Shown: piece by piece, positions 1 through 64,000 of the stretch
Layout: each line of letters begins with the position of its first letter
How positions within the stretch are numbered: position 1 is the first letter of the stretch
Origin: an uncultured Clostridia bacterium
GTDB taxonomy: Bacteria > Bacillota > Clostridia > Christensenellales > UBA1242
Direction: 5' to 3'
Length of the DNA stretch: 64,000 bases
NCBI GenBank assembly: GCA_947588355.1
Contig: CANPYI010000004.1
Location: forward strand, 1,244 to 65,243
The notes under the pieces: model-generated
Told to the model about the DNA's origin: nothing
Database searches by the model: none
Seen by the model: only the letters and a program-made list of their open reading frames with translations
Position numbers and translations under genes: made by a program

Positions 1-81
1 CTCTTCGCCGACCAAAAAATTGACCAAACTGCTTTTGCCGGCATTTGGTCTGCCAAGCACGGCAACATATCCGCACCTCAT
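1..81 (-). CDS. era: GTPase Era, first 27 codons only (gene runs off the left edge)
   Basis: Minus-strand ATG at 81-79 overlaps the ybeY stop (ATGA). Translation MRCGYVAVLGRPNAGKSSLVNFLVGEE has the Era-type P-loop GRPNAGKS. ybeY-era synteny. Confidence 0.8.
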   Translation of the reverse strand, partial: MRCGYVAVLGRPNAGKSSLVNFLVGEE

Positions 82-539
82 CTGTTCACCCCAAACTGGC
101 AAAGTATTTTTTCCGCAGTGCTTTGCATCAACTTTTCATCTTGTTTGTCAATATGGTCATAACCCAAAAGATGCAAGAGTCCATGCAGTGCCAAAAAACA
201 AATCTCACGGTTTGTGCTGTGGCCATATTCCTTTGCCTGAGATTTTGCCTTTTTGTGGCAAATTACAATGTCGCCTAAAAACAAACTGCCATCAACTATT
301 TCATCGGAAAATTCTGTCAAATTTTGTGAGACAGATTTTTGCAAATTAGGAAAAGAAAGCACGTCTGTCACACTGTCTTTTCCGCGAAACTGTGCATTTA
401 AGCAAGCAATCTCGTTTTCCGAGACAAAATTGACAGAAACGTTAACGTTTGAAAAATCTTCGTTCAAAATTTTTCCGGCAAGCTCAAAAAGTTTTGTAAT
501 TTTCTTTTTATATGGAAATATCTTTCCTTCTACAATCAT
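78..539 (-). CDS. ybeY: rRNA maturation endoribonuclease YbeY
   Basis: 153 aa with the metal-binding signature HGLLHLLGYDH; AGGA RBS upstream. Confidence 0.9.
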   Translation of the reverse strand: MIVEGKIFPYKKKITKLFELAGKILNEDFSNVNVSVNFVSENEIACLNAQFRGKDSVTDVLSFPNLQKSVSQNLTEFSDEIVDGSLFLGDIVICHKKAKSQAKEYGHSTNREICFLALHGLLHLLGYDHIDKQDEKLMQSTAEKILCQFGVNR

Positions 540-550
540 TGGTTTTCCTT

Positions 551-1675
551 TTAATATCCTCCAACGTCCTCCTCAGTCACAATGCAAAAATTGACAACGG
601 TCACACCCGAAAGATGACGTAAAGTATAAAATTCTTCTTTTATTTTATCACAATCTTCGCAATTTTCCAACGCTTTTGCTTTGGCTTTTGCAATATATTC
701 ATCTTGCACATCTTCAAATTTACTTTCAATCGTCTTTTGTTGCAATTCGTAATAAATCGTTTTTCGCATTTTAAACGGCAAAAAAAAGTTTTTTGAGAGG
801 TCAATGTCCTCAAATTCCACTTCATACATTTTGAAGTTCATATCTTCTTTGAAAGTGTAGATAGAAAGTCCAAACAACCTTATGTCATCTTGCACGGCGG
901 TTTTTCCTGTGCGATTCACCTCAATAAAAGTTTCATAGTGGTCCACACTTCCCTCGTTGTAAACTTCTGCCAAAATTTGTGCCTTTGCCTCCACTTTTTT
1001 AAGTTGTCCAGAAGTGTCAATGGTGTAAGGCTCAACAAGAACATCTCCTTTTTGCACAATGTCGCCGACTTTAACGCGTAACGTTCCAGAAATAAGTGAA
1101 ATCTGTGTGATTTTTCCGTCTTTTTGTGCAACAAGCGGAGCAAATTGACCATACATTTCTTGCGGCAAAAGTTTTTCTTTGATATTTATCACAAGCGTTT
1201 GTCCCTTTATTATGCAGGAAGCAAAACTTAAGCCCGAAAAGTTGTCCAAAAGACATGTCTCAACTTGTTTTGTGTCAATCTCGCTTTTTTTTGCGGAAAA
1301 ACGCTCTTTAACAAAATCGACAATTTCAAGTTGCGACAACTTGTCCTGTCCAATCACGTCATATTGCAAAATATACTGATTTTGCAGGGCAAATAAAACA
1401 ACAAAAACAACAATGGCAGCGACAAGTCCGTAGGAGGTGAAAATTTTGCTCAATTTGTAAGCAATTCCCTCATGCACAACACTTTCTATTTTCACTCCGC
1501 TGTTTTTGAGTGTTTTTTCTATTTTGGCATGTTCAAAATAAGAGCACTTAAAACTTGTGCTATTTTTTGTATGCCTGTCAATATCAGTAAGAGTGAATTT
1601 TTTGCAAAGTTCGTTTAAAAGTTTTTCTTGATTAAGGCCACAAATATGAAAGGTTGTCAGATTTTTCAGTTTCAT
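551..1675 (-). CDS. yqfD: sporulation protein YqfD
   Basis: 374 aa with a central TM segment (GLVAAIVVFVVLFAL). 4-nt ATGA overlap with yqfC. yqfC-yqfD-ybeY order as in Bacillus/Clostridium. Confidence 0.8.
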   Translation of the reverse strand: MKLKNLTTFHICGLNQEKLLNELCKKFTLTDIDRHTKNSTSFKCSYFEHAKIEKTLKNSGVKIESVVHEGIAYKLSKIFTSYGLVAAIVVFVVLFALQNQYILQYDVIGQDKLSQLEIVDFVKERFSAKKSEIDTKQVETCLLDNFSGLSFASCIIKGQTLVINIKEKLLPQEMYGQFAPLVAQKDGKITQISLISGTLRVKVGDIVQKGDVLVEPYTIDTSGQLKKVEAKAQILAEVYNEGSVDHYETFIEVNRTGKTAVQDDIRLFGLSIYTFKEDMNFKMYEVEFEDIDLSKNFFLPFKMRKTIYYELQQKTIESKFEDVQDEYIAKAKAKALENCEDCDKIKEEFYTLRHLSGVTVVNFCIVTEEDVGGY

Positions 1676-1935
1676 ATTTGCTCCACCTTTTTTATTTGTC
1701 CAACAATCTTTATGGTGTTGTCAGAAAGTTCGGACAAAATCATGTCTTTGCCCTCAACAATAATCACCGATTTTTTCACTTTAAACGAAATAAGTTCCTT
1801 TGAAAGCGTGACAAGTCCAAGATGCCCCTCAACATACAAAAGGTGTCCAGAAAGGTTGATAATATTAAAGCCATTCAAATCCAGCCCTTGCGGATTTTTT
1901 AAATTTTGCTTGACCTCATTTAAAAAATTAAACAT
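1672..1935 (-). CDS. yqfC: sporulation protein YqfC
   Basis: 87-aa ORF translationally coupled to yqfD; size and position fit YqfC. Confidence 0.75.
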   Translation of the reverse strand: MFNFLNEVKQNLKNPQGLDLNGFNIINLSGHLLYVEGHLGLVTLSKELISFKVKKSVIIVEGKDMILSELSDNTIKIVGQIKKVEQI

Positions 1936-1994
1936 ATTTCACCTGTCGAAATATGTATATGGCAATAAATAAGATTTTTGAACATCAAATTTAA

Positions 1995-2018
1995 ATAAAA
2001 AAAGGTCGATTGACCTTT
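1995..2018 (-). terminator. intrinsic terminator after the acidic membrane protein gene
   Basis: Minus strand reads aaaggtc-aatc-gaccttt followed by a T-run immediately after the stop codon. Confidence 0.6.
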
Positions 2019-2634
2019 AATCTTCATCATCAAAATTTTTTCGCGCCAAAATGTCTGTCATCAAAATTTGTTGTGCTTTTGGCGGCAACGATTTTATGAT
2101 TTCGACAATTTCTTCCTCATTTTTTCCCTTCAAAGAATTGTAATCAAAATTTTTGAGTGCTTCCAAATCATCTTGACTTTCCTCAGAATCAGTATCTTTT
2201 TTAACTTGATCTAAAAAATCTCGCATGTCGCTTTCGTCTTCATCAAAATCGTCATCAATATTCAATTTGTTGCGCAAAAAATCTTCATACTCCTTAAATT
2301 TGTTGTCAACATCATCGTCGTCTTGCTCATCTGATTCTTCCTCGTCAGCGTAAGTTTGAAATGGATTTAAATCTATTGAAGAAGGCGGCTTTACAGCAGC
2401 AGGCTCCTCAATTTGCAAGGTATAGTCTTCAAAATTGGCGTCATCTATCTTTTGCGGCTTAATTTCCTGCACTTCTGTTTGCTCGGTTTGTTTGCCCTCG
2501 TCTTGTTGATTTTTCAATTCTTTTTCAAGCAAAATTTGTTGCTTTTTCTTTATTTTTTTGTCTCTGACAACAAAAAAGACAATAGCACAAATGCACAAAA
2601 ACACAATCACAGAAACATATATTGCTATATACAT
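2017..2634 (-). CDS. hypothetical single-pass membrane protein with an extremely acidic tail
   Basis: ORF 2017..2658; the likely start is the internal Met (MYIAIYVSVIVFLCICAIVFFVV) behind a GGTGG-like RBS. The remainder is D/E-rich (DDDFDEDESD, EEESDEQDDDDVD). Directly downstream of floA. Confidence 0.6.
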   Translation of the reverse strand: MYIAIYVSVIVFLCICAIVFFVVRDKKIKKKQQILLEKELKNQQDEGKQTEQTEVQEIKPQKIDDANFEDYTLQIEEPAAVKPPSSIDLNPFQTYADEEESDEQDDDDVDNKFKEYEDFLRNKLNIDDDFDEDESDMRDFLDQVKKDTDSEESQDDLEALKNFDYNSLKGKNEEEIVEIIKSLPPKAQQILMTDILARKNFDDED

Positions 2635-2654
2635 TTTGCCACCTGCCTTTTTCC

Positions 2655-3650
2655 TCAAAAATCAAAGTTGTCGGGAGTTTTGTTGTCGGTGCCGATCAAA
2701 TGCCTACGCATTTCGGTGTCGGCCTTAAGGTTTTCCATCTTGTAGTAGTCCACCACATCTTTCATTTTGCCATCATTTATCGCATTTATAACAGCATTTT
2801 GCACTTCAAGTTCGTTTTCAATCAACTTTGTGCGCATCGCTTCCGTTTTTGCTTTGTTTTCCTGCTCCAGTGCAACTGCAATCTGTCTGCGATGTTCCAA
2901 TTGATTGCTTTGAATGATATTTTCTTTTTCAATCTGCTCTTTTTCCACAACAAGCCCTCTGTTGTTTCCAAGGTCGATATGTATGACATCTGCCGAAACG
3001 AGTTCATATTTACAGTCCTCGTCCACTGCGGCATCAAAAATAGCCTTGTCCACAAGTTCCGGCCTTGCCACCAAGTCACTTCCTCTGGAGGTGTTGGCGA
3101 TTTTTGTGACAACTGCCTCAATCGCCCTTGCCGAAACAGTGTCCTCAGTTGTGCCGCGTAAAAAATTTTCCAAATTCACCTTAAGTGTCAGCGAAATTTT
3201 CACGTTCACTTCAAAATTGTCTTGAGCAACCGACGTGATAAGTGGCAACTCAATAGTTTTCGGGTCAATACAATCTCTGACCACACTCAAAATGTCTCTG
3301 CCGGAAATATCCACCGCTTTGGCAAAGTCAAAATCAAAATCAAGTTTGGCGGATTTTGAGGCGTTCAAGCCCTCAACGATTTTTGTTGGATGTCCGCCAC
3401 TTGTCCAAACAATTTCAAGGTCAAAAAGTGTGATTCCCAAATGACTTTTCTTTGCCAAGATGTATGCCGACAAAACCTCTGTCACGTCAACCTTGCGAAG
3501 CCTCATAGATATCAGTTTAAATGCTCCAACATAGCAGCCCGAAAACAAGGCCGTAAAATACGCATGGCACGGCAACAGCACAAAAAACACAATTGCCAAA
3601 ATCAAAGCCAAGCCACCAAAAACAACACCAACCACCGCTCCGGCACTCAT
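2655..3650 (-). CDS. floA: flotillin-like protein FloA (YqfA/UPF0365, SPFH domain)
   Basis: 331 aa with an N-terminal hydrophobic hairpin followed by an SPFH-like body; length and sequence pattern typical of FloA. GGAG RBS. Confidence 0.85.
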   Translation of the reverse strand: MSAGAVVGVVFGGLALILAIVFFVLLPCHAYFTALFSGCYVGAFKLISMRLRKVDVTEVLSAYILAKKSHLGITLFDLEIVWTSGGHPTKIVEGLNASKSAKLDFDFDFAKAVDISGRDILSVVRDCIDPKTIELPLITSVAQDNFEVNVKISLTLKVNLENFLRGTTEDTVSARAIEAVVTKIANTSRGSDLVARPELVDKAIFDAAVDEDCKYELVSADVIHIDLGNNRGLVVEKEQIEKENIIQSNQLEHRRQIAVALEQENKAKTEAMRTKLIENELEVQNAVINAINDGKMKDVVDYYKMENLKADTEMRRHLIGTDNKTPDNFDF

Positions 3651-3738
3651 AAAACACTCCTTTTCTGAGGATTATACCACAGTTTTTTGCACATTTCAAG
3701 ATGCCTTACAAAAAAAGATGCCAAAAGGCACCAATTTT

Positions 3739-5736
3739 TTATTTATAACTTGCAAGAAACGCTCTTATACCAACTTTAAAGTTGTAGTTTGTATTCATTT
3801 CGCCACTTGTTTTGTGAACAAGGAAGTAAACCTCCAAGTAATCGCAATTGTGTTCCAAGCCCCAGCACTTGTAACTGTTGTCTGCAGTGTCACCAACCTG
3901 ACCGTAAAGCGAACCAAATGTGCCATAAGCCGAATTGTTTGGCTTGTAATAGTTTCTTGCCGCGTTTGTGCCGGTTATCATCATGGAAATAGGATAGTTC
4001 AAAGCCCCTGCCCGAATTGGCGGCTCATTGACAAACTTAGTTTTCATTTTCAAGTCTTTTGGCATAGGCAAATCGACGGCTGATTGATCGTCAGAATTGT
4101 CAATAATAAGCCATGTTTCATCTGGAGAGTCAGCATTGTTCACTTCGTTGTATTTTCCGCGTTTGACGGACTTTTCAGTTTGAACATCAACCGTATAGTC
4201 CTTTGCTTCATGGTCATAATATCGCAGTCCAACGGTCAAATCAAGTTGGTCAAGCATAACCTGATTCAGCGGGTTTTCGTTGTATTCAAATGCCAAAATA
4301 AGAGTTCCTAATGCCTCCCCAATATCTTTGTCTTGTGGAAAGAAAATCATGCTTTGATACTCACCAAGTGGAACATGGTCAAGCGCATGAGCATCATTGT
4401 CATCATCATTCAGCATAAAAGTGTTGTTTGGAAAATCGGTGATTTCAGATGCCATGTATGCCTGTCCAAGTTTGACCGTTTCATTGCTGGTCTCATCAAA
4501 GCCAATCGGTGCTTGCTCGCAGGCATAGTCGATGATGTTTTTTATCACTTGGTCATAGTTTCGGTTGAATGTTTGTGACTCAGTTTCTTTTGTACTGCCG
4601 GTTGTGGTTGTAGTCGTAACCGTAAACTTTCCTTCCTTGTTTGTGTCGCCTTCCAAGAATGCACCGTCGCCAATAACCTCATCTTTGATAAATCTTGCAA
4701 CTTTGCCCTTGATTTCCTCAGTTACACCCACGATATTGCCATTTTTCTTGTAAAATTCCTTTGCAAAACCCAAAGCATCTTCCACAGAAATATTTGCCAC
4801 TGCATTTTCAAAATTCATAGTTCCATCGGCGTTCCAGCCGGCAACTTTCATTCCCGTAATGCCCTCTGTGTCTGTTTCAGTGAAGGCAAACTTAAACAAA
4901 TTTGGCACAACAGTTGTTGCCACATCTTCGCCTTTGCTCATATAGTCAAATCCCAGCACAAACATGTATGTTGCATATTCCAACGCATCTTGGAAAAAGT
5001 TTGAGCCTGTTTGTCCATAGTCTTTGTAAGGTGAAGTGAAATACTGTGTGACAGTATCGTTTTTGATTTCATCTCCAACATAAAATTCAGAGAATGAAGG
5101 AAGATATTGTCCATTACTATACATTTCAGTCCAATTAGAGTTATTTTGTAAAAAAACACTTGTTACATTGATTTTTATTGTATTTTTATTTTCGTTTTCA
5201 ATTATTTCAACCCAATTATCATGTTCTTTGGCAAGATTCTTAAAAAAGTACCCTGCCTTTGCAACCGATGTAAACGGAGAAATTGTCCATTTCCAAGAAT
5301 TTATATTTAAGCCAAGTACAACTTCTGTCGTGTTTCTTTCTTCATCTTTAGTCTCATCAACATTTGAGATCGTATATCTTAAACTGTCGTAAAAATAATA
5401 TTTTTCGGGTCCTTGTGCATCTTTTAAGTTTAGAGTTTTTGTATCTAAATTGGAGATATCGTAATTGTATAATAGTCCAGAACCTGACATGTTTTCATAA
5501 ACAAGATATAAATTATTTAACACATTCGCTGCAAAAATATTGTAATAGTTTTCTGATGCATTGTCTCCAACAATCTCCCCTATATTGTCAAAATAGTCTG
5601 CCGGTCGTGTAAGCACCTTCACTCCATCAAATGCTTTGACAGAAACACCATTGTCCTCCAAAACATTATTGCAACCTACAAGAAACAACATCAAAAAACA
5701 TAAAACAACAGACAAAAATCTTTTTTTGTTTTTCAT
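3739..5736 (-). CDS. large lipoprotein, unknown function
   Basis: Signal peptide plus lipobox MKNKKRFLSVVLCFLMLFLVGC at the internal Met of ORF 3739..5856. N/T/Y-rich extracellular body. Confidence 0.7.
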   Translation of the reverse strand: MKNKKRFLSVVLCFLMLFLVGCNNVLEDNGVSVKAFDGVKVLTRPADYFDNIGEIVGDNASENYYNIFAANVLNNLYLVYENMSGSGLLYNYDISNLDTKTLNLKDAQGPEKYYFYDSLRYTISNVDETKDEERNTTEVVLGLNINSWKWTISPFTSVAKAGYFFKNLAKEHDNWVEIIENENKNTIKINVTSVFLQNNSNWTEMYSNGQYLPSFSEFYVGDEIKNDTVTQYFTSPYKDYGQTGSNFFQDALEYATYMFVLGFDYMSKGEDVATTVVPNLFKFAFTETDTEGITGMKVAGWNADGTMNFENAVANISVEDALGFAKEFYKKNGNIVGVTEEIKGKVARFIKDEVIGDGAFLEGDTNKEGKFTVTTTTTTGSTKETESQTFNRNYDQVIKNIIDYACEQAPIGFDETSNETVKLGQAYMASEITDFPNNTFMLNDDDNDAHALDHVPLGEYQSMIFFPQDKDIGEALGTLILAFEYNENPLNQVMLDQLDLTVGLRYYDHEAKDYTVDVQTEKSVKRGKYNEVNNADSPDETWLIIDNSDDQSAVDLPMPKDLKMKTKFVNEPPIRAGALNYPISMMITGTNAARNYYKPNNSAYGTFGSLYGQVGDTADNSYKCWGLEHNCDYLEVYFLVHKTSGEMNTNYNFKVGIRAFLASYK

Positions 5737-5803
5737 ACTTATAATATAACACATTTCAACAAAAAAAAACAAGGAATTTGTCACAATTCCTTGTTTGTGT
5801 AAT

Positions 5804-7282
5804 TTACAACGATTTTGTTTCGTTTTTATGAAAATCATCTTTATATAAAACAGCATTTTCTTTGCTCATGTCTTCAATTTCACATTTTTGAACAAGCCAG
5901 TTGCTTTGATTATTGTTTAACACGTTTGTTTTGCCGTTTTCAACACGGTCAGTTGAAGAACATACATTTGCTTTGACTAATTTGTATTCATCATTCACCT
6001 TAACAATCATTGTAACATCAAATGTGGCATAATTACCTATATCATAACCGGCAGTTAACTTAGTCAAAGGTCCAATCCCACCAAAAACAACATCTCCATT
6101 TGTGAGTTCATTATATTTCACGACACCCATATCATGTTGCACACCGTAAGGTTGGATACCAATTTTATACAATCTATCTACTATATTTTGTGCAAGAATG
6201 GCAAATTCTTTTTCCTCATCTTCAGTTGCATCAATTCCCGTGGCATAATCTAAAAGTGTGGCATCACCATCTTTTGATATAGGCCACTCGTTATTATTTA
6301 AAAATTCTAACAAATCTTTCTTACTAAACTTAGTATTAAATTGTTTTAAATGTCTCGGATTAATTTTAAAAGTTTGGAAGCAATTTGTCTCACCATCACT
6401 CATATAAGCATCAAAATACAAGTTGTCTGTATATCGAACTCCAATAAGTTTCTTCATAGGAACTTTTCTACCACCGATTGCGAAATAATTATCCGCCGTC
6501 ATCCAATTTTCAATCGTATCTGCGATAAGTTTCACGTTCCAAATGCGTTCGCCGTTAACTTCGGTGTAAAGCAAGTCGCTTTGCTCAACAACTTGGTCAT
6601 TTATCTTTTCATTCGGGATTGTCACAGTTGTGCTGCCAACATGGTCGAGCGAAATTTCACGCACGGTGGTGCCTAAAAGTGTATCTTTCACCTTGACTTG
6701 AGCATTGTTGCCGGACATGCGAAAATCCACATTAAATTTTTTGTTGTCAATTGTTGCGTTTCCAAGCAAGTCGCCGTTTGCTTCAAGTTCTGTCCAATTT
6801 ACTGAATCCACGATATTTTTTGCGGAGTTTATCATGTCGTTAATGCTGAAGTCAGAAATTTCTTTGTCCCAGCCATTGCCGTTTGGAGTGTAAGAAAAAG
6901 TTTTTCCATCTGCTGTTGATTCATAAAAAACGGTTGTGCCTTTATCCTGGACTTTGACTTTTGAATTGTCAACTTCGATAATCTTCTTTAAAATTGTTTG
7001 CTCGGTGTAAGTGAAGTTTTTGCCGTCCGCAATCTCGTTAAATTTGTTTTTCAAATTTGCAACAGCATTGTTCAGTTTCTCAGTTTTATCGGTTGAGCCA
7101 GAGTCAACAGAAGGGCATGACGAGTCATTTGGACCTGTCACCGATTCATTTGGATTAACAGTCGATGGATTTTCACCAGAAGGTGTTTTTTCCTTGTTGC
7201 AACCAACCAAGCCAAAAGCAACAGATGTTGAAATCGCCGCACTCAAACCCAAAGTCAAAAGTTTTTTCAAAGTTTTTTTCAT
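5804..7282 (-). CDS. lipoprotein, unknown function
   Basis: Internal Met with GGAGG RBS. MKKTLKKLLTLGLSAAISTSVAFGLVGC lipobox, then an S/T/P/N-rich linker. Confidence 0.7.
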   Translation of the reverse strand: MKKTLKKLLTLGLSAAISTSVAFGLVGCNKEKTPSGENPSTVNPNESVTGPNDSSCPSVDSGSTDKTEKLNNAVANLKNKFNEIADGKNFTYTEQTILKKIIEVDNSKVKVQDKGTTVFYESTADGKTFSYTPNGNGWDKEISDFSINDMINSAKNIVDSVNWTELEANGDLLGNATIDNKKFNVDFRMSGNNAQVKVKDTLLGTTVREISLDHVGSTTVTIPNEKINDQVVEQSDLLYTEVNGERIWNVKLIADTIENWMTADNYFAIGGRKVPMKKLIGVRYTDNLYFDAYMSDGETNCFQTFKINPRHLKQFNTKFSKKDLLEFLNNNEWPISKDGDATLLDYATGIDATEDEEKEFAILAQNIVDRLYKIGIQPYGVQHDMGVVKYNELTNGDVVFGGIGPLTKLTAGYDIGNYATFDVTMIVKVNDEYKLVKANVCSSTDRVENGKTNVLNNNQSNWLVQKCEIEDMSKENAVLYKDDFHKNETKSL

Positions 7283-7391
7283 AACTCCTCCGTATTTATC
7301 GAGAACATATTCATAATAAATTATATCACACAAATTTGTGTTTTGCAATATCAGAAACAAAAATTTTGAGAAAAATTGCAAAATTTTACAA

Positions 7392-8237
7392 TTATTCGAC
7401 TCCCGAACGCATGAAATAGAAAAGATATTGTTGCGCATAGCCTGACAAAAATCCAAACTCGCCGGTCAAAATGTGGCGTATTTTTTCGCGATTTAAGGGC
7501 CTGTTTTCAAATTGCTTGCCGTAATATTTGAAAAACATTTTTTCTATCCAAGTGTCAACAGGAAACACATCTTTTCTGCCAAAGCCAAACAAAAGCACGC
7601 AATCTGCCACCTTTGGACCAATGCCAGCAAGAGCAATGAGATTTTTGCGAAGTTCGGCTGTTGGCAAGTCGCTCCAATCGTGCAAAGTTTTTTCGTCTAT
7701 CTGCCTGAGCACTTTCCAAAGATATGGTGCCCGATATCCCGCCCCCAACTGAGCAAAATCTTCTGCCGAAGCGCCAAGCAACTGCTCGCGGGTTGGAAAC
7801 GCATAAAAATTGCCAATTTTTGTGCCATATTTTTCACGAATTCTGCCCAAAATCAACTGGATTCGTTTGATATTGTTGTTTGCTGAAACAATAAACGAGA
7901 TGAGCGTTTCAAACAAATCTTGCTTCAAAATTCTTATACCGTGACCGAACAAAATAGGCTTTTTCAATATTTCAAATTCGGACAACTTTTGTTTTATTTT
8001 TCCGTAATCAGTTTTCAAATCAAAAAAAATTTCAAAATAGGTTGTGTCATTGGTCAAAATCAAAAAGCCGTTTTCATTTTCCTCGATTTTTGCGAATTTG
8101 TCTTTGGAAAAAACTTCCCAAGTATCTTCATTCTTTTTATATGAAAAAATTTGGCCGCATTCCAATATATCCGCCGGCAAAAAGTCGTCTTTGCCAAAAA
8201 TCTGTATGTATTTGTCCGTCTTAATTTGGTATTTCAT
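7392..8237 (-). CDS. ogg: 8-oxoguanine DNA glycosylase / HhH-GPD family base-excision enzyme
   Basis: HhH-GPD motif LIALAGIGPKVADCVLLFGFGRKDVFPVD with an N-terminal OGG-like extension. Confidence 0.75.
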   Translation of the reverse strand: MKYQIKTDKYIQIFGKDDFLPADILECGQIFSYKKNEDTWEVFSKDKFAKIEENENGFLILTNDTTYFEIFFDLKTDYGKIKQKLSEFEILKKPILFGHGIRILKQDLFETLISFIVSANNNIKRIQLILGRIREKYGTKIGNFYAFPTREQLLGASAEDFAQLGAGYRAPYLWKVLRQIDEKTLHDWSDLPTAELRKNLIALAGIGPKVADCVLLFGFGRKDVFPVDTWIEKMFFKYYGKQFENRPLNREKIRHILTGEFGFLSGYAQQYLFYFMRSGVE

Positions 8238-8304
8238 GGCTATATGATATCATTTTCGGTCAATAAAATCAAGTGAAAACTTGCACACTTTTGCATGCCT
8301 AAAA

Positions 8305-8332
8305 ACAAAAAAAAGAGACGTTGACCGCCTCT
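8305..8332 (-). terminator. intrinsic terminator after rpmA
   Basis: Minus strand: gaggcg-gtcaa-cgtctc followed by T8, starting at the rpmA stop. Confidence 0.5.
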
Positions 8333-8607
8333 TATTCTGCAACAACAGAAACAACATTCTTGCCATTGCTCTTTTCAAAAACAACTTTGCCGTCCTTGAG
8401 TGCAAATAAAGTGTAGTCTTTTCCCAAACCTACGTTTGTGCCCGGATAAACCCTTGTGCCACGTTGGCGAACAATGATTGAGCCGGCTGTCACAAATTCT
8501 CCTGCATAGGATTTGACGCCAAGACGTTTGCTTTGGCTGTCGCGACCGTTTTTGGTGCTTCCGCCACCCTTTTTATGAGCAAAAAGTTGAATATCAAACA
8601 ATATCAT
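8332..8607 (-). CDS. rpmA: 50S ribosomal protein L27 (with cleavable N-terminal extension)
   Basis: [32 protein letters not shown]; canonical L27 core preceded by a Prp-cleaved propeptide. Confidence 0.95.
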
Positions 8608-8923
8608 CTTTTCTGACCTCCAATTTTACATTTTTTGCGTAATCTTTTGCCAAATTTTCAAAAGTTTTTTCCATTGCCACAAGAATTGTCTGTGCGCCCT
8701 CGCATTCTGCCCCTTCCAAAATCTTGAAAGACAAAAAGCCTTCGCGCTGCTCAACTTCAACAGAAAGCCCAAGCACCTGTTCGATTCCGATCAACGCCAT
8801 CTGAGACGCCGTTGAAACTGCCGAACAAACGATATCTTGACCCTTGTCTGCGTAGCAACTGTGACCTTTGATTTGACAAGCGTAAATCACGCCATTTTTT
8901 TTAAACAAAAATATTTTTGTCAT
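8594..8923 (-). CDS. prp: ribosomal-processing cysteine protease Prp
   Basis: 109-aa ORF between rplU and rpmA, the conserved Firmicute arrangement. GHS...C residues present. Confidence 0.85.
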
Positions 8924-8925
8924 AA

Positions 8926-9234
8926 TTACATCTTTATTGAAACGATTTTGATTTCAGTCCAAGGCTGTCTGTGACCTTGTTTTGTGCGTTCGTTTTTCTT
9001 TGGCTTGTATTTGAAAACAACGATTTTTTCGCCTTTGCCATGTGAAAGCACTTCTGCCACAACCTCGGCTGTTTTTACAAGTGGAGAACCTGCAACAGTT
9101 TTTGTGCCGTCAGACACAAGCAAAACATCAAGTTTCACTTTGTCGCCAACAGGATTGGAAAGTTTTTCAACTTTCAACACATCGTTTTCGGTGACATTGT
9201 ACTGTTTTCCACCAGTTTGAACAACTGCAAACAT
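8926..9234 (-). CDS. rplU: 50S ribosomal protein L21
   Basis: Internal start [12 protein letters not shown] behind AGAGGAGG RBS. The annotated ORF 8926..9303 is over-extended. Confidence 0.95.
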
Positions 9235-9348
9235 AACTTTACCTCCTCTAACCAAACTCGCTGTGAAATCATAGGTGAGCATCACATGATGCTTGTTATC
9301 CAACGGATAAACTACTTAAAAAACCCGACACATGCGGATACGTGACCA

Positions 9349-9377
9349 ATTATACAATAAACAAATCCCTTTGTCAA
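9349..9377 (-). promoter_or_regulatory. sigma-A type promoter of rplU-prp-rpmA
   Basis: Minus strand TTGACA-17 nt-TATAAT, both hexamers consensus; gives a ~110-nt leader. Confidence 0.65.
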
Positions 9378-9497
9378 GAGATTTGAACGAAATTTGCTGA
9401 AATGTAGTCATTTTTTCAAAATTAACGGTTCTGCATTTTTTAACTTGATTTTAAACAAACCGCTCGACAAAAAAAGCCTGCAAATGCTATATAAGCC

Positions 9498-10406
9498 TCA
9501 ATTTTCTTTCAATTTATGTTGTTTTTTCAAGTAATTTTCAAAATATTCTGGAAGTTTTGCCTCAAAAGTCATAGTTTTGTTGGTTTTTGGATGTGTGAAG
9601 GTCAATCTGAACGCGTGCAACAGTTGACCGTCAAGACCTTTCACCTCATGACCATACAACTTGTCGCCAACAACAGGATGATGGATATATTTTGCATGCA
9701 CTCTGATCTGATGTGTTCGCCCCGTTTCAAGCGAAAACAACACCAAACAACACTTTTCAAATCTTTCAACAACTTTAAAATGCGTGATTGCCAGCCTTCC
9801 GCTATCCTGAACACTGATTTTTTTTCGTTCTTTCGGGTCACGTTTTAAAAAAGTTTCGATTGTGCCTTCACTTTCTGGCAAATTTCCTTCCAAAACAGCC
9901 AAATAATCACGCTTTGCGCTTTTTTCTTTAATTTGTTTTGCCAAAGACTGATGTGCAAAATCGTTTTTTGCAATCACCAAAAGCCCGCTCGTGTCTTTGT
10001 CAAGTCTGTGAACAATTCCCGGTCTCAAAACACCATTTATACCACTAAGATCTTTGATATGAAAAAGAAGTGCATTCACAAGTGTGCCACTTCTGGTTGA
10101 ACTGCACGGGTGCACAACAAGTCCTTGTGGTTTGTTCACAACTGCCAAGTCTTCGTCTTGATAGACAATTTCTATAGGAATGTTTTCCGCTTCAGTGGAA
10201 ATTTTTTCAGGTTCTTTTGCTTCAACACTTATTTTTTGACCAACTTTAAGCAAAAAACCGGCTTTTTTGACGCTTTTGTCATCAATTTGAACAAGTCCAC
10301 TCTCGATAAGGCTTTTTATGTGCGAACGAGTGAAATTCGGAAATTTTGACATCAAAAAAATATCAAGCCTTTCGCCCTTTTCAGTTGAAACAAAGTTTTG
10401 CGTCAT
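9498..10406 (-). CDS. rluD: 23S rRNA pseudouridine synthase, RluD/RluA family
   Basis: S4-like N-terminus plus catalytic motif HRLDKDTSGLLV. Confidence 0.9.
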   Translation of the reverse strand: MTQNFVSTEKGERLDIFLMSKFPNFTRSHIKSLIESGLVQIDDKSVKKAGFLLKVGQKISVEAKEPEKISTEAENIPIEIVYQDEDLAVVNKPQGLVVHPCSSTRSGTLVNALLFHIKDLSGINGVLRPGIVHRLDKDTSGLLVIAKNDFAHQSLAKQIKEKSAKRDYLAVLEGNLPESEGTIETFLKRDPKERKKISVQDSGRLAITHFKVVERFEKCCLVLFSLETGRTHQIRVHAKYIHHPVVGDKLYGHEVKGLDGQLLHAFRLTFTHPKTNKTMTFEAKLPEYFENYLKKQHKLKEN

Positions 10407-10418
10407 TTTTGCTCCTCG

Positions 10419-10928
10419 TCATTTTTTTTCATCTTTTGATTTGCCTTTATTCTTAAAGAAATAGATTGAAAGATAAACAACAAACAACACTACTCCGATT
10501 GTCAACGCAACATCTGCAAAATTGAAAATAGGAAAACTAGGCCAAAAAGCAAACTGAACAAAATCTCTGACATATCCAAGAAAAATTCTGTCATAAAGGT
10601 TGCCCAAACATCCGCCAATCAAAAAACCAAAAGTTATATTAAGTAGCCAAGTTTTGTTTTTTTCTTTTATATAATAGAAAATAAAAATAGCCAAAAAAAC
10701 GAAAGAAAGTGCAATCAAAAACAACTGTTTTCCTTGCAAAATCCCCCATGCAGCGCCCATATTTTTCACAAATTTAAAACTGAACAAATATGGAATGACA
10801 GTAAGCACATCGCCACTTTCAAGTCTTGCTTCAAAAACATATTTTGTCACCAAGTCCAATACCAAAATGGCAACAATAATTGCCAGCATAACAGAAAATC
10901 TTATCCAAAATTGCTTTTTCACTTTCAC
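10419..10928 (-). CDS. lspA: lipoprotein signal peptidase II
   Basis: 4-TM protein with VKNMGAAWG and FNFADV motifs. Confidence 0.9.
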   Translation of the reverse strand: MKVKKQFWIRFSVMLAIIVAILVLDLVTKYVFEARLESGDVLTVIPYLFSFKFVKNMGAAWGILQGKQLFLIALSFVFLAIFIFYYIKEKNKTWLLNITFGFLIGGCLGNLYDRIFLGYVRDFVQFAFWPSFPIFNFADVALTIGVVLFVVYLSIYFFKNKGKSKDEKK

Positions 10929-10934
10929 TCCAAA

Positions 10935-11300
10935 TTATTCCCTTTCAAGTTCCATATTTTTCGGTAAAAAGATTATCAAATTTTTGTCAACTTGTTCTTC
11001 CGAGGCGCCCAAAACATCAATCACACCATGAAAATAGTCCAAAATTTTGTTTTTTTCATATCCGCTACATGCCCTAAAATCCACAAAGAAAGGTGTATTT
11101 TTCTTCAATAATTCAATTTTATCCTTTATTTCCTCAAAAGTTTCTGGATAAAAAACTTTAACTCCATCAATTTCATCTGGCAATTTTTGTGAAATTTTAA
11201 GATTGTAAGATGCTTTTGGCGTGGTGTTTTTCTTTTTGACAACTTTCACATCGTCACCCTCAAAGCCAAAAACCCTGTAAATATAGTCCATGAAACTCAT
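10935..11300 (-). CDS. sepF: SepF-like cell division protein (DUF552)
   Basis: 121 aa. N-terminal amphipathic MSFMDYIYRVFGF and a C-terminal SepF-like core (VFYPETFEEIKDKIELLKKNTPFFVDF). Confidence 0.65.
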   Translation of the reverse strand: MSFMDYIYRVFGFEGDDVKVVKKKNTTPKASYNLKISQKLPDEIDGVKVFYPETFEEIKDKIELLKKNTPFFVDFRACSGYEKNKILDYFHGVIDVLGASEEQVDKNLIIFLPKNMELERE

Positions 11301-11447
11301 ATTTCACCTCTTGTATAAAAATATATCACAATTTTCAATAAAAAACAAAATAAAAACTAATACTTAGCAGTTATTTTTATTTTCAACTAAGTCACAGAAT
11401 AATATTTTGTGAGAATAGCGAACTCTTGCGAAATGAAATTGAGCAAC

Positions 11448-11477
11448 AAAAAAAGACTGAAATATCAGTCTTTTTTT
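11448..11477. terminator. intrinsic terminator, repeat unit A
   Basis: A7-agactga-aata-tcagtct-T7. Confidence 0.7.
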
Positions 11478-11592
11478 GTATTATTATTCGATGACAAGAA
11501 GTGCGAGTTTGCTTGCAAGAACAAGCACGACGAAGTCACGGGGAGATAATGCGTGAGCGAACTGCGAACAATTGCGAATGAAAATGAGCAAT

Positions 11593-11619
11593 AAAAAAAG
11601 ACCTTGCGGTCTTTTTTTT
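11593..11619. terminator. intrinsic terminator, repeat unit B
   Basis: A7-gacc-ttgc-ggtc-T8. Confidence 0.7.
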
Positions 11620-11731
11620 GTATTATTGTTCGATGACAAGAAGTGCGATTTTATACATTTATGCACAAGAACGAGCACGACGAAGTCATATATAACAAAA
11701 CTTTCGCGAAGTGAAAATCGCCTTTGGCAAT

Positions 11732-11761
11732 AAAAAAAGATTGCAAACGCAATCTTTTTTT
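11732..11761. terminator. intrinsic terminator directly after tuf, repeat unit C
   Basis: A7-gattgc-aaac-gcaatc-T7, 8 nt from the tuf stop. Confidence 0.8.
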
Positions 11762-11768
11762 AGTTTTG

Positions 11769-12971
11769 TTATTCTATTATTTGAGAAACAACACCAGAGC
11801 CAACTGTTCTGCCACCTTCACGGATAGCGAAACGAAGTCCTTGTTCGATAGCAATCTCTTTTGAAAGTTCGATTGTCATCTTAACATTGTCGCCTGGCAT
11901 AACCATTTCAACGCCTTGTGGAAGTTCGATTGTTCCAGTAACGTCAGTTGTACGGAAATAGAATTGTGGACGATATCCATTGAAGAATGGTGTGTGACGT
12001 CCACCTTCTTCCTTCTTCAAAACGTAAACTTCGGCAGCAAATTTTGTATGTGGGTGAATTGAACCTGGTTTGCAAAGAACTTGTCCTCTTTCGATTTCAT
12101 TTCTTTGAATACCACGAAGAAGAATGCCGACATTGTATCCTGCGATACCTTCATCAACAGTCTTTCTGAACATTTCAACACCAGTAACAACTGTTTGTTT
12201 CTTTGCGCCCATACCAACGATTTCAACAACGTCGTTGATCTTAACTTTTCCTCTTTCGATTCTTCCTGTTGCAACAGTTCCACGTCCTGTAATTGTGAAG
12301 ACGTCTTCAACTGGCATCAAGAAAGGTTTGTCAGTGTCACGAACTGGGTCTGGGATATAAGAATCAAGAGCATCAAGAAGTTGTTCGATGCATGTGCAAG
12401 CAGGGTCATTGATATTTCCAGCTTGAGCGGCTTCCAAAGCCTTCAAAGCAGAGCCTTTGATGATTGGAGTTTTGTCTCCTGGGAATCCATATTCTGTCAA
12501 AAGGTCACGGATTTCCATTTCAACAAGGTCAAGAAGTTCTGGATCATCAACTTGATCAGTTTTGTTCATGAAAACAACGATATAAGGAACGCCAACCTGT
12601 CTTGCAAGCAAGATGTGTTCACGTGTCTGAGGCATTGGACCATCAGTTGCAGCAACAACAAGGATTGCTCCGTCCATCTGAGCGGCACCAGTGATCATGT
12701 TTTTAACATAGTCAGCGTGTCCCGGGCAGTCAACGTGTGCATAGTGACGTTTGTCTGTTTGATACTCAACGTGTGCAGTGTTGATTGTGATTCCGCGCGC
12801 TTTTTCCTCTGGCGCTTTATCGATTTCGTCATATCTCATTTTTTGAGCATAACCCTTTGCAGCCTGATACATTGTGATGGCAGCAGTAAGGGTTGTTTTA
12901 CCATGGTCAACGTGTCCGATTGTTCCTACATTGACATGGAGTTTGGTGTTATCATATTTTCCAACAGCCAT
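11769..12971 (-). CDS. tuf: elongation factor Tu
   Basis: 400 aa with [17 protein letters not shown] and NKTD motifs. Confidence 0.98.
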
Positions 12972-13060
12972 TTTAAAAATCTCCTTTAATTTTATTACTC
13001 TGATAGTTTATCACATATTTTTTGAAATTCAAAACAAAATTTGAAAGTTTTTCAAAAAAT

Positions 13061-15133
13061 TTATTGTTTTTTTCTTGCTCCGACAATTCCTTCGGCGATA
13101 TTTTTTGGAACTTCGTTATATTTCAAAAATTCCATAGTGAAAGTTCCGCGTCCTTGTGTTTGAGAACGAAGGTCTGTGGCATAGCCAAACATTTCTCCAA
13201 GTGGCACTTCGGCATTGACAACTTGCACGCCTGGACGTGTTTCGTTTCCTGTCAAAATTCCACGACGAGAAGTGAGGTTGCCCATAACCGTTCCAAGATA
13301 GTCATCTGGAACTTCAACCTGCACTTTCATAATAGGTTCCAAAAGCACAGGATTTGCCTTTGCAGCGCCGTCTTTGAACGCCATAGAGCCGGCAATCTTA
13401 AATGCCATTTCAGATGAGTCGACTTCGTGATAAGAGCCGTCAATAACTGTAACTTTAAAGTCCACAGTTTCGTATCCTGCAACGACACCTGTCTTGCTTG
13501 CTTCTTGAATTCCGTTGTTGATTGGTTGAATATATTCTTTTGGAATAGAGCCACCAACGGTCTTGTCTTCAAATTGATATCCAGAGCCTGGTGCAAGAGG
13601 TTCGATGTCGATGATACAATGACCATACTGACCTTTACCACCGCTTTGACGGATAAATTTGCCTTCTGCACGAGTTGCCTTTCTGATAGTTTCTTTGTAA
13701 GCAACTTGAGGTTTACCTACATTTGCTTCCACCTTAAATTCACGCAAAAGTCTGTCAACGATGATTTCAAGGTGAAGTTCGCCCATACCGGCAATAATTG
13801 TTTGTCCAGTTTCTTGATCAGTGTAAGTTTTGAAAGTTGGATCTTCTTCTGCAAGTTTGATAAGTGCAAGCACCATCTTTTCTTGCATAAGTTTTGTTTT
13901 AGGCTCGATAGCAACGCGAATAACTGGGTCTGGGAATTCCATGCTTTCCAAAACGATAGGATGCTTTTCGTCACAGAGGGTTTCGCCGGTGATTGTGTCT
14001 TTAAGACCTACGATAGCGGCGATGTCGCCTGCTCCAACCTCTTTGATTTCTTCACGTTGATTGGCGTGCATACGAATAAGTCGTCCAACACGTTCTTTTT
14101 CGCCCTTATTTGAGTTGTAAACATAAGAGCCGGCAGTCAGTTTTCCGGAATAAACACGGAAGAACGCCAATCTTCCAACAAATGGGTCAGTCATAATCTT
14201 AAATGCAAGTCCGGCAAATGGAGCGTCCTCACTTGGAGCACGAGTTTCAGTTTGCTCTGTTTCTGGGTTTACACCTTCAATGTGGTCAATATCCAATGGA
14301 CTTGGCAAGTATTCAACCATGCAGTCCAAAAGCATCTGAACACCTTTGTTTTTGTAAGAAGAACCGCAAATTACAGGCACGATTTCACGAGAAATTGTTG
14401 CCTTGCGAAGTGCTTTTTTAAGTTCGTCAACACTTATTTCTTCGCCCTCAAAATATCTTTCAAGCAAAGCATCGTCTGTTTCAACGATTTTTTCGACCAT
14501 TTCATTGTGAAGTTGTTCTGCCTTAGCCTTATACTCCTGCGGAATTTCTTCAACATCAATTTTTGTGCCGAGGTCATCTTCATAAACCTCCGCTTTCATT
14601 GTCATAAGGTCAATAATTCCTGCAAAAGAATCTGCCTCACCAATTGGCATTTGAATTGCCAGTGGGTTTGTCTTCAATCTTTCGCGAATTGATTCAACAC
14701 AGCCATAAAAGTCGGCAGCATCACGGTCCATTTTGTTGACATAGATGATTGTTGGAACTTTGTACTTTGTGGATTGACGCCAAACAGTTTCTGTTTGAGG
14801 TTGCACCTTGTCACGAGCAGAAAGCACCAAAACCGCACCATCAAGCACTTTCAGTGAACGTTCAACTTCAACAGTAAAGTCAACGTGTCCCGGAGTGTCG
14901 ATAATGTTGATTTTGTGGCCTTTCCAATGACAGGTTGTGCAAGCAGAAGTGATTGTGATACCACGTTCCTGTTCCTGTGCCATCCAGTCCATAGTTGCCT
15001 CACCATCATGCACTTCACCGATTTTGTGGTTTTTGCCGGTGTAGAACAAGATACGTTCTGTTGTAGTGGTTTTTCCGGCATCAATATGAGCCATGATTCC
15101 GACATTTCTGGTAAGTTCAAGATTTGTAGCCAT
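13061..15133 (-). CDS. fusA: elongation factor G
   Basis: 690 aa with AHIDAGKTT and DTPGHVDF motifs. Confidence 0.98.
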
Positions 15134-15225
15134 AATATCTTTTTCCTTTTAATAAATTTGTCTATTTTTTAAGGAAATAAACATAAAAAACCTTGGTTAT
15201 TTCCAATTAAAATACTCAAGTAAAG

Positions 15226-15251
15226 TTTTGCAAGGCGAAAAGGAGTTTGTG
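15226..15251. repeat. 26-nt direct repeat, copy 1 (ttttgcaaggcgaaaaggagtttgtg)
   Basis: 25/26 identical to 15460-15485, 234 nt away. Confidence 0.8.
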
Positions 15252-15459
15252 ACATATTTTTGCTCTCAACGCCCCACTTCGCAAGAGGAGTCGCCGCAAA
15301 ACCGCCAATGAAATGCGGTTTTCGTTTGGCGGCGAAGTGGTGAGGCAAGCGTCAAGGCGATGCTTTTGTAATCCTCTTCAAAATTTTAATAGTGAAAGGA
15401 CTTTGTCCGCTCTTTAAAATTTTGAAGCCCTTTGGCCGCCAGCAAAATGTCCAGCGGAA

Positions 15460-15485
15460 TTTTGCAAGGCGAAAAGGGGTTTGTG
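15460..15485. repeat. 26-nt direct repeat, copy 2 (ttttgcaaggcgaaaaggggtttgtg)
   Basis: 25/26 identical to 15226-15251. Confidence 0.8.
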
Positions 15486-15556
15486 GGGAAAACGAATTTT
15501 AGGCGTTAGGAAAACCCTGTTTTCCGTGTCGCCGTTAAGAAATTCTAGTTGTCCCC
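15485..15556. ncRNA. conserved multi-stem hairpin motif, copy 1 (candidate structured RNA or REP-like element)
   Basis: Identical blocks TTTTAGGCGTTAGG (15497-15510) and CCGTGTCGCCGT (15524-15535) flank an inner stem ggaaaac/gttttcc. Outer pairings gaattt/aaattc and gggga/tcccc. Ends 5 nt from the rpsG stop. A second copy is at 54528-54614. Confidence 0.4.
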
Positions 15557-15562
15557 GCACGC

Positions 15563-16036
15563 TTACCACTTGTAGTGTGCAAACGCTTTGTTTGCTTCGG
15601 CCATTCTGTGCATTTCGTCACGTTTTTTGATAGATGCACCAGTGTTGTTGTATGCATCTATAAGTTCGCCTGCAAGTTTTTCGTCCATGTTGCGTTCGCC
15701 AGTTCTTTTTCTTGCATTGTTCACAATCCATCTGATTGCAAGAGTTTGACGACGTTCTGGGCGGATTTCCATAGGCACTTGATAAGTTGCACCGCCAACA
15801 CGACGACCTTTTGTTTCAAGCATAGGCTTAACATTTTCAATTGCTGTCAAACAAACATCAAGTGGTTCAAGACTTGTCTTTTCTTTTACAATATCAAAAG
15901 AGCCATAGACAATTCTTTGTGCAAGACCTTTTTTACCGCTCATCATAACTTGGTTGATAAGTTTTGTCACAACTTTGTTGTTGTAAATTGGATCTGGCAA
16001 AACATCTTTTTTGACAGCACTATTTCTTCTTGGCAT
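15563..16036 (-). CDS. rpsG: 30S ribosomal protein S7
   Basis: 157 aa, canonical S7 sequence. Confidence 0.97.
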
Positions 16037-16075
16037 TGGTTTATCTCCTTTTAAGTAAATTTATGTTAGTTGGTT

Positions 16076-16456
16076 TTATTTCCCCGATTTTGGTCTTTTT
16101 GCGCCATATTTAGAGCGTCCTTGTTTGCGGTTTGCAACGCCGGCTGTATCCAAAGTTCCTCTGATGATGTGATAACGCACACCAGGAAGGTCCTTCACAC
16201 GTCCGCCACGAACAAGCACAACACTGTGTTCCTGCAAATTGTGTCCAATTCCTGGGATATAGCAAGTTCCTTCTTGGCCATTTGAAAGTTTGACTCTGGC
16301 AATCTTACGAAGAGCAGAGTTTGGCTTTTTTGGAGTGGCAGTTCTCACTGAAAGGCAAACACCACGTTTTTGTGGGCATTCTTCCAAAAGAGGTGCTTTC
16401 TTTTTCTTTTCAAATGTTTTGCGACCATTTCTTACAAGTTGGTTGAATGTAGGCAT
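16076..16456 (-). CDS. rpsL: 30S ribosomal protein S12
   Basis: 126 aa with the [10 protein letters not shown] motif. Confidence 0.97.
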
Positions 16457-16710
16457 TTTGTACTCCTTTTAAGCTGCTTTTGCAACAAATTTCAGTTTTA
16501 AATCATGCTTGGATTTGTCTTCTTTTATAAAAAAGATGACGCGAAAATGTTTTCGCGCCATGAAAAATGCTTTTTAACGAAACATGAACAACACAATCAC
16601 TTTTGTGACTTTGAAAGAAATCTCTTTCAAATCGGTGAAACACTTTGGTCACCTGTTGTTTGTTTATGCTTTTTTCAAAGCACTGTTTCCGACAACGAAA
16701 CACAGTGCTT

Positions 16711-16739
16711 ATTATACATACAAATATCCTCTATGTCAA
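16711..16739 (-). promoter_or_regulatory. sigma-A type promoter of the str operon
   Basis: Minus strand TTGACA-17 nt-TATAAT, perfect consensus, ~250 nt upstream of the rpsL ATG. Confidence 0.65.
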
Positions 16740-16801
16740 GTGTTTTTTTTAAATCTTTTTCAAATGTTTTTATTCTTGTAAAATCCATAGAAAAAAAACT
16801 T

Positions 16802-17206
16802 TTACAGTCCGCCAGAAATTTTGAATCCAGACACATCAAAAATTGGCTTTGATTTTTTTCTTTTAACCTTGTCATTCCATTCACCACTTGCAGCAAGTGT
16901 GTGATGATTTGGACAAGGAATCATTGGAGGAGGTGGATTTTGCGGCAAATCACTCTTTTTGCCGGCAGATTTGATTGCGCCCATCAGTGTTGACTTTTCC
17001 CTGTCCTCTTTTTGTTTTTCTTTTATGTATTCCCTATATTTAGGATTTGGAATTTTGTTTGTGCATCCAAATTTGCTTGGCAACAAAATAGACTTGCCAT
17101 AAGTTTCAATCGCTTCCAAAATCACCATAAGGTTTTCGTCAAATCCAGAAGCAATCCTGTGCAATGGTTTCATCTTTTTGTGACAAACAGGACAAATTGG
17201 TGCCAT
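16802..17206 (-). CDS. hypothetical protein (N-terminal CPVC, central K/E-rich and proline-rich segments)
   Basis: Internal Met MAPICPVCHKK behind a GGAGAG RBS; follows ligA on the same strand. No family recognised. Confidence 0.55.
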   Translation of the reverse strand: MAPICPVCHKKMKPLHRIASGFDENLMVILEAIETYGKSILLPSKFGCTNKIPNPKYREYIKEKQKEDREKSTLMGAIKSAGKKSDLPQNPPPPMIPCPNHHTLAASGEWNDKVKRKKSKPIFDVSGFKISGGL

Positions 17207-17257
17207 AAAAATCTCTCCAATTATTATTGTATCATATTTTAACAAAAAACACAATAT

Positions 17258-19225
17258 TTACTCAAGCATTTTCAAAATGTCGCTTTCAGAAATAATTTCC
17301 ACGCCCAAAGTTTTTGCTTTTTCAAGTTTGCTGCCCGCTTCCTCGCCCGCCAAAACAAAGGTTGTGTTTTTGGAAACGCTTGAAGAAGTTTTTCCGCCGT
17401 TTTCCTCAATCAATTTTGTCATTTCGGGTCTGGAATAGTTTGGCAAAGTGCCCGTCAAAACAAAAGTAAGGCCTTCAAGTTTGTCCGATTGTGCATTTTG
17501 TTGTTTTTGAATTTTCACTCCAACCGACAAAAGTCGTTCAATTTCCTTCAAATTGTTTTCGTTTTCAAAATAGTCCACAATATTTTGTGCAATAACTTCG
17601 CCAATGTCCTCAATGCCGTCCACTTGCTCAAAATTTGCACTTTGCAAAGATGACAAATCTTTGAAAGTTTTTGCCAAGTCTTTTGCGGTTTTAGTTCCGA
17701 CTTCGCTTATGCCAAGAGCAAAAATAAAGCGTGAAAAATCGATGTTTTTGGAACGTTCAAGACTGTCCAAAACATTTTGTGCTTTTTTGTCTGCAAACTT
17801 TTCAAGCCCGACAAGTTGCTGTTTTGTCAAGTGATACAAATCTGAATAGTGACGAAGATTTAGGTCGTCATAAAACTGAATAATAGTTTTTTCAGAAAGT
17901 CCTTCAATATCAAACGCCTCTCGCGAACAAAAATGAGTGAGCCTTGCCACAACTTGTTGTTTGCAGCCATAGTAATTTGTGCAAAACACAAGAGGACCCT
18001 TTTTGACAAGTTTTTCGCCACAACATGGACAAAAGTTTGGCTCGTCAATCTCTTTTGAATTTTCCAATTTTTCCGCCAGTCCCAAAACCTCTGGAATCAC
18101 CTCGTTTGAGCGGCGAATAAAAACACGACTGTTAAGGTACACATTCTTTTTACGAATATCTTCAATATTGTTTAATGTCGCACGCTGAATTGTTGCCCCT
18201 GCAAGTTCCACAGGCTCAAGAATGGCAGTTGGCGAAACTTTTCCTGTTCTGCCAACCTGCCAAACAACATCTTTCAGCAAGGTGGAAACCTCTTCTGCCT
18301 CAAACTTGTATGCCACCGCCCATTTTGGAAACTTGTTTGTGTAGCCAATTTCTTCGCGCGGAGCAACTTGATTTAGTTTTATCACCACACCGTCAATCAT
18401 AACATCAAGTTTGTTTTTGACTTCATCAATATGGTTTATTATCTTCATTGCCTCATCTTTGGTTTTTACAATTTCAAAAAAATCGCCCGTTTTGAAGCCA
18501 TTTTCCGCCAAAAAATTGTGCATGTCTTGTTGTGAAGCAAATTTTTTGCCCTCGCAAAGCAAAATCGCATAGCAAAAATAATCCAAATTTCTGCGTGCAG
18601 TTTCCTTTGGATCAAGATTTCTTATCGCGCCCGCAACTCCGTTTCTCGGATTTTTAAGTGGCTCACTGGCTGTCTTGTTGTATTTTTTGAACGCCGAGTT
18701 TGTCATCATGCCCTCGCCTTGCAAAATAAGCCTGCCCTTGAAGGGGATTTCCAGCGGAACGCTTTTGATTGTCTTGACCTGCTCTGTCACATCTTCACCA
18801 ATTTCTCCATTTCCGCGAGTGGTGGCAGAAACAAATTTGCCGTTTTGATATTCAGTGACAATGGTCAGCCCGTCAAATTTGTACTCCACAGCAAAAGAGG
18901 CGTCTTTGACCGCTTTTTGCATATCGGCAAAAAAATCAGAAAGTTCTTCGTCCGAACGCACCTTGTTCATGGAATAAAGCCTGACTTCATGGCGTTTTTT
19001 GACAAATTTGTCCAAAACATCTCCACCAACACGCTGAGTTGGAGAGTTTGGCAAAATTACGCCAGTTTCTTTTTCCAAATCCACAAGTTCATAGTACAAC
19101 TTGTCGTATTCTTTGTCTGAAATTGTTGGATTGTCAAGTTCGTAATAGTTTTTGTTGTGAAAAAGCACTTCGTCAACAAGTTTTTTCATTCGCTCTAATT
19201 TTTTGTCAAGGTCGCTCATCTTCAA
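17258..19225 (-). CDS. ligA: NAD-dependent DNA ligase
   Basis: 655 aa with adenylation motif EYKFDGL, a Zn finger CPCCGEKLV...C..C, HhH and BRCT regions. Confidence 0.97.
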   Translation of the reverse strand: MKMSDLDKKLERMKKLVDEVLFHNKNYYELDNPTISDKEYDKLYYELVDLEKETGVILPNSPTQRVGGDVLDKFVKKRHEVRLYSMNKVRSDEELSDFFADMQKAVKDASFAVEYKFDGLTIVTEYQNGKFVSATTRGNGEIGEDVTEQVKTIKSVPLEIPFKGRLILQGEGMMTNSAFKKYNKTASEPLKNPRNGVAGAIRNLDPKETARRNLDYFCYAILLCEGKKFASQQDMHNFLAENGFKTGDFFEIVKTKDEAMKIINHIDEVKNKLDVMIDGVVIKLNQVAPREEIGYTNKFPKWAVAYKFEAEEVSTLLKDVVWQVGRTGKVSPTAILEPVELAGATIQRATLNNIEDIRKKNVYLNSRVFIRRSNEVIPEVLGLAEKLENSKEIDEPNFCPCCGEKLVKKGPLVFCTNYYGCKQQVVARLTHFCSREAFDIEGLSEKTIIQFYDDLNLRHYSDLYHLTKQQLVGLEKFADKKAQNVLDSLERSKNIDFSRFIFALGISEVGTKTAKDLAKTFKDLSSLQSANFEQVDGIEDIGEVIAQNIVDYFENENNLKEIERLLSVGVKIQKQQNAQSDKLEGLTFVLTGTLPNYSRPEMTKLIEENGGKTSSSVSKNTTFVLAGEEAGSKLEKAKTLGVEIISESDILKMLE

Positions 19226-21336
19226 TCCTCCAATTTTTCGAGTTTTGCTATATTAAGCATCAAACTTTTCTTTCCAACCGAGTCAAACAAAATGTCCGCC
19301 ACAAGCCCGTCCGATGATATATCTTCAATTCGGCCTTCTCCAAAACGTGAGTGAAATATCTTGTCACCAATTTCAAAGCCACTTTCAAAAACTTCCGTTT
19401 TCTCATTTTGCACAAAGTCATTTGAAATAATTTTTGTGCGTCTTCTGTCAACAATGCCAAGTTCGGACAAAAATCTGCTAGGTGCTTGCGGATTTGACTT
19501 TCCATACACATATCGCTTTGCGGTGTAGGAAAGATAAATTTTCTCCTCTGCCCTTGTGATTGCCACGTACATCAGCCTGCGTTCTTCCTCCATTTCTTCA
19601 CTTGAAAATGCGGCACGCGAAAGAGGAAAAATGCCTTCTTCCAAGCCAACAACAAACACAATCTTAAATTCCAAGCCTTTGACAGAGTGTATTGTGGACA
19701 AAGTCACAACTCCGCCCTCCTGAATCTCATCGCTGTCGGTTTTGAGCATAACCTCTGCCAAATAGTCCGAAAGTGAGGCATCTTTGTTATCTTCGCAGTA
19801 TTCCGAAACGCCGGAAAGCAAACTGCTGATATTGCCAAGCCTTTCAATAGCCTCGTCATCTTTTCCGCCATACGCGAGGTCTATTTCAAAAGACGTAATC
19901 ACTTTTTTGACAAATTCAACAAGACTCATTTTGTCAATTTTTTTCTTTAAATCAGCATAATTTGTCACAAATTTTTCAAGTTTTGCATAAAACTTTGACA
20001 ATTTGAATTTGTCCGACAAAAGATATTGTAAAAGATGTTGCTCACCTGCTTCTTGCAAAAGATTTTGAATGGCAACTTCTCCTATTCCACGCTTTGGAAA
20101 GTTTATTATCTTCAAAAGTGAAATATCGTCTTTTTCATTTACAAAAATGGAAAGATAGGACAAAATCATGCGAATTTCCGCACGGTCATAAAACTTGAAG
20201 CCGCCATACAGTTTGTATGGAATTTGAAAACTCATAAGTCCTTCTTCCAACGCCCGTGAAAGTGCATTCACACGCATAAGCACGGCAAAGTCGCTGAAAG
20301 AATATCCCTCACAACAAAGGTCCGCAATCGTCTTTGCCACAAAAAGAGCCTCGTCACGCTCATCAAAAGCCGAATAAACAACCGGCCCATCACCCTCGTC
20401 TTTTTCTGTCCAAAGTTTTTTCTCCAAACGCTCCTTATTGTTTTGAATGACATTGTTTGCCAAATTTAAGATATTTTTTGTCGAACGATAGTTGCGTTCA
20501 AGTTTAAACACTTTCACATCAGGAAAATCATTTTTGAGATTGAAAATATTGTGAAAATTTGCTCCCCGCCAAGAATAAATGCACTGGTCCTCGTCACCAA
20601 CAACAAACAAATTTCCGTGCACGCTTGCCAAAAGTTTGACAAGTTTGTATTGGACAAGATTGGTGTCCTGAAATTCGTCAACCAAAATATATTCAAAACG
20701 CTGAGCATATTTGTTTAAAACATCTTTGTAATTATGAAAAAGAAAAAGAGTTTTGTTCAGCAAATCGTCAAAGTCCAAAGCATTGTTTTTGCACAAATAT
20801 TCCTCATATTCGTGGCAAACTTTTTTGTAAATGAGCAAATTTTTGTTTCGATCAAATTCAGCAAGTGCATCAAAATATTCGTCTATATCAAGACCTTTGT
20901 TTTTCAAATTTTCGAGGTGGTTTGCAACTTTTTCTTTCTCGTCTTCATCAACGCCATTTTTTTCGAGCAAGTCTTTGAGTATTTTGTTTTTGTCATTTTC
21001 TGCAATAATAGTAAAATGTTTGTCAAAGCCGTCAAGTCTGTCGATGTTTTCTCGTAAAATTCTGACACACATGCTGTGAAAAGTGGAAATCCAAACTCCT
21101 CTGTCGCACATCGCAGAAACGCGTTCTTTCATCTCGTTGGTTGCTTTGTTTGTGAACGTTATTGCCAAAATATTGTAAGGTGATACGCCTTTTTCTTGAA
21201 TAAGATAACAAATTCGATGGGTCAGCAACCTAGTTTTGCCGCTTCCGGCCCCGGCGGTCACCAAAACAACACCCTCGGTTGAAAAAAGGGCGTCTTTTTG
21301 CTGCTGATTTAAACTATTCAAATCGTATCCACTCAT
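19222..21336 (-). CDS. pcrA: ATP-dependent DNA helicase PcrA/UvrD
   Basis: 704 aa with Walker A AGAGSGKT, DEFQDT and VGDEDQCIYSWRGA motifs; overlaps ligA by 4 nt. Confidence 0.95.
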   Translation of the reverse strand: MSGYDLNSLNQQQKDALFSTEGVVLVTAGAGSGKTRLLTHRICYLIQEKGVSPYNILAITFTNKATNEMKERVSAMCDRGVWISTFHSMCVRILRENIDRLDGFDKHFTIIAENDKNKILKDLLEKNGVDEDEKEKVANHLENLKNKGLDIDEYFDALAEFDRNKNLLIYKKVCHEYEEYLCKNNALDFDDLLNKTLFLFHNYKDVLNKYAQRFEYILVDEFQDTNLVQYKLVKLLASVHGNLFVVGDEDQCIYSWRGANFHNIFNLKNDFPDVKVFKLERNYRSTKNILNLANNVIQNNKERLEKKLWTEKDEGDGPVVYSAFDERDEALFVAKTIADLCCEGYSFSDFAVLMRVNALSRALEEGLMSFQIPYKLYGGFKFYDRAEIRMILSYLSIFVNEKDDISLLKIINFPKRGIGEVAIQNLLQEAGEQHLLQYLLSDKFKLSKFYAKLEKFVTNYADLKKKIDKMSLVEFVKKVITSFEIDLAYGGKDDEAIERLGNISSLLSGVSEYCEDNKDASLSDYLAEVMLKTDSDEIQEGGVVTLSTIHSVKGLEFKIVFVVGLEEGIFPLSRAAFSSEEMEEERRLMYVAITRAEEKIYLSYTAKRYVYGKSNPQAPSRFLSELGIVDRRRTKIISNDFVQNEKTEVFESGFEIGDKIFHSRFGEGRIEDISSDGLVADILFDSVGKKSLMLNIAKLEKLED

Positions 21337-21402
21337 ATTGATTATATTATCACATCTTGTCCAATTTTTGCAAAAGAAAAAACACGAAATTCGTGTTTTG
21401 AC

Positions 21403-21597
21403 TTATCCTCTTTTTCTTGCGCGCTTTCTTGCTTGCTCGCTTTTCTTCTTTTTTGCAACGCTTGGTTTATCGTAGGCTTCTTTCTTTCTTATATCGCCAA
21501 TAATGCCGTCTTTTTGGCATTTTCTTTTAAAACGTTTCAAAGCGCTTTCCAAACTTTCGTTTTCACCAACCTTAACTGTCGTCAACTTTCTCACCAC
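21403..21597 (-). CDS. rpsU: 30S ribosomal protein S21
   Basis: 64 aa; [19 protein letters not shown] is typical of S21. Confidence 0.93.
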
Positions 21598-21666
21598 CTT
21601 TCAAGGTCAAAATTCTTTGAAATTATACAATTTTAATGTGTTTTTGTCAAGTATTTGTCACAAAAT

Positions 21667-22920
21667 TTATTTCAAATCCACCAAAGCGCCATTTTTGAAA
21701 GGTCTGAAATTTGTAACTTCAACAATGTCGCCCGCCTTGAAATTGCCCTCAACAAAACATTTTATATAGTTTTCTGAATATCCTTCACAGTATTTTCCAT
21801 TTTTTTGTTCAATCAGCACTTTTGCCGTTTTGTTTTGCAAAATAAATTGGTTTTTAAGTTGTGTACCAACTTCTTCCAATTTTTTCAACCTTTGTGTCTT
21901 TATTTTTCCGGACAAATCTTTGTAGAGTTTTGATGCCACAGTGCCGTCACGTTTTGAATATGGAAATATGTGCAACTGTGAAAATTTGACTTTTTTGACA
22001 AAATTTAAGGTGTCCTGAAAATCTTCTTCCGTTTCGGTTGGAAATCCAACAATAATATCTGTCGTTATGCCGGCAAGCGGAAAATATTTTCGGATAAGAT
22101 TGATGCTGTTTTCAAATTCTGCCGTCGTGTAGTGTCGGTTCATTTTTTTCAAAACGCTGTCGCACCCACTCTGCAAAGAAAGATGAAAATGAGGACAAAA
22201 GTTGTTTAAAGATGCAAGTTGTTTCAAAAAATCCTCATCAATCAAACTGTCTTCAAGAGAGGAAAGCCTCAGCCTTTTGTCAAATTTGTCCAAGTGCGTC
22301 AGCAATGTTCCAAGTCCTTTTTGCCCGTCAATCTTATAGTCTGAAACATCAATGCCAACAACAACAACCTCTTTGACGCTGTCTGGCAATTTTGACACTT
22401 CATTTTCTATGCTTTGCACACTTCGAGAACGACTTCTTCCACGAAGATATGGAATGATACAATATGTACAAAATCGGTCACAACCATCTTGCACTTTGAC
22501 AAATGCCCTTGAAAGAGTTTGTGCCGAAAACAAGTCGTCTTCATATTCCTTTTTGACCTGAAAATCGGACTTAATCAATCCCTCGCCTTGCATTTTGTCG
22601 ATTTGTTCAAGCACTTTTTTCTTGCTGTATGTTCCGCCGATATAACTTACTCCTTTGCCCTCAAATTGAGCAGGCCTGTTTTGACTTGCACAACCAAGCA
22701 CAAAAATTTTTGCGTTTGGATTGAACTTTCTTGCCCTTTCAAGCATTTGGCGGCTTTTCTTTTCCGCCTCGTTTGTGACAGCGCAAGTGTTGACAATATA
22801 TGCGTCTGCAAATTGCAAACTGTCCACTGCTTCATATCCTTTTTGTTGCAATTCAAAAATGAGAGCATCGCTCTCATATTTGTTTACTTTGCAACCTAAA
22901 GTCAAAACAGCAATTTTCAT
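21667..22920 (-). CDS. mtaB: tRNA methylthiotransferase, MtaB/YqeV type (radical SAM)
   Basis: UPF0004 N-terminal domain plus radical-SAM CDRFCTYC. Synteny dnaJ-rsmE-mtaB as in the B. subtilis yqeU-yqeV region. Confidence 0.85.
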   Translation of the reverse strand: MKIAVLTLGCKVNKYESDALIFELQQKGYEAVDSLQFADAYIVNTCAVTNEAEKKSRQMLERARKFNPNAKIFVLGCASQNRPAQFEGKGVSYIGGTYSKKKVLEQIDKMQGEGLIKSDFQVKKEYEDDLFSAQTLSRAFVKVQDGCDRFCTYCIIPYLRGRSRSRSVQSIENEVSKLPDSVKEVVVVGIDVSDYKIDGQKGLGTLLTHLDKFDKRLRLSSLEDSLIDEDFLKQLASLNNFCPHFHLSLQSGCDSVLKKMNRHYTTAEFENSINLIRKYFPLAGITTDIIVGFPTETEEDFQDTLNFVKKVKFSQLHIFPYSKRDGTVASKLYKDLSGKIKTQRLKKLEEVGTQLKNQFILQNKTAKVLIEQKNGKYCEGYSENYIKCFVEGNFKAGDIVEVTNFRPFKNGALVDLK

Positions 22921-22928
22921 ACTTTTTC

Positions 22929-23633
22929 CTAATTTTCGCTTAAAATAGAAACCAAACTCATCATGGCAACACTGGCAGTTTCGGCACGCAAAATACGTTT
23001 TCCAAGGCTGACTGTTGTTGCACCGGCAGATGTGAATTTGTCTTTTTCTTTGGCATCAAATCCGCCCTCACTTCCAACAATAACAGCAATATTTTGTGCT
23101 TTTTTCAAATCTTTTGCTTTATCACTTTTTTCGGCACGTTCGTTGGCAAAAAGCACAACATCAAAATCTTTAAAAGACTGCAAAACTTCGTCAAAAGTTT
23201 TCACATTTTCAATTTTTGGAGGAATTGTGCGTTCACACTGTTTGCAAGCATTCACAGCAATAGTGTTGAGTCTGTCGATCTTGTTTTCATCAACTTTTGC
23301 AATAACATGTTGACTGACAAATGGCACAATTTTGCTGACACCAATCTCAGTGGCTTTTTGGACAATAAATTCAAATTTGTCACGTTTTGTGATTGCCTGA
23401 AAAAGCACGATATTTTTTCTTGGATTTCCAGCACAAACTTTTTTGCCAATGATTTGACAAATCGCACGACGTTTTTCCAAAGCACGCACCTCGCAAGCAT
23501 ATTCGTTTTCGTCGCCAAGCGACACCAAAATTTCTGCACCAACACCAAGTCTGAGCACATTTTTAAGATGATTGAATTCATCGCCTTCCAAAACAACTTG
23601 TCCATCTTCTTGTTTGCCAAAAAATCTTCTCAT
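22929..23633 (-). CDS. rsmE: 16S rRNA (uracil1498-N3) methyltransferase RsmE
   Basis: Internal start MRRFFG behind GGAGG. PUA-like N-terminus and SPOUT C-terminus (VIVGSEGGF, LGKRILRAETA). Confidence 0.88.
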   Translation of the reverse strand: MRRFFGKQEDGQVVLEGDEFNHLKNVLRLGVGAEILVSLGDENEYACEVRALEKRRAICQIIGKKVCAGNPRKNIVLFQAITKRDKFEFIVQKATEIGVSKIVPFVSQHVIAKVDENKIDRLNTIAVNACKQCERTIPPKIENVKTFDEVLQSFKDFDVVLFANERAEKSDKAKDLKKAQNIAVIVGSEGGFDAKEKDKFTSAGATTVSLGKRILRAETASVAMMSLVSILSEN

Positions 23634-23737
23634 AACTCCTCCGTTATATGCATTATTGTACACCAATGATTTCAAAAAAACAAATTTTTTGCAAAGATTG
23701 TCAAAACAAAAATAAAAAACAGCAAAAGAGCCGTTTT

Positions 23738-24877
23738 TTATTGTAAATTGTTCATTTTTCCTTTAAATTCCTTAACTTTTGGAAAATCATTTTCATCAAA
23801 TTTGTTGTCAAGGTCTTTCAGAATGTCGCGCGCTTTTTTGGTGAGATTTTTTGGCACTTCGCTTTTGATTGTCACCAAAATATCGCCATAAGCGTCACGA
23901 TTAAGCACTTTCACACCCTTGCCTTTCACACGCACAACTGTGCCGTTCAGCGTGCCAGGTTCAAGGTCGATTGTTTTTCTGCCTTTTGTAAGCGGAATTT
24001 CGATTTTTCCGCCCATAAGACAAGTGGTAAAAGGTACATACAAATCAAACAGCAAGTCCGTGCCGACACGCTTGAAAATAGGATGTTGTGCAACCATCAC
24101 TTTGATGTTTAAATCGCCAGCAATTCCTTGACCAGCAGGGCCATTGCCTTCCCCTCGCATACGAATAGTTTGACCGTCGTCAATGCCGGCGGGAACTTTC
24201 ACACGCACTTGTGCAGGAACTTTTTTGCAACCTTTTCCGCCACATTCTTCACAGCGCTCTTTAATCATTTTGCCTGTGCCATTGCAACGAGGACAAACAG
24301 TCTCACGAATAGTTGTGCCAAAAACGGTGTTTTGCTGAATACGTACTCTTCCCATGCCCTTACAATCAGGACAGGTGGTGAATTCTTTGCCGTTTTTCGC
24401 TCCCGTGCCATTACATTTTTTGCACGTTTCAATGCGGTTGAAGGAAATAAGTTTTTCCACACCAAAAACTGCCTCATCAAAAGAAAGACGCATGGAGATG
24501 TTTATGTCCTCACCCCTTTCTTGCACGCGAGAGCCTCTTGCTCCGCCACCGCCAAAAGCGGAAAAAATATCCGAAAAAATATCCGAAAACCCACCAAAGC
24601 CGCCGCCGGCACCATTAAAGAAATCGCCAAAGCCACCGGCACCGCCCTGAAATTGAGGGCCGTCGGCCGAGCCATATTGGTCATAATTGGCACGTTTTTT
24701 CTCGTCGCCCAAAACCTCATATGCCTCGTTTATTTCTTTAAATTTTTCAGCAGCCTCAGGTGTTTTGTTAAGGTCAGGGTGATATTTTTTTGCAAGGCGA
24801 CGATATGCAGACTTGATTTCGTCTGCATCTGCGCCCTTGCTCACCCCCAAAATTTCATAATAATCTTTGCCTGCCAT
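23738..24877 (-). CDS. dnaJ: chaperone DnaJ
   Basis: J domain with HPD, G/F region, four CxxCxGxG repeats. Confidence 0.97.
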
Positions 24878-24962
24878 GAATTTGTCCTTATTTTTTTAAC
24901 AATTTTTTTTGAAAATTTGACAAAAACACGTTTTTTTACGTTTTTTGACTTAATTTGAAACT

Positions 24963-26795
24963 TTATTCAATAGTGACATCAGGATCATTTCCGTCATTGT
25001 TTGTGCTTGTGTTGTTTCCTGATGTTTCGTTTGTGTTGTTTGCTCCGTTTGGATTGGCGTTTTGATACATCTTTGTGAACACTTCGTTGGAAACTTTTGT
25101 AAGTTCGTCAAGTTCTTTCTTGATAACTTCTATGTCGTCACTTTCAAACTCTTTCTTTGCTTTTTCAATCTCGTCTTCCAAGCGTTTTTTGTCCTCAGCG
25201 GAAAGTTTGTCGCCGTTTTCTTTCAACATCTTTTCAAGAGTGTAAACCATGTTGTCGGCATTATTTTTTGTTTCAACAAACTCTTTGCGTTTTTTGTCCT
25301 CTTCTGCGTGAGCTTCTGCCTCTTTGATTGCCCTGTCAATATCTTCCTCTTTAAGATTTGAAGAAGCAGTGATTGTGATGTTTTGCTCCTTGTTTGTGCC
25401 AAGGTCTTTGGCAGAAACTTTCACAATGCCGTTGGCATCGATATCAAAAGTAACTTCAATTTGAGGAACACCGCGTGGAGCAGGTGGAATATCAGAAAGT
25501 TGGAATCTGCCCAAAGTTTTGTTTTGAGCGGCAAATTCGCGTTCGCCTTGCAAAACGTGAATGTCCACGCCTGGTTGATTGTCGGCAGCGGTAGAAAAGA
25601 TTTGAGATTTTTTGGTTGGAATTGTTGTGTTGCGTTCGATAAGTTTTGTAAAGATTCCGCCCATTGTTTCGATACCAAGTGAAAGTGGAGTAACGTCCAA
25701 CAAAAGCACATCTTTAACTTCGCCTGCCAAAACTCCGGCTTGGATTGCAGCACCAACTGCAACACATTCATCTGGATTTATGCCCTTGAATGGCTCTTTG
25801 CCGGTGAATTTTTTGACTGCTTCAACAACTGCAGGAATACGAGTTGAGCCGCCCACCAAAATCACTTTGTCGATTTGAGATGTGGAAAGTTTGGCGTCCT
25901 TAAGCGCTCTTTCGCAGCATTCAATAGTTTCTTTCACCAAATCTTCGGTCAAAGAGTCAAATTTGGCACGAGTGAGTTCACATTCCAAGTGTTTTGGACC
26001 GTTTGCATCAGCAGTTATAAATGGAATAGAAACGTTGACCATTGTTTTTGCAGAAAGGTCAATCTTTGTCTTTTCGGCTTCGTCCTTCAAACGTTGCATT
26101 GCAAGTTTGTCTTTTGAAAGGTCCATTCCACCGTTGCGACTCTTGAATTCCTCAACAAGATAGTCAATAATACGATTGTCAAAGTCATCTCCGCCAAGAC
26201 GAGTGTTTCCGTTTGTGGACAAAACTTCAAACACATTGTCGCCGATTTCCAAAATGGAAACATCGAATGTTCCGCCACCAAGGTCATACACCAAAATTTT
26301 CTGATTTTGATTTTCACCTTTGTCAAGTCCATAAGCAAGTGCGGCAGCAGTAGGCTCGTTGATGATACGCAAAACTTCAAGTCCGGCAATTTTTCCGGCA
26401 TCTTTTGTTGCTTGACGCTGACTGTCATTGAAATATGCAGGCACAGTGATGACTGCTTGTGTCACTTTTCCGCCCAAATAACTTTCTGCATCTGACTTAA
26501 GTTTGGACAAAATCATGGCAGAAATTTCTTGCGGAGAATATTCTTTTCCGCCCATTTTTGCCTTAAAGTTTGTGCCCATTTCGCGTTTGATAGATATAAC
26601 TGTGTTTTCTCCGTTTATGATTGCTTGACGTTTTGCCACTTTTCCGACAAGACGTTCGCCCTCTTTGGTGGTTGCCACAACAGAAGGTGTTGTTCTGTCC
26701 CCCTCTGCGTTTGCAATGACTGTAGGTTTTCCACCTTCCATAACAGCCACGCATGAATTTGTTGTTCCAAGGTCAATTCCGATAATTTTACTCAT
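24963..26795 (-). CDS. dnaK: chaperone DnaK (Hsp70)
   Basis: 610 aa with [10 protein letters not shown] and DLGGGTFD motifs. Confidence 0.98.
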
Positions 26796-26839
26796 TTTTT
26801 TATTCTCCTTTTCTTGTTTTATTTATTTCTTAAGTATTT

Positions 26840-27463
26840 TTATAATTTATTTACAACAACTTTTGAATATCTAAGCACTTTGTCATTCATTGTCCAACCC
26901 GATTGATACTCTTCCAAAATAATGTCATTTTCTTTGCTTTCATCTTTCATGACTGCAATAACATTGTGTAAATGCGGGTCAAATTGCTTGCCAACTGATT
27001 CGATTTTTTGAACATTCAAAGTGGAAAGAGCGGATAAGATTTTTTCTTCTATCATGTTTATTCCCGTCAAAACTTTTTCGTCAGAAACACTTTTCTTTGC
27101 TTCCTTAAAAGCGTCCAAGCATGGCAAAAACACTTCAATCACACTTTTTATGCCCTCCTGCCTTTCTCGGTCAAGTTGCTCTGCAACTCGCTTGCGATAG
27201 TTGTCAAAGTCGGCTTGCAACCGCTGTGCCAAAGCAAGATATTCTGCCGCAAGGTCTTTTTTTGGAGGACAGCCACACGCACAACCGTCTCCGTTTTCTG
27301 CTTGGTCGTGACATGTGCATTCTTCGCATTCGCACTCATCTTCACAGCATTCGCACTCGTTTTGACAATCGCAATCTTCGTGCTGACAAGTTTCTTCTTT
27401 CTTGTCAATTTCACATTCGTGCGTTTGTTTTTCAAAGTTGTCTTGTTTTTCTTTCTTGCCCAT
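26840..27463 (-). CDS. grpE: nucleotide exchange factor GrpE with a Cys-rich N-terminal extension
   Basis: C-terminal 140 aa is a canonical GrpE (LQADFDNYRKR, FDPHLHNVI). Residues 17-65 hold 14 Cys in CxC/CC patterns. Confidence 0.93.
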   Translation of the reverse strand: MGKKEKQDNFEKQTHECEIDKKEETCQHEDCDCQNECECCEDECECEECTCHDQAENGDGCACGCPPKKDLAAEYLALAQRLQADFDNYRKRVAEQLDRERQEGIKSVIEVFLPCLDAFKEAKKSVSDEKVLTGINMIEEKILSALSTLNVQKIESVGKQFDPHLHNVIAVMKDESKENDIILEEYQSGWTMNDKVLRYSKVVVNKL

Positions 27464-27464
27464 T

Positions 27465-28448
27465 TTATTCTCCTTTTTCGTCTGAAAGTTGGTCGATCAC
27501 CACTTTAAGTGCAGAAGCAATACTCAAATAGTCCATTTTTTGCGGGCCAAACACCCCAATAGACGCCACTTGCTTGCCTCCAACCAAAATTGGTGCTTTC
27601 ACTACGGAACATTTGTCATCGTCAATTCTGGCAGAGATACCCTCGTTTTTATCCAAAACTTCAATCAGTTCGTTTTCGTCACTCAGTGTTTTAAGGACTT
27701 TTTTTGCTTCATCGGCAGAAGAATTGTCCACCAAATCCACAACACCCTCGGACTGAACATTCAAAAGTTTTTGTTTGTTTAGCCGCGAAAGTCCCACAAC
27801 AACATTGTCAACAACCGATTGAAAGGCGGAAATTTCGCCATGCATACCTGCCTTAAACTGCTGGATGTTGTCCATCAAAAAGCCCATAGTTTCGCCTTTG
27901 AAATACTTGGTCAAATAATTTGAAGCATCTTCGCAACTTTTGGCATTTGTGGAAATTTCCAACTGCTGAGTGATGTAGCCGTAGTTTGTGCCAATCAAAA
28001 CCATACATTTTTCGCCCAGAAGTGGCACAATCTTAAATTCGTCCAAAATCAAATTTTCAATACCATTCACAAGGACAACTGTCGGATAATTTGTGGCTTT
28101 GCTTATGATTTTTGCAATTCCAGAAACGATTTCGCTGAGATTTTTTGTCCTGTTTTCGATAAGTTGCCTGACCTCTTTCAGTTCGCTGTTTGTTGCTTTG
28201 ACATTTTTAAGCATGTTTTCCACATAAAACCGATAGCCTTGTGCTGTTGGCACCCTCCCGCCAGAAGTATGGAGTTGTTTCAAAAACCCCATAGCCTCCA
28301 AAGCGTTAAGTTCGGAGCGCAGTGTGGCAGTTGAGCAATCAAGAGCGGTCCTATCTTTGACAGAGCCACTTGTGATTGGAGCACTGTCCTTTATAAACTC
28401 CTCAACAGCAATGTTTAAAATTTTGATTTTCCTTTCAGAAAGTTCCAT
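27465..28448 (-). CDS. hrcA: heat-inducible transcription repressor HrcA
   Basis: 327 aa with a winged-helix N-terminus; first gene of the hrcA-grpE-dnaK-dnaJ operon. Confidence 0.93.
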   Translation of the reverse strand: MELSERKIKILNIAVEEFIKDSAPITSGSVKDRTALDCSTATLRSELNALEAMGFLKQLHTSGGRVPTAQGYRFYVENMLKNVKATNSELKEVRQLIENRTKNLSEIVSGIAKIISKATNYPTVVLVNGIENLILDEFKIVPLLGEKCMVLIGTNYGYITQQLEISTNAKSCEDASNYLTKYFKGETMGFLMDNIQQFKAGMHGEISAFQSVVDNVVVGLSRLNKQKLLNVQSEGVVDLVDNSSADEAKKVLKTLSDENELIEVLDKNEGISARIDDDKCSVVKAPILVGGKQVASIGVFGPQKMDYLSIASALKVVIDQLSDEKGE

Positions 28449-28473
28449 AATAACACAACCTTAAACAAGTTTG

Positions 28474-28502
28474 CTAGCACTCTCGACTTGCAAGTGCTAG
28501 CA
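28474..28502. promoter_or_regulatory. CIRCE operator (HrcA binding site)
   Basis: GCTAGCACTC-tcgacttgc-AAGTGCTAGC is a close match to TTAGCACTC-N9-GAGTGCTAA. It lies just downstream of the hrcA promoter -10. Confidence 0.88.
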
Positions 28503-28505
28503 TTA

Positions 28506-28534
28506 TTATATGCACATAAAAAACAAAAGTCAAA
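28506..28534 (-). promoter_or_regulatory. sigma-A type promoter of the hrcA operon
   Basis: Minus strand TTGACT-17 nt-TATAAT. Confidence 0.7.
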
Positions 28535-28686
28535 CATTTTTGCCAAAATTTTTAAAATTTTTTTTACTTTTTTTGAATGTAAAATTTATTGAGCCTAATT
28601 TTATTATTTTTTGTTGAATTATTTTCGTGACCAAAACAAACACACGTGCATATCATAATAGTGTATGGACTTTAAGGAGGTTTAAA

Positions 28687-29355
28687 ATGTCATTTTACAT
28701 CAACAACACCAACCCAAACAGACCAGGACCAATTTGCGGTAATGTTACAAATGGAATATGTGAAAAAATCTTGATTCAAACGACAAAAGTTTTTGACGCG
28801 TGCGTTTGTTCCACGACAGAAACTGGCATTGTTTTGACCGGCACTGACTTTTTCCCAGCCAATCCTGTTCAACCGCTTACATATGTGTCAGCGGAAAACA
28901 CACAAGGACAAAGTGCAACAATTTCTGACCTTGTGATTGACCGTCTTGAAAGTTGTCCAAACTATGCAAACGTTTCTTTCACTTTGACAATTCCTGTAAC
29001 AATCACCTACAGCGATGCCACTGGTGCACTTGGCTCCGCACTTTCAACAATCACAGTAACAAAATCTGTAATTTTGTTTGTGCCACAACCTGCACTTGCG
29101 CCTATTGACATTGTTGCAACAGGGATCTTCAGCAGCAGAATCGGAAGTTTCACTGCACCAAACATCTTCACTGTGACAGGGTGTATCCAAGTTATTGTAA
29201 GAGTGGTCAGCGTGGTTGATGTCCTTGTGCCATCGTATGGCTATCCTGTTTTGCCACCTTGCAAACAAGCACCACAACAAAGTGCATGTCCAGGGCTTTC
29301 GGATTTGCCAATCTATCCAACAGCGACAGCAGTTGGCACAATTCCACAAATTTAA
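28687..29355 (+). CDS. hypothetical Cys-containing beta-rich protein (possible spore-surface component)
   Basis: Start MSFYINN behind AAGGAGG. T/V/I/S-rich with an N-terminal Cys cluster (ICGNVTNGICEKILIQTTKVFDACVC) and a C-terminal P/Q/C-rich tail. Sigma-K-like -10 CATATCATA at 28649-28657. Confidence 0.6.
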   Translation: MSFYINNTNPNRPGPICGNVTNGICEKILIQTTKVFDACVCSTTETGIVLTGTDFFPANPVQPLTYVSAENTQGQSATISDLVIDRLESCPNYANVSFTLTIPVTITYSDATGALGSALSTITVTKSVILFVPQPALAPIDIVATGIFSSRIGSFTAPNIFTVTGCIQVIVRVVSVVDVLVPSYGYPVLPPCKQAPQQSACPGLSDLPIYPTATAVGTIPQI

Positions 29356-29363
29356 AAAAAATT

Positions 29364-29389
29364 CCATCAGAAAAACTGATGGTTTTTTT
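29364..29389 (+). terminator. intrinsic terminator
   Basis: ccatcag-aaaaa-ctgatgg followed by T7. Confidence 0.8.
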
Positions 29390-29390
29390 A

Positions 29391-29420
29391 TTGTCATACA
29401 AGGCTTTCGTGTGTTATAAT
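29391..29420 (+). promoter_or_regulatory. promoter of the GDPD-family gene (extended -10)
   Basis: TTGTCA-18 nt-TGtTATAAT. The -10 ends only 6 nt before the ATG at 29427, which suggests a leaderless mRNA. Confidence 0.5.
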
Positions 29421-29426
29421 GCAAAC

Positions 29427-30367
29427 ATGAGAAAGAAAATGTTGTACATATCAATTATATCTTTTACAGTATTGTGTCTTTTGTTTGAATTTTTAAAGTT
29501 TTTCACTGACTTCAATTTTTTGTACGTAAGTTTGGCGTTTGAACTTTTTTTGGCACTTTTTCTTTGTTCACTGTTATTTCACAAAAAAACAATTTGTGTA
29601 GGCTGCATTTCTTTGCTTTTAAGCACACTTTTCATCACCCCAAACTGTATAACAATTGGATACAACGATCCCACCGCCTCTCAAACCATTATACATGCGG
29701 GGGGGGGAATTTCAACCTCTCATACTTAAATTGCCAAGAAATCTTTGATGAGGCACTCGATAAAGGGCAAAATCTTATTGAAATCGATTTTTTGCTAAGT
29801 AAAGACGAAAAGGTGATATGCTCGCATCAACTTGAATACATACAAGGATACAGTTTAAATAATCGCCCAACATACCAACAATTCAACTCTTCAATTTTGC
29901 TTGATAAATATCACCCTTTGACTCTGGAGCATATTTTTGAGCAACTGAAAAGCCACAAAAACGCAAAAATAATTTTTGATAGCAAAGAGAATGATAAAAC
30001 AAAAATACTCAGTAAAATTGTTGAAAATGCCAAAAATAACAATTTTGATATTTTTGACAAAATGATTGTCCAAATATATAGCGAGAAAAATTATCAAAAC
30101 ATAAAATCTGATGTCAATTTGTCGCAATTTAAAGAATTTTGGTACACCAATTATGTTTCAAATTTGCTTCCCTCAACTATAAATGCTATATTTGCTGACA
30201 AAAAAGACGTAAGCACTTATGTAATGAACAAACAATTTTGGCTATTTTTCACGCAATTAGGCATGAAAACAAACAAACACATCGCAGTGCATACAATAAA
30301 TGACATGGAAAGTGTGAAATTTTTAGAACAAAAAGGTGTAGACTTAATTTTCAAAGATTATTTTTAA
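29427..30367 (+). pseudogene. membrane-anchored glycerophosphodiester phosphodiesterase family protein, frameshifted at a G9 tract (phase-variable candidate)
   Basis: Frame 1 (MRKKMLYIS..., 3-4 TM) ends IIHAGGG then ISTSHT*. The frame of ORF 29564..30367 continues NFNLSYLNCQEIFDEALDKGQNLIEIDF... (GDPD-like H-x-G-G ... IE-x-D). Ten or seven G would fuse them into one 313- or 312-aa protein. Confidence 0.75.
29699..29707 (+). repeat. homopolymeric G9 tract inside a coding sequence
   Basis: gcGGGGGGGGGaattt read directly from the sequence. Confidence 0.95.
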
Positions 30368-30394
30368 AAAAAAGAGGCAAAAGCCTCTTTTTTG
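30366..30394. terminator. bidirectional terminator between the GDPD gene and rpsI
   Basis: A8-agaggc-aaaa-gcctct-T6. Confidence 0.8.
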
Positions 30395-30406
30395 TTGATA
30401 AACCAA

Positions 30407-30814
30407 TTATCTCTTTGAGAATTGTGATGCTTTACGTGCTTTCTTCAAGCCATACTTCTTTCTTTCCTTCATTCTTGGATCACGAGTGAGAAGTCCTGCA
30501 TCTTTGAGTTCTTTTTTGTAAGTTTCGTTTGCTTTTACAAGTGCGCGAGAAATTCCGTGACAAATTGCACCTGCTTGGCCGGCAATTCCGCCACCTTCAA
30601 CAACAACAGTGATGTCAAACTTGTCAGCAGTGTTTGTCAAAGTCAAAGGCTGTTTTGCAATCAAAAGCAGTGTGTCGCGTTGAAGATATTCGCCAATCTC
30701 CCTGCCGTTGACTGTGATTTTTCCGTTGCCTGCACTCATGCGCACACGAGCAATAGAACTTTTTCTTCTTCCTGTTGCAACAAAGCAACCTGTTTTTGTC
30801 TTTTTCTCAGCCAT
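30407..30814 (-). CDS. rpsI: 30S ribosomal protein S9
   Basis: 135 aa ending ...[12 protein letters not shown]. Confidence 0.96.
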
Positions 30815-31257
30815 TATTCTCTAACTCCCTTTAATGTAACTGCTTGTGGATTTTGTGCTTGTTGATTGTGCTCCGCACCCTTGTAAACATGAAGTCTTGT
30901 GATTTGCTTTCTGCCTAAGGATGTTTTTGGAAGCATACCTTTCACGGCCTTTTCAACAACTTTGTCGCTGTTGTTTGCCATAAGTGTGTCGTATCCAACC
31001 TCTTTAAGACCACCAATAAATCCAGTGTGCCAACGAGATTTTTTCTGTTCCAATTTTTTTCCTGTCAAAACAAGTTTGTCAGAATTTATAACCACAACAA
31101 AGTCTCCTGTGTCAACATGAGGAGTGTAAATGGTTTTATTTTTTCCTGTCAAAAGATCAGCAACCTGGGATGCAAGACGGCCAAGAGGCATATTTGTTGC
31201 ATCGACAAGCCACCACTTTCTTTCAACAGAGTTTGTGTTTGCCATGTAAGTTTTCAT
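30814..31257 (-). CDS. rplM: 50S ribosomal protein L13
   Basis: 147 aa; RKWWLVDA and [14 protein letters not shown] motifs. Confidence 0.96.
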
Positions 31258-31347
31258 TATTTTCTCCTAAAATATTTTGTTTTTTGTTTCAAAAACGACT
31301 TTCATGGGGCTAACAATAAAAATCGCCTTGAAACACAAGACGAATTT

Positions 31348-31376
31348 ATTTTAAACAATTTTTGTACACTTGTCAA
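31348..31376 (-). promoter_or_regulatory. sigma-A type promoter of rplM-rpsI
   Basis: Minus strand TTGACA-17 nt-TAAAAT; ~85-nt leader (possible L13 leader). Confidence 0.55.
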
Positions 31377-31425
31377 GTATTTGAAACAAATTTTTCAAGA
31401 ATTTTAAACAATGTGCAGCAGTTTT

Positions 31426-31998
31426 TCATCCAGCCTTTCCAACTGGTTGTTTGAAAGTGTTCACATCTTCGCGAACATTTTCTGCGGCGTTTACAAGGGC
31501 ATTGTATTTGATGAGTTCTTTAAAAAGTTTGCTTTTGCTTTCTTTTGTTTGCGGCTGACTTTTCAGTTGTTCCGCTTTGCTGAGAACTTTGCTTGATATA
31601 ACTGTCATTATGTATTCAAGTTGCAGATGATTTTTTGCTTCCTTAAACTTGTCCGCAAATTCCAAATCATACGCAGAAGTGCTTTTCACAAGTGCCAAAA
31701 TTATGTCTTTTTCATTTTGATTTGCCAAAGCAGAAACTTGTGGCAAACAATTTGACAAAACTGTCTTTTTGGCAGTTGCAAAATCCTGCCCTTTTTCGAC
31801 GTTTTCAAGCACCGATGAAAGTTCTTCCTTAAAAAACTCAGGGACTGGCAAACCTTTTTCCTTCAAAAAGTTTTGATTAAATTTGCAAACCAAATACAAA
31901 AAGTTGGACTGTGCCTGTGGCAAACTTGTCTCCTTGGTTTCTTTCACTTTTCCTTGGCTGTCAAAGTCCAAAAGATTGAGCATATACAAAAAACACAT
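31426..31998 (-). CDS. hypothetical protein
   Basis: 190-aa ORF with GAGGTG RBS; helical, K/E-rich. No recognisable family. Confidence 0.55.
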   Translation of the reverse strand: MCFLYMLNLLDFDSQGKVKETKETSLPQAQSNFLYLVCKFNQNFLKEKGLPVPEFFKEELSSVLENVEKGQDFATAKKTVLSNCLPQVSALANQNEKDIILALVKSTSAYDLEFADKFKEAKNHLQLEYIMTVISSKVLSKAEQLKSQPQTKESKSKLFKELIKYNALVNAAENVREDVNTFKQPVGKAG

Positions 31999-32086
31999 AA
32001 TTCACCTCGCATAAACCAATTCCCCAAGTTGATTCGAAAATGATTATATCACAACTTTTTGCATAAACCAAACAATTTTTGAATAT

Positions 32087-32956
32087 TTATTCATTTTTTT
32101 CATATTTGGCAAAAAAACTTACTGCAATTGCGCCCGGTCCAACATGCGTGCCAATAGTGCTTCCAATCATATATTTTGGTATATTTTCGCAATCAACTTT
32201 GCCTTGCCACAGCAACTTGCTGTCTTGAAGATATTTCTGCAAAAATTGGTCACTCAGTCCCGAATATGCCAGAGCAAAAGGCATATCAAAGTCAATTCCA
32301 CCACATTTTTCCACCAATTGCATCAACAAATTGTTGCCTTTTTTTGAGCCCATTGCTTTGCCAATCAACTTGACCTCTCCATTTTGTAGACAAACAACAG
32401 GTTTTATTGACAAAAGTTCGCCCGTGAATGCCACAACAGACGAAATTCTGCCGCCCTTTTTAAGATATTTCAAAGTGTCCAACACCGCCAAAAGTTGAAT
32501 ACTTTTCTTTTTTGTTTCAAGTTCGGAAACAATTTCTTTGACGTTCAAGTTTCCCTCTTTGATCAATTTTAAGGCATATTCGCACAGCACACGTTCTCCG
32601 ATTGTTGCTTGCAGACTGTCCACCACAAACACACTTCCTTCAAACTTTTTTGCTGCACTTTTTGCACTGTTGTATGTTCCAGAAAGTTTTGAAGATATCG
32701 TGATACACACAACTTGATCGCCATTTTTAGTTAAATTTGCAAAGCATTCTTCAAAACGATAACTGTTTATTTGGCTTGTCTTTGGAAGTTGGTCGCTTTC
32801 AATCAATTTTTCAAAAAATTCTCGATGCGACAAATTGAAGCCATCAAAATATTCTTCTTCTCCAAAATTAACCTGCATTGGAAGTAAAAACACTCCAAGT
32901 TTTTCTCCTTCGTTTTGCTCTATATCACTTCCCGTGTCCACAACCAATTTAATCAT
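32087..32956 (-). CDS. DegV family fatty-acid-binding protein
   Basis: 289 aa with a typical DegV N-terminus (IKLVVDTGSDI) and length. Confidence 0.88.
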   Translation of the reverse strand: MIKLVVDTGSDIEQNEGEKLGVFLLPMQVNFGEEEYFDGFNLSHREFFEKLIESDQLPKTSQINSYRFEECFANLTKNGDQVVCITISSKLSGTYNSAKSAAKKFEGSVFVVDSLQATIGERVLCEYALKLIKEGNLNVKEIVSELETKKKSIQLLAVLDTLKYLKKGGRISSVVAFTGELLSIKPVVCLQNGEVKLIGKAMGSKKGNNLLMQLVEKCGGIDFDMPFALAYSGLSDQFLQKYLQDSKLLWQGKVDCENIPKYMIGSTIGTHVGPGAIAVSFFAKYEKNE

Positions 32957-32959
32957 ATT

Positions 32960-33400
32960 TCACTCTCCATATTGCTGACAAGTTTGTTGCAACTTTTCCG
33001 ACAATTCTTGCAAAGTTTCGTAAAATTTGTCACGATCTTTTTTCACGCCGACAAAGTTTAAAATTTTTTCAACTTTTTTCGAAACAATTTCAGCAATTCC
33101 GTTACCCTTTGGTGTCAGCCTAATCTTGTTTTTGTATTTCTTATCGCCCAAACTGTCAATGAAAACATATCCACTTGTTTCAAGTTCTTTGACAACACGA
33201 GAAGTGGCTGCCTTGTCTTCATCGCATGCCATACTAAGTTCCCCCGATGTCATGCCATCTTTACTGCAATATAACTGAAAAAGTGCCGAAGCCTGCTTCC
33301 CCTTCAACCCCAATTCTGCCATTTCTTCGTTCTTAATCTTTTGAATACATCTTGATATGTTTAATATCAAACTAGTGAACTTTCCAAAACGGTCTTCCAT
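32960..33400 (-). CDS. MarR family transcriptional regulator
   Basis: 146 aa with a winged HTH (MTSGELSMACDEDKAATSRVVKELETSGYV). GGAGG RBS. Confidence 0.85.
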   Translation of the reverse strand: MEDRFGKFTSLILNISRCIQKIKNEEMAELGLKGKQASALFQLYCSKDGMTSGELSMACDEDKAATSRVVKELETSGYVFIDSLGDKKYKNKIRLTPKGNGIAEIVSKKVEKILNFVGVKKDRDKFYETLQELSEKLQQTCQQYGE

Positions 33401-33420
33401 ATGTCCTCCAAATCAACCAT

Positions 33421-33450
33421 AATAATATCACAAAATTTGTTGATTTGTCA
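33421..33450 (-). promoter_or_regulatory. promoter of the marR-degV operon
   Basis: Minus strand TTGACA-18 nt-TATTAT. Confidence 0.5.
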
Positions 33451-33453
33451 ACA
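33436..33453. promoter_or_regulatory. inverted repeat TTGTTGA-tttg-TCAACAA overlapping the marR -35 (probable MarR operator)
   Basis: Perfect 7-bp arms read directly; they overlap the -35 and spacer of the marR promoter. Confidence 0.55.
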
Positions 33454-33486
33454 ATTTTACACTTATGCAAAAATTTTAAAAATTTA

Positions 33487-33515
33487 TTGCAAAACTGCGA
33501 AAAAGATGCTATACT
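33487..33515 (+). promoter_or_regulatory. promoter of tRNA-Arg
   Basis: TTGCAA-17 nt-TATACT, ~22 nt upstream of the mature tRNA 5' end. Confidence 0.6.
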
Positions 33516-33537
33516 TCATCCGTGCAATCTCCGACCC

Positions 33538-33613
33538 GACCTCATAGTAAAACTGGATATTACGGCCCCCTCCTAAGGGGTTGTTCTGGGTTCGAGTCCC
33601 GGTGGGGTCACCA
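33538..33613 (+). tRNA. tRNA-Arg (anticodon CCU), CCA encoded
   Basis: Hand-folded. Acceptor gacctca/tggggtc (one G-U), U8, D stem gtaa/ttac with a GG loop. Anticodon stem gcccc/ggggt, loop cTCCTaa. T arm ctggg-TTCGAGT-cccgg, discriminator A plus CCA. Confidence 0.88.
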
Positions 33614-33615
33614 GC

Positions 33616-33651
33616 AAAAAAAACTTGTCAGGTTTTGACAAGTTTTTTTTT
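33616..33651 (+). terminator. intrinsic terminator after tRNA-Arg
   Basis: A8-cttgtca-ggtt-tgacaag-T9. Confidence 0.85.
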
Positions 33652-33664
33652 AATTTGAAAAGTA

Positions 33665-33781
33665 TTTGAAGTCTGTTTAATTTAATCTGTTTATTGTTTA
33701 TTTACTTCACTTAGGTCTGTTTATTTAAACATCACTTAAGTTTTTTTTGTTTATTCACTTGTTAAGTTTGTTTAAGAACAT
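33665..33781. repeat. degenerate tandem repeats (TGTTTATT ... CACTTARG), 4-5 units
   Basis: gtctgtttaattta / atctgtttattgtttatttacttcacttag / gtctgtttatttaaacatcacttaag / ttttgtttattcacttgttaag / tttgtttaag. Confidence 0.55.
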
Positions 33782-36331
33782 TTAGTCTTGTTTTTCAACA
33801 ACCTCATAAACATTTCCGTTTCCGCCCTTAACTTGAGACTTATAACCATCCTTCAAGTAAGATTGTCTGTCATTTGTGTTTGGATGTTCTGGGTTAAAGC
33901 CTGTAAATTCGCCGCCGCTAACTTCAATTTTGGCTTGTGTTTCATTTGCTTCGTCATAAATGTTTAAAGTCCACTTGCCACTATCATTTGTTGATGTAAA
34001 CTTACCGTTTGCGATTTCCACTGTTCCATTATTTACCAAAACAATAGGCGCTTTAGTTTCAAACACACCACTTTCAATCACAAGATGTCCAGCACGTTCT
34101 GGTTCCATGAATAATTGAGAACCAACATTGATTAGTGCAAGGGTGTTGCTTTTAGAAACAAATTTGCCATTTTCTTTGCTATCTTTGATTGTTAATTTTG
34201 CATTAAACACAATGAATATTGCAGAGTAGTTTGTTGTCAAAGTGTGTCCGTTGAGGTCAAGAGTGATTTGGCTTTTGGCATTTTCAAGTTGAATGTACTT
34301 TCCATCGAAAGTTATATCACTGTCCAAAACAACAGTTTGAGTTTTGGCTGCAGTCAAAGCCGTTCTGAAACTTTCTGCTGTTTTAACGTGAACATTTCCG
34401 TCTGTATATGCCTTTACAGTGTAAGTGTCACTACTTTCTTCTGCATAGAAGCCTTCTGCAACATATGATTCTTTTCCGTCATCGTTTTTAAGTTCGTCAG
34501 GATTGAATCCATGGAACTTTCCGCCCTTTACAATGATGTTTGCAGTTCCGTTTTGAGCATTTGCATTCAAGCAGTTCAAAAGGAAGTTTTTGTTTCCATT
34601 TGTCGTTTGTTTAATATCAAATTCGCCGTCGTTGATTGTGCAAATTCCATGATGAACATATACCGCATGAACATTTCCTTTGAAAGTTCCGTTTTCAATC
34701 GTCAAAGTTCCGCCATAAACGTCCAAAGCATACACATCATCTTGTTTTGCGTCAAATGTGCCATTGCCTGTAACTGTCAATTCTCCACCGTCTCTGACAG
34801 ACACAAGTGACCATCTGTCATTTTCGCCGTATCCTTCTTCGCCATCGTTACTCCAAACATCAACTGTGTTTGAGATTTTGTGTCCAGCAAGGTCAAGTGT
34901 AACATTTTTGTTTGTAACTTTGAAGATTTTTGCAGTATCCAAGGTTATGTCGCTTGTAAGAACGACATATGAATTGTCGTGTTTAAGTGCGGCTGTGAGA
35001 GTGTCAACATCTTTTGCGTAGCGATAATTTTCAGCTTCAGAAACAGTCCAAACCTGCAATTTTTCGTCTGCATTATCAGTGGTTTTTTCAACTTTATATC
35101 CATCATCAACAAAGTTTATTCCGCCAGTCAAACTTTCTGCTTTGTTGTTTGCTGGATTAAATCCGTGGAAAATTCCGCCCCTTACAATAATGTGGGCTGT
35201 TCCGTTTTTATAATATGCATCTTCACAATTCAAAAGATATCTCTTGTCGCTGTGCCCATCTGACAGTTGTTGCATGTCAAATTCTCCACCTTCAACAATA
35301 AGTGTGCCAGTTCTAACATAAACAGCATCAGCATTTCCGTTGAATTTTCCGTCTTTAATGGTCAATTCTCCGCCTTTAACTACAAACACCCAGCAATCAT
35401 CTTTCAAAGCGGTCATTTCGCCAGTTCCTTCAACTGTCAATTTTCCGTTTTCTTCCACAGAAATGAGTGCAAGTTTGTCTTGGCTTCCGTTCCAAATTGG
35501 AGTTTCGTTTTTGATTGTATGACCGCCCAAATCAAGAGTGAATGTTTTTGCCACTTCAATTTGTTTTGTCAAAACAACATCGCCATTGAGTTTTGCTGCT
35601 GAATAATGCTCAATTGCTTTTTCAAGGTCTGCCTCGCTGCCAACAAGAGCAACACCGCTTTCCTCATTCAAGTATGTCACTGTGACATTGTAAGTATCTT
35701 TAAAGAATTTGCCTTCTTCATACTCATAACTTACAGTTACTGTGTATGTTCCTACTTCACTGAAAGCAGCACCAACTGCAACTTTTGTTTCGCCTTTCAC
35801 GGCTTCTGCAGTCACCTTTTGGTAATCTGCTTGTGCAAGATCTTTCTTAGAGTCGTTTTCGTACACGCCCTTCACCTTCAATCCTGTTGTTGTGAAGTTT
35901 TCGCCAACGAGGAATGCGGTGTCAGCACCTTGCGTGTCAAGTTGAATGCCAGTAAGTTCCGGTTCTGCAACTGTGATGTCATAAGTATTTTTGAAGAATT
36001 TGCCATCTTCATATTCATAACTTACATTGACAGTATAAGTTCCTGCTTCAACAAATTCACTGCCCTCGGCAACTGTTGTTTGGCCTTTCACGGCTTCTGC
36101 GGTCACCTTTTCATAGTCTTTTTGTGCAAGTTCCTTTTCAGACTTGTTGTCATACACGCCTTTCACCTTCAAGCCTGTTGTATTAAACTCTTCGCCGGTG
36201 ATGAATGCGATATGAGCATCTTGCGTGTCAAGTGTAATGCCGGTAAGTTTTGGTTCTCCGCACGCAGTGAGCAGAACGCCGCCTACCAAAAGAAAACAAA
36301 AGCAAGCCAAAATTGATAGAATCTTTTTCAT
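33782..36331 (-). CDS. large repetitive surface lipoprotein (2 Ig-like repeats plus 3 beta-helix-like modules)
   Basis: Lipobox GGVLLTAC. Two ~97-aa repeats (LTGI.LDTQ...GTYTV.VSYEYE.GKFFK.TY). Three ~200-aa modules sharing LDL.GH, GG.LTI..G.F.GN..AVYV, GEFD, LLNC, GG.FHGFNP. Confidence 0.85.
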   Translation of the reverse strand: MKKILSILACFCFLLVGGVLLTACGEPKLTGITLDTQDAHIAFITGEEFNTTGLKVKGVYDNKSEKELAQKDYEKVTAEAVKGQTTVAEGSEFVEAGTYTVNVSYEYEDGKFFKNTYDITVAEPELTGIQLDTQGADTAFLVGENFTTTGLKVKGVYENDSKKDLAQADYQKVTAEAVKGETKVAVGAAFSEVGTYTVTVSYEYEEGKFFKDTYNVTVTYLNEESGVALVGSEADLEKAIEHYSAAKLNGDVVLTKQIEVAKTFTLDLGGHTIKNETPIWNGSQDKLALISVEENGKLTVEGTGEMTALKDDCWVFVVKGGELTIKDGKFNGNADAVYVRTGTLIVEGGEFDMQQLSDGHSDKRYLLNCEDAYYKNGTAHIIVRGGIFHGFNPANNKAESLTGGINFVDDGYKVEKTTDNADEKLQVWTVSEAENYRYAKDVDTLTAALKHDNSYVVLTSDITLDTAKIFKVTNKNVTLDLAGHKISNTVDVWSNDGEEGYGENDRWSLVSVRDGGELTVTGNGTFDAKQDDVYALDVYGGTLTIENGTFKGNVHAVYVHHGICTINDGEFDIKQTTNGNKNFLLNCLNANAQNGTANIIVKGGKFHGFNPDELKNDDGKESYVAEGFYAEESSDTYTVKAYTDGNVHVKTAESFRTALTAAKTQTVVLDSDITFDGKYIQLENAKSQITLDLNGHTLTTNYSAIFIVFNAKLTIKDSKENGKFVSKSNTLALINVGSQLFMEPERAGHLVIESGVFETKAPIVLVNNGTVEIANGKFTSTNDSGKWTLNIYDEANETQAKIEVSGGEFTGFNPEHPNTNDRQSYLKDGYKSQVKGGNGNVYEVVEKQD

Positions 36332-36397
36332 AAAACCTCCTATATATTTTCTTGTGTGAGTGAGTTTGATCGTTTTGATTTTTCACTCTCGAAAGAG

Positions 36398-36428
36398 AGT
36401 TTATCATGTGGGGGGGGGAATTTGTCAA
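36398..36428 (-). promoter_or_regulatory. promoter of the surface lipoprotein gene with a C9 tract in the spacer
   Basis: Minus strand TTGACA-aattCCCCCCCCCacaTGa-TAAACT. The spacer is 19 nt in this sequence, with an extended -10 TG. Confidence 0.6.
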
Positions 36429-36605
36429 ATGATTTTTCAAAAAAAATCAAACTTTTTCTCTTTCGACAAAAAACGCCAAATCTCACGCGCAAAATCATGA
36501 AAAAGCATCAAAAATCAGTTGTAGTTTGTGTGAAAATAAAAAATCTATTCAGCCACAAAAAAACTTGAAAGTCAAAATAATAAAAAACTTTTGATTGAAA
36601 AAGGT

Positions 36606-36634
36606 TTGACTTATCCAAAATTATCCTATATACT
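36606..36634 (+). promoter_or_regulatory. promoter of the GT8 gene
   Basis: TTGACT-17 nt-TATACT. Confidence 0.55.
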
Positions 36635-36662
36635 AAGCCTAGAACAAACGATAGGAGAAAAA

Positions 36663-37490
36663 ATGATTTCAATTTGTTACAGCGGAAACAGAGCAATCTT
36701 TGAAGGTTTGCTGATGTCGGTTATGTCGGTGGCAAAACAAACAAAGGACTCTGTGAGTATCTATGTGCTTACAATGGATTTGCATGATGAAAATCCAAAA
36801 TTCTTGCCTTTCAGCGACCAACAAATCGCACTTCTTGACGATATAGTCAAACAAAAAAACAAGGAAAGTAAAGTTGTGAAATGTGACGTGACACAACTTT
36901 ACAAAACACACCTTATTGGTGGCAAAAATCACGAAAGTGGCTACACGCCGTACTCCTTGCTTCGACTTTTGATGGACTTGGTGCCAGAAATTCCTGACAA
37001 GATTATTTATTTGGATATCGACACAATGTGCTGCTCGGATCTTAAAGATTTTTGGGACATAGATGTTGAAAATGTTGATATGGCGGCTTGCAAAGACTAT
37101 ATGGGCAGATTTTGGATAAGAACGTCATATGTCAATTCCGGAAGCATTTTGATGAACATGAAAAAAATCAAAGAAGACAATCTTTTGGAAAAATGCCGTA
37201 AAAAAGTTTACAAAAACTTTATGTTGATGCCAGACCAAACCGCATTAAACAAGTATGCAAAAATAAAACATATTCCTTTCCGTTTCAACGAACAGCGAAA
37301 GATAAAATCCGACACGGTTGTAAAACACTTTTGCAAAGGTGTTGTGTTTTTCTTGCCTTTTGGCCTACATGTTTACAACATAAAACAATGGCAAAGAGAA
37401 AAAGTTCACAAAAGTTTGAAAATCTTTGTGTTTGATGACATCTATCAGCAAGTGGACAAACTGAAAGAAAGCAGGCCAGAATGTTTTTAA
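36663..37490 (+). CDS. glycosyltransferase family 8
   Basis: Internal start MISICYSGN behind GGAGAA. GT8 features include the DxD motif (YLDIDTMC) and PDQTALN. Confidence 0.8.
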   Translation: MISICYSGNRAIFEGLLMSVMSVAKQTKDSVSIYVLTMDLHDENPKFLPFSDQQIALLDDIVKQKNKESKVVKCDVTQLYKTHLIGGKNHESGYTPYSLLRLLMDLVPEIPDKIIYLDIDTMCCSDLKDFWDIDVENVDMAACKDYMGRFWIRTSYVNSGSILMNMKKIKEDNLLEKCRKKVYKNFMLMPDQTALNKYAKIKHIPFRFNEQRKIKSDTVVKHFCKGVVFFLPFGLHVYNIKQWQREKVHKSLKIFVFDDIYQQVDKLKESRPECF

Positions 37491-37518
37491 AAAAAAACAC
37501 GAAAATATCGTGTTTTTT
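37489..37518. terminator. bidirectional terminator
   Basis: A9-acacga-aaata-tcgtgt-T6. Confidence 0.75.
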
Positions 37519-37624
37519 CATTTCCTTTCATTTTTCAATTTTTGAAACTTTTTGTTTGTTTTCAAATAATCGCAATAGGCATCTATTTTTTCATTCAAAA
37601 AGTCAAAGGCTTTTTGCGTGCTTG

Positions 37625-38584
37625 TCATTGTTTGCCTCCAAGATTCAATTTGTCGATTGTGGAGTTGACATTATCAAATTCTTTATCAACGCGTTTTGCT
37701 TCAAGTTTTTCTTGAAATAATTTTGCTTGCTCCACAATTTCATTATTGAGTGCCTTTGCTGTCTCAACACTTGCACCTTGTTTTGCTCTTTCTGAGGCAA
37801 CAATTTCTTTCAATCCTTTTCGCAAACCTTCTTCATCTATCTTTCCAGCAAACAAATCGTCAAACAAACTTTCAACTGAACTCTTTTTCTGATTTTGTTC
37901 TTTGCTTTTTTCTTTTTTCAAAATTGGCTTTTCTTTTTCATATCCGTCTTTTTCAGAAAGTTTCACTTTCACAAGCAGTTTCTTTTCTTCTTCAGTGGCA
38001 AATTCAAATGCTTCATCTTGGCATTGTTGTCTTAATTTTTTTGCCTCTTCACTGCCATAGTCATTTGTATCTCCATCTTTGTCAAATGGTTTTGCTCTTG
38101 CAATAAGTTCAAGACTTACAAGTCTCATTGACTTTTCTTTGCCATTTTCACATTCATCTTTGTTCAGCCAGATGTAGTCTTTCTTTCCGAATGTCACAAC
38201 TGGTGTTTTGCTCGTTGTTTTGACTGCTTTTCTTTTTTCTTTGTCCCAAATTTCAGCAGTTCTGGAAACTTCCTTGCAACCTTTGACAAGGTTGCATTCT
38301 GGATTGTAGATTGTTTGCAAAGCGACGCGCAACCCGGCGCCAATGCCGTCACCGATGTCCCAGAACAGGTCGCCGACATCGTTCACAAACATTACTATGA
38401 TGGACGAGCCAGGCAACGCAGTGCGGGTGAAGTAGTATCCTGCTTTGTAATCACTGTTTTCACATGCCCCGTCTTTCTTTGCTTTTTCTGAAAGTGACGC
38501 ACTTGCAAAAGCAGGGAATTTTTTGATGATTTCTTGATAATCTGCCTCACTTGGCAAATTTACAAAGTTTTCTATTGTTGCCAT
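37625..38584 (-). CDS. hypothetical protein, paralog A (MATIEN family) with a coiled-coil C-terminal extension
   Basis: Start MATIENFVNLPSEADYQEI behind GGAGAT. Alignable over ~230 aa with 52881..53600. Motifs YYFTRTALP and GLRVALQ. Confidence 0.7.
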   Translation of the reverse strand: MATIENFVNLPSEADYQEIIKKFPAFASASLSEKAKKDGACENSDYKAGYYFTRTALPGSSIIVMFVNDVGDLFWDIGDGIGAGLRVALQTIYNPECNLVKGCKEVSRTAEIWDKEKRKAVKTTSKTPVVTFGKKDYIWLNKDECENGKEKSMRLVSLELIARAKPFDKDGDTNDYGSEEAKKLRQQCQDEAFEFATEEEKKLLVKVKLSEKDGYEKEKPILKKEKSKEQNQKKSSVESLFDDLFAGKIDEEGLRKGLKEIVASERAKQGASVETAKALNNEIVEQAKLFQEKLEAKRVDKEFDNVNSTIDKLNLGGKQ

Positions 38585-38610
38585 ATTTTTTATCTCCTTT
38601 TGATGCAAAT

Positions 38611-38639
38611 ATTTTAACACACTTTTTGAAAGTTGTCAA
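38611..38639 (-). promoter_or_regulatory. promoter of paralog A
   Basis: Minus strand TTGACA-17 nt-TAAAAT. The region is near-identical to the one upstream of paralog B. Confidence 0.6.
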
Positions 38640-38883
38640 TACCCTTTTTTGAACAATTTTCCACGCCCAATTTTGTCATTAAAAAGATGTATTCCTCAAA
38701 TTTATGCTGCCGAATAGGAAAAATTTTGTCATCGTCAAAATAAATCAAAAGGCAGGGGCGAATGTTGTGATATTCTTCCACTATTTCCCATGTTGTTGCA
38801 TGCCCCTGTTCAATCAAATGTTTCACTTTTGCATGATAATTGAAATACACAACTCTATTGTGCGAAAATTTGAAATAAAAATC

Positions 38884-38913
38884 AAAAAAACCGCAATTTT
38901 GCGGCTTTTTTTT
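38884..38913. terminator. intrinsic terminator after spoIVA
   Basis: A7-ccgca-attt-tgcgg-cT8. Confidence 0.8.
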
Positions 38914-38920
38914 GTGTTTT

Positions 38921-40399
38921 TTAAAGCAAAATGCAAAGCACTCCGCCCTTGCCTTCATTGACAATTCGGCCGAGGGTCTTTTTCATCTTTCTTTGAGCAT
39001 CGGCAGGCATTGAAACTATCTTTGCACCAATGCTGTCGTCAATCAAAGAAAACAAACTTTTGCCAAAAAGGTTGGTCTCCCAAATGCCATCTGGGTCTGC
39101 TTGAAAGCGTTCGGAAAGATAACTTACCAAATCTTGACTTTGACTTTCGTTGCCAACAAGCGGAGTTACCTCTGTTTCAACATCAACCTTTATTATGTGC
39201 AAACTTGGTGCAGTGGCCTTTATTTTCACACCAAACTTGCCACCTTGTTTGACAACTTCTGGCTCTTGCAAAACATATTCGTTTTGTCGAGGCACAACAA
39301 CGCCATATCCGGTTTCGGAAACTTGGTCAAGTGCATCTTTCAGTTTGTCATACTCTTGTTTTGCAACTGCCAAATTTTTGATATATGAAACAAGTTGAAA
39401 ATCATCGTTAATTTCAAATCCACATTCGTCAGAAAGCACCTTGTAAAACAAATGTTCTTTTGGAATGACGTTAAATCGTATCACGCCCTCGCCCATTTCT
39501 ATGTTTGTGAATGTGATAGGGTCAAAACTGTCACTTTCAGTAAACACAACTGTATCTTTTTTGGCGTCGCCAATTTTTCTGACATCATCGGCAAATTTTT
39601 TTATTTCGCTGACAACTTCGGATATGATCGGGCTTGCATATGAAAGTGCCTGCATCCATTTTGGCATTCCAACCTTGATGCTTTTGACAGGAAATTCCAA
39701 AAGCACTTTTTCAAAAATCTTGTCAACATCTTCCTCTTTCATTGCTGCCACATTCATTGCCACAACTTGCGCCTGATATTTTTCTGCCAAGTTTGAAGCA
39801 AGTTTTTTGCTTTCCGCAGACGCAGGATTTTTGCAGTTAAGCACCACAACAAAAGGTTTTCCGCATGCTTTCATCTCGGCAACAACACGTTCTTCTGCAC
39901 TGACATAGTTGGCACGCTCAATATCGGTCACACTGCCATCGGTGGTCATCACAATGCCTATTGTGGAGTGGTCCTCAATCACCTTTTTTGTGCCAAGTTC
40001 TGCCGCTTCCTCAAAAGGCATCTCTTGTTCCGACCACGGAGTTTTGACAAGTCTTGGCTTGTCGTTTTCAGTCACACCCATTGCTCCAGAAACAAGAAAT
40101 CCAACGCAATCAATCATTCGCACTTTCAAATTCACATCGTCTGCCACGCAAATCGACACTGCTTCGTTTGGCACAAATCGTGGCTGAGTTGTCATGACAG
40201 TTTTTCCGTCTGCACTTTGAGGCAATTCATATTCCGCACGCTCACGAGCATTTTTGCTTGCGATGTTTGGCAGCACAAGTTTTTTCATAAACTCCGAAAT
40301 AAAAGTGGATTTGCCAACTCTTACTGGTCCAACCACGCCAACATATATATCCCCGTTTGTGCGAGTTTTAATGTCCTCATATATTTGATATTTCTCCAT
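38921..40399 (-). CDS. spoIVA: stage IV sporulation protein A (coat morphogenetic ATPase)
   Basis: Internal start MEKYQIYEDIKTRTNGDIYVGVVGPVRVGKSTFI (Walker A); 492 aa, C-terminal ...GGVLCILL. Confidence 0.95.
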   Translation of the reverse strand: MEKYQIYEDIKTRTNGDIYVGVVGPVRVGKSTFISEFMKKLVLPNIASKNARERAEYELPQSADGKTVMTTQPRFVPNEAVSICVADDVNLKVRMIDCVGFLVSGAMGVTENDKPRLVKTPWSEQEMPFEEAAELGTKKVIEDHSTIGIVMTTDGSVTDIERANYVSAEERVVAEMKACGKPFVVVLNCKNPASAESKKLASNLAEKYQAQVVAMNVAAMKEEDVDKIFEKVLLEFPVKSIKVGMPKWMQALSYASPIISEVVSEIKKFADDVRKIGDAKKDTVVFTESDSFDPITFTNIEMGEGVIRFNVIPKEHLFYKVLSDECGFEINDDFQLVSYIKNLAVAKQEYDKLKDALDQVSETGYGVVVPRQNEYVLQEPEVVKQGGKFGVKIKATAPSLHIIKVDVETEVTPLVGNESQSQDLVSYLSERFQADPDGIWETNLFGKSLFSLIDDSIGAKIVSMPADAQRKMKKTLGRIVNEGKGGVLCILL

Positions 40400-40463
40400 A
40401 AAAACCTCCCATGGAACACCATATATTATGTGAGAAACATCAAATCTAGAACATGTCACAAAA

Positions 40464-40488
40464 AATAAAAAAATCCGAAAACGGATTA
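40464..40488 (-). terminator. intrinsic terminator after yjbR-like gene
   Basis: Minus strand atccg-tttt-cggat followed by T7. Confidence 0.7.
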
Positions 40489-40836
40489 TTTTTTTGTTAA
40501 ATCAAAACTTATTTCCAACAATGTTTCCAAAGTTTTGTCGTCAATCTCGTCCAAAATCACAGATATCCAATGCACTTTGTTCATGTGATAGCACTCATAA
40601 ACGCCTTTTGTTTGCATAAGTCCCTCTCGCAAAAGCGGGTCACATTTCAGATTCAAAACTTCGGCAATTTCATCTCCGCCAAGCCCCATGCGACACTTTG
40701 GCACTTGCATCAAAAGAGCAAACCACTTTCTGTTGCCTTTGTGCCTAAAAACAGCCGCATCAGTGTTTTCAAAGGGGTTGTCCGGCTTTACAGCAAACAA
40801 ATCTTCAATCAAATCAAACAGTTGTTGTTTTGTCAT
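40486..40836 (-). CDS. MmcQ/YjbR family DNA-binding protein
   Basis: 116 aa with the pattern FRHKGNRKWFALL...YHMNKVHWISV. Confidence 0.8.
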   Translation of the reverse strand: MTKQQLFDLIEDLFAVKPDNPFENTDAAVFRHKGNRKWFALLMQVPKCRMGLGGDEIAEVLNLKCDPLLREGLMQTKGVYECYHMNKVHWISVILDEIDDKTLETLLEISFDLTKK

Positions 40837-41554
40837 TGCTTTCTTCCTTTGTTTTGTTTTTCTTTAAAAGTTTTCCAAACACTTTTTCGCGAAAATTCAC
40901 TTTGTTTTCTGTGCCATTAAAAAGTCTGACAATGTTTTGTCTGTGACAGAAAACAACAAGAAGTGCCACCGCCCAAATGACAATGATTGGCACAAAAAAC
41001 AGATTTTGTGGACTTGGCTCAAAAAACAGGAATGGTTTGTTTATGGCAAACAAGCAAGTTGAATAAACGGACATCACAAGTATAAACAGAAAATTTATCA
41101 CAAAGCCGTAATGTACAAACATAAACAACACAAAACAGAAAGCAAACATAATCAGTGACAGCCACCAAAACTGAGGACTAAACACAAACATTCCAAATGT
41201 GCTGGCAACACCCTTTCCGCCCTTAAATTTGTAGTAAATCGGAAAACAGTGAGCAAAAATTCCAACAAACGACACCAAATAATATGCCACATTTTCATAT
41301 CCCGGAAAATATTCGCGGAAAACGAAATACAAAGCAAGTGCAATTCCTCCAACCTTAAGAGCATCAAAAAACAGCGTCAAAAGTGCTTCCCCCATTCCGC
41401 GTGTGCGCAAAATATTCATTGTGCCAGGATTGTTGCTCCCCTCTTTTGTGATGTCCTTATGAGCAAAATGCCAAGTGAAAATTCTTGCAAAACTCAAACT
41501 CCCCACAAAATATTCGCAAACAAGTGCAAGACAGATGTACAGCCAAACCATCAT
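40814..41554 (-). CDS. plsY: glycerol-3-phosphate acyltransferase PlsY
   Basis: Multi-TM protein with GSNNPGTMN and FKGGKGVA motifs; ~45-aa basic C-terminal extension. Confidence 0.9.
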   Translation of the reverse strand: MMVWLYICLALVCEYFVGSLSFARIFTWHFAHKDITKEGSNNPGTMNILRTRGMGEALLTLFFDALKVGGIALALYFVFREYFPGYENVAYYLVSFVGIFAHCFPIYYKFKGGKGVASTFGMFVFSPQFWWLSLIMFAFCFVLFMFVHYGFVINFLFILVMSVYSTCLFAINKPFLFFEPSPQNLFFVPIIVIWAVALLVVFCHRQNIVRLFNGTENKVNFREKVFGKLLKKNKTKEESNDKTTTV

Positions 41555-42855
41555 TCCTCCTCCTTTCCCTTAAACATCAACAAAATTGGCGTGCCCGAAA
41601 AATCAACGCGCTCTCGCAAGCGATTTTCCAAATATCTTTCGTATGCAAAGTTGATAAATTGCGGCTCTTTGCAGAAAAAAACAAATTTTGGCGGATTTGT
41701 TGCCGCTTCCGTCACAAACATGATTTTGCATTTGCGACCCCCTTTTGAAGGAGGCTCGTGATTTAAGATTGCATCATGCAAAATGTCATTCAAAACACCT
41801 GTTGTAATTCTGCGAGAAGCATTTTCATAAACTTGGTCCACCGTTGTCATAATCTCCGACAAGCCTTTTCCGGTCAGCGCTGACACAAAAAGCACCTTAA
41901 AATAAGACATAAACGAAAGTTTTTCTTGCAAAGATTTAAGATAATCCTCTTTTGTGGTGCGTTTTTCGTCCCACTTGTTGACAATCACCACACTCGGTTT
42001 TCCTGCCTCGTGCACAAAGCCAGCAATTCGCACGTCTTGTTCAGAAATTTCTGCGGTGCCGTCAAACACAATCAGCACAACATCGCTCATCTCAATGGCG
42101 GACATGCTTCGCAAAACTGAATATCCTTCCACTGACTGTTTCTCAACCGAGCGTTGCCTCCTAAGTCCCGCCGTGTCAATCAAATTGTAGTCCTTTTTGT
42201 TGCACCTGAATGGCACAATCACACTGTCACGAGTTGTGCCTTCCACATCGCTGACCACAACGCGTTTTTTGCCTAAAAGACGATTTATGATCGAACTTTT
42301 GCCAACATTTGGTCTTCCAACAAGGCTGATCTTTATCCCAGCAACGTTTTCGTCCAAACAATCCTCCGGAAAATAAGAGATCACCTTGTCAAGCACATCG
42401 CCAATTCCTTTGCTTTGTGCACAAGAAATCGGCATAGGCTCACCAAGGCCAAGCGAGTAAAATTCATATGTGGAGGAAATATCAAAAGTGTCAAGTTTGT
42501 TGACAACAAGCACAACCGGTACGTTTTGCTTTCGAAGAAGTTTTGCCACATCTTCGTCACTTTGTGTGATGCCGGTTTTTCCGTCAACAAGAAAAACAAT
42601 AACTGTGGCGTTTTCTATTGCCGCCATCACCTGCTCGATTATTTCCTTCTGAAAAACATCTTCCGAAGATAGTTCCACACCGCCGGTGTCCACAACAGTA
42701 AATTCGTGCCCACTCCAAGTGGCGTCAGCATAAAGTCTGTCACGGGTCACACCCGCAACGTCGTCAACGATAGAAATTCTTTTGCCGCAAATTTTGTTAA
42801 AAAAAGTGGACTTTCCAACATTTGCTCTGCCGACAATTGCAACGATAGGTTTCAT
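41551..42855 (-). CDS. der: ribosome-associated GTPase Der/EngA
   Basis: Internal start MKPIVAIVGRANVGKST. Second GTPase domain GRPNVGKSS and a KH-like C-terminus. Confidence 0.95.
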   Translation of the reverse strand: MKPIVAIVGRANVGKSTFFNKICGKRISIVDDVAGVTRDRLYADATWSGHEFTVVDTGGVELSSEDVFQKEIIEQVMAAIENATVIVFLVDGKTGITQSDEDVAKLLRKQNVPVVLVVNKLDTFDISSTYEFYSLGLGEPMPISCAQSKGIGDVLDKVISYFPEDCLDENVAGIKISLVGRPNVGKSSIINRLLGKKRVVVSDVEGTTRDSVIVPFRCNKKDYNLIDTAGLRRQRSVEKQSVEGYSVLRSMSAIEMSDVVLIVFDGTAEISEQDVRIAGFVHEAGKPSVVIVNKWDEKRTTKEDYLKSLQEKLSFMSYFKVLFVSALTGKGLSEIMTTVDQVYENASRRITTGVLNDILHDAILNHEPPSKGGRKCKIMFVTEAATNPPKFVFFCKEPQFINFAYERYLENRLRERVDFSGTPILLMFKGKEEE

Positions 42856-42897
42856 GTCAAAATTATAACACATAAAGCCAAAAACACAAAACAAAAT

Positions 42898-44874
42898 TTA
42901 TTTCAACTTGCAATTCTTTTTGCAGATGTCACAATGGGGGCAAAGTTTTTTTCGTTTTATTTTCAAAAAAACTGACAAAAAGGCAATAAAAACACACAAA
43001 AAGGTCAAAATAATCGCAAAAACACTCCAAAAGCCAAAAATTTCACATGCAAAACAAATCTGATAAACCACAAATGCCACGACATATGCCGTCACAAGTT
43101 GAATGGCAACAGAAATAAATGTCCATTTTTTGCCGACCTCTTGCAAAAGCATCGAGATTGACGCCATGCACGGCGTGTACAAAAGACAGTACACCAGAAA
43201 GGAAATCACACTTGCTTTTGTGGCGAAATACACCACACTTGTCGGCAAAAGAATGGAAGCGGACAACAGTTTTGTGGCACTTGAGTCAATTCCGTTAAAC
43301 ATGGCAATCGAGGACACCACCACTTCTTTTGCCACAAGGCCGGCAAGCAGTGACGAAACAATTGCCCAATTGTTGAAGCCAAGTGGTGAAAAAATCGGTG
43401 CAAGGAATCTGCCTATTGTTTCCAACATACTTGTTCCGCCACCTTGTGAAACGTAAGAAAAATTGAACGAAAATGATGACAAAAGCCAAATAATAATGTT
43501 CATTGACACCATGACTGAGCCAACTCTTATCAAAAATTCACAAACATTTTTCCATAAAATTTTTCCAACTCGTTTTAATGACGTTGTGCGATAAGGTGGA
43601 AATTCCAAAATAAAACTTTGTTTTTTACTTTTAAGCAAAGTGATGTCCAAAATCTTTGAGATAGATATTGCCACAACAACGCCAAGAATATAAAGTCCCA
43701 TTATCACAAGGATATTTTTTGCACCAAAAAACGCACCACCGATGACAGTGTAGATAGGAATTTTTGCAGAGCAACTCATGTAAGGGCAAAGAATTGCCGT
43801 TTTTATTTTGGCATTTTTGTCGTCCATATTTCGCGAGGTCATAATTGCCGAAGTGGAGCAACCAAACCCCATCAAAAGGGTGTAAACGCTCTTTCCGGAA
43901 AGACCAATCCTGCCCAAAATATCCTCAAAAATAAAGGCTATGCGTGACATATAGCCGCTGTCTTCCAAAATCGACAAGAAAAAGAAAAGCAAAACAACCT
44001 GAGGCAGAAAGGAAAGCACCGTTCCAACCCCGCCAAAAATGGCAACATTAAAAAGGTCGTACACAAAGTTTTGCCCAAAGGAGTTTTCAATAAAGTTTAA
44101 GATTGGAGTTGTGACAAGCCCAAGCAGTTTGCTCAGCGAGTCCGACAAAAATGCCCCGAAAGAGAAAAAAGTGAGATAAAAAATGCCCGCCAAGACCAAA
44201 AGAAAGACCGGAAATGCCAACCATTTGTTTAAAAAAATTTTGTCAAGTTTACTTTGACCATACACAGCATGTGTTCGCACTGCACACATGCCAAGTATTT
44301 TGTCGATATAATCATATCTAAGATTTGACAATGTTTGTATGTCTTGGATTTGTTCCGCCTTGATTGTTTTCACATAATCGGGAGGTTTTGGACTTTTTTT
44401 CTGCAAAAGCAATCTTTCTTTAAGTTTGTCGATGCCAACTTTCTTCTCTGCATCAATCAAAACAACATCAATGCCAAGAGTTTCTGCCAACTTTTTTGTG
44501 TCCACCTTGAAAATAGGCTTTTTGTCAATTTGATTTATTGCCAACACAACATCAAAGCCTTTTTCCAAAAGGCAAAGTGTCAAGTAAAGATTTCGCTGCA
44601 AATTGTTTTGGTCACAAATGTTTATAATTTTTTTGTCCTTGTTTTCCTCAATTTTTTGCACTGCAACCGCCTCTTCAAACGAGAGTGGTGTCAAAGAGTA
44701 CAATCCGGGCGTGTCCACCAAACAAAATTCTTCTTTTCCGACAAAAAAAGATTTGTCTTTCGTGTCCACCGTAACACCGTGCCAATTGCCCACATGCTCA
44801 TTTGACCTTGTAAGACTGTTGAAAAGAGTTGTTTTTCCTGAGTTTGGATTTCCAACCAACAAAACCTCTTTCAT
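42898..44874 (-). CDS. feoB: ferrous iron transporter FeoB
   Basis: Internal start MKEVLLVGNPNSGKTT, polytopic membrane domain, Cys-rich C-terminus CPHCDICKKNC. Confidence 0.93.
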   Translation of the reverse strand: MKEVLLVGNPNSGKTTLFNSLTRSNEHVGNWHGVTVDTKDKSFFVGKEEFCLVDTPGLYSLTPLSFEEAVAVQKIEENKDKKIINICDQNNLQRNLYLTLCLLEKGFDVVLAINQIDKKPIFKVDTKKLAETLGIDVVLIDAEKKVGIDKLKERLLLQKKSPKPPDYVKTIKAEQIQDIQTLSNLRYDYIDKILGMCAVRTHAVYGQSKLDKIFLNKWLAFPVFLLVLAGIFYLTFFSFGAFLSDSLSKLLGLVTTPILNFIENSFGQNFVYDLFNVAIFGGVGTVLSFLPQVVLLFFFLSILEDSGYMSRIAFIFEDILGRIGLSGKSVYTLLMGFGCSTSAIMTSRNMDDKNAKIKTAILCPYMSCSAKIPIYTVIGGAFFGAKNILVIMGLYILGVVVAISISKILDITLLKSKKQSFILEFPPYRTTSLKRVGKILWKNVCEFLIRVGSVMVSMNIIIWLLSSFSFNFSYVSQGGGTSMLETIGRFLAPIFSPLGFNNWAIVSSLLAGLVAKEVVVSSIAMFNGIDSSATKLLSASILLPTSVVYFATKASVISFLVYCLLYTPCMASISMLLQEVGKKWTFISVAIQLVTAYVVAFVVYQICFACEIFGFWSVFAIILTFLCVFIAFLSVFLKIKRKKLCPHCDICKKNCKLK

Positions 44875-44875
44875 A

Positions 44876-45100
44876 CTACTCCACCTGCACTCTTGAAAGT
44901 AGTGAAGCACGCACGCTCAAAAGATAACCTCTTATTTGCACCAAAAAAACTTTTTTTTGCAAAGAAGTGGAAACAATCTTGACATTTTGCCCGCGAGTGA
45001 AACCAAGTTCCAAAAAGCGTCTTGAAATGTCGTCAAAATTTTTGTCAAAGCCAACAATCTTGTAAACTTTTCCATGCTTGCCATTGTTTAATGTAATCAT
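44876..45100 (-). CDS. feoA: FeoA family protein
   Basis: 74-aa SH3-like protein immediately upstream of feoB. Confidence 0.85.
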   Translation of the reverse strand: MITLNNGKHGKVYKIVGFDKNFDDISRRFLELGFTRGQNVKIVSTSLQKKVFLVQIRGYLLSVRASLLSRVQVE

Positions 45101-45248
45101 ATTATTTTTTATGGCACATGGTGGACAAGTATGCCAAAGCGAAAAATAAAAATTTCAAGTAATTGTGCAAAAATATTTGTGAAAACACAAAATGTTGTGT
45201 TATAATCAATTTTGACAGAGAATTTTTTGTTTGCAAAGGAGAAGGATT

Positions 45249-45692
45249 ATGAAATGTATTTATTGCGGACATGAAGAAAGCAAGGTTTTGGACAGCCGAA
45301 GCGTTGATGAAACAAATTCCATTCGCCGTCGCCGTGAATGTTTGAACTGCGGAAAGCGTTTCACCACATATGAAACAGTTGAAACTGTGCCAATTTTGGT
45401 GGTCAAAAAGGACGGCAGCCGCCAACCATTCAATATAGAAAAGATTCGTGCCGGAATGATAAAAGCATGTGAAAAACGTCCGGTTTCCATCACACAAATC
45501 GACCAAATGGCAGCGGATATAGAAAAACAAATCCAAAATTCCTTGCGACAAGAAATTTCATCTCAAGAAATTGGCGAGATGATTATGGCAAAACTGAAAT
45601 CTGTTGACGAAATTGCATATGTGCGCTTTGCTTCAGTTTACAGACAGTTTAAAGATGTGACAAACTTCATAAAACTTATCACAGAAATGTAA
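45249..45692 (+). CDS. nrdR: transcriptional repressor NrdR
   Basis: [17 protein letters not shown]...[12 protein letters not shown] zinc ribbon plus ATP-cone. AGGAGAAGG RBS. Confidence 0.95.
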
Positions 45693-45693
45693 C

Positions 45694-45724
45694 AAAAAAA
45701 TAGAGGTTCTTCCTCTATTTTTTC
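45694..45724. terminator. bidirectional terminator between nrdR and ylmC
   Basis: A7-tagagg-ttctt-cctcta-T6. Confidence 0.7.
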
Positions 45725-46011
45725 TTTTTTCCACTCATAAGATACGCCGTAGGTTGAGGATTTTGCCCATCATTAGAAAAAAGTTCCACCAAAACGGCAT
45801 CTTCGCCAACTTTGACAATTTGACAAACCGGAATAAAAAGTTCGGGTGCATTTTTGAAAATGTTCCACGAATTTTTTTCGCCTGGCACCACAACACCCTG
45901 CAAATATCCGCTTTCCAGATTGAAAATCACATCAACAATATGCCCGAGTCTGCGCCCGTCAACCACATTGACGACCTCTTTGCACCTAAGTTCCAGAAAT
46001 GAAGTATCCAT
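45715..46011 (-). CDS. ylmC: YlmC/YmxH family sporulation protein (PRC barrel)
   Basis: From MDTSFLELRCKEVVNVVDGRRLGHIVDV...IVKVGEDAVLV, which aligns with the YlmC pattern. Confidence 0.85.
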   Translation of the reverse strand: MDTSFLELRCKEVVNVVDGRRLGHIVDVIFNLESGYLQGVVVPGEKNSWNIFKNAPELFIPVCQIVKVGEDAVLVELFSNDGQNPQPTAYLMSGKKKK

Positions 46012-46053
46012 ATGGCAATATATGTCGCAATTTGTCAAATCATGCGAAAAAGT

Positions 46054-46251
46054 TTATAATCCTAGCAAATATCTGGCAGAAACATTAAAAAATAAACAAA
46101 TTCTTATAAAAGTATTTAAATTTGGAATAGTTTTGCCTTGTTCGTAAGAAATAACCGTTTTCACACTTATATTAAGTACTTTTGCTAGTTGACTTGTAGT
46201 CATTCTATTTCTTAAACGCAATTCTTTAAATCTTTCTGAAAAAATGCTCAT
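46054..46251 (-). CDS. XRE family HTH transcriptional regulator
   Basis: 65 aa; FKELRLRNRMTTSQLAKVLNISVKTVISYEQGKTIP, C-terminal YLLGL. Confidence 0.8.
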   Translation of the reverse strand: MSIFSERFKELRLRNRMTTSQLAKVLNISVKTVISYEQGKTIPNLNTFIRICLFFNVSARYLLGL

Positions 46252-46483
46252 AATTTCTTCTCCAAAAGCATTTTAACACAATAAAAATCAAAAAAAATCT
46301 TTTAACAATATCTTGTTAACAATATATTGATATATCATTTTATCTCAAATACATATGAGACTAAAAAAAATTAACAAAATGAGTTTTTTTATTCTATTTT
46401 TGTCGTTTTTTGGCGAATTTGAATGGCTGTAGCATACAAATCAACCTCAACGGGCAACATATTTGTTGTTATGAGGTGAAAAA

Positions 46484-47257
46484 ATGTCAAACAGAGTTGT
46501 AATTGCCGGTATCAACACTGCCACTTTGCCAAAACTTAAAAATGCAGAGATTATGGAACTTTTAAAGTCTGTCAAGGCTGGCGACGAATTTGCTCGTGAC
46601 AAGTTTGTGGTTGCTAATTTGCGGCTTGTTCTTTCTGTTGTGCAACGTTTTGGCGGACACAGTGACAAGGCTGACGACATGTTTCAAGTTGGTTGTGTCG
46701 GCCTTTTGAAAGCCATTGACAACTTTGACGAAACTCTTGGTGTCAGATTTTCGACCTATGCCGTGCCAATGATTGTCGGAGAAATTCGCAGATATTTGCG
46801 TGACAACAACTCCGTGAGAGTCAGTCGTTCGATTCGTGACACTGCCTATCGCTCGTTGCAGGCAAAGGAAAAATATATAAAGGAAAACAATGCCGAGCCT
46901 TCTTTAGAGCAAATTGCAAAACTTGTTGATTTGCCTCTGAAAGAAGTGACTTTTGCACTTGATGCAATTTCCGAAACAGTTTCGCTTTCCGACCCTATCT
47001 ACAACGACGGCAACGAAACAATTCGTATCGCTGACCAAATTGCAGATGAGAAAAATTGTGATGAAGATCTTGTGGAAAAACTTTCGCTCAGAGACGCCAT
47101 CAAAAACTTGTCCGACCGCGAAAAAGAAATTTTGCTTATGAGATATTATGTCGGCAAAACGCAGATGGAAGTCAGCGAAGAAGTTGGCATTTCACAAGCA
47201 CAAGTTTCAAGATTAGAAAAAAATGCTTTAAAAACAATAAAAAGTTTTATTGAATAG
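46484..47257 (+). CDS. sigG: sporulation sigma factor SigG
   Basis: Collinear by recollection with B. subtilis SigG (LPKLKN.E, NLRLVLSV.QRF, FQVGC.GL.K.IDNFD, FSTYAVPMI.GEIRRYLRDN, GISQAQVSRLEK). Confidence 0.92.
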   Translation: MSNRVVIAGINTATLPKLKNAEIMELLKSVKAGDEFARDKFVVANLRLVLSVVQRFGGHSDKADDMFQVGCVGLLKAIDNFDETLGVRFSTYAVPMIVGEIRRYLRDNNSVRVSRSIRDTAYRSLQAKEKYIKENNAEPSLEQIAKLVDLPLKEVTFALDAISETVSLSDPIYNDGNETIRIADQIADEKNCDEDLVEKLSLRDAIKNLSDREKEILLMRYYVGKTQMEVSEEVGISQAQVSRLEKNALKTIKSFIE

Positions 47258-47258
47258 G

Positions 47259-47981
47259 TCAAAATTCCTTTTCCAATCTCTTGCGAAGTTTTGAAAGAAT
47301 TTTCTTTTCAATGCGTGAGATATAACTTTGGCTGATTCCCATCAAATCGGCAACTTCTTTTTGCGTTTTTTCTTCGTTTCCAGCAAGTCCAAAACGCAAA
47401 TACATAATCATCTGCTCCTTTTCGTCAAGTTTGGACACAACGTCCATCAAAATCTGTTTTTCGGCAGAGTTTTCTATGTTTTTGGAAACGCTTTCTTCGT
47501 CAATAGGTATAATGTCGGCAAGCAAAAGTTCGTTGCCCTCGCCGTCAGACGACAAAGGCTCGTCCAAGGACATTTCATTTTTTATGCGGGTGTTTTTGCG
47601 AAGTTGCATAAGAATTTCATTTTCAATGCAGCGGCTGGCATATGTTGCAAGTTTGATATTTTTGTCCAAACTGTAAGTTTTCACCGCTTTGATAAGCCCT
47701 ATAGAGCCTATAGAGATAAGGTCCTCAAGTTCTATGCCCGAAACTTCAAACTTTTTTGCAATATACACAACCAATCTTAAGTTGTGTTCAATAAGTTTGT
47801 CGCGTGCTTCGCTGTTTCCGCTTTGCACCTGTTCCAAAAGCCAATTCTCTTCTTCGGCAGGCAAAGGCTGCGGAAGGGCCTTATTTCCGCAAATATATGC
47901 CATTATTTGTTCTGTATGTTTTGCACTTTTGCGATTAAAAATTTTCCACAGCCAAAGTTTTATCTTGAAAAATATCTCCAT
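47259..47981 (-). CDS. sigE: sporulation sigma factor SigE (pro-sigma-E)
   Basis: Pro-sequence plus YICGNKALPQPL, NLRLVVYIAKKFE, KLATYASRCIENEILM, GISQSYISRIEK; follows spoIIGA. Confidence 0.93.
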   Translation of the reverse strand: MEIFFKIKLWLWKIFNRKSAKHTEQIMAYICGNKALPQPLPAEEENWLLEQVQSGNSEARDKLIEHNLRLVVYIAKKFEVSGIELEDLISIGSIGLIKAVKTYSLDKNIKLATYASRCIENEILMQLRKNTRIKNEMSLDEPLSSDGEGNELLLADIIPIDEESVSKNIENSAEKQILMDVVSKLDEKEQMIMYLRFGLAGNEEKTQKEVADLMGISQSYISRIEKKILSKLRKRLEKEF

Positions 47982-47982
47982 A

Positions 47983-48795
47983 TCACACCTCCTTGCTCAC
48001 AAACATATTGTTGTGCAAAATTATGTCGCTTCCAAAAGCATCATCAAAATTTTTCAGACACAGTCCCAAGGTTGGCTTTTCCAAAACTTGCCCCTCCAAA
48101 CACAGTTTGTCAACCTGAAAGACCAAAATTTTATTGTCACTGCCAAGTGTGTTGAAATTGATGTAATGCGCATGTTTCAAATTCTTCAGTTTGTCAGTAT
48201 GTCGCAAAATATCCTCCAAATCAACCTCCTTAAACAATGCCGAAAAAACACGAAAATTTATCAAACTGACCGGTTTGTCCGTGATAGGATCAAAAAGCAT
48301 GTTGCCGCTGTCCAAAAATGCCCGCCATTTGCCTTTGTTTCCGCTTGCTTCAATCTCCACATCAAAACAAAAGTTGTCCACCGCTCTTTTTCGTGCATAC
48401 ACTTTTGCCAGACCTTTGACGATGCAAAATGTTGCCACAACAACGCACAAAATCAGCAAAAATGAGCGTGTACCAAATAGCCCTTCAAAAAAGTAGCATG
48501 CCCCTCCGTACAAAAACGTGACGGCAAAGTGACAGCAAAAAATTTGAATAAATTTTTTCAATTTCTTGAATTTAAAAGAGATGCAAATGCACAAAACAAC
48601 TTGCCCAATTTCCACCAAAAGCCAGCCGAAAGAGGAAAGATAAAATGCCGGCATCACAACGGTGAAACACGCGCCCAAAAATGCCGACAGAAAAAACAAT
48701 CTGCCCTTTTCATGCAACAAAAATTTTGTTGTTTGCAAAATGACAAGGTTGATTAAAAAATTTTCCAGCAAAACATATTCCACAACGATTTGCAT
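47983..48795 (-). CDS. spoIIGA: sigma-E processing peptidase SpoIIGA
   Basis: 5-TM N-terminal half and a C-terminal aspartic protease motif FLDSGN. Confidence 0.9.
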   Translation of the reverse strand: MQIVVEYVLLENFLINLVILQTTKFLLHEKGRLFFLSAFLGACFTVVMPAFYLSSFGWLLVEIGQVVLCICISFKFKKLKKFIQIFCCHFAVTFLYGGACYFFEGLFGTRSFLLILCVVVATFCIVKGLAKVYARKRAVDNFCFDVEIEASGNKGKWRAFLDSGNMLFDPITDKPVSLINFRVFSALFKEVDLEDILRHTDKLKNLKHAHYINFNTLGSDNKILVFQVDKLCLEGQVLEKPTLGLCLKNFDDAFGSDIILHNNMFVSKEV

Positions 48796-48842
48796 AGACC
48801 AATTTTACGAAAAACAAACCATATAAAAGTAGAAAAAAAATG

Positions 48843-48874
48843 AAAAAAAGAGCAAATTTTGCTCTCTTTTTGTC
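48843..48874 (-). terminator. intrinsic terminator between ftsZ and spoIIGA
   Basis: Minus strand gagagcaaa-at-ttgctct followed by T7. Confidence 0.65.
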
Positions 48875-48884
48875 AAATTGATTT

Positions 48885-50087
48885 TTACTTTTTGTTTTTG
48901 TTTCTGATTTTTTCAATCCAAGGTGGAATGCTGTTGATGTTTGGATTTACATCAACGCGAGAAGTTTGATTGTTTTGTTCCACATGCACATTGTTTTGTT
49001 GTTGTGGCTGAGGGTTGTATCCAAAAGGATTGAAGCCGCGGAACTTGTCTTCTTCGGCTGGCTCTTCTTCCTTGACAGGTTCTTGCTCAACCTCTTCTTG
49101 TTGTTGCTCGGCAGCAAGTTCTTCAGGACTCTTAAAGCCGGTTGCGATGATAGTGATTTCAACCTCATCTCTCATTTCAGGGTCTATACTACTTCCAAAA
49201 ATAAGGTTGCAAGATGGATCAATAACCTCTTTGACCATATTTGCTGCCTCAGAAACTTCACGCAAAGTTATGTCACTGCCACCTTTGATGTTGAGCACAA
49301 CACCTGTTGCGCCCTCGATTGTTGTTTCAATAAGTGGAGATGCAACTGCTTGACGAACGGCCTCCAAAGTTTTGTTTTCGCCTTTGCCGTGACCAACGCC
49401 CATGTGAGCAAGTCCGCGATTTTTCATAACTGTGCCGATATCTGCAAAATCCAAATTTATCATGCCCGGGAAAACGATAAGGTCGGCAATTCCTTGAATA
49501 CCTTGACGCAAAACGTCATCAGCATATCTGAATGCTTCCACAAGAGTTGTTTTTTCTGGCAAAATTGTCAGCAATCTTTCGTTTGGAATGACAACGATAG
49601 TGTCAACATATTTTTTGAGTTCTTGAATGCCCTTTTCAGCGTTTTCCATACGCTTTTTGTTTTCAAATTGAAAAGGTTTTGTCACAATACCAACTGTCAA
49701 AATGCCAAGTTCTTTGGCAATCTGAGCAATGACAGGAGCAGCACCTGTACCCGTTCCGCCTCCCATTCCGGCAGTGATAAACACAAGGTCGCTGCCCTTA
49801 AGAATTTCGGTGATAGATGCTTTGCTTTCTTCTGCCGCCTTGCGTCCGATTTCAGGAACGGCACCTGCGCCCATACCTTTGGTCAAACGTTCACCGATTT
49901 GCAAACGCTTGTCTGCTTTTGAAATCAAAAGTGCTTGTTTGTCGGTGTTTATTGCAACAAATTCTGCAGATGCAACGCCGGCATCAATCATTCTGTTGAC
50001 AGCGTTGTTTCCGCCCCCGCCTACGCCCAACACTTTGATTTTGACGATGTTTGTTGAGTTTGTTGGATTTGTGTTATTGTTTTCCAT
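48885..50087 (-). CDS. ftsZ: cell division protein FtsZ
   Basis: Internal start behind AGGAG; [13 protein letters not shown] and [10 protein letters not shown] motifs. Confidence 0.96.
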
Positions 50088-50208
50088 ATTTGCTCCTTTT
50101 TTGTGTTGAAAACCCAATATATAGTTTCATTTTAACTCAATTTTTTTGTTTTTGCAAGAATTTTGTAGTTGTTGTCACATTTTTTTGTCAATAATTGCAT
50201 TATTTTTG

Positions 50209-51330
50209 TTATTTTTCATTCAGTGCTTGATTCAAAAGCCCAAGCATAGCAGCATTTTCGGGCTTGTTCATGGCAGGAATTGGAGGCACTCCGTACGAAA
50301 TGTTTCTGTTTATGCACTTTGCAAAATAGTCTTTTCCGCCCTTGATTTTGCTCACCCCTGCGCCGCAAAGATAGATTGGATAATATGGCACATATTCTTT
50401 GGCAAAAAGCCTTATGCATTCGTTGACCGTCTTTGCAATCAAATTCAGGCGATACATAACCACCTCGTTGGCATATGAGAGTGGAATTTTGACAACGCGC
50501 CCTCCAAATGTCATCAAGTCATAAAAATCGCCGTCCTCGCCCTTAAGCGACAGCACAATTTGTTTTTTCAGCGAGCGTGCATCGTTGTAGGATATTCCGC
50601 ATGCTTCCGACAGGTCGCTTGTCACATGACTGCCGCCCATCGAAAAAGATGTAAGATTTGTCAAGCCCTCTCCCTTCACAAATGCCACACTTGTGGTGCG
50701 AGCACCCACATCAATCACGATACAAGTGCGTTCACGCTCCTCTTCCTCCAAAATAAGCATTGCTTGAGAAAGTGGCTCGCAAAGATATTCCACTTGTTCA
50801 ACGCCCATGTCGGTGAAAATTCTGTTGAAAGACGAAATAAACGAACTTTGCGCCAAAACAACCGAAAGTTCTGCGCCAATTTTTCCAGCCTTTATGCCAA
50901 TCGGTGAATTTGTTTTGCGGCTGTCATCAGCCTCAAAATAGATAGGATTTATGCACAAAACCTCCATATTGTCTTCCACAATATCCCTTGAGGCTTCCTG
51001 CAAAAGAGCATCTATATCACTTTGTTTAACCGCACGTTTGAAGCGAAAATTTATTTGCTCTTTTGCTGACGCAACTTTTGAAAATTCAGCCGGAACACCT
51101 ACAAAAATTTTTCTGATTTTTTTCTTGTAAACGGACTGCACTTCTGTGAACAAACTTTTGAGTGCGTCTTCCAATAGTGACGGCTCAACAAAAGCGCCCT
51201 CCAAAAAACCTGCATATTCACGCGTTGCGTGTGCTTTGATGTTGAAAGTTCCATTTATGCCCTTTTGAGCGGCAATGCAAGACAGTTTTGAAGAGCCTAC
51301 TTCCACCACAATAACATTCTGTTCCACCAT
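50209..51330 (-). CDS. ftsA: cell division protein FtsA-like (actin/ASKHA fold)
   Basis: 373 aa immediately upstream of ftsZ; VVEVGSSKL and IDVGARTTS phosphate motifs. Shorter than typical FtsA. Confidence 0.8.
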   Translation of the reverse strand: MVEQNVIVVEVGSSKLSCIAAQKGINGTFNIKAHATREYAGFLEGAFVEPSLLEDALKSLFTEVQSVYKKKIRKIFVGVPAEFSKVASAKEQINFRFKRAVKQSDIDALLQEASRDIVEDNMEVLCINPIYFEADDSRKTNSPIGIKAGKIGAELSVVLAQSSFISSFNRIFTDMGVEQVEYLCEPLSQAMLILEEEERERTCIVIDVGARTTSVAFVKGEGLTNLTSFSMGGSHVTSDLSEACGISYNDARSLKKQIVLSLKGEDGDFYDLMTFGGRVVKIPLSYANEVVMYRLNLIAKTVNECIRLFAKEYVPYYPIYLCGAGVSKIKGGKDYFAKCINRNISYGVPPIPAMNKPENAAMLGLLNQALNEK

Positions 51331-51543
51331 ACAATCCTCTTTTCAGAATTGATAATACAACAAACTTCGACAAAAAGTCAATTAAATTTCATAATTATTT
51401 GAAAAAATTTATATTTATGCAAAAATTTGAATAATCTTGTTAAATCCAACATAAACGGCTTTAATTTGCTCATTTTGTTGACAAAAGTGTGAAAAAAGTG
51501 CAAAAATATATGCCAAGAAGATATTTTGTAAAAGGACAAAAAA

Positions 51544-52830
51544 ATGATTGACATAAATCTTATTCGCACAAACAAAGAATTGGTCAAAGAAAATATTCGC
51601 AAAAAGTTTCAAGACAGCAAACTTGCGCTTGTTGACGAGGTGGAAGAACTTGACAAAAAATCTCGCGCCTTAAAGCAAGAGGGCGACCAACTTAGGCAAA
51701 GCAGAAACACTCTTTCCACGCAAATAGGTGCCCTTATGAAGGACAAAAAGATTGCCGAGGCGGAACAAGTGAAACAACAAGTTCGCAAAAACAACGACCG
51801 CATTGCCGAAATCGAAAGGGAAGAAGAAGTTTTGTCAGAAAAAATTCGCAAAATTATGCTGACAATTCCAAACATAATTGACGAAAGTGTGCCTATCGGA
51901 AAAGACGACAGCGAAAATGTTGAAATAGAGCGATTTGGTCAGCCAAAAGTTCCAGATTTTGAAGTTCCGCATCATGCGGACATTTTGGACAGCATAAACG
52001 GTCTTGACAAAGAAAGCGCCGGCAGAACATCTGGAAACGGCTTTTATTATCTGCTTGGTGATGCCGCCCGCCTTGAAACTGCGCTGATAAACTTTGCACG
52101 TGACTATATGATTGCACAAGGGTTCACATATGCAATTCCGCCATTTATGATTCGCTCAGATGTTGTTGACGGTGTTATGAGTTTTGCCGAAATGAACGCC
52201 ATGATGTACAAGATAGAGGGCGAAGATTTGTATCTTATTGGCACAAGTGAACACAGCATGATAGGAAGATTTAAGGACCAAATCATAAAAGAACAAGACC
52301 TTCCTGTCACAATGACTTCATACAGTCCATGTTTCAGAAAAGAAGTTGGCAGTCACGGAATTGAGGAACGCGGAGTTTATCGCGTACATCAATTTGAAAA
52401 ACAAGAGATGATTGTGATATGTCGCCCAGAGGACAGCATGACATGGTACAACAAAATGTGGAAATACACCGTTGACATCTGTCGTGCCTTGGAAATTCCG
52501 TGTCGTACTTTGGAATGTTGCAGCGGAGACCTTGCCGATTTGAAAGTGAAAAGTTGCGATGTCGAGGCATGGAGTCCAAGACAACAAAAGTATTTTGAAG
52601 TTGGCTCTTGCTCAAACCTTTCAGACGCACAAGCGCGTCGACTTGGCATTCGTGCCAAAGGCGAAAAAGGAACATACTTTTTGCACACCCTCAACAACAC
52701 AGTGTTGGCATCACCCCGCATTTTGATTGCTTTTCTTGAAAATAACTTGCAAGCAGACGGAAGCATAAAAATTCCAACCGCCTTGCGCAATTATCTTGGC
52801 GGCATGGAAAAAATTCTGCCAAAAAAATAA
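51544..52830 (+). CDS. serS: seryl-tRNA synthetase
   Basis: 428 aa with a coiled-coil N-terminal arm and class II motifs (FRKEVGSHG, YRVHQFEK). Confidence 0.95.
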   Translation: MIDINLIRTNKELVKENIRKKFQDSKLALVDEVEELDKKSRALKQEGDQLRQSRNTLSTQIGALMKDKKIAEAEQVKQQVRKNNDRIAEIEREEEVLSEKIRKIMLTIPNIIDESVPIGKDDSENVEIERFGQPKVPDFEVPHHADILDSINGLDKESAGRTSGNGFYYLLGDAARLETALINFARDYMIAQGFTYAIPPFMIRSDVVDGVMSFAEMNAMMYKIEGEDLYLIGTSEHSMIGRFKDQIIKEQDLPVTMTSYSPCFRKEVGSHGIEERGVYRVHQFEKQEMIVICRPEDSMTWYNKMWKYTVDICRALEIPCRTLECCSGDLADLKVKSCDVEAWSPRQQKYFEVGSCSNLSDAQARRLGIRAKGEKGTYFLHTLNNTVLASPRILIAFLENNLQADGSIKIPTALRNYLGGMEKILPKK

Positions 52831-52831
52831 C

Positions 52832-52864
52832 AAAAAAAACACCACTTACTGTGGTGATTTTTTA
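52832..52864. terminator. bidirectional terminator between serS and paralog B
   Basis: A8-caccac-ttact-gtggtg-aT6. Confidence 0.8.
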
Positions 52865-52880
52865 TATCTTTATCAATCGA

Positions 52881-53600
52881 TTATTTCGAAATATTTCTGC
52901 CGTTTTCTTTAATAACAGTTTTCAAAATTGGCTCTGCTTTTTCATATCCGTCTTCTTTGGAAAGCCTCACTCTCACAAGCAGTTTCTTTTCTTCTTTGGT
53001 GGCAAACTCCAGTGCTTCGTCTTGGCATTGTTGTCTTATTTCTTTTGCAGCCTCGCAGCCGTAGTCGTTTGAGCATCCGGTTTTGTCAAATGGCTTTGCA
53101 CACGCGATGGATTCAACGCTGACAAGTTTTGCGATGGCAAGATTGCCCTTGCTATGCTGCTCAATGCATTCTTCCAAGTTAAGAACGATATAAGGTTTTT
53201 TCCCAAACATAACAACCGGTGCAACACTTGTTGTTTCCATCACTCTGCAAGTCTCGTAACTATAAACTTTGGCAGTTCTAGAAACTTTCTCACAACTTTT
53301 CATAACACAACTGTCTGGATCGTATTTTACTTGCAAAGCGACGCGCAACCCAGCATGATCGTTGTAACTGTCGTCCCAGTGAAGGAAGCCTTCTTCACGT
53401 ACAGACTCCACTTTGGAGAACGAAGCCGGCAATGCAGTGCGCGTGAAGTAATATCCTGTATTATAATAATATTCTTCACTAGCCCCTTCTTTTTTGGCTT
53501 TTTCTGAAAGCGGAGCGCTTGCAAAAGAAGGAAATTTTGTCATAATTTCTTTCCAATCCGCCATACTCGGCAAATTTACATAGTTTTCTATTGTTGCCAT
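52881..53600 (-). CDS. hypothetical protein, paralog B (MATIEN family)
   Basis: Start MATIENYVNLPSMADWKEI behind GGAGAT; alignable with 37625..38584. Confidence 0.7.
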   Translation of the reverse strand: MATIENYVNLPSMADWKEIMTKFPSFASAPLSEKAKKEGASEEYYYNTGYYFTRTALPASFSKVESVREEGFLHWDDSYNDHAGLRVALQVKYDPDSCVMKSCEKVSRTAKVYSYETCRVMETTSVAPVVMFGKKPYIVLNLEECIEQHSKGNLAIAKLVSVESIACAKPFDKTGCSNDYGCEAAKEIRQQCQDEALEFATKEEKKLLVRVRLSKEDGYEKAEPILKTVIKENGRNISK

Positions 53601-53625
53601 ATATCTATCTCCTTTTGATGCGGAT

Positions 53626-53654
53626 ATCTTATCATACATTTTGAAAGTTGTCAA
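53626..53654 (-). promoter_or_regulatory. promoter of paralog B
   Basis: Minus strand TTGACA-17 nt-TAAGAT; -35 and flank identical to paralog A (tgaaagttgtcaatac). Confidence 0.6.
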
Positions 53655-53701
53655 TACGATTTTTTTGAAAAGGTCAAAATGAGATGGCAAAAAAACAAAA
53701 C

Positions 53702-53926
53702 CTACTCCCCGCACAAAACCTCAAGGATATATTCAAACACGCTCATTTGTTCATTTGTGACAAGTTGCATAATTTCAGACTCATAATCCAAAAACATCTG
53801 ATATTGCTCCTTGCTTAAAGTGGCAAGCAATTTTTTCTCTACATCAAAATAGGCTTCTGGAAAATTTGGCTTTCCGCCCTCCCGATGCGCATACATCTCA
53901 AACATAATCTTCACAATGTCTTTCAT
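53702..53926 (-). CDS. hypothetical small helical protein
   Basis: 74 aa with a strong AAGGAGAG RBS; divergent from the XRE pair. Confidence 0.6.
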   Translation of the reverse strand: MKDIVKIMFEMYAHREGGKPNFPEAYFDVEKKLLATLSKEQYQMFLDYESEIMQLVTNEQMSVFEYILEVLCGE

Positions 53927-53943
53927 ATTTTTCTCTCCTTTTG

Positions 53944-53973
53944 TATAACTATTGTAATATAACCATAGTTATA
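53944..53973. promoter_or_regulatory. 9-bp perfect inverted repeat TATAACTAT-N12-ATAGTTATA in a divergent promoter region (operator candidate)
   Basis: Read directly; lies between the 74-aa gene and the first XRE gene. Confidence 0.5.
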
Positions 53974-54023
53974 TGTCAAGTATTTTTATTACTATTGCAA
54001 TAAAATTTAAAAGGATATTAAAT

Positions 54024-54227
54024 ATGAACAAATTTGCAGAAAGATTGAAAGAATTGAGAATAGAAAAAGGGTTAACTCAAAAGCAATTGGCTGACGAAGT
54101 TGAAATAAGTCAGGCTATCATTTCTCTGTATGAGAAAAATGTCCGCACACCAACTATAGATATTATAATAATTTTATGCAATTATTTTAAAGTTTCATCT
54201 GATTATCTTATAGGTTTGGAAGACTGA
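54024..54227 (+). CDS. XRE family HTH regulator (tandem copy 1)
   Basis: MNKFAERLKELRIEKGLTQKQLADEVEISQAIISLYEKNVRTP...DYLIGLED. AAGGA RBS. Confidence 0.85.
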   Translation: MNKFAERLKELRIEKGLTQKQLADEVEISQAIISLYEKNVRTPTIDIIIILCNYFKVSSDYLIGLED

Positions 54228-54228
54228 T

Positions 54229-54432
54229 ATGAACAAATTTGCACAAAGATTGAAAGAACTTCGCCTTGAAGAAAATTTAAGCCAAACAGAACTTGCAAAA
54301 AGAACAGGCTTGACACAAACGGCGATAGGAAAATGGGAACAAAACAAACGCACCCCTTCAATTGAAGTGCTTTATGTTTTGTGTCGATACTTCCATGTCT
54401 CCGCCGACTATCTTATAGGTCTGGAAGACTAA
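54229..54432 (+). CDS. XRE family HTH regulator (tandem copy 2)
   Basis: MNKFAQRLKELRLEENLSQTELAKRTGLTQTAIGKWEQNKRTP...DYLIGLED; starts 1 nt after copy 1. Confidence 0.85.
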   Translation: MNKFAQRLKELRLEENLSQTELAKRTGLTQTAIGKWEQNKRTPSIEVLYVLCRYFHVSADYLIGLED

Positions 54433-54456
54433 AAAAAGAGCATGATGCTCTTTTTA
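54431..54456 (+). terminator. intrinsic terminator after the XRE pair
   Basis: A7-gagca-tga-tgctc-T5. Confidence 0.75.
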
Positions 54457-54527
54457 TTTTTTTTATGGAATAAATTTTCAATTTTGCACTAAGCACAAAT
54501 TGAAAATCACCAATGCTGGAGAAGGCT

Positions 54528-54614
54528 TGGGAGAAGAACCAAAGTTTTAGGCGTTAGGCTTTTTTAAGCCGTGTCGCCGTCAAAAACTTTGGTGCGTCAC
54601 CAGTTTGTCCCCGT
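54528..54614. ncRNA. conserved multi-stem hairpin motif, copy 2
   Basis: The same blocks TTTTAGGCGTTAGG (54545-54558) and CCGTGTCGCCGT (54569-54580). The inner stem is now ggctt/aagcc and the outer stem aaagtttt/aaaacttt. Ends 4-5 nt from the yloV stop. Confidence 0.4.
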
Positions 54615-54617
54615 GTT

Positions 54618-56249
54618 TTATTCCAAACTCACCAAATAATAATACACAGGTTGTCCGCCATTGGCAACAGTCACTTCACAATCAGGGTATTTTTTTGCAA
54701 TGGTTTCCTGCAATGCATTTGCTTCGTCCTCGCGAATATCTTCGCCATAAAACAAAGTGATGTTCATTACACTGTCGTCAAACATGGCGTCAATAAGTTT
54801 TTCAGTTGTTTCGCTGACAAGATTTCCTTTTGCCAAAATTGCTTTGTCATCAAGGCCGATAATCTCACCTTTTGCAAGGTCAAATCCGTCAACATGAGTG
54901 TCACGAACAGCATAAGTCACACTGCCCGAGCGCACACTTTTGATTGCCTCCAACATGGCGGCTTGATTTTCCTCCACGCTGGCATCTGGATTGAATGTTA
55001 TCGCTGCGGAAATGCCCTCCGGAACACTGCGAGTTGGAATGATAATGAGGTTTTTGTTGGTCACTTCATTGGCTTGCTCGGCAGCAAGTTGAATGTTTTT
55101 GTTGTTTGGAAAAACAAACACATTGCGTGCTGGCACTTTGTCCGCTGCAGTGGCAATATCCTCCGCGCTTGGATTCATGGTTTGTCCACCCACAATAATT
55201 TCATCAACAGTAAGTTCTTTGAAGATTTGTGAAAGCCCATCGCCCGGTGCAACCGCAATCATGCCAAGTTCTTTGGTTTCCTCAACCGCTTGTGCTTTCT
55301 TTTTAAGTTCACGATTTTGCTCGCGCATGTTTTCTATCTTCAAGTTGTAAAGTTCGCCAAGTTCAAGTGCATATCCAAGTGCCTTGTTTGGCTCGTTTGT
55401 ATGAACGTGCACCTTTACAAGTGACAAGTCACCAATACAAATCACACTGTCTCCAATTTCCATAAGTTTTTCGCGCAGTTTGGTGATGTCAACCTCTGTT
55501 GTCTTTTTGTACATGTTTATAATCATGTACTCGGTGCAATAGCCGTACTCGATATCGCCCAAATTGTTGATGTCGGCAATCACATCGTCAACGGTTTGAG
55601 GCTTTGTCTCGTCTTCAAACGAATATTCAAGTTCTTCGCCCATAAGGAAACGATAAAATCCGGTGAAAATCACCAAAATACCGCGTCCGCCACTGTCCAC
55701 AACACCCGCTTTTTTCAAGACAGGCAACATTTCTGGAGTTTGCTTTAAGATTTCCTCGCCAGTGTCCAAAACTTTTTTCAAAAACAATTCAAAATCATCA
55801 TGACGCTTTGCAAGGCTGACAGCATTTTCCGCCATAACGCGAATAACTGTCAGGATTGTGCCTTCTTTTGGCTTTGTCACGGCTTTGTAGGCGATTGTTG
55901 CCCCTTCTTGCATGGCCTTGGCAAAGTCCTTTGTGGAAATCTCTTTGCAATTTTTCGTCACCGAGCAAAAGCCTTTAAAAATCTGCGATGTAATAACGCC
56001 TGAATTGCCTCTTGCGCCGCGCAAAGCACCTTTTGCAAACGCCTCCGAAAGTGACGCAAGGTCGGTGTTCATGCATTTGTTTATCTCGCCAACAGCCGAT
56101 TTCATAGTCAAAAACATATTTGTTCCCGTGTCACCATCTGGAACAGGAAAAACATTAAGGCTGTCGATATATTCTTTGTTTTGTTCAAGCAGACTTACGC
56201 CCGCAAGGACCATCTTTTTAAAGGTCGCTCCACTAATCGTTTTTTGCAT
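54618..56249 (-). CDS. yloV: DAK2 domain fusion protein YloV
   Basis: 543 aa with an N-terminal Dak2 motif (NVFPVPDGDTGTNM) and a C-terminal DegV-like half; follows asp23/yloU. Confidence 0.9.
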   Translation of the reverse strand: MQKTISGATFKKMVLAGVSLLEQNKEYIDSLNVFPVPDGDTGTNMFLTMKSAVGEINKCMNTDLASLSEAFAKGALRGARGNSGVITSQIFKGFCSVTKNCKEISTKDFAKAMQEGATIAYKAVTKPKEGTILTVIRVMAENAVSLAKRHDDFELFLKKVLDTGEEILKQTPEMLPVLKKAGVVDSGGRGILVIFTGFYRFLMGEELEYSFEDETKPQTVDDVIADINNLGDIEYGYCTEYMIINMYKKTTEVDITKLREKLMEIGDSVICIGDLSLVKVHVHTNEPNKALGYALELGELYNLKIENMREQNRELKKKAQAVEETKELGMIAVAPGDGLSQIFKELTVDEIIVGGQTMNPSAEDIATAADKVPARNVFVFPNNKNIQLAAEQANEVTNKNLIIIPTRSVPEGISAAITFNPDASVEENQAAMLEAIKSVRSGSVTYAVRDTHVDGFDLAKGEIIGLDDKAILAKGNLVSETTEKLIDAMFDDSVMNITLFYGEDIREDEANALQETIAKKYPDCEVTVANGGQPVYYYLVSLE

Positions 56250-56266
56250 AACTTATTTCTCCGTCT

Positions 56267-56617
56267 TCACACGCATACGCCAACAACATGGACATTGACC
56301 GTGTCAACAATCATGCCTGTGAAATTTTCTACTGAATACTTTACTGTTTTTTTTAAACTTTCTGCCACCGCGCTGATAGAAACACCGTACTTGAGAATGC
56401 AGTGTATGTCGATAAAAATACGGTTGTCAATGTGGCTTATGGTCACACCTTTGGAATAATGCTCCTTATGAAAAAGTTCGCGGGCGCTCTCTCGAAAATT
56501 TTTTGAGACAAGGTCCACAACACCATAACAATCCAAAGCAACAAAACCAGCAACAGTGCGAATGGCATTGTCGCTGATTGAAATATTTCCATAATAGTTG
56601 TTTGTGTCAACGGTCAA
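56267..56617 (-). CDS. Asp23/Gls24 family envelope stress protein (YloU)
   Basis: 116 aa; ISDNAIRTVAGFVALDCYGVV and VNVHVVGV are typical of Asp23. Confidence 0.88.
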   Translation of the reverse strand: MTVDTNNYYGNISISDNAIRTVAGFVALDCYGVVDLVSKNFRESARELFHKEHYSKGVTISHIDNRIFIDIHCILKYGVSISAVAESLKKTVKYSVENFTGMIVDTVNVHVVGVCV

Positions 56618-56861
56618 AGGAATTATCCTCCAAAGGATTTAATGAATTCAAAATCTTGCATGGATACAAAAAGAGAATGCTCCCATGTTGAGATAATGAT
56701 ACAACATTTGAAAAGTTTTGACAAGCAAAATGGCAACAAAAATGAAAAATTTTGGCACAGACATTTGACTTTCGTTATATGATATGAAAGATCTGCCAAA
56801 AGATATGTCCAACAAAAACAGGCATAAGTTTGTCATTGTGACAAAAAAGATTTCAAAATCG

Positions 56862-56890
56862 CTTGCAATTTGAAAAGAGGTGTGATATAA
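56862..56890 (+). promoter_or_regulatory. promoter of rpmB (extended -10)
   Basis: TTGCAA-17 nt (ending TGa)-TATAAT. Confidence 0.6.
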
Positions 56891-56951
56891 TTTGCCAAGA
56901 AAAAATCCAAAGTGCCATAGTTGGCGCGGAACAATAAAAGGAGAATGTGTG

Positions 56952-57122
56952 ATGAGCAAAGTTTGTGAAGTTTGCGGCAAAGGAAAGATGGCAGGAAACA
57001 CAGTAAGCCACTCCAACCGTAAAGCGCCAAGAAAATATGATGCCAACCTTCAAACCACCGAAATCAATGGCAAAAAAGTGAAAGCTTGTACAAAGTGCAT
57101 CAAAACAGCAAAGAAAAAATAA
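56952..57122 (+). CDS. rpmB: 50S ribosomal protein L28
   Basis: Internal start MSKVCEVCGKGKMAGNTVSHSNRK behind AAGGAG. ORF 56892.. is over-extended. Confidence 0.93.
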   Translation: MSKVCEVCGKGKMAGNTVSHSNRKAPRKYDANLQTTEINGKKVKACTKCIKTAKKK

Positions 57123-57144
57123 GAGGCCGCTGCCTCTTTTTTTT
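57122..57144. terminator. terminator between rpmB and the Mur ligase gene
   Basis: agaggc-cgct-gcctct-T8. Confidence 0.8.
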
Positions 57145-57152
57145 GTTCCAAT

Positions 57153-58553
57153 TTATCTAAAATTGTCGGGAAGGTCGTTTTCAAAAAGCACAGTGTCGCC
57201 AACTTTAAGAAGAGATTTGAGAATTGTTTTCTGCTCGTCGCGAGTTTTGGCGCAGATGATTTTACATTTGCCCTCTGCACCCTGCATGAGGGCTTTTTTG
57301 TTGACCTCGTTCATAAGCACAAACACGTCGGCAACTTTTGAAACCTCTTGCCCTGCAACAACATTGGTGTCAAATTGACTTTTGCCAAGTTCCACGATGC
57401 CGGGCGAAACAACAATCTTTCTGCCCTCAAAAGTGGCAAGCACCGACAAAGCCTCTTTAAAGCCGGAAAGATTGCTGTTGTAGGAATCGTCAATCACACT
57501 GACAAAACCCTTTATAAGTTGCAAGCGATGTGAAGTTTGTTTCAGTTTTTCGATAGCGCGCACAATGTCAAAATCACTTTCACCCAAAAGATGTGCCATC
57601 GCCGAGGCCACAACAATATTGTCTATGTTCGCTTTACCCAAAAGCGATGTTTTGCAAAAAAGTTCCTTTCCGTCAAGCACAAGTGTAAACTCACTGCCAC
57701 TGCCATCAAACTTTATGCCTTTTGCATAGGCAAACGAATTTTCCTCGCACACCAAATACTTTTTTCGGGGATATCTGTTGAAAAGTTTTTTACTCCCCTC
57801 ACTTTTGCCATTGAAAACAACCACATCTTTTGCACCCTCACACAACTCATATTTTGTGTTCTGCAAATTTTCCAACGAGCCAAAAGTTTCCAAATGGCAA
57901 TTTCCAAGTGGTGTGATTATTCCAAAATCAACACCAACAAGTTTGCAAAGTTGTTCAATATCCCCCTTTCGCCTGGCACCAAACTCCACAATCAAAAAAT
58001 CGTCAGTTTCTTTCAAATTTTCCAAAATAGTTTTACAAATTCCCATCGGAGTGTTGAAACTTTTTGGCGAAGCGCAAACATCAAACTCCTCACTCAAAAT
58101 TTGATATAAAATTTCCTTTGTCGAAGTTTTTCCAAAACTGCCTGTTATAGCAATAGTTTTGCAAGAGCATTTTTTAAGTTTGTTTTTTGCTTTGTTGACA
58201 AAATTTTGCCTAATCTGTTTTTCAATCGGCATCATAATCAAAAAAGGCACAATTGCCCAGAACGGCAAAAACAGAACAAACAAAATGACAAGCACAAAAT
58301 TTACCCAAAAACTTGGAATAACTCCAAAAAAGAAAACAAAAACAACAAAATTTAATAAAAAAGTGCAAACAAAAAGCCTTTTTATGCGATTTGTAAAAAC
58401 AAGAGGTGTTTTTTTGCCAAAAGCAAAATCAAGTTTTTTCACCTTGTGCCAATAGTTGTCAACACGATAATTTTCAAGTTGAAAAGTTTTTATGTAAATA
58501 CATGAAACAAACAAAATCAAAATTGCTATCAAAAAAGCGTACAAAACAAACAT
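57153..58553 (-). CDS. Mur ligase family protein (MurF-like) with an N-terminal polytopic membrane domain
   Basis: Residues ~1-125 are 3-4 TM helices. These are followed by AITGSFGKTSTKE (P-loop), EFGARRKGDI, and DDSYNSN in the C-terminal domain. Confidence 0.8.
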   Translation of the reverse strand: MFVLYAFLIAILILFVSCIYIKTFQLENYRVDNYWHKVKKLDFAFGKKTPLVFTNRIKRLFVCTFLLNFVVFVFFFGVIPSFWVNFVLVILFVLFLPFWAIVPFLIMMPIEKQIRQNFVNKAKNKLKKCSCKTIAITGSFGKTSTKEILYQILSEEFDVCASPKSFNTPMGICKTILENLKETDDFLIVEFGARRKGDIEQLCKLVGVDFGIITPLGNCHLETFGSLENLQNTKYELCEGAKDVVVFNGKSEGSKKLFNRYPRKKYLVCEENSFAYAKGIKFDGSGSEFTLVLDGKELFCKTSLLGKANIDNIVVASAMAHLLGESDFDIVRAIEKLKQTSHRLQLIKGFVSVIDDSYNSNLSGFKEALSVLATFEGRKIVVSPGIVELGKSQFDTNVVAGQEVSKVADVFVLMNEVNKKALMQGAEGKCKIICAKTRDEQKTILKSLLKVGDTVLFENDLPDNFR

Positions 58554-58566
58554 ATTCCCTCCACAA

Positions 58567-59289
58567 TCAGTCTTTCAAAAATTTTTCAAGTGCCAACAAA
58601 AATTGCAATCTTTTGTCCAAAAAGCAAAAATGTCCAGCATTTTCCAAAATCAACAACTCGCTGTTTTTTATTCTTCTATGCAGTTTTTTTGCCATGTAGA
58701 TCGGCGTTTCTTGGTCATTTTTACCATAAATAATCAGTGTTTTTGCACAAATAAACGGCAAAAAATCCTCCAAATAAGTGTTTACAACACTTTTGAATAT
58801 TTTTTTCATGTTTTCGTCAAGAGCCAAATAATCTGCACTGCCATATTTTGAAACATCACAGCCAAAAAATTTTTTAATGTTGTAGACAAGTTTTTTAAAG
58901 TAAAAAACAACACTTCTGCGAGGCTTTAAACCGGCACTGTCCACAAGCACCACCTTTTGCGTTTCTTTTTTACACAAAACAGCCAAAATAATGGCAACTC
59001 TGCCACCAAAAGAATGTCCAATAAGGTTAAACTTTTTTATGTCCAACTGCGAAAGTAAAGATATGACCATGTTTGCATATGTGAAAATTGTCCAATCCTT
59101 GATCTTTTTGCTGCTCTCTCCAAAAGGCGGAAAGTCAATAAACAAACTACTTTGATTGTGCAAAAATTTGTGACAAAAAACAAGCATTTTGTGGCTACAA
59201 CCCCAGCCATGCAAATAGACGTTCACAACTTCTGTCTTCTTGTCAAAAAATCGATAAAACACTTGCGCATCGCGAAATTTTTTTATCAT
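58567..59289 (-). CDS. alpha/beta hydrolase
   Basis: Nucleophile elbow GHSFGG and a C-terminal ...NAGHF motif. Confidence 0.8.
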   Translation of the reverse strand: MIKKFRDAQVFYRFFDKKTEVVNVYLHGWGCSHKMLVFCHKFLHNQSSLFIDFPPFGESSKKIKDWTIFTYANMVISLLSQLDIKKFNLIGHSFGGRVAIILAVLCKKETQKVVLVDSAGLKPRRSVVFYFKKLVYNIKKFFGCDVSKYGSADYLALDENMKKIFKSVVNTYLEDFLPFICAKTLIIYGKNDQETPIYMAKKLHRRIKNSELLILENAGHFCFLDKRLQFLLALEKFLKD

Positions 59290-59320
59290 ATTTACATTCT
59301 ATGTGACAAAAAATTTTGTG

Positions 59321-60628
59321 TTATTTAACAAACTTGTTTTTCTGTGCGATAGTTGGCAGATCCCCAGCACCGACAAAAAGCAGAATCGTATTTTTTGAGG
59401 AAAACCCTTTCAAATAGGTCTGCAAATTTGAAAAATTGTCGAAATATCTGGCATTTTTGTTGTTTTTTTGCAATATTTTTGCCAAATCTCTGCCCGAAAG
59501 ACCATCACTATGTTCTTCACGTGCAGAATATGTTTTGAAAATTATTGGATACTCCACCGTTTCAAACACTTTGACAAATTCTGGCAAAAGTGTTTTTGTA
59601 CGCGAAAATGTGTGAGGTTGAAAAATCACCACAAGCGTTTTTTCTTTAAAAATTTTCTTGGCAGACAAAATAGCCTTGGAAATCTCTGTTGGATGATGCG
59701 CGTAATCAAAAATGACATTTTCAAAGAATTTACTTTCTTTTCGCTCAAAACGAGTTTGCACGCCCTTAAATTCTTGCAGACCTTGTTTGATAAAGCAATC
59801 AGAAATTCCCAACTTTTTTGCCACCAAAAAAGCATTGACGCAGTTTTGCGTATTCACTTCTTCACATATGTTCAGATGTAAATTCATTATCTTTTGCCCA
59901 TCTTGAACGAGTGAAAATACAAGTCGACCTTTTCTGTCATGGCAGACATGTTTTGCTTGTAAGTTTTGCAAATTTTCAACCACTTGACAAGAATTTTTGC
60001 GGAATTGCTCAAATGATTTTTTTTCATTTTCAAAACTTTTAAAATAGTCCAAATGCTCCGGCTCAACATTGGTTATTAAGGCAACATAAGGTCTCAAAAA
60101 CAAAAAATTGTCATGATATTCGCATGCCTCAGTGATAAAAAACTCTTTTTCTCCGATTGCAAAATTCAGTCCGTCATCTATTTTGTATCCTCCAAGATGT
60201 AATGTTGGCTGTTTTCCAGAGACACGCAAAATGTTGTAAATCATTGCGGTTGTGGTGGTTTTTCCGTGCGACCCTGCCACCGCCACCACTTTTTCGTAAT
60301 TTTGGCTTATCTGTCCCAAAATCACACCCCGTGGAACAATCTTTTTGCTCATTTTTTTTGCAAAAAGCATAAGCGGGTCGTCATTTTTTATTGCCGAAGA
60401 ATGCACCACCAAATCGCAATTTTCTATCTTTTGAAAAGTTTTTTTTGGAATTTTTTTAGTTTTTGTCGGCAAATCAACTTCAATATTGTTGTCTTGCAAA
60501 ATTTGCACGCCTTTGCCCGTATTTTCGTCCCAGCCACTCACCTGATATCCTTCCGCTTTAAGCATCACTGCCAAAGCAGACATGGAAACACCGCCTATTC
60601 CAAGCATATACACTTTTTTCATTTGCAC
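59321..60628 (-). CDS. murC: UDP-N-acetylmuramate--L-alanine ligase
   Basis: GIGGVSMSALA Rossmann N-terminus, GSHGKTTTT, DYAHHP. The start is either GTG at 60628 or ATG at 60622. Confidence 0.92.
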   Translation of the reverse strand: MQMKKVYMLGIGGVSMSALAVMLKAEGYQVSGWDENTGKGVQILQDNNIEVDLPTKTKKIPKKTFQKIENCDLVVHSSAIKNDDPLMLFAKKMSKKIVPRGVILGQISQNYEKVVAVAGSHGKTTTTAMIYNILRVSGKQPTLHLGGYKIDDGLNFAIGEKEFFITEACEYHDNFLFLRPYVALITNVEPEHLDYFKSFENEKKSFEQFRKNSCQVVENLQNLQAKHVCHDRKGRLVFSLVQDGQKIMNLHLNICEEVNTQNCVNAFLVAKKLGISDCFIKQGLQEFKGVQTRFERKESKFFENVIFDYAHHPTEISKAILSAKKIFKEKTLVVIFQPHTFSRTKTLLPEFVKVFETVEYPIIFKTYSAREEHSDGLSGRDLAKILQKNNKNARYFDNFSNLQTYLKGFSSKNTILLFVGAGDLPTIAQKNKFVK

Positions 60629-60788
60629 CTACTTCAAGTATCTTGTATGCTTTTGACTATCGTCATGTGACCTGTCAAAAAAGATATTTTTTTAAAAACA
60701 CCTAAAAATATTTTGAAAAAGACTGAAAAAGTGATATACTCTATATTGACCGAGTACGGTTAGACTAAAAAAAGGAAGGTATAAAAAC

Positions 60789-61061
60789 TTGAACATTACG
60801 GACATTAGAGTAAGAATTGTCAACAACAGCAACGACAAACTCAAGGCAGTGGCTTCAATCACAATTGATGATGAACTTGTTGTACACGACATCAAAATCA
60901 TCAATGGCGAAAAAGGATATTTCCTTTCAATGCCAAGCCGCAAGACAAGTGAAGGAGAATTTAAGGACATTGTTCACCCAATCAAAACACAAGTGCGTGA
61001 AGAATTGAAAGAAAAAATTCTCAAAGCATACGAAGATGCTCTTGCTGCAAACAATCAATAA
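60789..61061 (+). CDS. spoVG: septation/sporulation regulator SpoVG
   Basis: TTG start behind GGAAGG. ITDIRVRIVNNSNDKLKAVASITIDDELVVHDIKII.GEKGYFLSMPSRK. Confidence 0.93.
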   Translation: MNITDIRVRIVNNSNDKLKAVASITIDDELVVHDIKIINGEKGYFLSMPSRKTSEGEFKDIVHPIKTQVREELKEKILKAYEDALAANNQ

Positions 61062-61074
61062 AGAGTTTTAAATA

Positions 61075-61107
61075 ATAAAAAAATAGGCATTTTTGCCTAT
61101 TTTTTTA
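61075..61107. terminator. bidirectional terminator between spoVG and ypeB
   Basis: A7-taggca-tttt-tgccta-T7. Confidence 0.8.
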
Positions 61108-62568
61108 CATCAATTTTGACCCGTCATCTGTTTCGACAACTTTGAGGATATTTTCTTCAAGTCCGGTCTGTGCATTCAAATAAATATAATATGTCGCACC
61201 ATTTCGCTCGGCCTCAAACTCATAGCAAAGCACCTCGCGGTTGAAATCAAGCGGTGCAAGCACAAGCCTTTGACCTACGATATTGAAACTTTTGTCCACT
61301 CTTTCACGAGCAAGGTCAACGCCAATGCCACCTTGCTTTATATCTCTGTTTGTGTGATTTGTGAAGTATGAAATGGCATCATAGCCAATCACGTCGCCGT
61401 GTTCAAGATCCACTTTCACTTTCACAAGGTCGGGATAAAGGACCACATCACCTTGTTTTGGCGTGATATTGAAGTATGCCTGACTTTTCAGTTCTTGTTT
61501 CCAAACAATGCTTGCGTTTTCCACACCGTTTGCTTTGGCAAAATCCAATGCGATTTTTTCCGCTTTTGCCATGTCAATATTGCGTTGGTCACTGTCCAAA
61601 TTTCCGCTGACTGTCAGCACATGACCGCCAATTTTTGTCACCTGAACAAACAATTTTTGGTCGTCACTGTTTGAAAGTGTAAAGTTGTATGTGGCAAATT
61701 TTCCGTCAGTTTGATTGTCATATTTCAAATTTGCGGTGTTTTTAAACAATTTGTCCACTTTTTCATACGCTTGTTCTTTGGGAATTTCATTTCCAGAAAG
61801 CCCCTTCACTTTTGCATTGACAACGCTGTCCGAAAATGGCCCGTCATATATCATTGAAGGATAGTCTGTGTCGTCGGTTTTTATTTGAGCGAAATCCAAC
61901 GAAAATTCGTCATAGTCGCCATTCATCCTGTTGGAGGCTTCCAAAATACTGTAGCCGTCAAGCATTTTTTGTGACATGCGGTTGAGATATCTCTTCATTT
62001 CGGTCAAACTTTCATGCATTTCGTTTAATGTTTTAAGGTCACTTTCTGACAAAGAGCCGCCCTTTGCAAGTTTTTCCTCCAAAGTTTGAGTGTAGCCCGA
62101 CATCTGATTGATAAATTTGACACTTTCCATAATGTTCTCGCCCGTGAGAGGCAGTGCGGCAACATTGTTTTGCATGTCGTATGATGCTTGTGCAATTTCA
62201 GTAAGCATTTTGGCTTGATAGTTGTCGTCCTTAGATGCCAAAAGTTTGCTTATTTTCATGTCAGCATTGTTGGCGTTGTCCACAAGTTCGTAATAATTCT
62301 TCTTGTAAATGTTTTCAATCTGCAAGCCATAACTGTTTGCCTGACTTTGTGTTATGCCATAGGCAATGCCAAGCCCCAAAGTGCTTGCTCCCAAAATGCT
62401 TGTGGCAATTGTAAGCCCGACAACCGCACCAGAAAGAGCACGAATTTTTTGCGGTCTGTTTTTGTTTTCTTTTTTATTTTTCATGCTTTTAGGATTATTA
62501 TTTTTGTCAGACTTATTCATATTTTCGTCTGCCATAACTTTTTTCAAATTCACATCTTGCTTTTTCAT
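61105..62568 (-). CDS. ypeB: germination protein YpeB
   Basis: 487 aa with an N-terminal TM and PepSY-type C-terminal repeats; immediately downstream of sleB. Confidence 0.88.
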   Translation of the reverse strand: MKKQDVNLKKVMADENMNKSDKNNNPKSMKNKKENKNRPQKIRALSGAVVGLTIATSILGASTLGLGIAYGITQSQANSYGLQIENIYKKNYYELVDNANNADMKISKLLASKDDNYQAKMLTEIAQASYDMQNNVAALPLTGENIMESVKFINQMSGYTQTLEEKLAKGGSLSESDLKTLNEMHESLTEMKRYLNRMSQKMLDGYSILEASNRMNGDYDEFSLDFAQIKTDDTDYPSMIYDGPFSDSVVNAKVKGLSGNEIPKEQAYEKVDKLFKNTANLKYDNQTDGKFATYNFTLSNSDDQKLFVQVTKIGGHVLTVSGNLDSDQRNIDMAKAEKIALDFAKANGVENASIVWKQELKSQAYFNITPKQGDVVLYPDLVKVKVDLEHGDVIGYDAISYFTNHTNRDIKQGGIGVDLARERVDKSFNIVGQRLVLAPLDFNREVLCYEFEAERNGATYYIYLNAQTGLEENILKVVETDDGSKLM

Positions 62569-62577
62569 GCTGCCTCC

Positions 62578-63261
62578 TTAGACCGCAAACACATGTTTGC
62601 CGATCGTTACAGTGGTCTTTCTGCTCCAAATCCATTTGCTTGTGGCAGTGGCAGGATTGTAGTAGTAAATTGCTCCATATGTAGGATCCCAGCCGTTTAG
62701 TGCATCTCGTGCAGCATTGTAGGCAGTTTGATTAGGCTCCAAGTTTATCTGTCCGTCACTGACAGCAGTGAAAGCATAAGGCTGATAAATCACTCCAGCA
62801 ATTGTGTTTGGAAAAGATGGACTTTTCACGCGGTTTAATATCACCGCTGCAACTGCAACTTGCCCAGTGTAACTCTCTCCACGTGCCTCTGCATGCACAC
62901 ATTTTGCCAAAAGATATAGGTCGTTGTTTGAGGTGCTGCTGTCGTCACTGCCTCCGCCAATGCTCATGCCAAGTGCCGCGGCTGTTTTTGGACCAACAAT
63001 GCCGTCAACTGCAAGACCATTTTTTTGTTGAAACAATCTGACCGCTTTTCGCGTAAGGTTGCCGTAAATCCCGTCAACTTTGCCGGTATAGTAGCCCCAG
63101 CGTTTAAGTTTTGTTTGCACAGTTCTTGTTTGACTTGTTGTCAAGGCCGCTTCCACAACAAGCGGCTGATTTTGCGATATGTAATCACTTGCAATTGCCG
63201 CCGTCACGGGCAGAAAGGCAAACACAACTGCAAAAACTGCCGCAATAATTCGTTTTTTCAT
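62578..63261 (-). CDS. sleB: spore cortex-lytic enzyme SleB
   Basis: Signal peptide, PG-binding domain (GIYGNLTRKAVRLFQQKNGLAVDGIVGPKT), and a hydrolase-2 domain (CVHAEARGESYTGQVAVAAVILNR). Confidence 0.92.
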   Translation of the reverse strand: MKKRIIAAVFAVVFAFLPVTAAIASDYISQNQPLVVEAALTTSQTRTVQTKLKRWGYYTGKVDGIYGNLTRKAVRLFQQKNGLAVDGIVGPKTAAALGMSIGGGSDDSSTSNNDLYLLAKCVHAEARGESYTGQVAVAAVILNRVKSPSFPNTIAGVIYQPYAFTAVSDGQINLEPNQTAYNAARDALNGWDPTYGAIYYYNPATATSKWIWSRKTTVTIGKHVFAV

Positions 63262-63262
63262 C

Positions 63263-63796
63263 TTATCCTCCAATTTTGTTTGTTACAGAGTATATTATCT
63301 CCCAAATTTTTGAAATATACTCCACATTGGCAGGATTTTTTGTGTTTACAAAGCATACAGCAGGAAAAACAACACACCACCAATTGTCGCCTTTCGCCTG
63401 ACCAAGACTTATTTGCACAACATCATAAACTCCCTCCTCCAAAACAAGATCGCCATATGCACGAGTTGGCATATCTTCAGATGTGATTTGCACCTGTGCA
63501 CCATAGTTTGCCCCCTCACGCTCAAGAGCGGTGTTTGCAACCTGTTGCAAAAGGTTTTGGTTGTTTGAAATTATCTCAAGTGCCTCTTGCTTTGTTTTCG
63601 CTTCAGACAAATATGGAATCAAAAATTCCACAACGGCGTCTTTGACGACATATTTCACATTCTGGTCAAAATTGGAATTGGAGTTTGCCACAACATGAAT
63701 GCGCATATACTCCTCCGTTTGAGGTTTTTGACCACCAAAAACAAAAATTCCAACACAAATAGCAACAACTCCAAAAAATGCCAGAATATATTTCAT
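63263..63796 (-). CDS. spoIIR: stage II sporulation protein R
   Basis: Signal anchor, MRIHVVANSNS, and GDNWWCVVFPAVCF signature. Confidence 0.92.
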   Translation of the reverse strand: MKYILAFFGVVAICVGIFVFGGQKPQTEEYMRIHVVANSNSNFDQNVKYVVKDAVVEFLIPYLSEAKTKQEALEIISNNQNLLQQVANTALEREGANYGAQVQITSEDMPTRAYGDLVLEEGVYDVVQISLGQAKGDNWWCVVFPAVCFVNTKNPANVEYISKIWEIIYSVTNKIGG

Positions 63797-63901
63797 AACT
63801 CACCTCAAAAGCATTTTTGACGGAAAAACAATAAAAAAACCACAAAAATTGTTGTTTTTATGGCTTTTTTATTGAAAGAGGATTTAAGGCTTTTTATTTT
63901 T

Positions 63902-64000
63902 TTATTTCAAATTGTAAAACACAACAACATTTTCGTCTTTTTCAAGCGGGAATGAAAGTTCTGGATTTTGGAAGACGACAGTTTCTTCCTTCACGCGAAT
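63902..64000 (-). CDS. 3' end of an unidentified gene (runs off the right edge)
   Basis: In-frame minus-strand reading ...IRVKEETVVFQNPELSFPLEKDENVVVFYNLK* ending at 63902; no function assignable. Confidence 0.35.
   Translation of the reverse strand: MRVKEETVVFQNPELSFPLEKDENVVVFYNLK

Follow-up and report, generated by a model that had tools for sequence, protein, structure and literature searches.

The stretch of DNA analyzed here (64,000 nucleotides from an uncultured Clostridia bacterium; hereafter, the window) carries what is probably a single gene for an envelope enzyme of ~313 amino acids that is gated by a hypermutable poly(G) tract, that is, a slipped-strand contingency locus. An earlier note on this DNA had proposed such a translational ON/OFF switch, and the proposal is supported by the conserved position of the tract among homologues, by differences in its length between near-identical assemblies, and by the presence of ON and OFF alleles within four clusters of relatives.

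Predicted architecture of the divided gene

The start, tract, and stop positions of the upstream frame (Table 1), together with the counts given for them earlier, are correct. That frame reads ...TIIHAGGG-ISTSHT and encodes three transmembrane helices, strand β1 (TIIH) with the putative catalytic His90, and an Ala-Gly-Gly-Gly stretch formed by GCG plus the tract, followed by six out-of-frame codons and TAA. When tract lengths were varied in silico, G10 opened an ORF of 313 codons and G7 one of 312, as the earlier note had calculated in calling G9 the OFF state; G13 is also in frame, and G8, G9, and G11 terminate early. The downstream frame (NFNLSYLNCQE...IEIDF...CSH...DSKE...AVHT...) belongs to a mechanically called ORF, 29564..30367, which continues from the tract as GGGNFNLSYLNCQEIF. 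For peptide detection, a stretch of the full-length product is IIHAGGGNFNLSY.

Table 1. Features in and around the GDPD-like gene, in window positions.
Feature	Position	Strand	Description and basis
Two-way terminator-like hairpin	29364..29382	.	CCATCAG-loop-CTGATGG with A/T runs on both sides; scan of both strands
Promoter-like site of GDPD-like gene	29391..29420	+	TTGTCA, 18-nt spacer, TG-extended TATAAT; 11/12 matches
ATG of GDPD-like gene	29427	+	Sequence
Upstream reading frame (OFF product, 100 aa)	29427..29729	+	Stop TAA 29727-29729; sequence, hydropathy, AF2; homologues share the N-terminal architecture in frame
G9 homopolymer, proposed switch element	29699..29707	+	Flanked by C and A; codons 91-94 (A-G-G-G) of conserved H-A-G-G-G
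Downstream frame, remainder of predicted GDPD TIM barrel	29708..30367	+	Stop TAA 30365-30367
Hairpin followed by T run	30372..30393	.	GAGGC-AAAA-GCCTC; read by eye, absent from hairpin scan listing
Second G9 tract, candidate promoter spacer of lipoprotein gene	36410..36418		Between TTGACA and TG-extended TAAACT

The idea that the two frames join across the tract into a protein with the GDPD (glycerophosphodiester phosphodiesterase) pattern is borne out by profile comparisons. The repaired protein scores 31.3 bits against Pfam GDPD PF03009 (residues 102–312), above the gathering cut-off of 23.6, and the family profile aligns to solved GDPDs (PDB matches 3no3 and 1o1z) from position 81, and thus across the tract, with His90 opposite the His of the canonical HRG motif in 3no3. 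Of the three to four transmembrane helices predicted earlier, three stand, at residues 5–23, 32–50, and 56–74 by hydropathy and 2–24, 30–49, and 53–78 in the AF2 model, and the fourth does not. The AF2 model (pLDDT 88, pTM 0.83) retrieves GDPD folds in Foldseek, including the C-terminal domain of phage K gp155 (9f5m), 2pz0, GlpQ (5t9c), and LpgD (8ghh), with probability 1.00 to many GDPD structures and E values down to 4e-10; the modeled domain would accordingly adopt the GDPD variant of the TIM-barrel fold. His90, Glu119/Asp121, His134, and Glu188, the catalytic and metal-site positions, are invariant or conserved in the family alignments. The Arg of HRG is replaced by Ala throughout the subfamily, a deviation that makes the chemistry and substrate of these H-A-G-G proteins uncertain. 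By the positive-inside rule, the catalytic domain should face outward. Homologues at 36–43% identity are single ORFs of ~310 aa with the same order of transmembrane helices, V/I-I-H-A-G-G-G motif, and GDPD domain.

With 6 nt between the end of the −10 element in the promoter-like site and the ATG, the transcript may carry a very short leader or none; no homopolymer tract lies in this promoter. The two-way hairpin lies between the gene and an upstream 222-aa ORF, which has no Pfam or NCBIfam match and does not resemble the gene that precedes the L006 homologue. The hairpin at the other end is probably a terminator shared by the convergent GDPD-like gene and rpsI. Among those homologue loci for which neighbors are listed, the adjacent gene families vary, so the GDPD-like gene looks to be a stand-alone unit without a conserved neighborhood.

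Tract length in the window and its lineage

The G9 tract exceeds chance expectation. G/C runs in the window number 16401, 3437, 364, 58, and 12 at lengths one to five, none at six to eight, and two at nine, where a first-order Markov model predicts 0.055 runs of nine or more. Codon usage does not account for it either: GGG makes up 6.8% of the Gly codons in the window's long ORFs, and the tract-less homologues (21 loci checked) write the motif with GGT, GGC, or GGA, never GGG. Homologue loci totaling 152 kb contain nine G/C runs of at least 7 nt, every one of them in or just upstream of the GDPD-like gene. The locus thus has two attributes of a contingency locus, a repeat over-represented relative to composition and codon usage and one placed (codons 91–94) so that unit changes alter the frame. 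Beyond the two G9 tracts, the window holds no further repeats that are candidates for switching, the others being short and of low copy number, along with one of 291 bp within the lipoprotein gene. Around the second tract one other contig was found, and it is also G9.

Both window tracts share the flanks CATGY-G9-AATTT, for which shuffled sequences gave 0 matches. Like the second tract, the first could be a promoter spacer, in its case of an antisense promoter. A minus-strand site, TTGAAA-16-TATAAT (29715 to 29688), spans the tract with 11/12 matches in the scan and is retained in a sister strain, L001; on this account the tract would be an antisense-promoter spacer and the frameshift incidental. 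We rejected this reading because the other tract-bearing homologues (L025, L032, L034, L048, and L006) lack the hexamers. Moreover, there is no minus-strand gene between the tract and the two-way terminator-like hairpin, and the CATGC flank encodes the His-Ala codons common to all tract-bearing homologues. We consider it extremely improbable.

Six assemblies of the window lineage, the window included, share ≥99.86% identity across the portions that align. Four carry G9 (the window, L004, L005, and L044) and two G8 (L002 and L003); no in-frame G10 or G7 allele occurs among the six, so that all are OFF. Between L003 and the window, the tract indel is the sole difference over 1070 bp. Searched by exact pattern for the window-lineage tract at variable length, JGI metagenome contigs gave 0 matches; a later profile scan gave only 8 further homologue loci. 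All of these lengths are assembly consensus, several from contigs at ~3x (cov 2.8–3.3 in the contig names), and the difference between G8 and G9 could be partly consensus error.

The same concern, taken further, is the alternative named in the earlier note, that the gene is ordinary and intact with a true G10 miscalled as G9. Homopolymers of 9–10 bases are error-prone, the comparison contigs have low coverage, and difficulty in calling G tracts is documented (PMC9187656). A miscalled G10 nevertheless appears very unlikely, as none of the six independent assemblies reads G10. In other lineages, furthermore, OFF alleles depart from the ON length in both directions, +1 and −1 (longer with G11 in L006, L007, and L032; shorter with G9 in L025 and L034), which fits no single bias; L006 and L007, which are independent assemblies, agree on G11.

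A more serious contender is that the gene, once phase-variable or constitutive, is now a dead and drifting pseudogene in the window lineage, its tract merely mutable. This would explain why six of six assemblies are OFF, and why the window lineage is one nucleotide shorter 3′ of the tract than the in-frame sister strain L001, which at 93.6% nucleotide identity has G9 plus that extra nucleotide and encodes an intact 313-aa protein. L001 is the only ON allele near the window. Signs of decay also exist: a relative, L027, combines a decayed tract with a truncated N terminus, and L044 has an additional stop (TTG>TAG at 29919), which, if real, would mean that at least one strain is decaying. The L044 stop, however, falls in a cluster of three mismatches within 12 bp at ~3x coverage, which looks like read error, and in five of the six assemblies both halves of the gene are uninterrupted apart from the tract. 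(In L004, 109 bp are missing from the upstream gene, at window positions 28973–29081.) Comparison with L001 gives dN/dS values of 0.32 for the N-terminal part and 0.29 for the C-terminal part (binomial test versus neutrality, p = 1.4e-4), showing purifying selection on both halves. The tract itself is still a perfect G8 or G9, one step from ON, and other lineages of the same design retain both ON and OFF alleles. We therefore regard a dead gene as unlikely.

The tract in related lineages

About eleven homologue lineages carry G8–G13 at the same H-A-G-G-G codons. They come from uncultured Christensenellales-type gut MAGs, titled Christensenella, Borkfalkiaceae, or Clostridia, and the tract-bearing members are scattered over the family tree. 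At these codons the L006/L007, L025, L032, and L034 alleles listed above are OFF, and L026 is ON with G9. L027 has an interrupted tract, GGGGGTGGG, from which it is evident that the tract can degenerate while OFF.

Length polymorphism with both ON and OFF states, seen at the level of consensus sequences, is found in four 90%-identity clusters that contain full-length and split alleles alike (L034, L027, P0184/P0220, and P0178/P0224). Within the lineage of the gut-MAG homologue locus L034, tract length is 8, 9, or 10 G. Its ON members are P0163, P0196, P0199, and P0202, with L048 DNA reading G9+AATTGAC; its OFF members are P0197 and P0203, in the same frame as L034 DNA (G9+ATTGAC), P0193 and P0201, which from their protein ends correspond to G8+AATTGAC, and P0195, with one G more. 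The L027 cluster combines OFF forms with an ON allele of 311 aa, the latter present on 6 contigs. For P0184, P0220, P0183, and P0025, tract states were read from protein N termini: P0184 is OFF and P0220, in its cluster, is full-length and ON, and P0183 and P0025 gave OFF calls only. Across the lineages, consensus alleles are mostly OFF, a pattern that is compatible with relaxed selection as well. The comparison of orthologues and tract lengths, which the earlier note had suggested as a check, favors the switch.

Tracts occur at other positions in the family as well. Two homologues have them in the N-terminal coding region (L018, G10 and OFF; P0224, with CGGGK in the same loop), and three cases are promoter spacers (L016, TTGACA-17-TATAAT with C9; L021/L036, spacer 19 with C9; L028, spacer 18 with G8), 84–112 nt upstream of intact genes.

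These patterns bear on a further possibility, that G9 is fixed and a low set level of the full-length protein is made by recoding of the RNA, either because RNA polymerase slips (G9 to G10) or because ribosomes shift by −1 on G_GGG_GGG, both of which would give the same HAGGGNFN product. Long homopolymers are recognized slippage sites for RNA polymerases, and, reasoning from the sequence, a −1 shift within the G run would re-pair without mismatch and give precisely what G10 encodes. Several considerations make fixed recoding very improbable. First, we rejected a frameshift-stimulating RNA structure 3′ of the tract, the fold of 29690–29800 being not significant (z = −1.45). Second, OFF alleles elsewhere require the opposite shift (G11 to G10), and G8 in the window lineage requires +2 or −1, so that no single recoding rule fits. 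Third, DNA length differs among near-identical genomes, which recoding does not need. Finally, the promoter-spacer tracts of the same family make sense only at the DNA level.

Model, known switches, and implications

In the contingency-locus model that we infer from these comparisons, the gene would encode an envelope enzyme with three N-terminal transmembrane helices and a predicted GDPD-fold phosphodiesterase domain, and slipped-strand mispairing during replication would add or remove a G in the stretch that encodes the H-A-G-G-G loop of its active site. With G10 (or G7 or G13), the full enzyme would be made. With G9, as here, or G8, translation would stop six codons past the tract and leave a 100-aa membrane stub, which should be null because it keeps the catalytic His but lacks the barrel. 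A population would then hold a heritable, reversible ON/OFF polymorphism, which is the definition of a contingency locus. The likely benefit would be variable remodeling of a glycerophosphate-containing envelope component, perhaps a teichoic-acid-like polymer or lysophospholipid head groups, altering the surface seen by phages or host immunity.

Switches of this kind are well known. Intragenic poly(G/C) contingency loci of Campylobacter jejuni, Neisseria (lgt genes, pgtA, hmbR), and Helicobacter (PMC8355987, PMC2192423, PMC2193922, PMC3786947) likewise have a coding-sequence homopolymer of ~8–13 nt, over-represented against base composition, in which 1-nt indels switch translation, and their targets are typically envelope-modifying enzymes. 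Here, in contrast, the tract belongs to an uncultured gut Clostridia lineage of Gram-positive type, lies in the gene of a predicted GDPD-fold enzyme, and encodes a conserved active-site Gly loop rather than a poorly conserved N-terminal stretch. A parallel from the gut is the commensal Bifidobacterium breve, in which intragenic G10/G11 slippage switches the pilus genes bbr_0113 and bbr_1889 ON and OFF. In its reference genome the tract divides a single gene into two ORFs, “a” and “b”; the in-frame length, although a minority, becomes enriched in vivo, and equivalent tracts occur across the genus (PMC9187656). The phylum, the GC content, and the target (there a sortase-dependent pilus subunit) are different, and heterogeneity in B. 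breve was seen by maximum-depth sequencing, whereas the GDPD-like locus is known from assembly consensus.

Promoter-spacer homopolymer switches have been described for Neisseria opc and porA, Bordetella fim, Mycoplasma hyorhinis vlp, and N. meningitidis nspA (PMC6389960, PMC1891110). The C9 and G8 tracts between TTGACA and TATAAT/TATACT in L016, L021/L036, and L028 resemble these, as does the window's second G9; such candidate spacer tracts belong to relatives and to a neighboring gene, unlike the tract of the window's own GDPD-like gene.

As to the enzyme, Bacillus subtilis GlpQ is a teichoic-acid exo-hydrolase (PMC7086022; PDB 5t9c), and Staphylococcus aureus LpgD, a transmembrane helix plus GDPD, is a lysophosphatidylglycerol phospholipase D (PMC10404611; PDB 8ghh). 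The model predicts the same TIM-barrel fold as in these two and in the GDPD domains of the phage K gp155 and phi812 spikes (9f5m, 9eul), at target-normalized TM-scores of ≤0.77, and the family alignment keeps the catalytic His, E-x-D metal site, second His, and Glu of characterized GDPDs. The N-terminal membrane anchor recalls LpgD, with three helices here versus one there. Identity to characterized GDPDs is only 13–19%, and H-A-G-G stands in place of H-R-G. In the papers searched, none of the characterized enzymes (GlpQ, LpgD, the phage spikes) is reported as phase-variable, and neither SSR phase variation in Christensenellales nor phase variation of a GDPD turned up in the searchable literature. 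The probable switch is thus of a known kind, in a clade and an enzyme family that, as far as the literature searched goes, are new for it.

A broader reading, on which our judgment is evenly divided, is that Christensenellales-like gut Clostridia use G/C homopolymers as a general contingency system, as Campylobacter does, and that this GDPD-like enzyme has been captured by it repeatedly and independently, at the promoter spacer, the N-terminal transmembrane loop, and the H-A-G-G-G loop. If so, OFF would predominate in vivo, and the enzyme would be a major, unrecognized variable surface determinant in commensal Firmicutes, for example as an editor of phage receptors or antigens.

Homopolymer switches are known chiefly from pathogens, with the Bifidobacterium pili as a rare commensal case, and phase variation in gut commensals has been charted mostly through invertible promoters and methylation. 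This locus and its dozen or more relatives indicate that slippage switches on envelope enzymes are maintained in small-genome uncultured Clostridia too. In annotation work, “split” and “pseudogene” calls in MAGs should be neither discarded nor silently repaired. The GDPD-like family and the neighboring lipoprotein are candidate variable surface determinants, which could be tracked by counting tract lengths in metagenomic time series.

Two frames meeting in the catalytic glycine loop

The membrane-anchored GDPD-like gene is divided between two reading frames by a run of nine G (table below) in DNA of 38.6% G+C. When the frames were re-read with the tract set in silico to other lengths, G10 gave a single ORF of 313 aa and G7 one of 312 aa, and G8, G9 and G11 all led to an early stop; the frame arithmetic of the earlier note, with G9 as an OFF length, is thus correct. 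The same note had assigned the gene to the GDPD family across the tract, and three results bear this out. The repaired protein (tract at G10) scores 31.3 bits with Pfam GDPD (PF03009; cut-off 23.6). Homologues (36-43% identity) share its layout in uninterrupted ORFs of ~310 aa: the N-terminal third is hydrophobic, V/I-I-H-A-G-G-G comes next, and the GDPD domain follows. Finally, when the family profile is aligned to the solved GDPD structures 3no3 and 1o1z, the alignment begins 5' of the tract and sets His90 against the catalytic His of HRG, the canonical motif. The family comprises 3175 proteins at E <= 1e-3, and 99 at E <= 1e-30, in a representative library.

As modelled by AlphaFold (mean pLDDT 88, pTM 0.83), the repaired protein has helices at residues 2-24, 30-49 and 53-78, strand beta-1 (86-89) directly before the Gly loop, and then an alpha/beta barrel. 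Foldseek matched it to GDPD structures including B. subtilis GlpQ (5t9c), S. aureus LpgD (8ghh), 2pz0, the C-terminal domain of phage K gp155 (9f5m) and the phi812 spike (9eul); the GDPD domains of these two staphylococcal phage proteins we take to be teichoic-acid hydrolases. Hydropathy likewise gives three TM segments, so that of the three to four proposed earlier, three stand and a fourth does not. Positive charges in the N-terminal MRKK and in the HKK that separates TM2 from TM3 suggest, by the positive-inside rule, an outward-facing catalytic domain. The OFF product would be a 100-aa membrane stub that lacks the barrel, and hence a null.

The gene's promoter-like site has a -10 element ending 6 nt 5' of the ATG, and the start region (29415-29429) shows no Shine-Dalgarno sequence. 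The mRNA may be leaderless, to judge from this arrangement, or Met5 (codon at 29439) may serve as the translation start.

Features of the window discussed in the text
Feature	Position	Strand	Description
G9 run	29699-29707	+	perfect; flanks C and A
Upstream frame	29427-29729	+	ATG 29427, MRKKMLYIS...TIIHAGGG, ISTSHT (6 codons), TAA 29727-29729; 100 aa
Downstream frame	29564-30367	+	mechanical ORF; from the tract on GGGNFNLSYLNCQEIF..., to TAA 30365-30367
Promoter-like site, strong	29391-29420	+	TTGTCA, 18-nt spacer, TG-extended TATAAT
Terminator-like hairpin	29364-29382	both	separates GDPD-like gene from upstream ORF
Upstream ORF	28687-29355		222 aa; no Pfam or NCBIfam match
Antisense promoter-like site	29715 to 29688	-	near-consensus TTGAAA-16-TATAAT; spacer includes C9
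Second G9	36410-36418		C9 on minus strand
Second-tract promoter-like site	36398-36428	-	perfect TTGACA 36428-36423, TG-extended TAAACT 36403-36398, spacer 19
Lipoprotein gene	33782-36331	-	849 aa; lipobox LTAC; adhesin-like/pectate-lyase-like repeats
Tandem duplication	35691-36257		291 bp, 1.9 copies, 79% identity
GrpE homologue	26840-27463	-	unusual N-terminal extension

Tract length within the lineage

Products that cluster with the downstream ORF at 90% identity have N-termini that point to differing tract lengths, and the DNA confirms this. The window and its near-identical assemblies L004, L005 and L044 carry G9, and G8 is found in L002 and L003. The contigs stem from separate samples and match the window at 99.86% identity or more over aligned stretches; L003 differs from the window in 1070 bp by the tract indel alone. 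An assembly error, in which a true G10 was miscalled as G9, is unlikely, as G10 occurs in none of the six assemblies, all of which are OFF. L004 also lacks 109 bp (window 28973-29081) inside the upstream ORF, which may reflect either a true deletion or an assembly fault.

That all six are OFF is also the first point in favor of the main rival, that the gene is a pseudogene in this lineage. The second is an additional TAG in L044 (99.9% identical), where TTG has changed at 29919, inside the GDPD domain. Against this, the change is one of three mismatches within 12 bp (29919-29930) at ~3x coverage, which may be either low-coverage read error or further disabling mutation in one strain, and the remainder of the gene is intact. 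The sister strain L001, 93.6% identical across the gene and also G9, has one extra nucleotide 15 nt 3' of the tract (attttcaaccttttca versus aatttcaacctctca) and encodes an intact 313-aa protein. Also against a pseudogene, dN/dS between the window and L001 is well below 1, at 0.32 in the N-terminal third and 0.29 in the barrel (24.5 synonymous and 35.5 non-synonymous differences; binomial test against neutrality, p = 1.4e-4), and therefore indicates purifying selection on both halves.

Tracts across the family

Runs of G or C in the window number 16401, 3437, 364, 58 and 12 at lengths 1-5, none at 6-8, and two at 9, where a first-order Markov model expects 0.055 of length 9 or more. Of the Gly codons in long ORFs of the window, GGG is the least used (6.8%), and at the H-A-G-G-G motif it was found in none of 21 tract-less homologue loci checked, which use GGT, GGC or GGA. 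The motif is thus encoded either without any GGG or by an unbroken 8-13 G, a split that argues for selection on the tract itself, or for runaway tract growth.

Assemblies in ENA, Logan and JGI supplied homologues, as did GTDB representative genomes whose titles name uncultured Christensenella sp., Candidatus Borkfalkiaceae or Clostridia gut MAGs. The comparison with orthologues that the earlier note had called for found a G/C tract of variable length at the same codons in relatives. Where G10 is the in-frame length, L006, L007 and L032 carry G11 and L025 and L034 carry G9, all OFF; L026 is ON, with G9 in frame. In L027 (3001-3009), from a related species, the tract is interrupted (GGGGGTGGG), out of frame and decayed, and the protein's N-terminal part is shorter as well; its 90% cluster has other members with an intact product of 311 aa. 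From its sequence, L027 would illustrate a switch that is locked OFF and degenerating. L018 has an N-terminal coding tract instead, G10 and OFF (in frame at G9). In four further loci the tract lies in a promoter spacer, 84-112 nt 5' of an intact gene: L016 (TTGACA-a-C9-gccaaag-TATAAT, spacer 17), L021 and L036 (spacer 19) and L028 (TTGACA-ggcat-G8-tatga-TATACT, spacer 18). All nine G/C runs of at least 7 in 152 kb of homologue loci fall within or just 5' of the GDPD-like gene. Because tract-bearing members are mixed among tract-less ones on a neighbour-joining tree, repeated gain or loss of the tract is implied.

The window's tract could instead be the spacer of a minus-strand promoter. The promoter-like site there is kept in L001, and its spacer would be 17 at G10, the in-frame length. 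However, it is not conserved among other tract-bearing homologues, and no minus-strand gene precedes the terminator; we regard this reading as very improbable.

ON and OFF alleles also occur side by side. Profile searching and then looking up the clusters turned up 90%-identity clusters with both continuous and split products. In the L034 lineage, P0163, P0196, P0199 and P0202 are continuous (...VVHAGGGIDDK...), and the split forms are ...HAGGGLTIKYI* (P0197, P0203), ...HAGGELTIKYI* (P0193, P0201) and MRGGGIDDK... (P0195). In the DNA of the ON member L048 (98.5% identity to L034) the sequence is G9+AATTGAC, against G9+ATTGAC in L034; in the AATTGAC background, therefore, 8 G is OFF, 9 G ON and 10 G OFF. 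The L027 cluster has its 311-aa ON allele on 6 contigs, with OFF forms (MRGGISN..., MRWGISN...); the P0184 cluster has a 318-aa ON allele (P0220) and OFF MQGGGHK...; and the P0178/P0224 cluster, of the N-terminal-tract type, has 315-aa and 251-aa forms. P0183 (MQGGGGVEG...) and P0025 (...FARGGGIDG...) look like more OFF lineages. Such coexistence within single clusters is what a contingency locus would be expected to show at population level.

In some lineages the OFF alleles exceed the ON length and in others they fall short of it, which rules out a one-directional sequencing bias. RNA-level recoding at the tract cannot be the general rule: different OFF alleles would require opposite shifts. 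Structure 3' of the tract is, moreover, insignificant (z = -1.45). Some transcriptional slippage may be added to a DNA switch. The best-supported reading, and one we hold to be quite probable, is a DNA-level switch, in which slipped-strand changes in tract length would turn the GDPD-like gene ON and OFF.

A second tract, precedents and proposed role

The second G9 is the sole other G/C run of at least 6 in the window. Its promoter-like site, which has an alternative -10 (GATAAA, spacer 17), lies ~65 nt 5' of the AGGAGG and ATG of the lipoprotein gene, and this placement makes it probably a promoter-spacer phase switch. The tract is also G9 in L014/L047, the one other assembly found. The tandem duplication gives the lipoprotein two Ig-like module repeats at its N-terminus. 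Both tracts have identical flanks, CATGY-G9-AATTT (Y, C or T) preceded by TTAT(A), at 29694-29712 and 36405-36423, with 0 matches in shuffles; at the first, CATGC forms the His-Ala codons. Elsewhere, the extension of the GrpE homologue (~50 aa, Cys/Glu/His-rich, …CQHEDCDCQNECECCEDECECEECTCHD…GCACGC) looks like a metal-binding domain.

The mechanism is that of the classic homopolymer contingency loci of Campylobacter, Neisseria and Helicobacter, and the closest commensal precedent is the pilus G-tract switch of Bifidobacterium breve (PMC9187656). In the library searched, no earlier paper was found on SSR phase variation in Christensenellales or on a phase-variable GDPD. The novelty lies in the host group (uncultured Christensenellales-type Clostridia), in a GDPD-fold membrane enzyme as target, and in a single gene family whose tracts occupy three alternative positions, one of which is within the conserved catalytic Gly loop.

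Among characterised GDPDs, the nearest are teichoic-acid hydrolases, such as GlpQ (PMC7086022), and LpgD, a membrane-anchored lysophosphatidylglycerol phospholipase D (PMC10404611). Because of these neighbors, we propose that the enzyme would face outward and trim a glycerophosphate-containing envelope component, although any specific substrate, teichoic-acid-type or lysophospholipid-type, is suggested by analogy and only tentatively. Variable expression of the enzyme would then alter the cell surface.

Follow-up and report, generated by a model that had tools for sequence, protein, structure and literature searches.

A nine-cytosine tract in the promoter spacer of a surface lipoprotein gene, a candidate slipped-strand switch in an uncultured spore-forming gut Clostridium

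Contingency loci based on SSRs are textbook knowledge for host-adapted pathogens of the genera Neisseria, Haemophilus, Campylobacter, Helicobacter, and Mycoplasma. In the stretch of DNA analyzed here (64 kb in total, called the window in the following), a run of nine C residues is located between the two hexamers of a putative promoter ahead of an 849-aa lipoprotein gene, which raises the question of whether changes in the length of this run switch the expression of a surface protein. From the observations assembled below it is concluded that the C9 tract probably constitutes a slipped-strand switch, i.e., a contingency locus, in the spacer of a sigma-A-type promoter belonging to a monocistronic surface lipoprotein gene with a beta-solenoid, adhesin-like product.

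The gene in question and the signal at its 3′-end are the following:

33782..36331, minus strand: 849-aa lipoprotein gene, the proposed regulated gene, encoding a signal peptide with lipobox, two N-terminal repeats of ~97 aa and three beta-solenoid modules
33616..33651, minus strand: intrinsic terminator, bidirectional, composed of A9, a 7-bp core stem and T8 (fold of -20.7 kcal/mol, z = -4.9)

The protein starts with MKKILSILACFCFLLVGGVLLTAC followed by G, which represents a signal peptide with lipobox (LLTAC followed by G, Cys24), and because of this lipobox a surface location of the protein is assumed. Pfam analysis of the 849-aa protein returned Pectate_lyase_5, a "pectate lyase-like adhesive domain," with E = 7.6e-4, which is below the curated cut-off, and a PDB sequence search with the lipoprotein yielded no match above threshold. 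An AlphaFold2 model based on 50 homologues reached a pLDDT of 76.8 and was confident from residue ~220 to 849, a part of the protein that forms three beta-rich modules. The best Foldseek match of this model, a weak one (E = 4.7e-3), was the beta-solenoid binding region of the SRRP (serine-rich-repeat) adhesin 5nxk of L. reuteri, with further weak matches to Rib domains, pectate lyases and autotransporter beta-helices. The lipobox, the beta-solenoid modules and the weak matches to a Pfam adhesive domain and to the SRRP fold are all features of a surface molecule, and the product is therefore described here as a putative modular, adhesin-like surface lipoprotein, a fold class that the model supports weakly. 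The gene also carries a 291-bp tandem duplication (35691-36257; 1.9 copies, 79% match), corresponding to two N-terminal Ig-like repeats. Homologues were found to contain one Ig-like repeat and two solenoid modules, compared to three of the latter in the window, which indicates that the number of domains is variable in this family.

A tRNA-Arg(CCT) gene (33538-33613, plus strand) converges on the lipoprotein gene, and both have the terminator at 33616-33651 in common. The gene downstream of the lipoprotein gene encodes a MarR-family regulator with its own promoter, and the divergent neighbor upstream is a family-8 glycosyltransferase (GT8) gene (36663-37490, plus strand). Since the lipoprotein gene possesses its own terminator and the MarR-family gene a separate promoter, the former is regarded as monocistronic. 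As far as can be read from the annotated sequence, it is a monocistronic gene with one obvious promoter, and the tract lies inside the latter. When the window (33782-37490) was compared to locus L023 of a relative (11912-14270), the synteny of spoIVA and GT8 was found to be kept, with SpoIVA being 91% identical, and metK with an upstream leader region followed GT8 at the position of the window's lipoprotein gene. The lipoprotein gene is thus missing at the syntenic site of L023, which means that it is either accessory or that the region has been rearranged.

Read on the minus strand, the region upstream of the start codon contains these elements:

36429..36458, minus strand: A/T-rich, UP-element-like stretch 5′ of the -35 hexamer, which according to an alignment is kept in the homologous promoters of loci L002 and L003 (see below)
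36423..36428, minus strand: -35 hexamer TTGACA, 6/6 to consensus, read directly in the sequence
36404..36422, minus strand: complete -35/-10 spacer, aatt-C9-acatga, 19 nt
36410..36418, minus strand: C9 tract, the proposed slippage site within the spacer (G9 on the plus strand)
36406-36405, minus strand: extended -10 TG, within the spacer and one base ahead of TAAACT
36398..36403, minus strand: -10 hexamer TAAACT, 4/6 to consensus, with T-12, A-11 and T-7 retained
36336..36340, minus strand: ribosome-binding site GGAGG, 4 nt ahead of the ATG

The initial annotation had proposed a pair of near-consensus hexamers with an extended -10 TG at this site, and direct reading of the minus strand confirmed both hexamers, their positions, their closeness to the consensus, and the TG. 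The same applies to the spacer length of 19 nt at C9, from which the loss of one C would yield 18 nt (C8) and the loss of two C 17 nt (C7). The site had further been placed ~60 nt upstream of GGAGG and ATG, and between the -10 hexamer and the ATG at 36331 (minus strand) 66 nt were indeed counted. In order of rank, the promoter scan between the two divergent genes (36332-36668, 337 nt, minus strand), in which -35/-10 pairs with spacers of 15-20 nt were given one point for each of the 12 hexamer positions and one more for an extended -10 TG (maximum 13), placed the poly-C promoter first with 11/13 (6/6 + 4/6 + TG), and the runners-up scored 8. The poly-C promoter is consequently the sole strong sigma-A-type candidate on this strand of the intergenic region, which bears out the earlier assignment of the tract to the promoter spacer of the lipoprotein gene. 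It is absent from the list produced by a standard scan because the spacer limit of that scan is 18 nt. An alternative -10 hexamer, GATAAA, which would leave a spacer of 17 nt at C9, was rejected, because it has neither T-12 nor T-7 and does not fit the register of the TGn-(-10) arrangement that is conserved in homologues. At the level of sequence, the tract thus lies between the -35 and the -10 hexamer of a candidate promoter, an architecture that is found again in homologues, and with nine residues it falls into the range of G/C homopolymers of at least about 7-8 nt in which slippage is expected.

How such a tract might act can be outlined from the geometry of sigma-70-type promoters, in which each base pair of spacer adds 3.4 Å in length and turns the helix by about 34 degrees. 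From geometric expectation, spacers of 17-18 nt are near-optimal and a spacer of 19 nt is poor. Slippage during replication would add or remove one C and thereby alter the spacing between TTGACA and TGnTAAACT among the 19, 18, and 17 nt given above. Both the distance and the rotational phase of the hexamers would shift and, hence, transcription initiation as well. Expression would be low or off with the genotype present in the window and high with C8 or C7. The output may be graded and not strictly on/off, a possibility that arises because the extended -10 TG lessens the dependence on the -35 hexamer. That the poly-C promoter is used, that expression depends on tract length and that switching is frequent and reversible is what we infer from this arrangement.

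The question then arises whether a C9 run at this position could simply be due to chance. The GC content of the window is 38.6%, and G runs of length 1-5 occur 8070, 1290, 86, 10 and 1 times, respectively, with the longest ordinary C runs likewise reaching 5. Beyond this length, the 64-kb window contains only two G/C runs (29699-29707 and 36410-36418), both exactly 9 nt long and both G on the plus strand, so that the run-length census agrees with the earlier statement that the tract is one of two 9-nt G/C homopolymers. By analytic extrapolation of the observed run-extension frequencies, about 0.004 runs of at least 9 nt are expected per 64 kb, and the Poisson probability of at least two is about 1e-5. 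With only ~0.004 such runs expected, the C9 tract is far beyond chance. When the window and 189 kb of fetched loci were considered together (~250 kb), every G/C run of at least 7 nt was found either in a promoter spacer or in the Gly codons of a GDPD gene. In the sequences covered, the G/C homopolymers of this clade are rare, are sited where their length would be expected to control expression, and are found in differing lengths.

If the run itself mattered, it should also be visible in related promoters. The closest homologues obtained by BLASTP, with identities referring to the matched part of the query, are P0003 (61%; locus L002, MAG GCA_947625165.1) and P0002 (45%; loci L003-L006), and in general the nearest homologues of the lipoprotein are unannotated proteins of Clostridia MAGs. 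The genomic context of P0003 and P0002 differs from that of the window, with MscL, bPH_2, and ABC transporter genes alongside. The 5′ region of the window gene can be aligned with L002 and L003 throughout the A/T-rich stretch, TTGACA, TGn-(-10), the RBS and the signal peptide, and the string ggaggttttatgaaa at the RBS shows no difference among the window, L002, L003, and the further homologous locus L007. The promoters read as follows:

Window: TTGACA-aatt-C9-acatga-TAAACT, spacer 19 nt
L002: TTGACA-agaact-C8-gtga-TACAAT, spacer 18 nt
L003: TTGACA-ata-C8-attatgc-TAGAAT, spacer 18 nt
L004, L005, L006: sequence of L003 with C9, spacer 19 nt

The TGn ahead of the -10 hexamer is also present in L002 (gTGaTACAAT) and L003 (aTGcTAGAAT), and the -35 hexamer TTGACA is conserved in L002, L003-L006, and a further locus, L025, which is described below. 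In all of these, TTGACA, poly-C, and TGn-(-10) follow each other in the same order ~60-95 nt ahead of the start codons of secreted proteins. In L002 and L003 the poly-C run starts 3-6 nt past the -35 hexamer, with the flanking bases being diverged. That the tract is kept while its flanks differ between lineages argues for selection on the run itself. Across the tract promoters, spacers of 16, 18, and 19 nt were observed, and the canonical 17 nt in none. The reading of the run as a spacer tract is thereby backed by the homologous promoters of two other lineages, in which the tract is kept with spacers of 18 or 19 nt. Conservation is most pronounced at the 5′-end of the genes, with the first 90 nt of the coding sequence (window 36242-36331 and its equivalents in L002 and L003), encoding signal peptide and lipobox, being 86-92% identical, compared to a nucleotide identity of 52-69% in the rest of the three tract-bearing genes. 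Two homologous loci, L007 and L017 (51% identity), carry no tract, which shows that not every member of the family has one. A scan of genome contigs with the family alignment yielded two loci, L009 (match to the signal peptide only) and L010 (distant), neither of them with a tract, and a scan of metagenome contigs with the DNA pattern of the conserved RBS and signal peptide yielded five unrelated chance matches, none of them with a tract.

The C8 and C9 versions of the P0002 promoter deserve closer attention, since L003-L006, two of them derived from ENA assemblies and the other two from Logan run assemblies, all encode the same 534-aa protein. The alignment of L003 and L004 comprises 9,605 columns with 0 mismatches and 1 gap, and the comparisons with L005 and L006 gave the same result. 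C8 in L003 versus C9 in L004-L006 is the sole difference in 9,604 shared bases, the sequences being identical after removal of one C, as read from consensus contigs at about 8x coverage in four assemblies whose independence is not established. The 18 A/T runs of 7-8 nt within the shared 9.6 kb are all invariant. In these contigs the single-C difference at the P0002 locus is the signature that would be expected of a hypermutable tract. Both assemblies of the window's own locus carry C9, the second one (L001 = L026) being 100% identical over 5,398 bp and possibly derived from the same sample, and exact look-ups with the 849-aa protein and the neighboring GT8 protein retrieved one other contig, which is identical to the window. 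Tract-length heterogeneity, for which the initial annotation had suggested a search, was consequently seen as C8 versus C9 at the homologous P0002 locus, whereas it was not seen at the locus of the window itself. In a strain variant of the P0002 locus (L016, encoding a protein of 535 aa), the bases flanking the tract are different, and the contig starts inside the poly-C run (cccgttatgaTAGAAT, positions 1-20). This contig break at the tract is consistent with read heterogeneity or low local coverage.

G/C tracts of this kind were also found outside the lipoprotein family, namely at these two sites:

L025, 191-225, minus strand: poly-C spacer promoter, TTGACA-aaaat-C9-gc-TAAAAT, spacer 16 nt
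Window, 29699..29707, plus strand: second tract (G9), within the codons for His-Ala-Gly-Gly-Gly in the membrane GDPD gene 29427-30367

In L025, the end of the -10 hexamer is 52 nt from the ATG of a gene for a different and unrelated secreted protein (MKKKIWTVVGCFAMVLVVAATSVG...), which adjoins spoIVA. The GC content of L025 is 46%, and this locus and MAG GCA_947625515.1 represent one species, which is related to the host of the window. The corresponding contig of this MAG (L024) stops ~30 nt short of the -35 hexamer.

The second tract of the window is located within a coding sequence. With G9, the GDPD gene falls apart into ORFs 29259-29729 and 29564-30367, whereas G10 or G7 would bring it in frame to encode a 313-aa protein with a Pfam GDPD match of E = 2.9e-7. 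The restored protein is collinear from end to end with homologues of 308-312 aa, in which the motif H-[AT]-G-G-G is conserved. A 43%-identical GDPD homologue from an organism with 31% GC carries G11 at the same codons (L018, 3012-3022; L019, 546-556), and in both of these independent assemblies the gene is split into ORFs of 94 and 227 aa, which G10 would place in frame. In a further homologue (L020-L022), AGGG is encoded as GCAGGTGGCGGA, and this gene contains no tract and is intact. The earlier claim that the other 9-nt homopolymer also sits at a length-sensitive site was hence substantiated by a gene that G9 splits and G10 restores, and by a homologue with G11 at the same codons. The GDPD tract of the window looks like a translational phase-variation switch that is currently off, or like a pseudogene. 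Since this coding tract occurs in two out-of-frame lengths (G9 and G11), the G/C runs of the clade evidently do slip, with consequences for expression. On the minus strand, the surroundings of the second tract (29688-29715) read TTGAAA-tt-C9-gcatg-TATAAT with a spacer of 16 nt, which is the architecture of the lipoprotein promoter, and the bases flanking the two tracts of the window are identical at 9/10 positions (aaattC9[g/a]catg). The TTGAAA-16-TATAAT arrangement could be due to chance or represent an antisense promoter, but no gene on the minus strand follows it, and the G11 site of L018 is devoid of such hexamers.

These data also bear on the possibility that the tract is a static promoter element, i.e., a regulator site or a rigid or structured spacer, and that its rare length changes are neutral noise. 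C9 in both the window and its sole other assembly would fit such a role, as would the tight clustering of promoter tract lengths, which are 8-9 everywhere. The run is, moreover, always C on the sense strand and always starts 2-6 nt past the -35 hexamer, a regularity that might point to a sequence-specific function. Nevertheless, the sole difference within 9.6 kb of otherwise identical contigs falls into the tract, and the companion coding tract exists in two out-of-frame lengths. Furthermore, neither the flanks nor the spacer lengths (16, 18, 19) are conserved, and therefore no fixed site or geometry is kept. A static role is hence considered unlikely.

A different objection would be that transcription mainly starts from another promoter, either a distal element at 36518-36552 or one served by an alternative sigma factor, in which case TTGACA/TAAACT would be fortuitous or minor and tract length of little effect. 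The distal element (cTGaATAGATTTTTTATTTTCACACAAACTACAAC, minus strand) follows the consensus tTGnATAG(A/T)TTTTT..CACAAACTACA and is also found in the tract-less loci L007 and L017, in both of them immediately ahead of the RBS. In addition, the 19-nt spacer is beyond the usual 16-18 nt, and the promoter was not listed by the standard scan. Against this, the distal element has no match to a sigma-A -10/-35 pair at any allowed spacing, and 8/13 was the highest score of any rival candidate in the minus-strand scan of the intergenic region, which admitted spacers of 15-20 nt. The recurrence of TTGACA-polyC-TGn-(-10) in L002, L003-L006, and L025 would also be difficult to reconcile with a fortuitous match, so that transcription from elsewhere appears quite improbable. 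In the window, ~170 nt including the poly-C promoter lie between the distal element and the RBS. The distal element itself could be a second promoter, an operator or a relic of the insertion of a promoter module, and its position suggests that the poly-C promoter is a module added on the downstream side of an older region.

Artefacts of sequencing or assembly might also account for the homopolymer or for its differences in length, since homopolymers are error-prone, the coverage of the contigs is low (about 2.4-8x), and two contigs end in or near a tract. This explanation is very hard to sustain in view of the same C9 being present in the window and a SPAdes contig, and of tracts occurring at functionally equivalent positions in at least 10 contigs from several species and various assemblers (SPAdes, Logan, MEGAHIT-style). 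Moreover, two SPAdes assemblies differ from each other (C8 versus C9), which shows that the difference is not assembler-specific, and the A/T runs do not vary. Least credible of all is a role after initiation, in which an upstream promoter would start transcripts at the C run or immediately ahead of it, and reiterative transcription or a poly-C in the 5′-UTR would control expression. The only point in its favor is that the transcription unit has a homopolymer close to its 5′-end, and the place 5-9 nt upstream of the tract is occupied by the -35 hexamer and not by a -10-like one. A slipped-strand switch in the promoter spacer is more likely than any of these three, namely a static role, an artefact, or a role after initiation.

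Concerning the organism, the window encodes SpoIVA (38921-40459, minus strand; Pfam E = 1.6e-112), from which it follows that the host is an endospore-forming Firmicute. Named SpoIVA homologues belong to Candidatus Caccovivens sp. (82% identity) and to MAGs labeled "Clostridia" or "Clostridiales bacterium," and Caccovivens is placed by the NCBI taxonomy in Bacillota; Clostridia; Eubacteriales incertae sedis. Related contigs largely originate from one ENA assembly batch and from "Lapin" (rabbit) MAGs. SpoIVA, its named homologues and the sources of the related contigs together identify the host as an uncultured endospore-forming gut Clostridium.

On a more tentative level, it is conceivable, though it goes considerably beyond the single locus, that relatives of Candidatus Caccovivens (uncultured spore-forming gut Clostridia, mostly from rabbit-gut assemblies) keep a multi-locus poly-G/C "phasome." This would consist of spacer switches on several genes for secreted proteins and lipoproteins and of coding-frame switches such as that of GDPD. 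A cassette of poly-C promoter, RBS, and signal peptide might be recombinable onto other surface genes and, in the window, would lie downstream of an older region common to the tract-less homologues. What has been found is a promoter-spacer tract and a coding tract in one uncultured commensal Clostridium lineage, both conserved across species and length-polymorphic among homologues. If the proposed switch is real, slippage-based bet-hedging of surface proteins would reach spore-forming gut commensals, and surveys of phase variation in the gut microbiome that consider inversions only would overlook a class of switches. The homopolymer length in a MAG consensus could then decide whether a surface gene appears to be on or whether a gene is called a pseudogene, and homopolymer tracts might account for contig breaks.

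Searches of the open-access literature found no promoter-spacer homopolymer switch in Firmicutes, Clostridia, or gut commensals, an absence that is not equivalent to proof. This agrees with the earlier remark that the mechanism was not a described one in endospore formers.

Several known systems can be compared to the locus, which in its putative function corresponds to the spacer homopolymers of opc and porA and to the poly-C tract of the fim promoters. Phase variation via the promoter spacer has reportedly been described for opc (poly-C) and porA (poly-G) of Neisseria meningitidis. As in the window, the spacer that separates the -35 from the -10 of a surface-protein gene contains a G/C homopolymer, whose length there is roughly 9-14 nt. 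Slippage alters the spacer and leads to graded or off expression, which was reportedly measured against tract length in opc and porA, whereas for the window it is deduced from the promoter layout. The two systems further differ in that opc and porA encode unrelated outer-membrane proteins of Gram-negative pathogens, and the host of the window is an uncultured spore-forming commensal Clostridium.

In Bordetella pertussis, the length of a poly-C run is said to set the transcription of the fimbrial genes fim2 and fim3. The likeness consists in a poly-C run within the promoter and upstream of the -10. In fim2/fim3, however, about 13-15 C are located between the site of an activator (BvgA) and the -10, whereas the window has a canonical -35 hexamer and no indication of an activator.

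The vlp lipoprotein genes of Mycoplasma hyorhinis reportedly also carry a homopolymer in the promoter spacer. Here the target is likewise a surface-lipoprotein gene whose -35/-10 spacer holds the homopolymer, family members vary in how many internal repeat modules they contain, and a 5′ cassette of promoter, RBS, and signal peptide is conserved, as reflected in the window family by the higher nucleotide identity of the 5′ region (86-92% vs. 52-69%). Differences exist as well, since the vlp tract is poly-A and that of the window poly-C, and since vlp paralogues are clustered in one genome, whereas here one family gene was found per 64-kb window or fetched locus, with no cluster. There is also no sequence relationship to the Vlp proteins, and the repeats of the window protein are whole folded domains and not short C-terminal peptide repeats. 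The window gene thus most resembles vlp in gene type and in the conservation of the 5′ cassette, yet it does not belong to the Vlp family.

A review that mentions the Vlp system (PMC11868660) also lists the poly-C tract of group A Streptococcus mga, and poly-A switches in coding sequences are known from the Firmicutes B. subtilis (swrA) and L. monocytogenes (inlA), both in PMC2831843. These slippage switches, the homopolymer switches documented for Firmicutes that the literature searches retrieved, are analogous to the G9 tract in the GDPD gene of the window, but they act translationally, in the coding sequence, and not in a promoter spacer. The Clostridia entries of the review are invertible-promoter switches only, all of them from Clostridioides difficile (PMC11868660). 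Set against these systems, the locus probably adds a new instance from uncultured Clostridia to the homopolymer contingency loci already known in promoter spacers. The mechanism is a familiar one, and it is the lineage, the conservation across species, and the co-occurring coding tract that are noteworthy.
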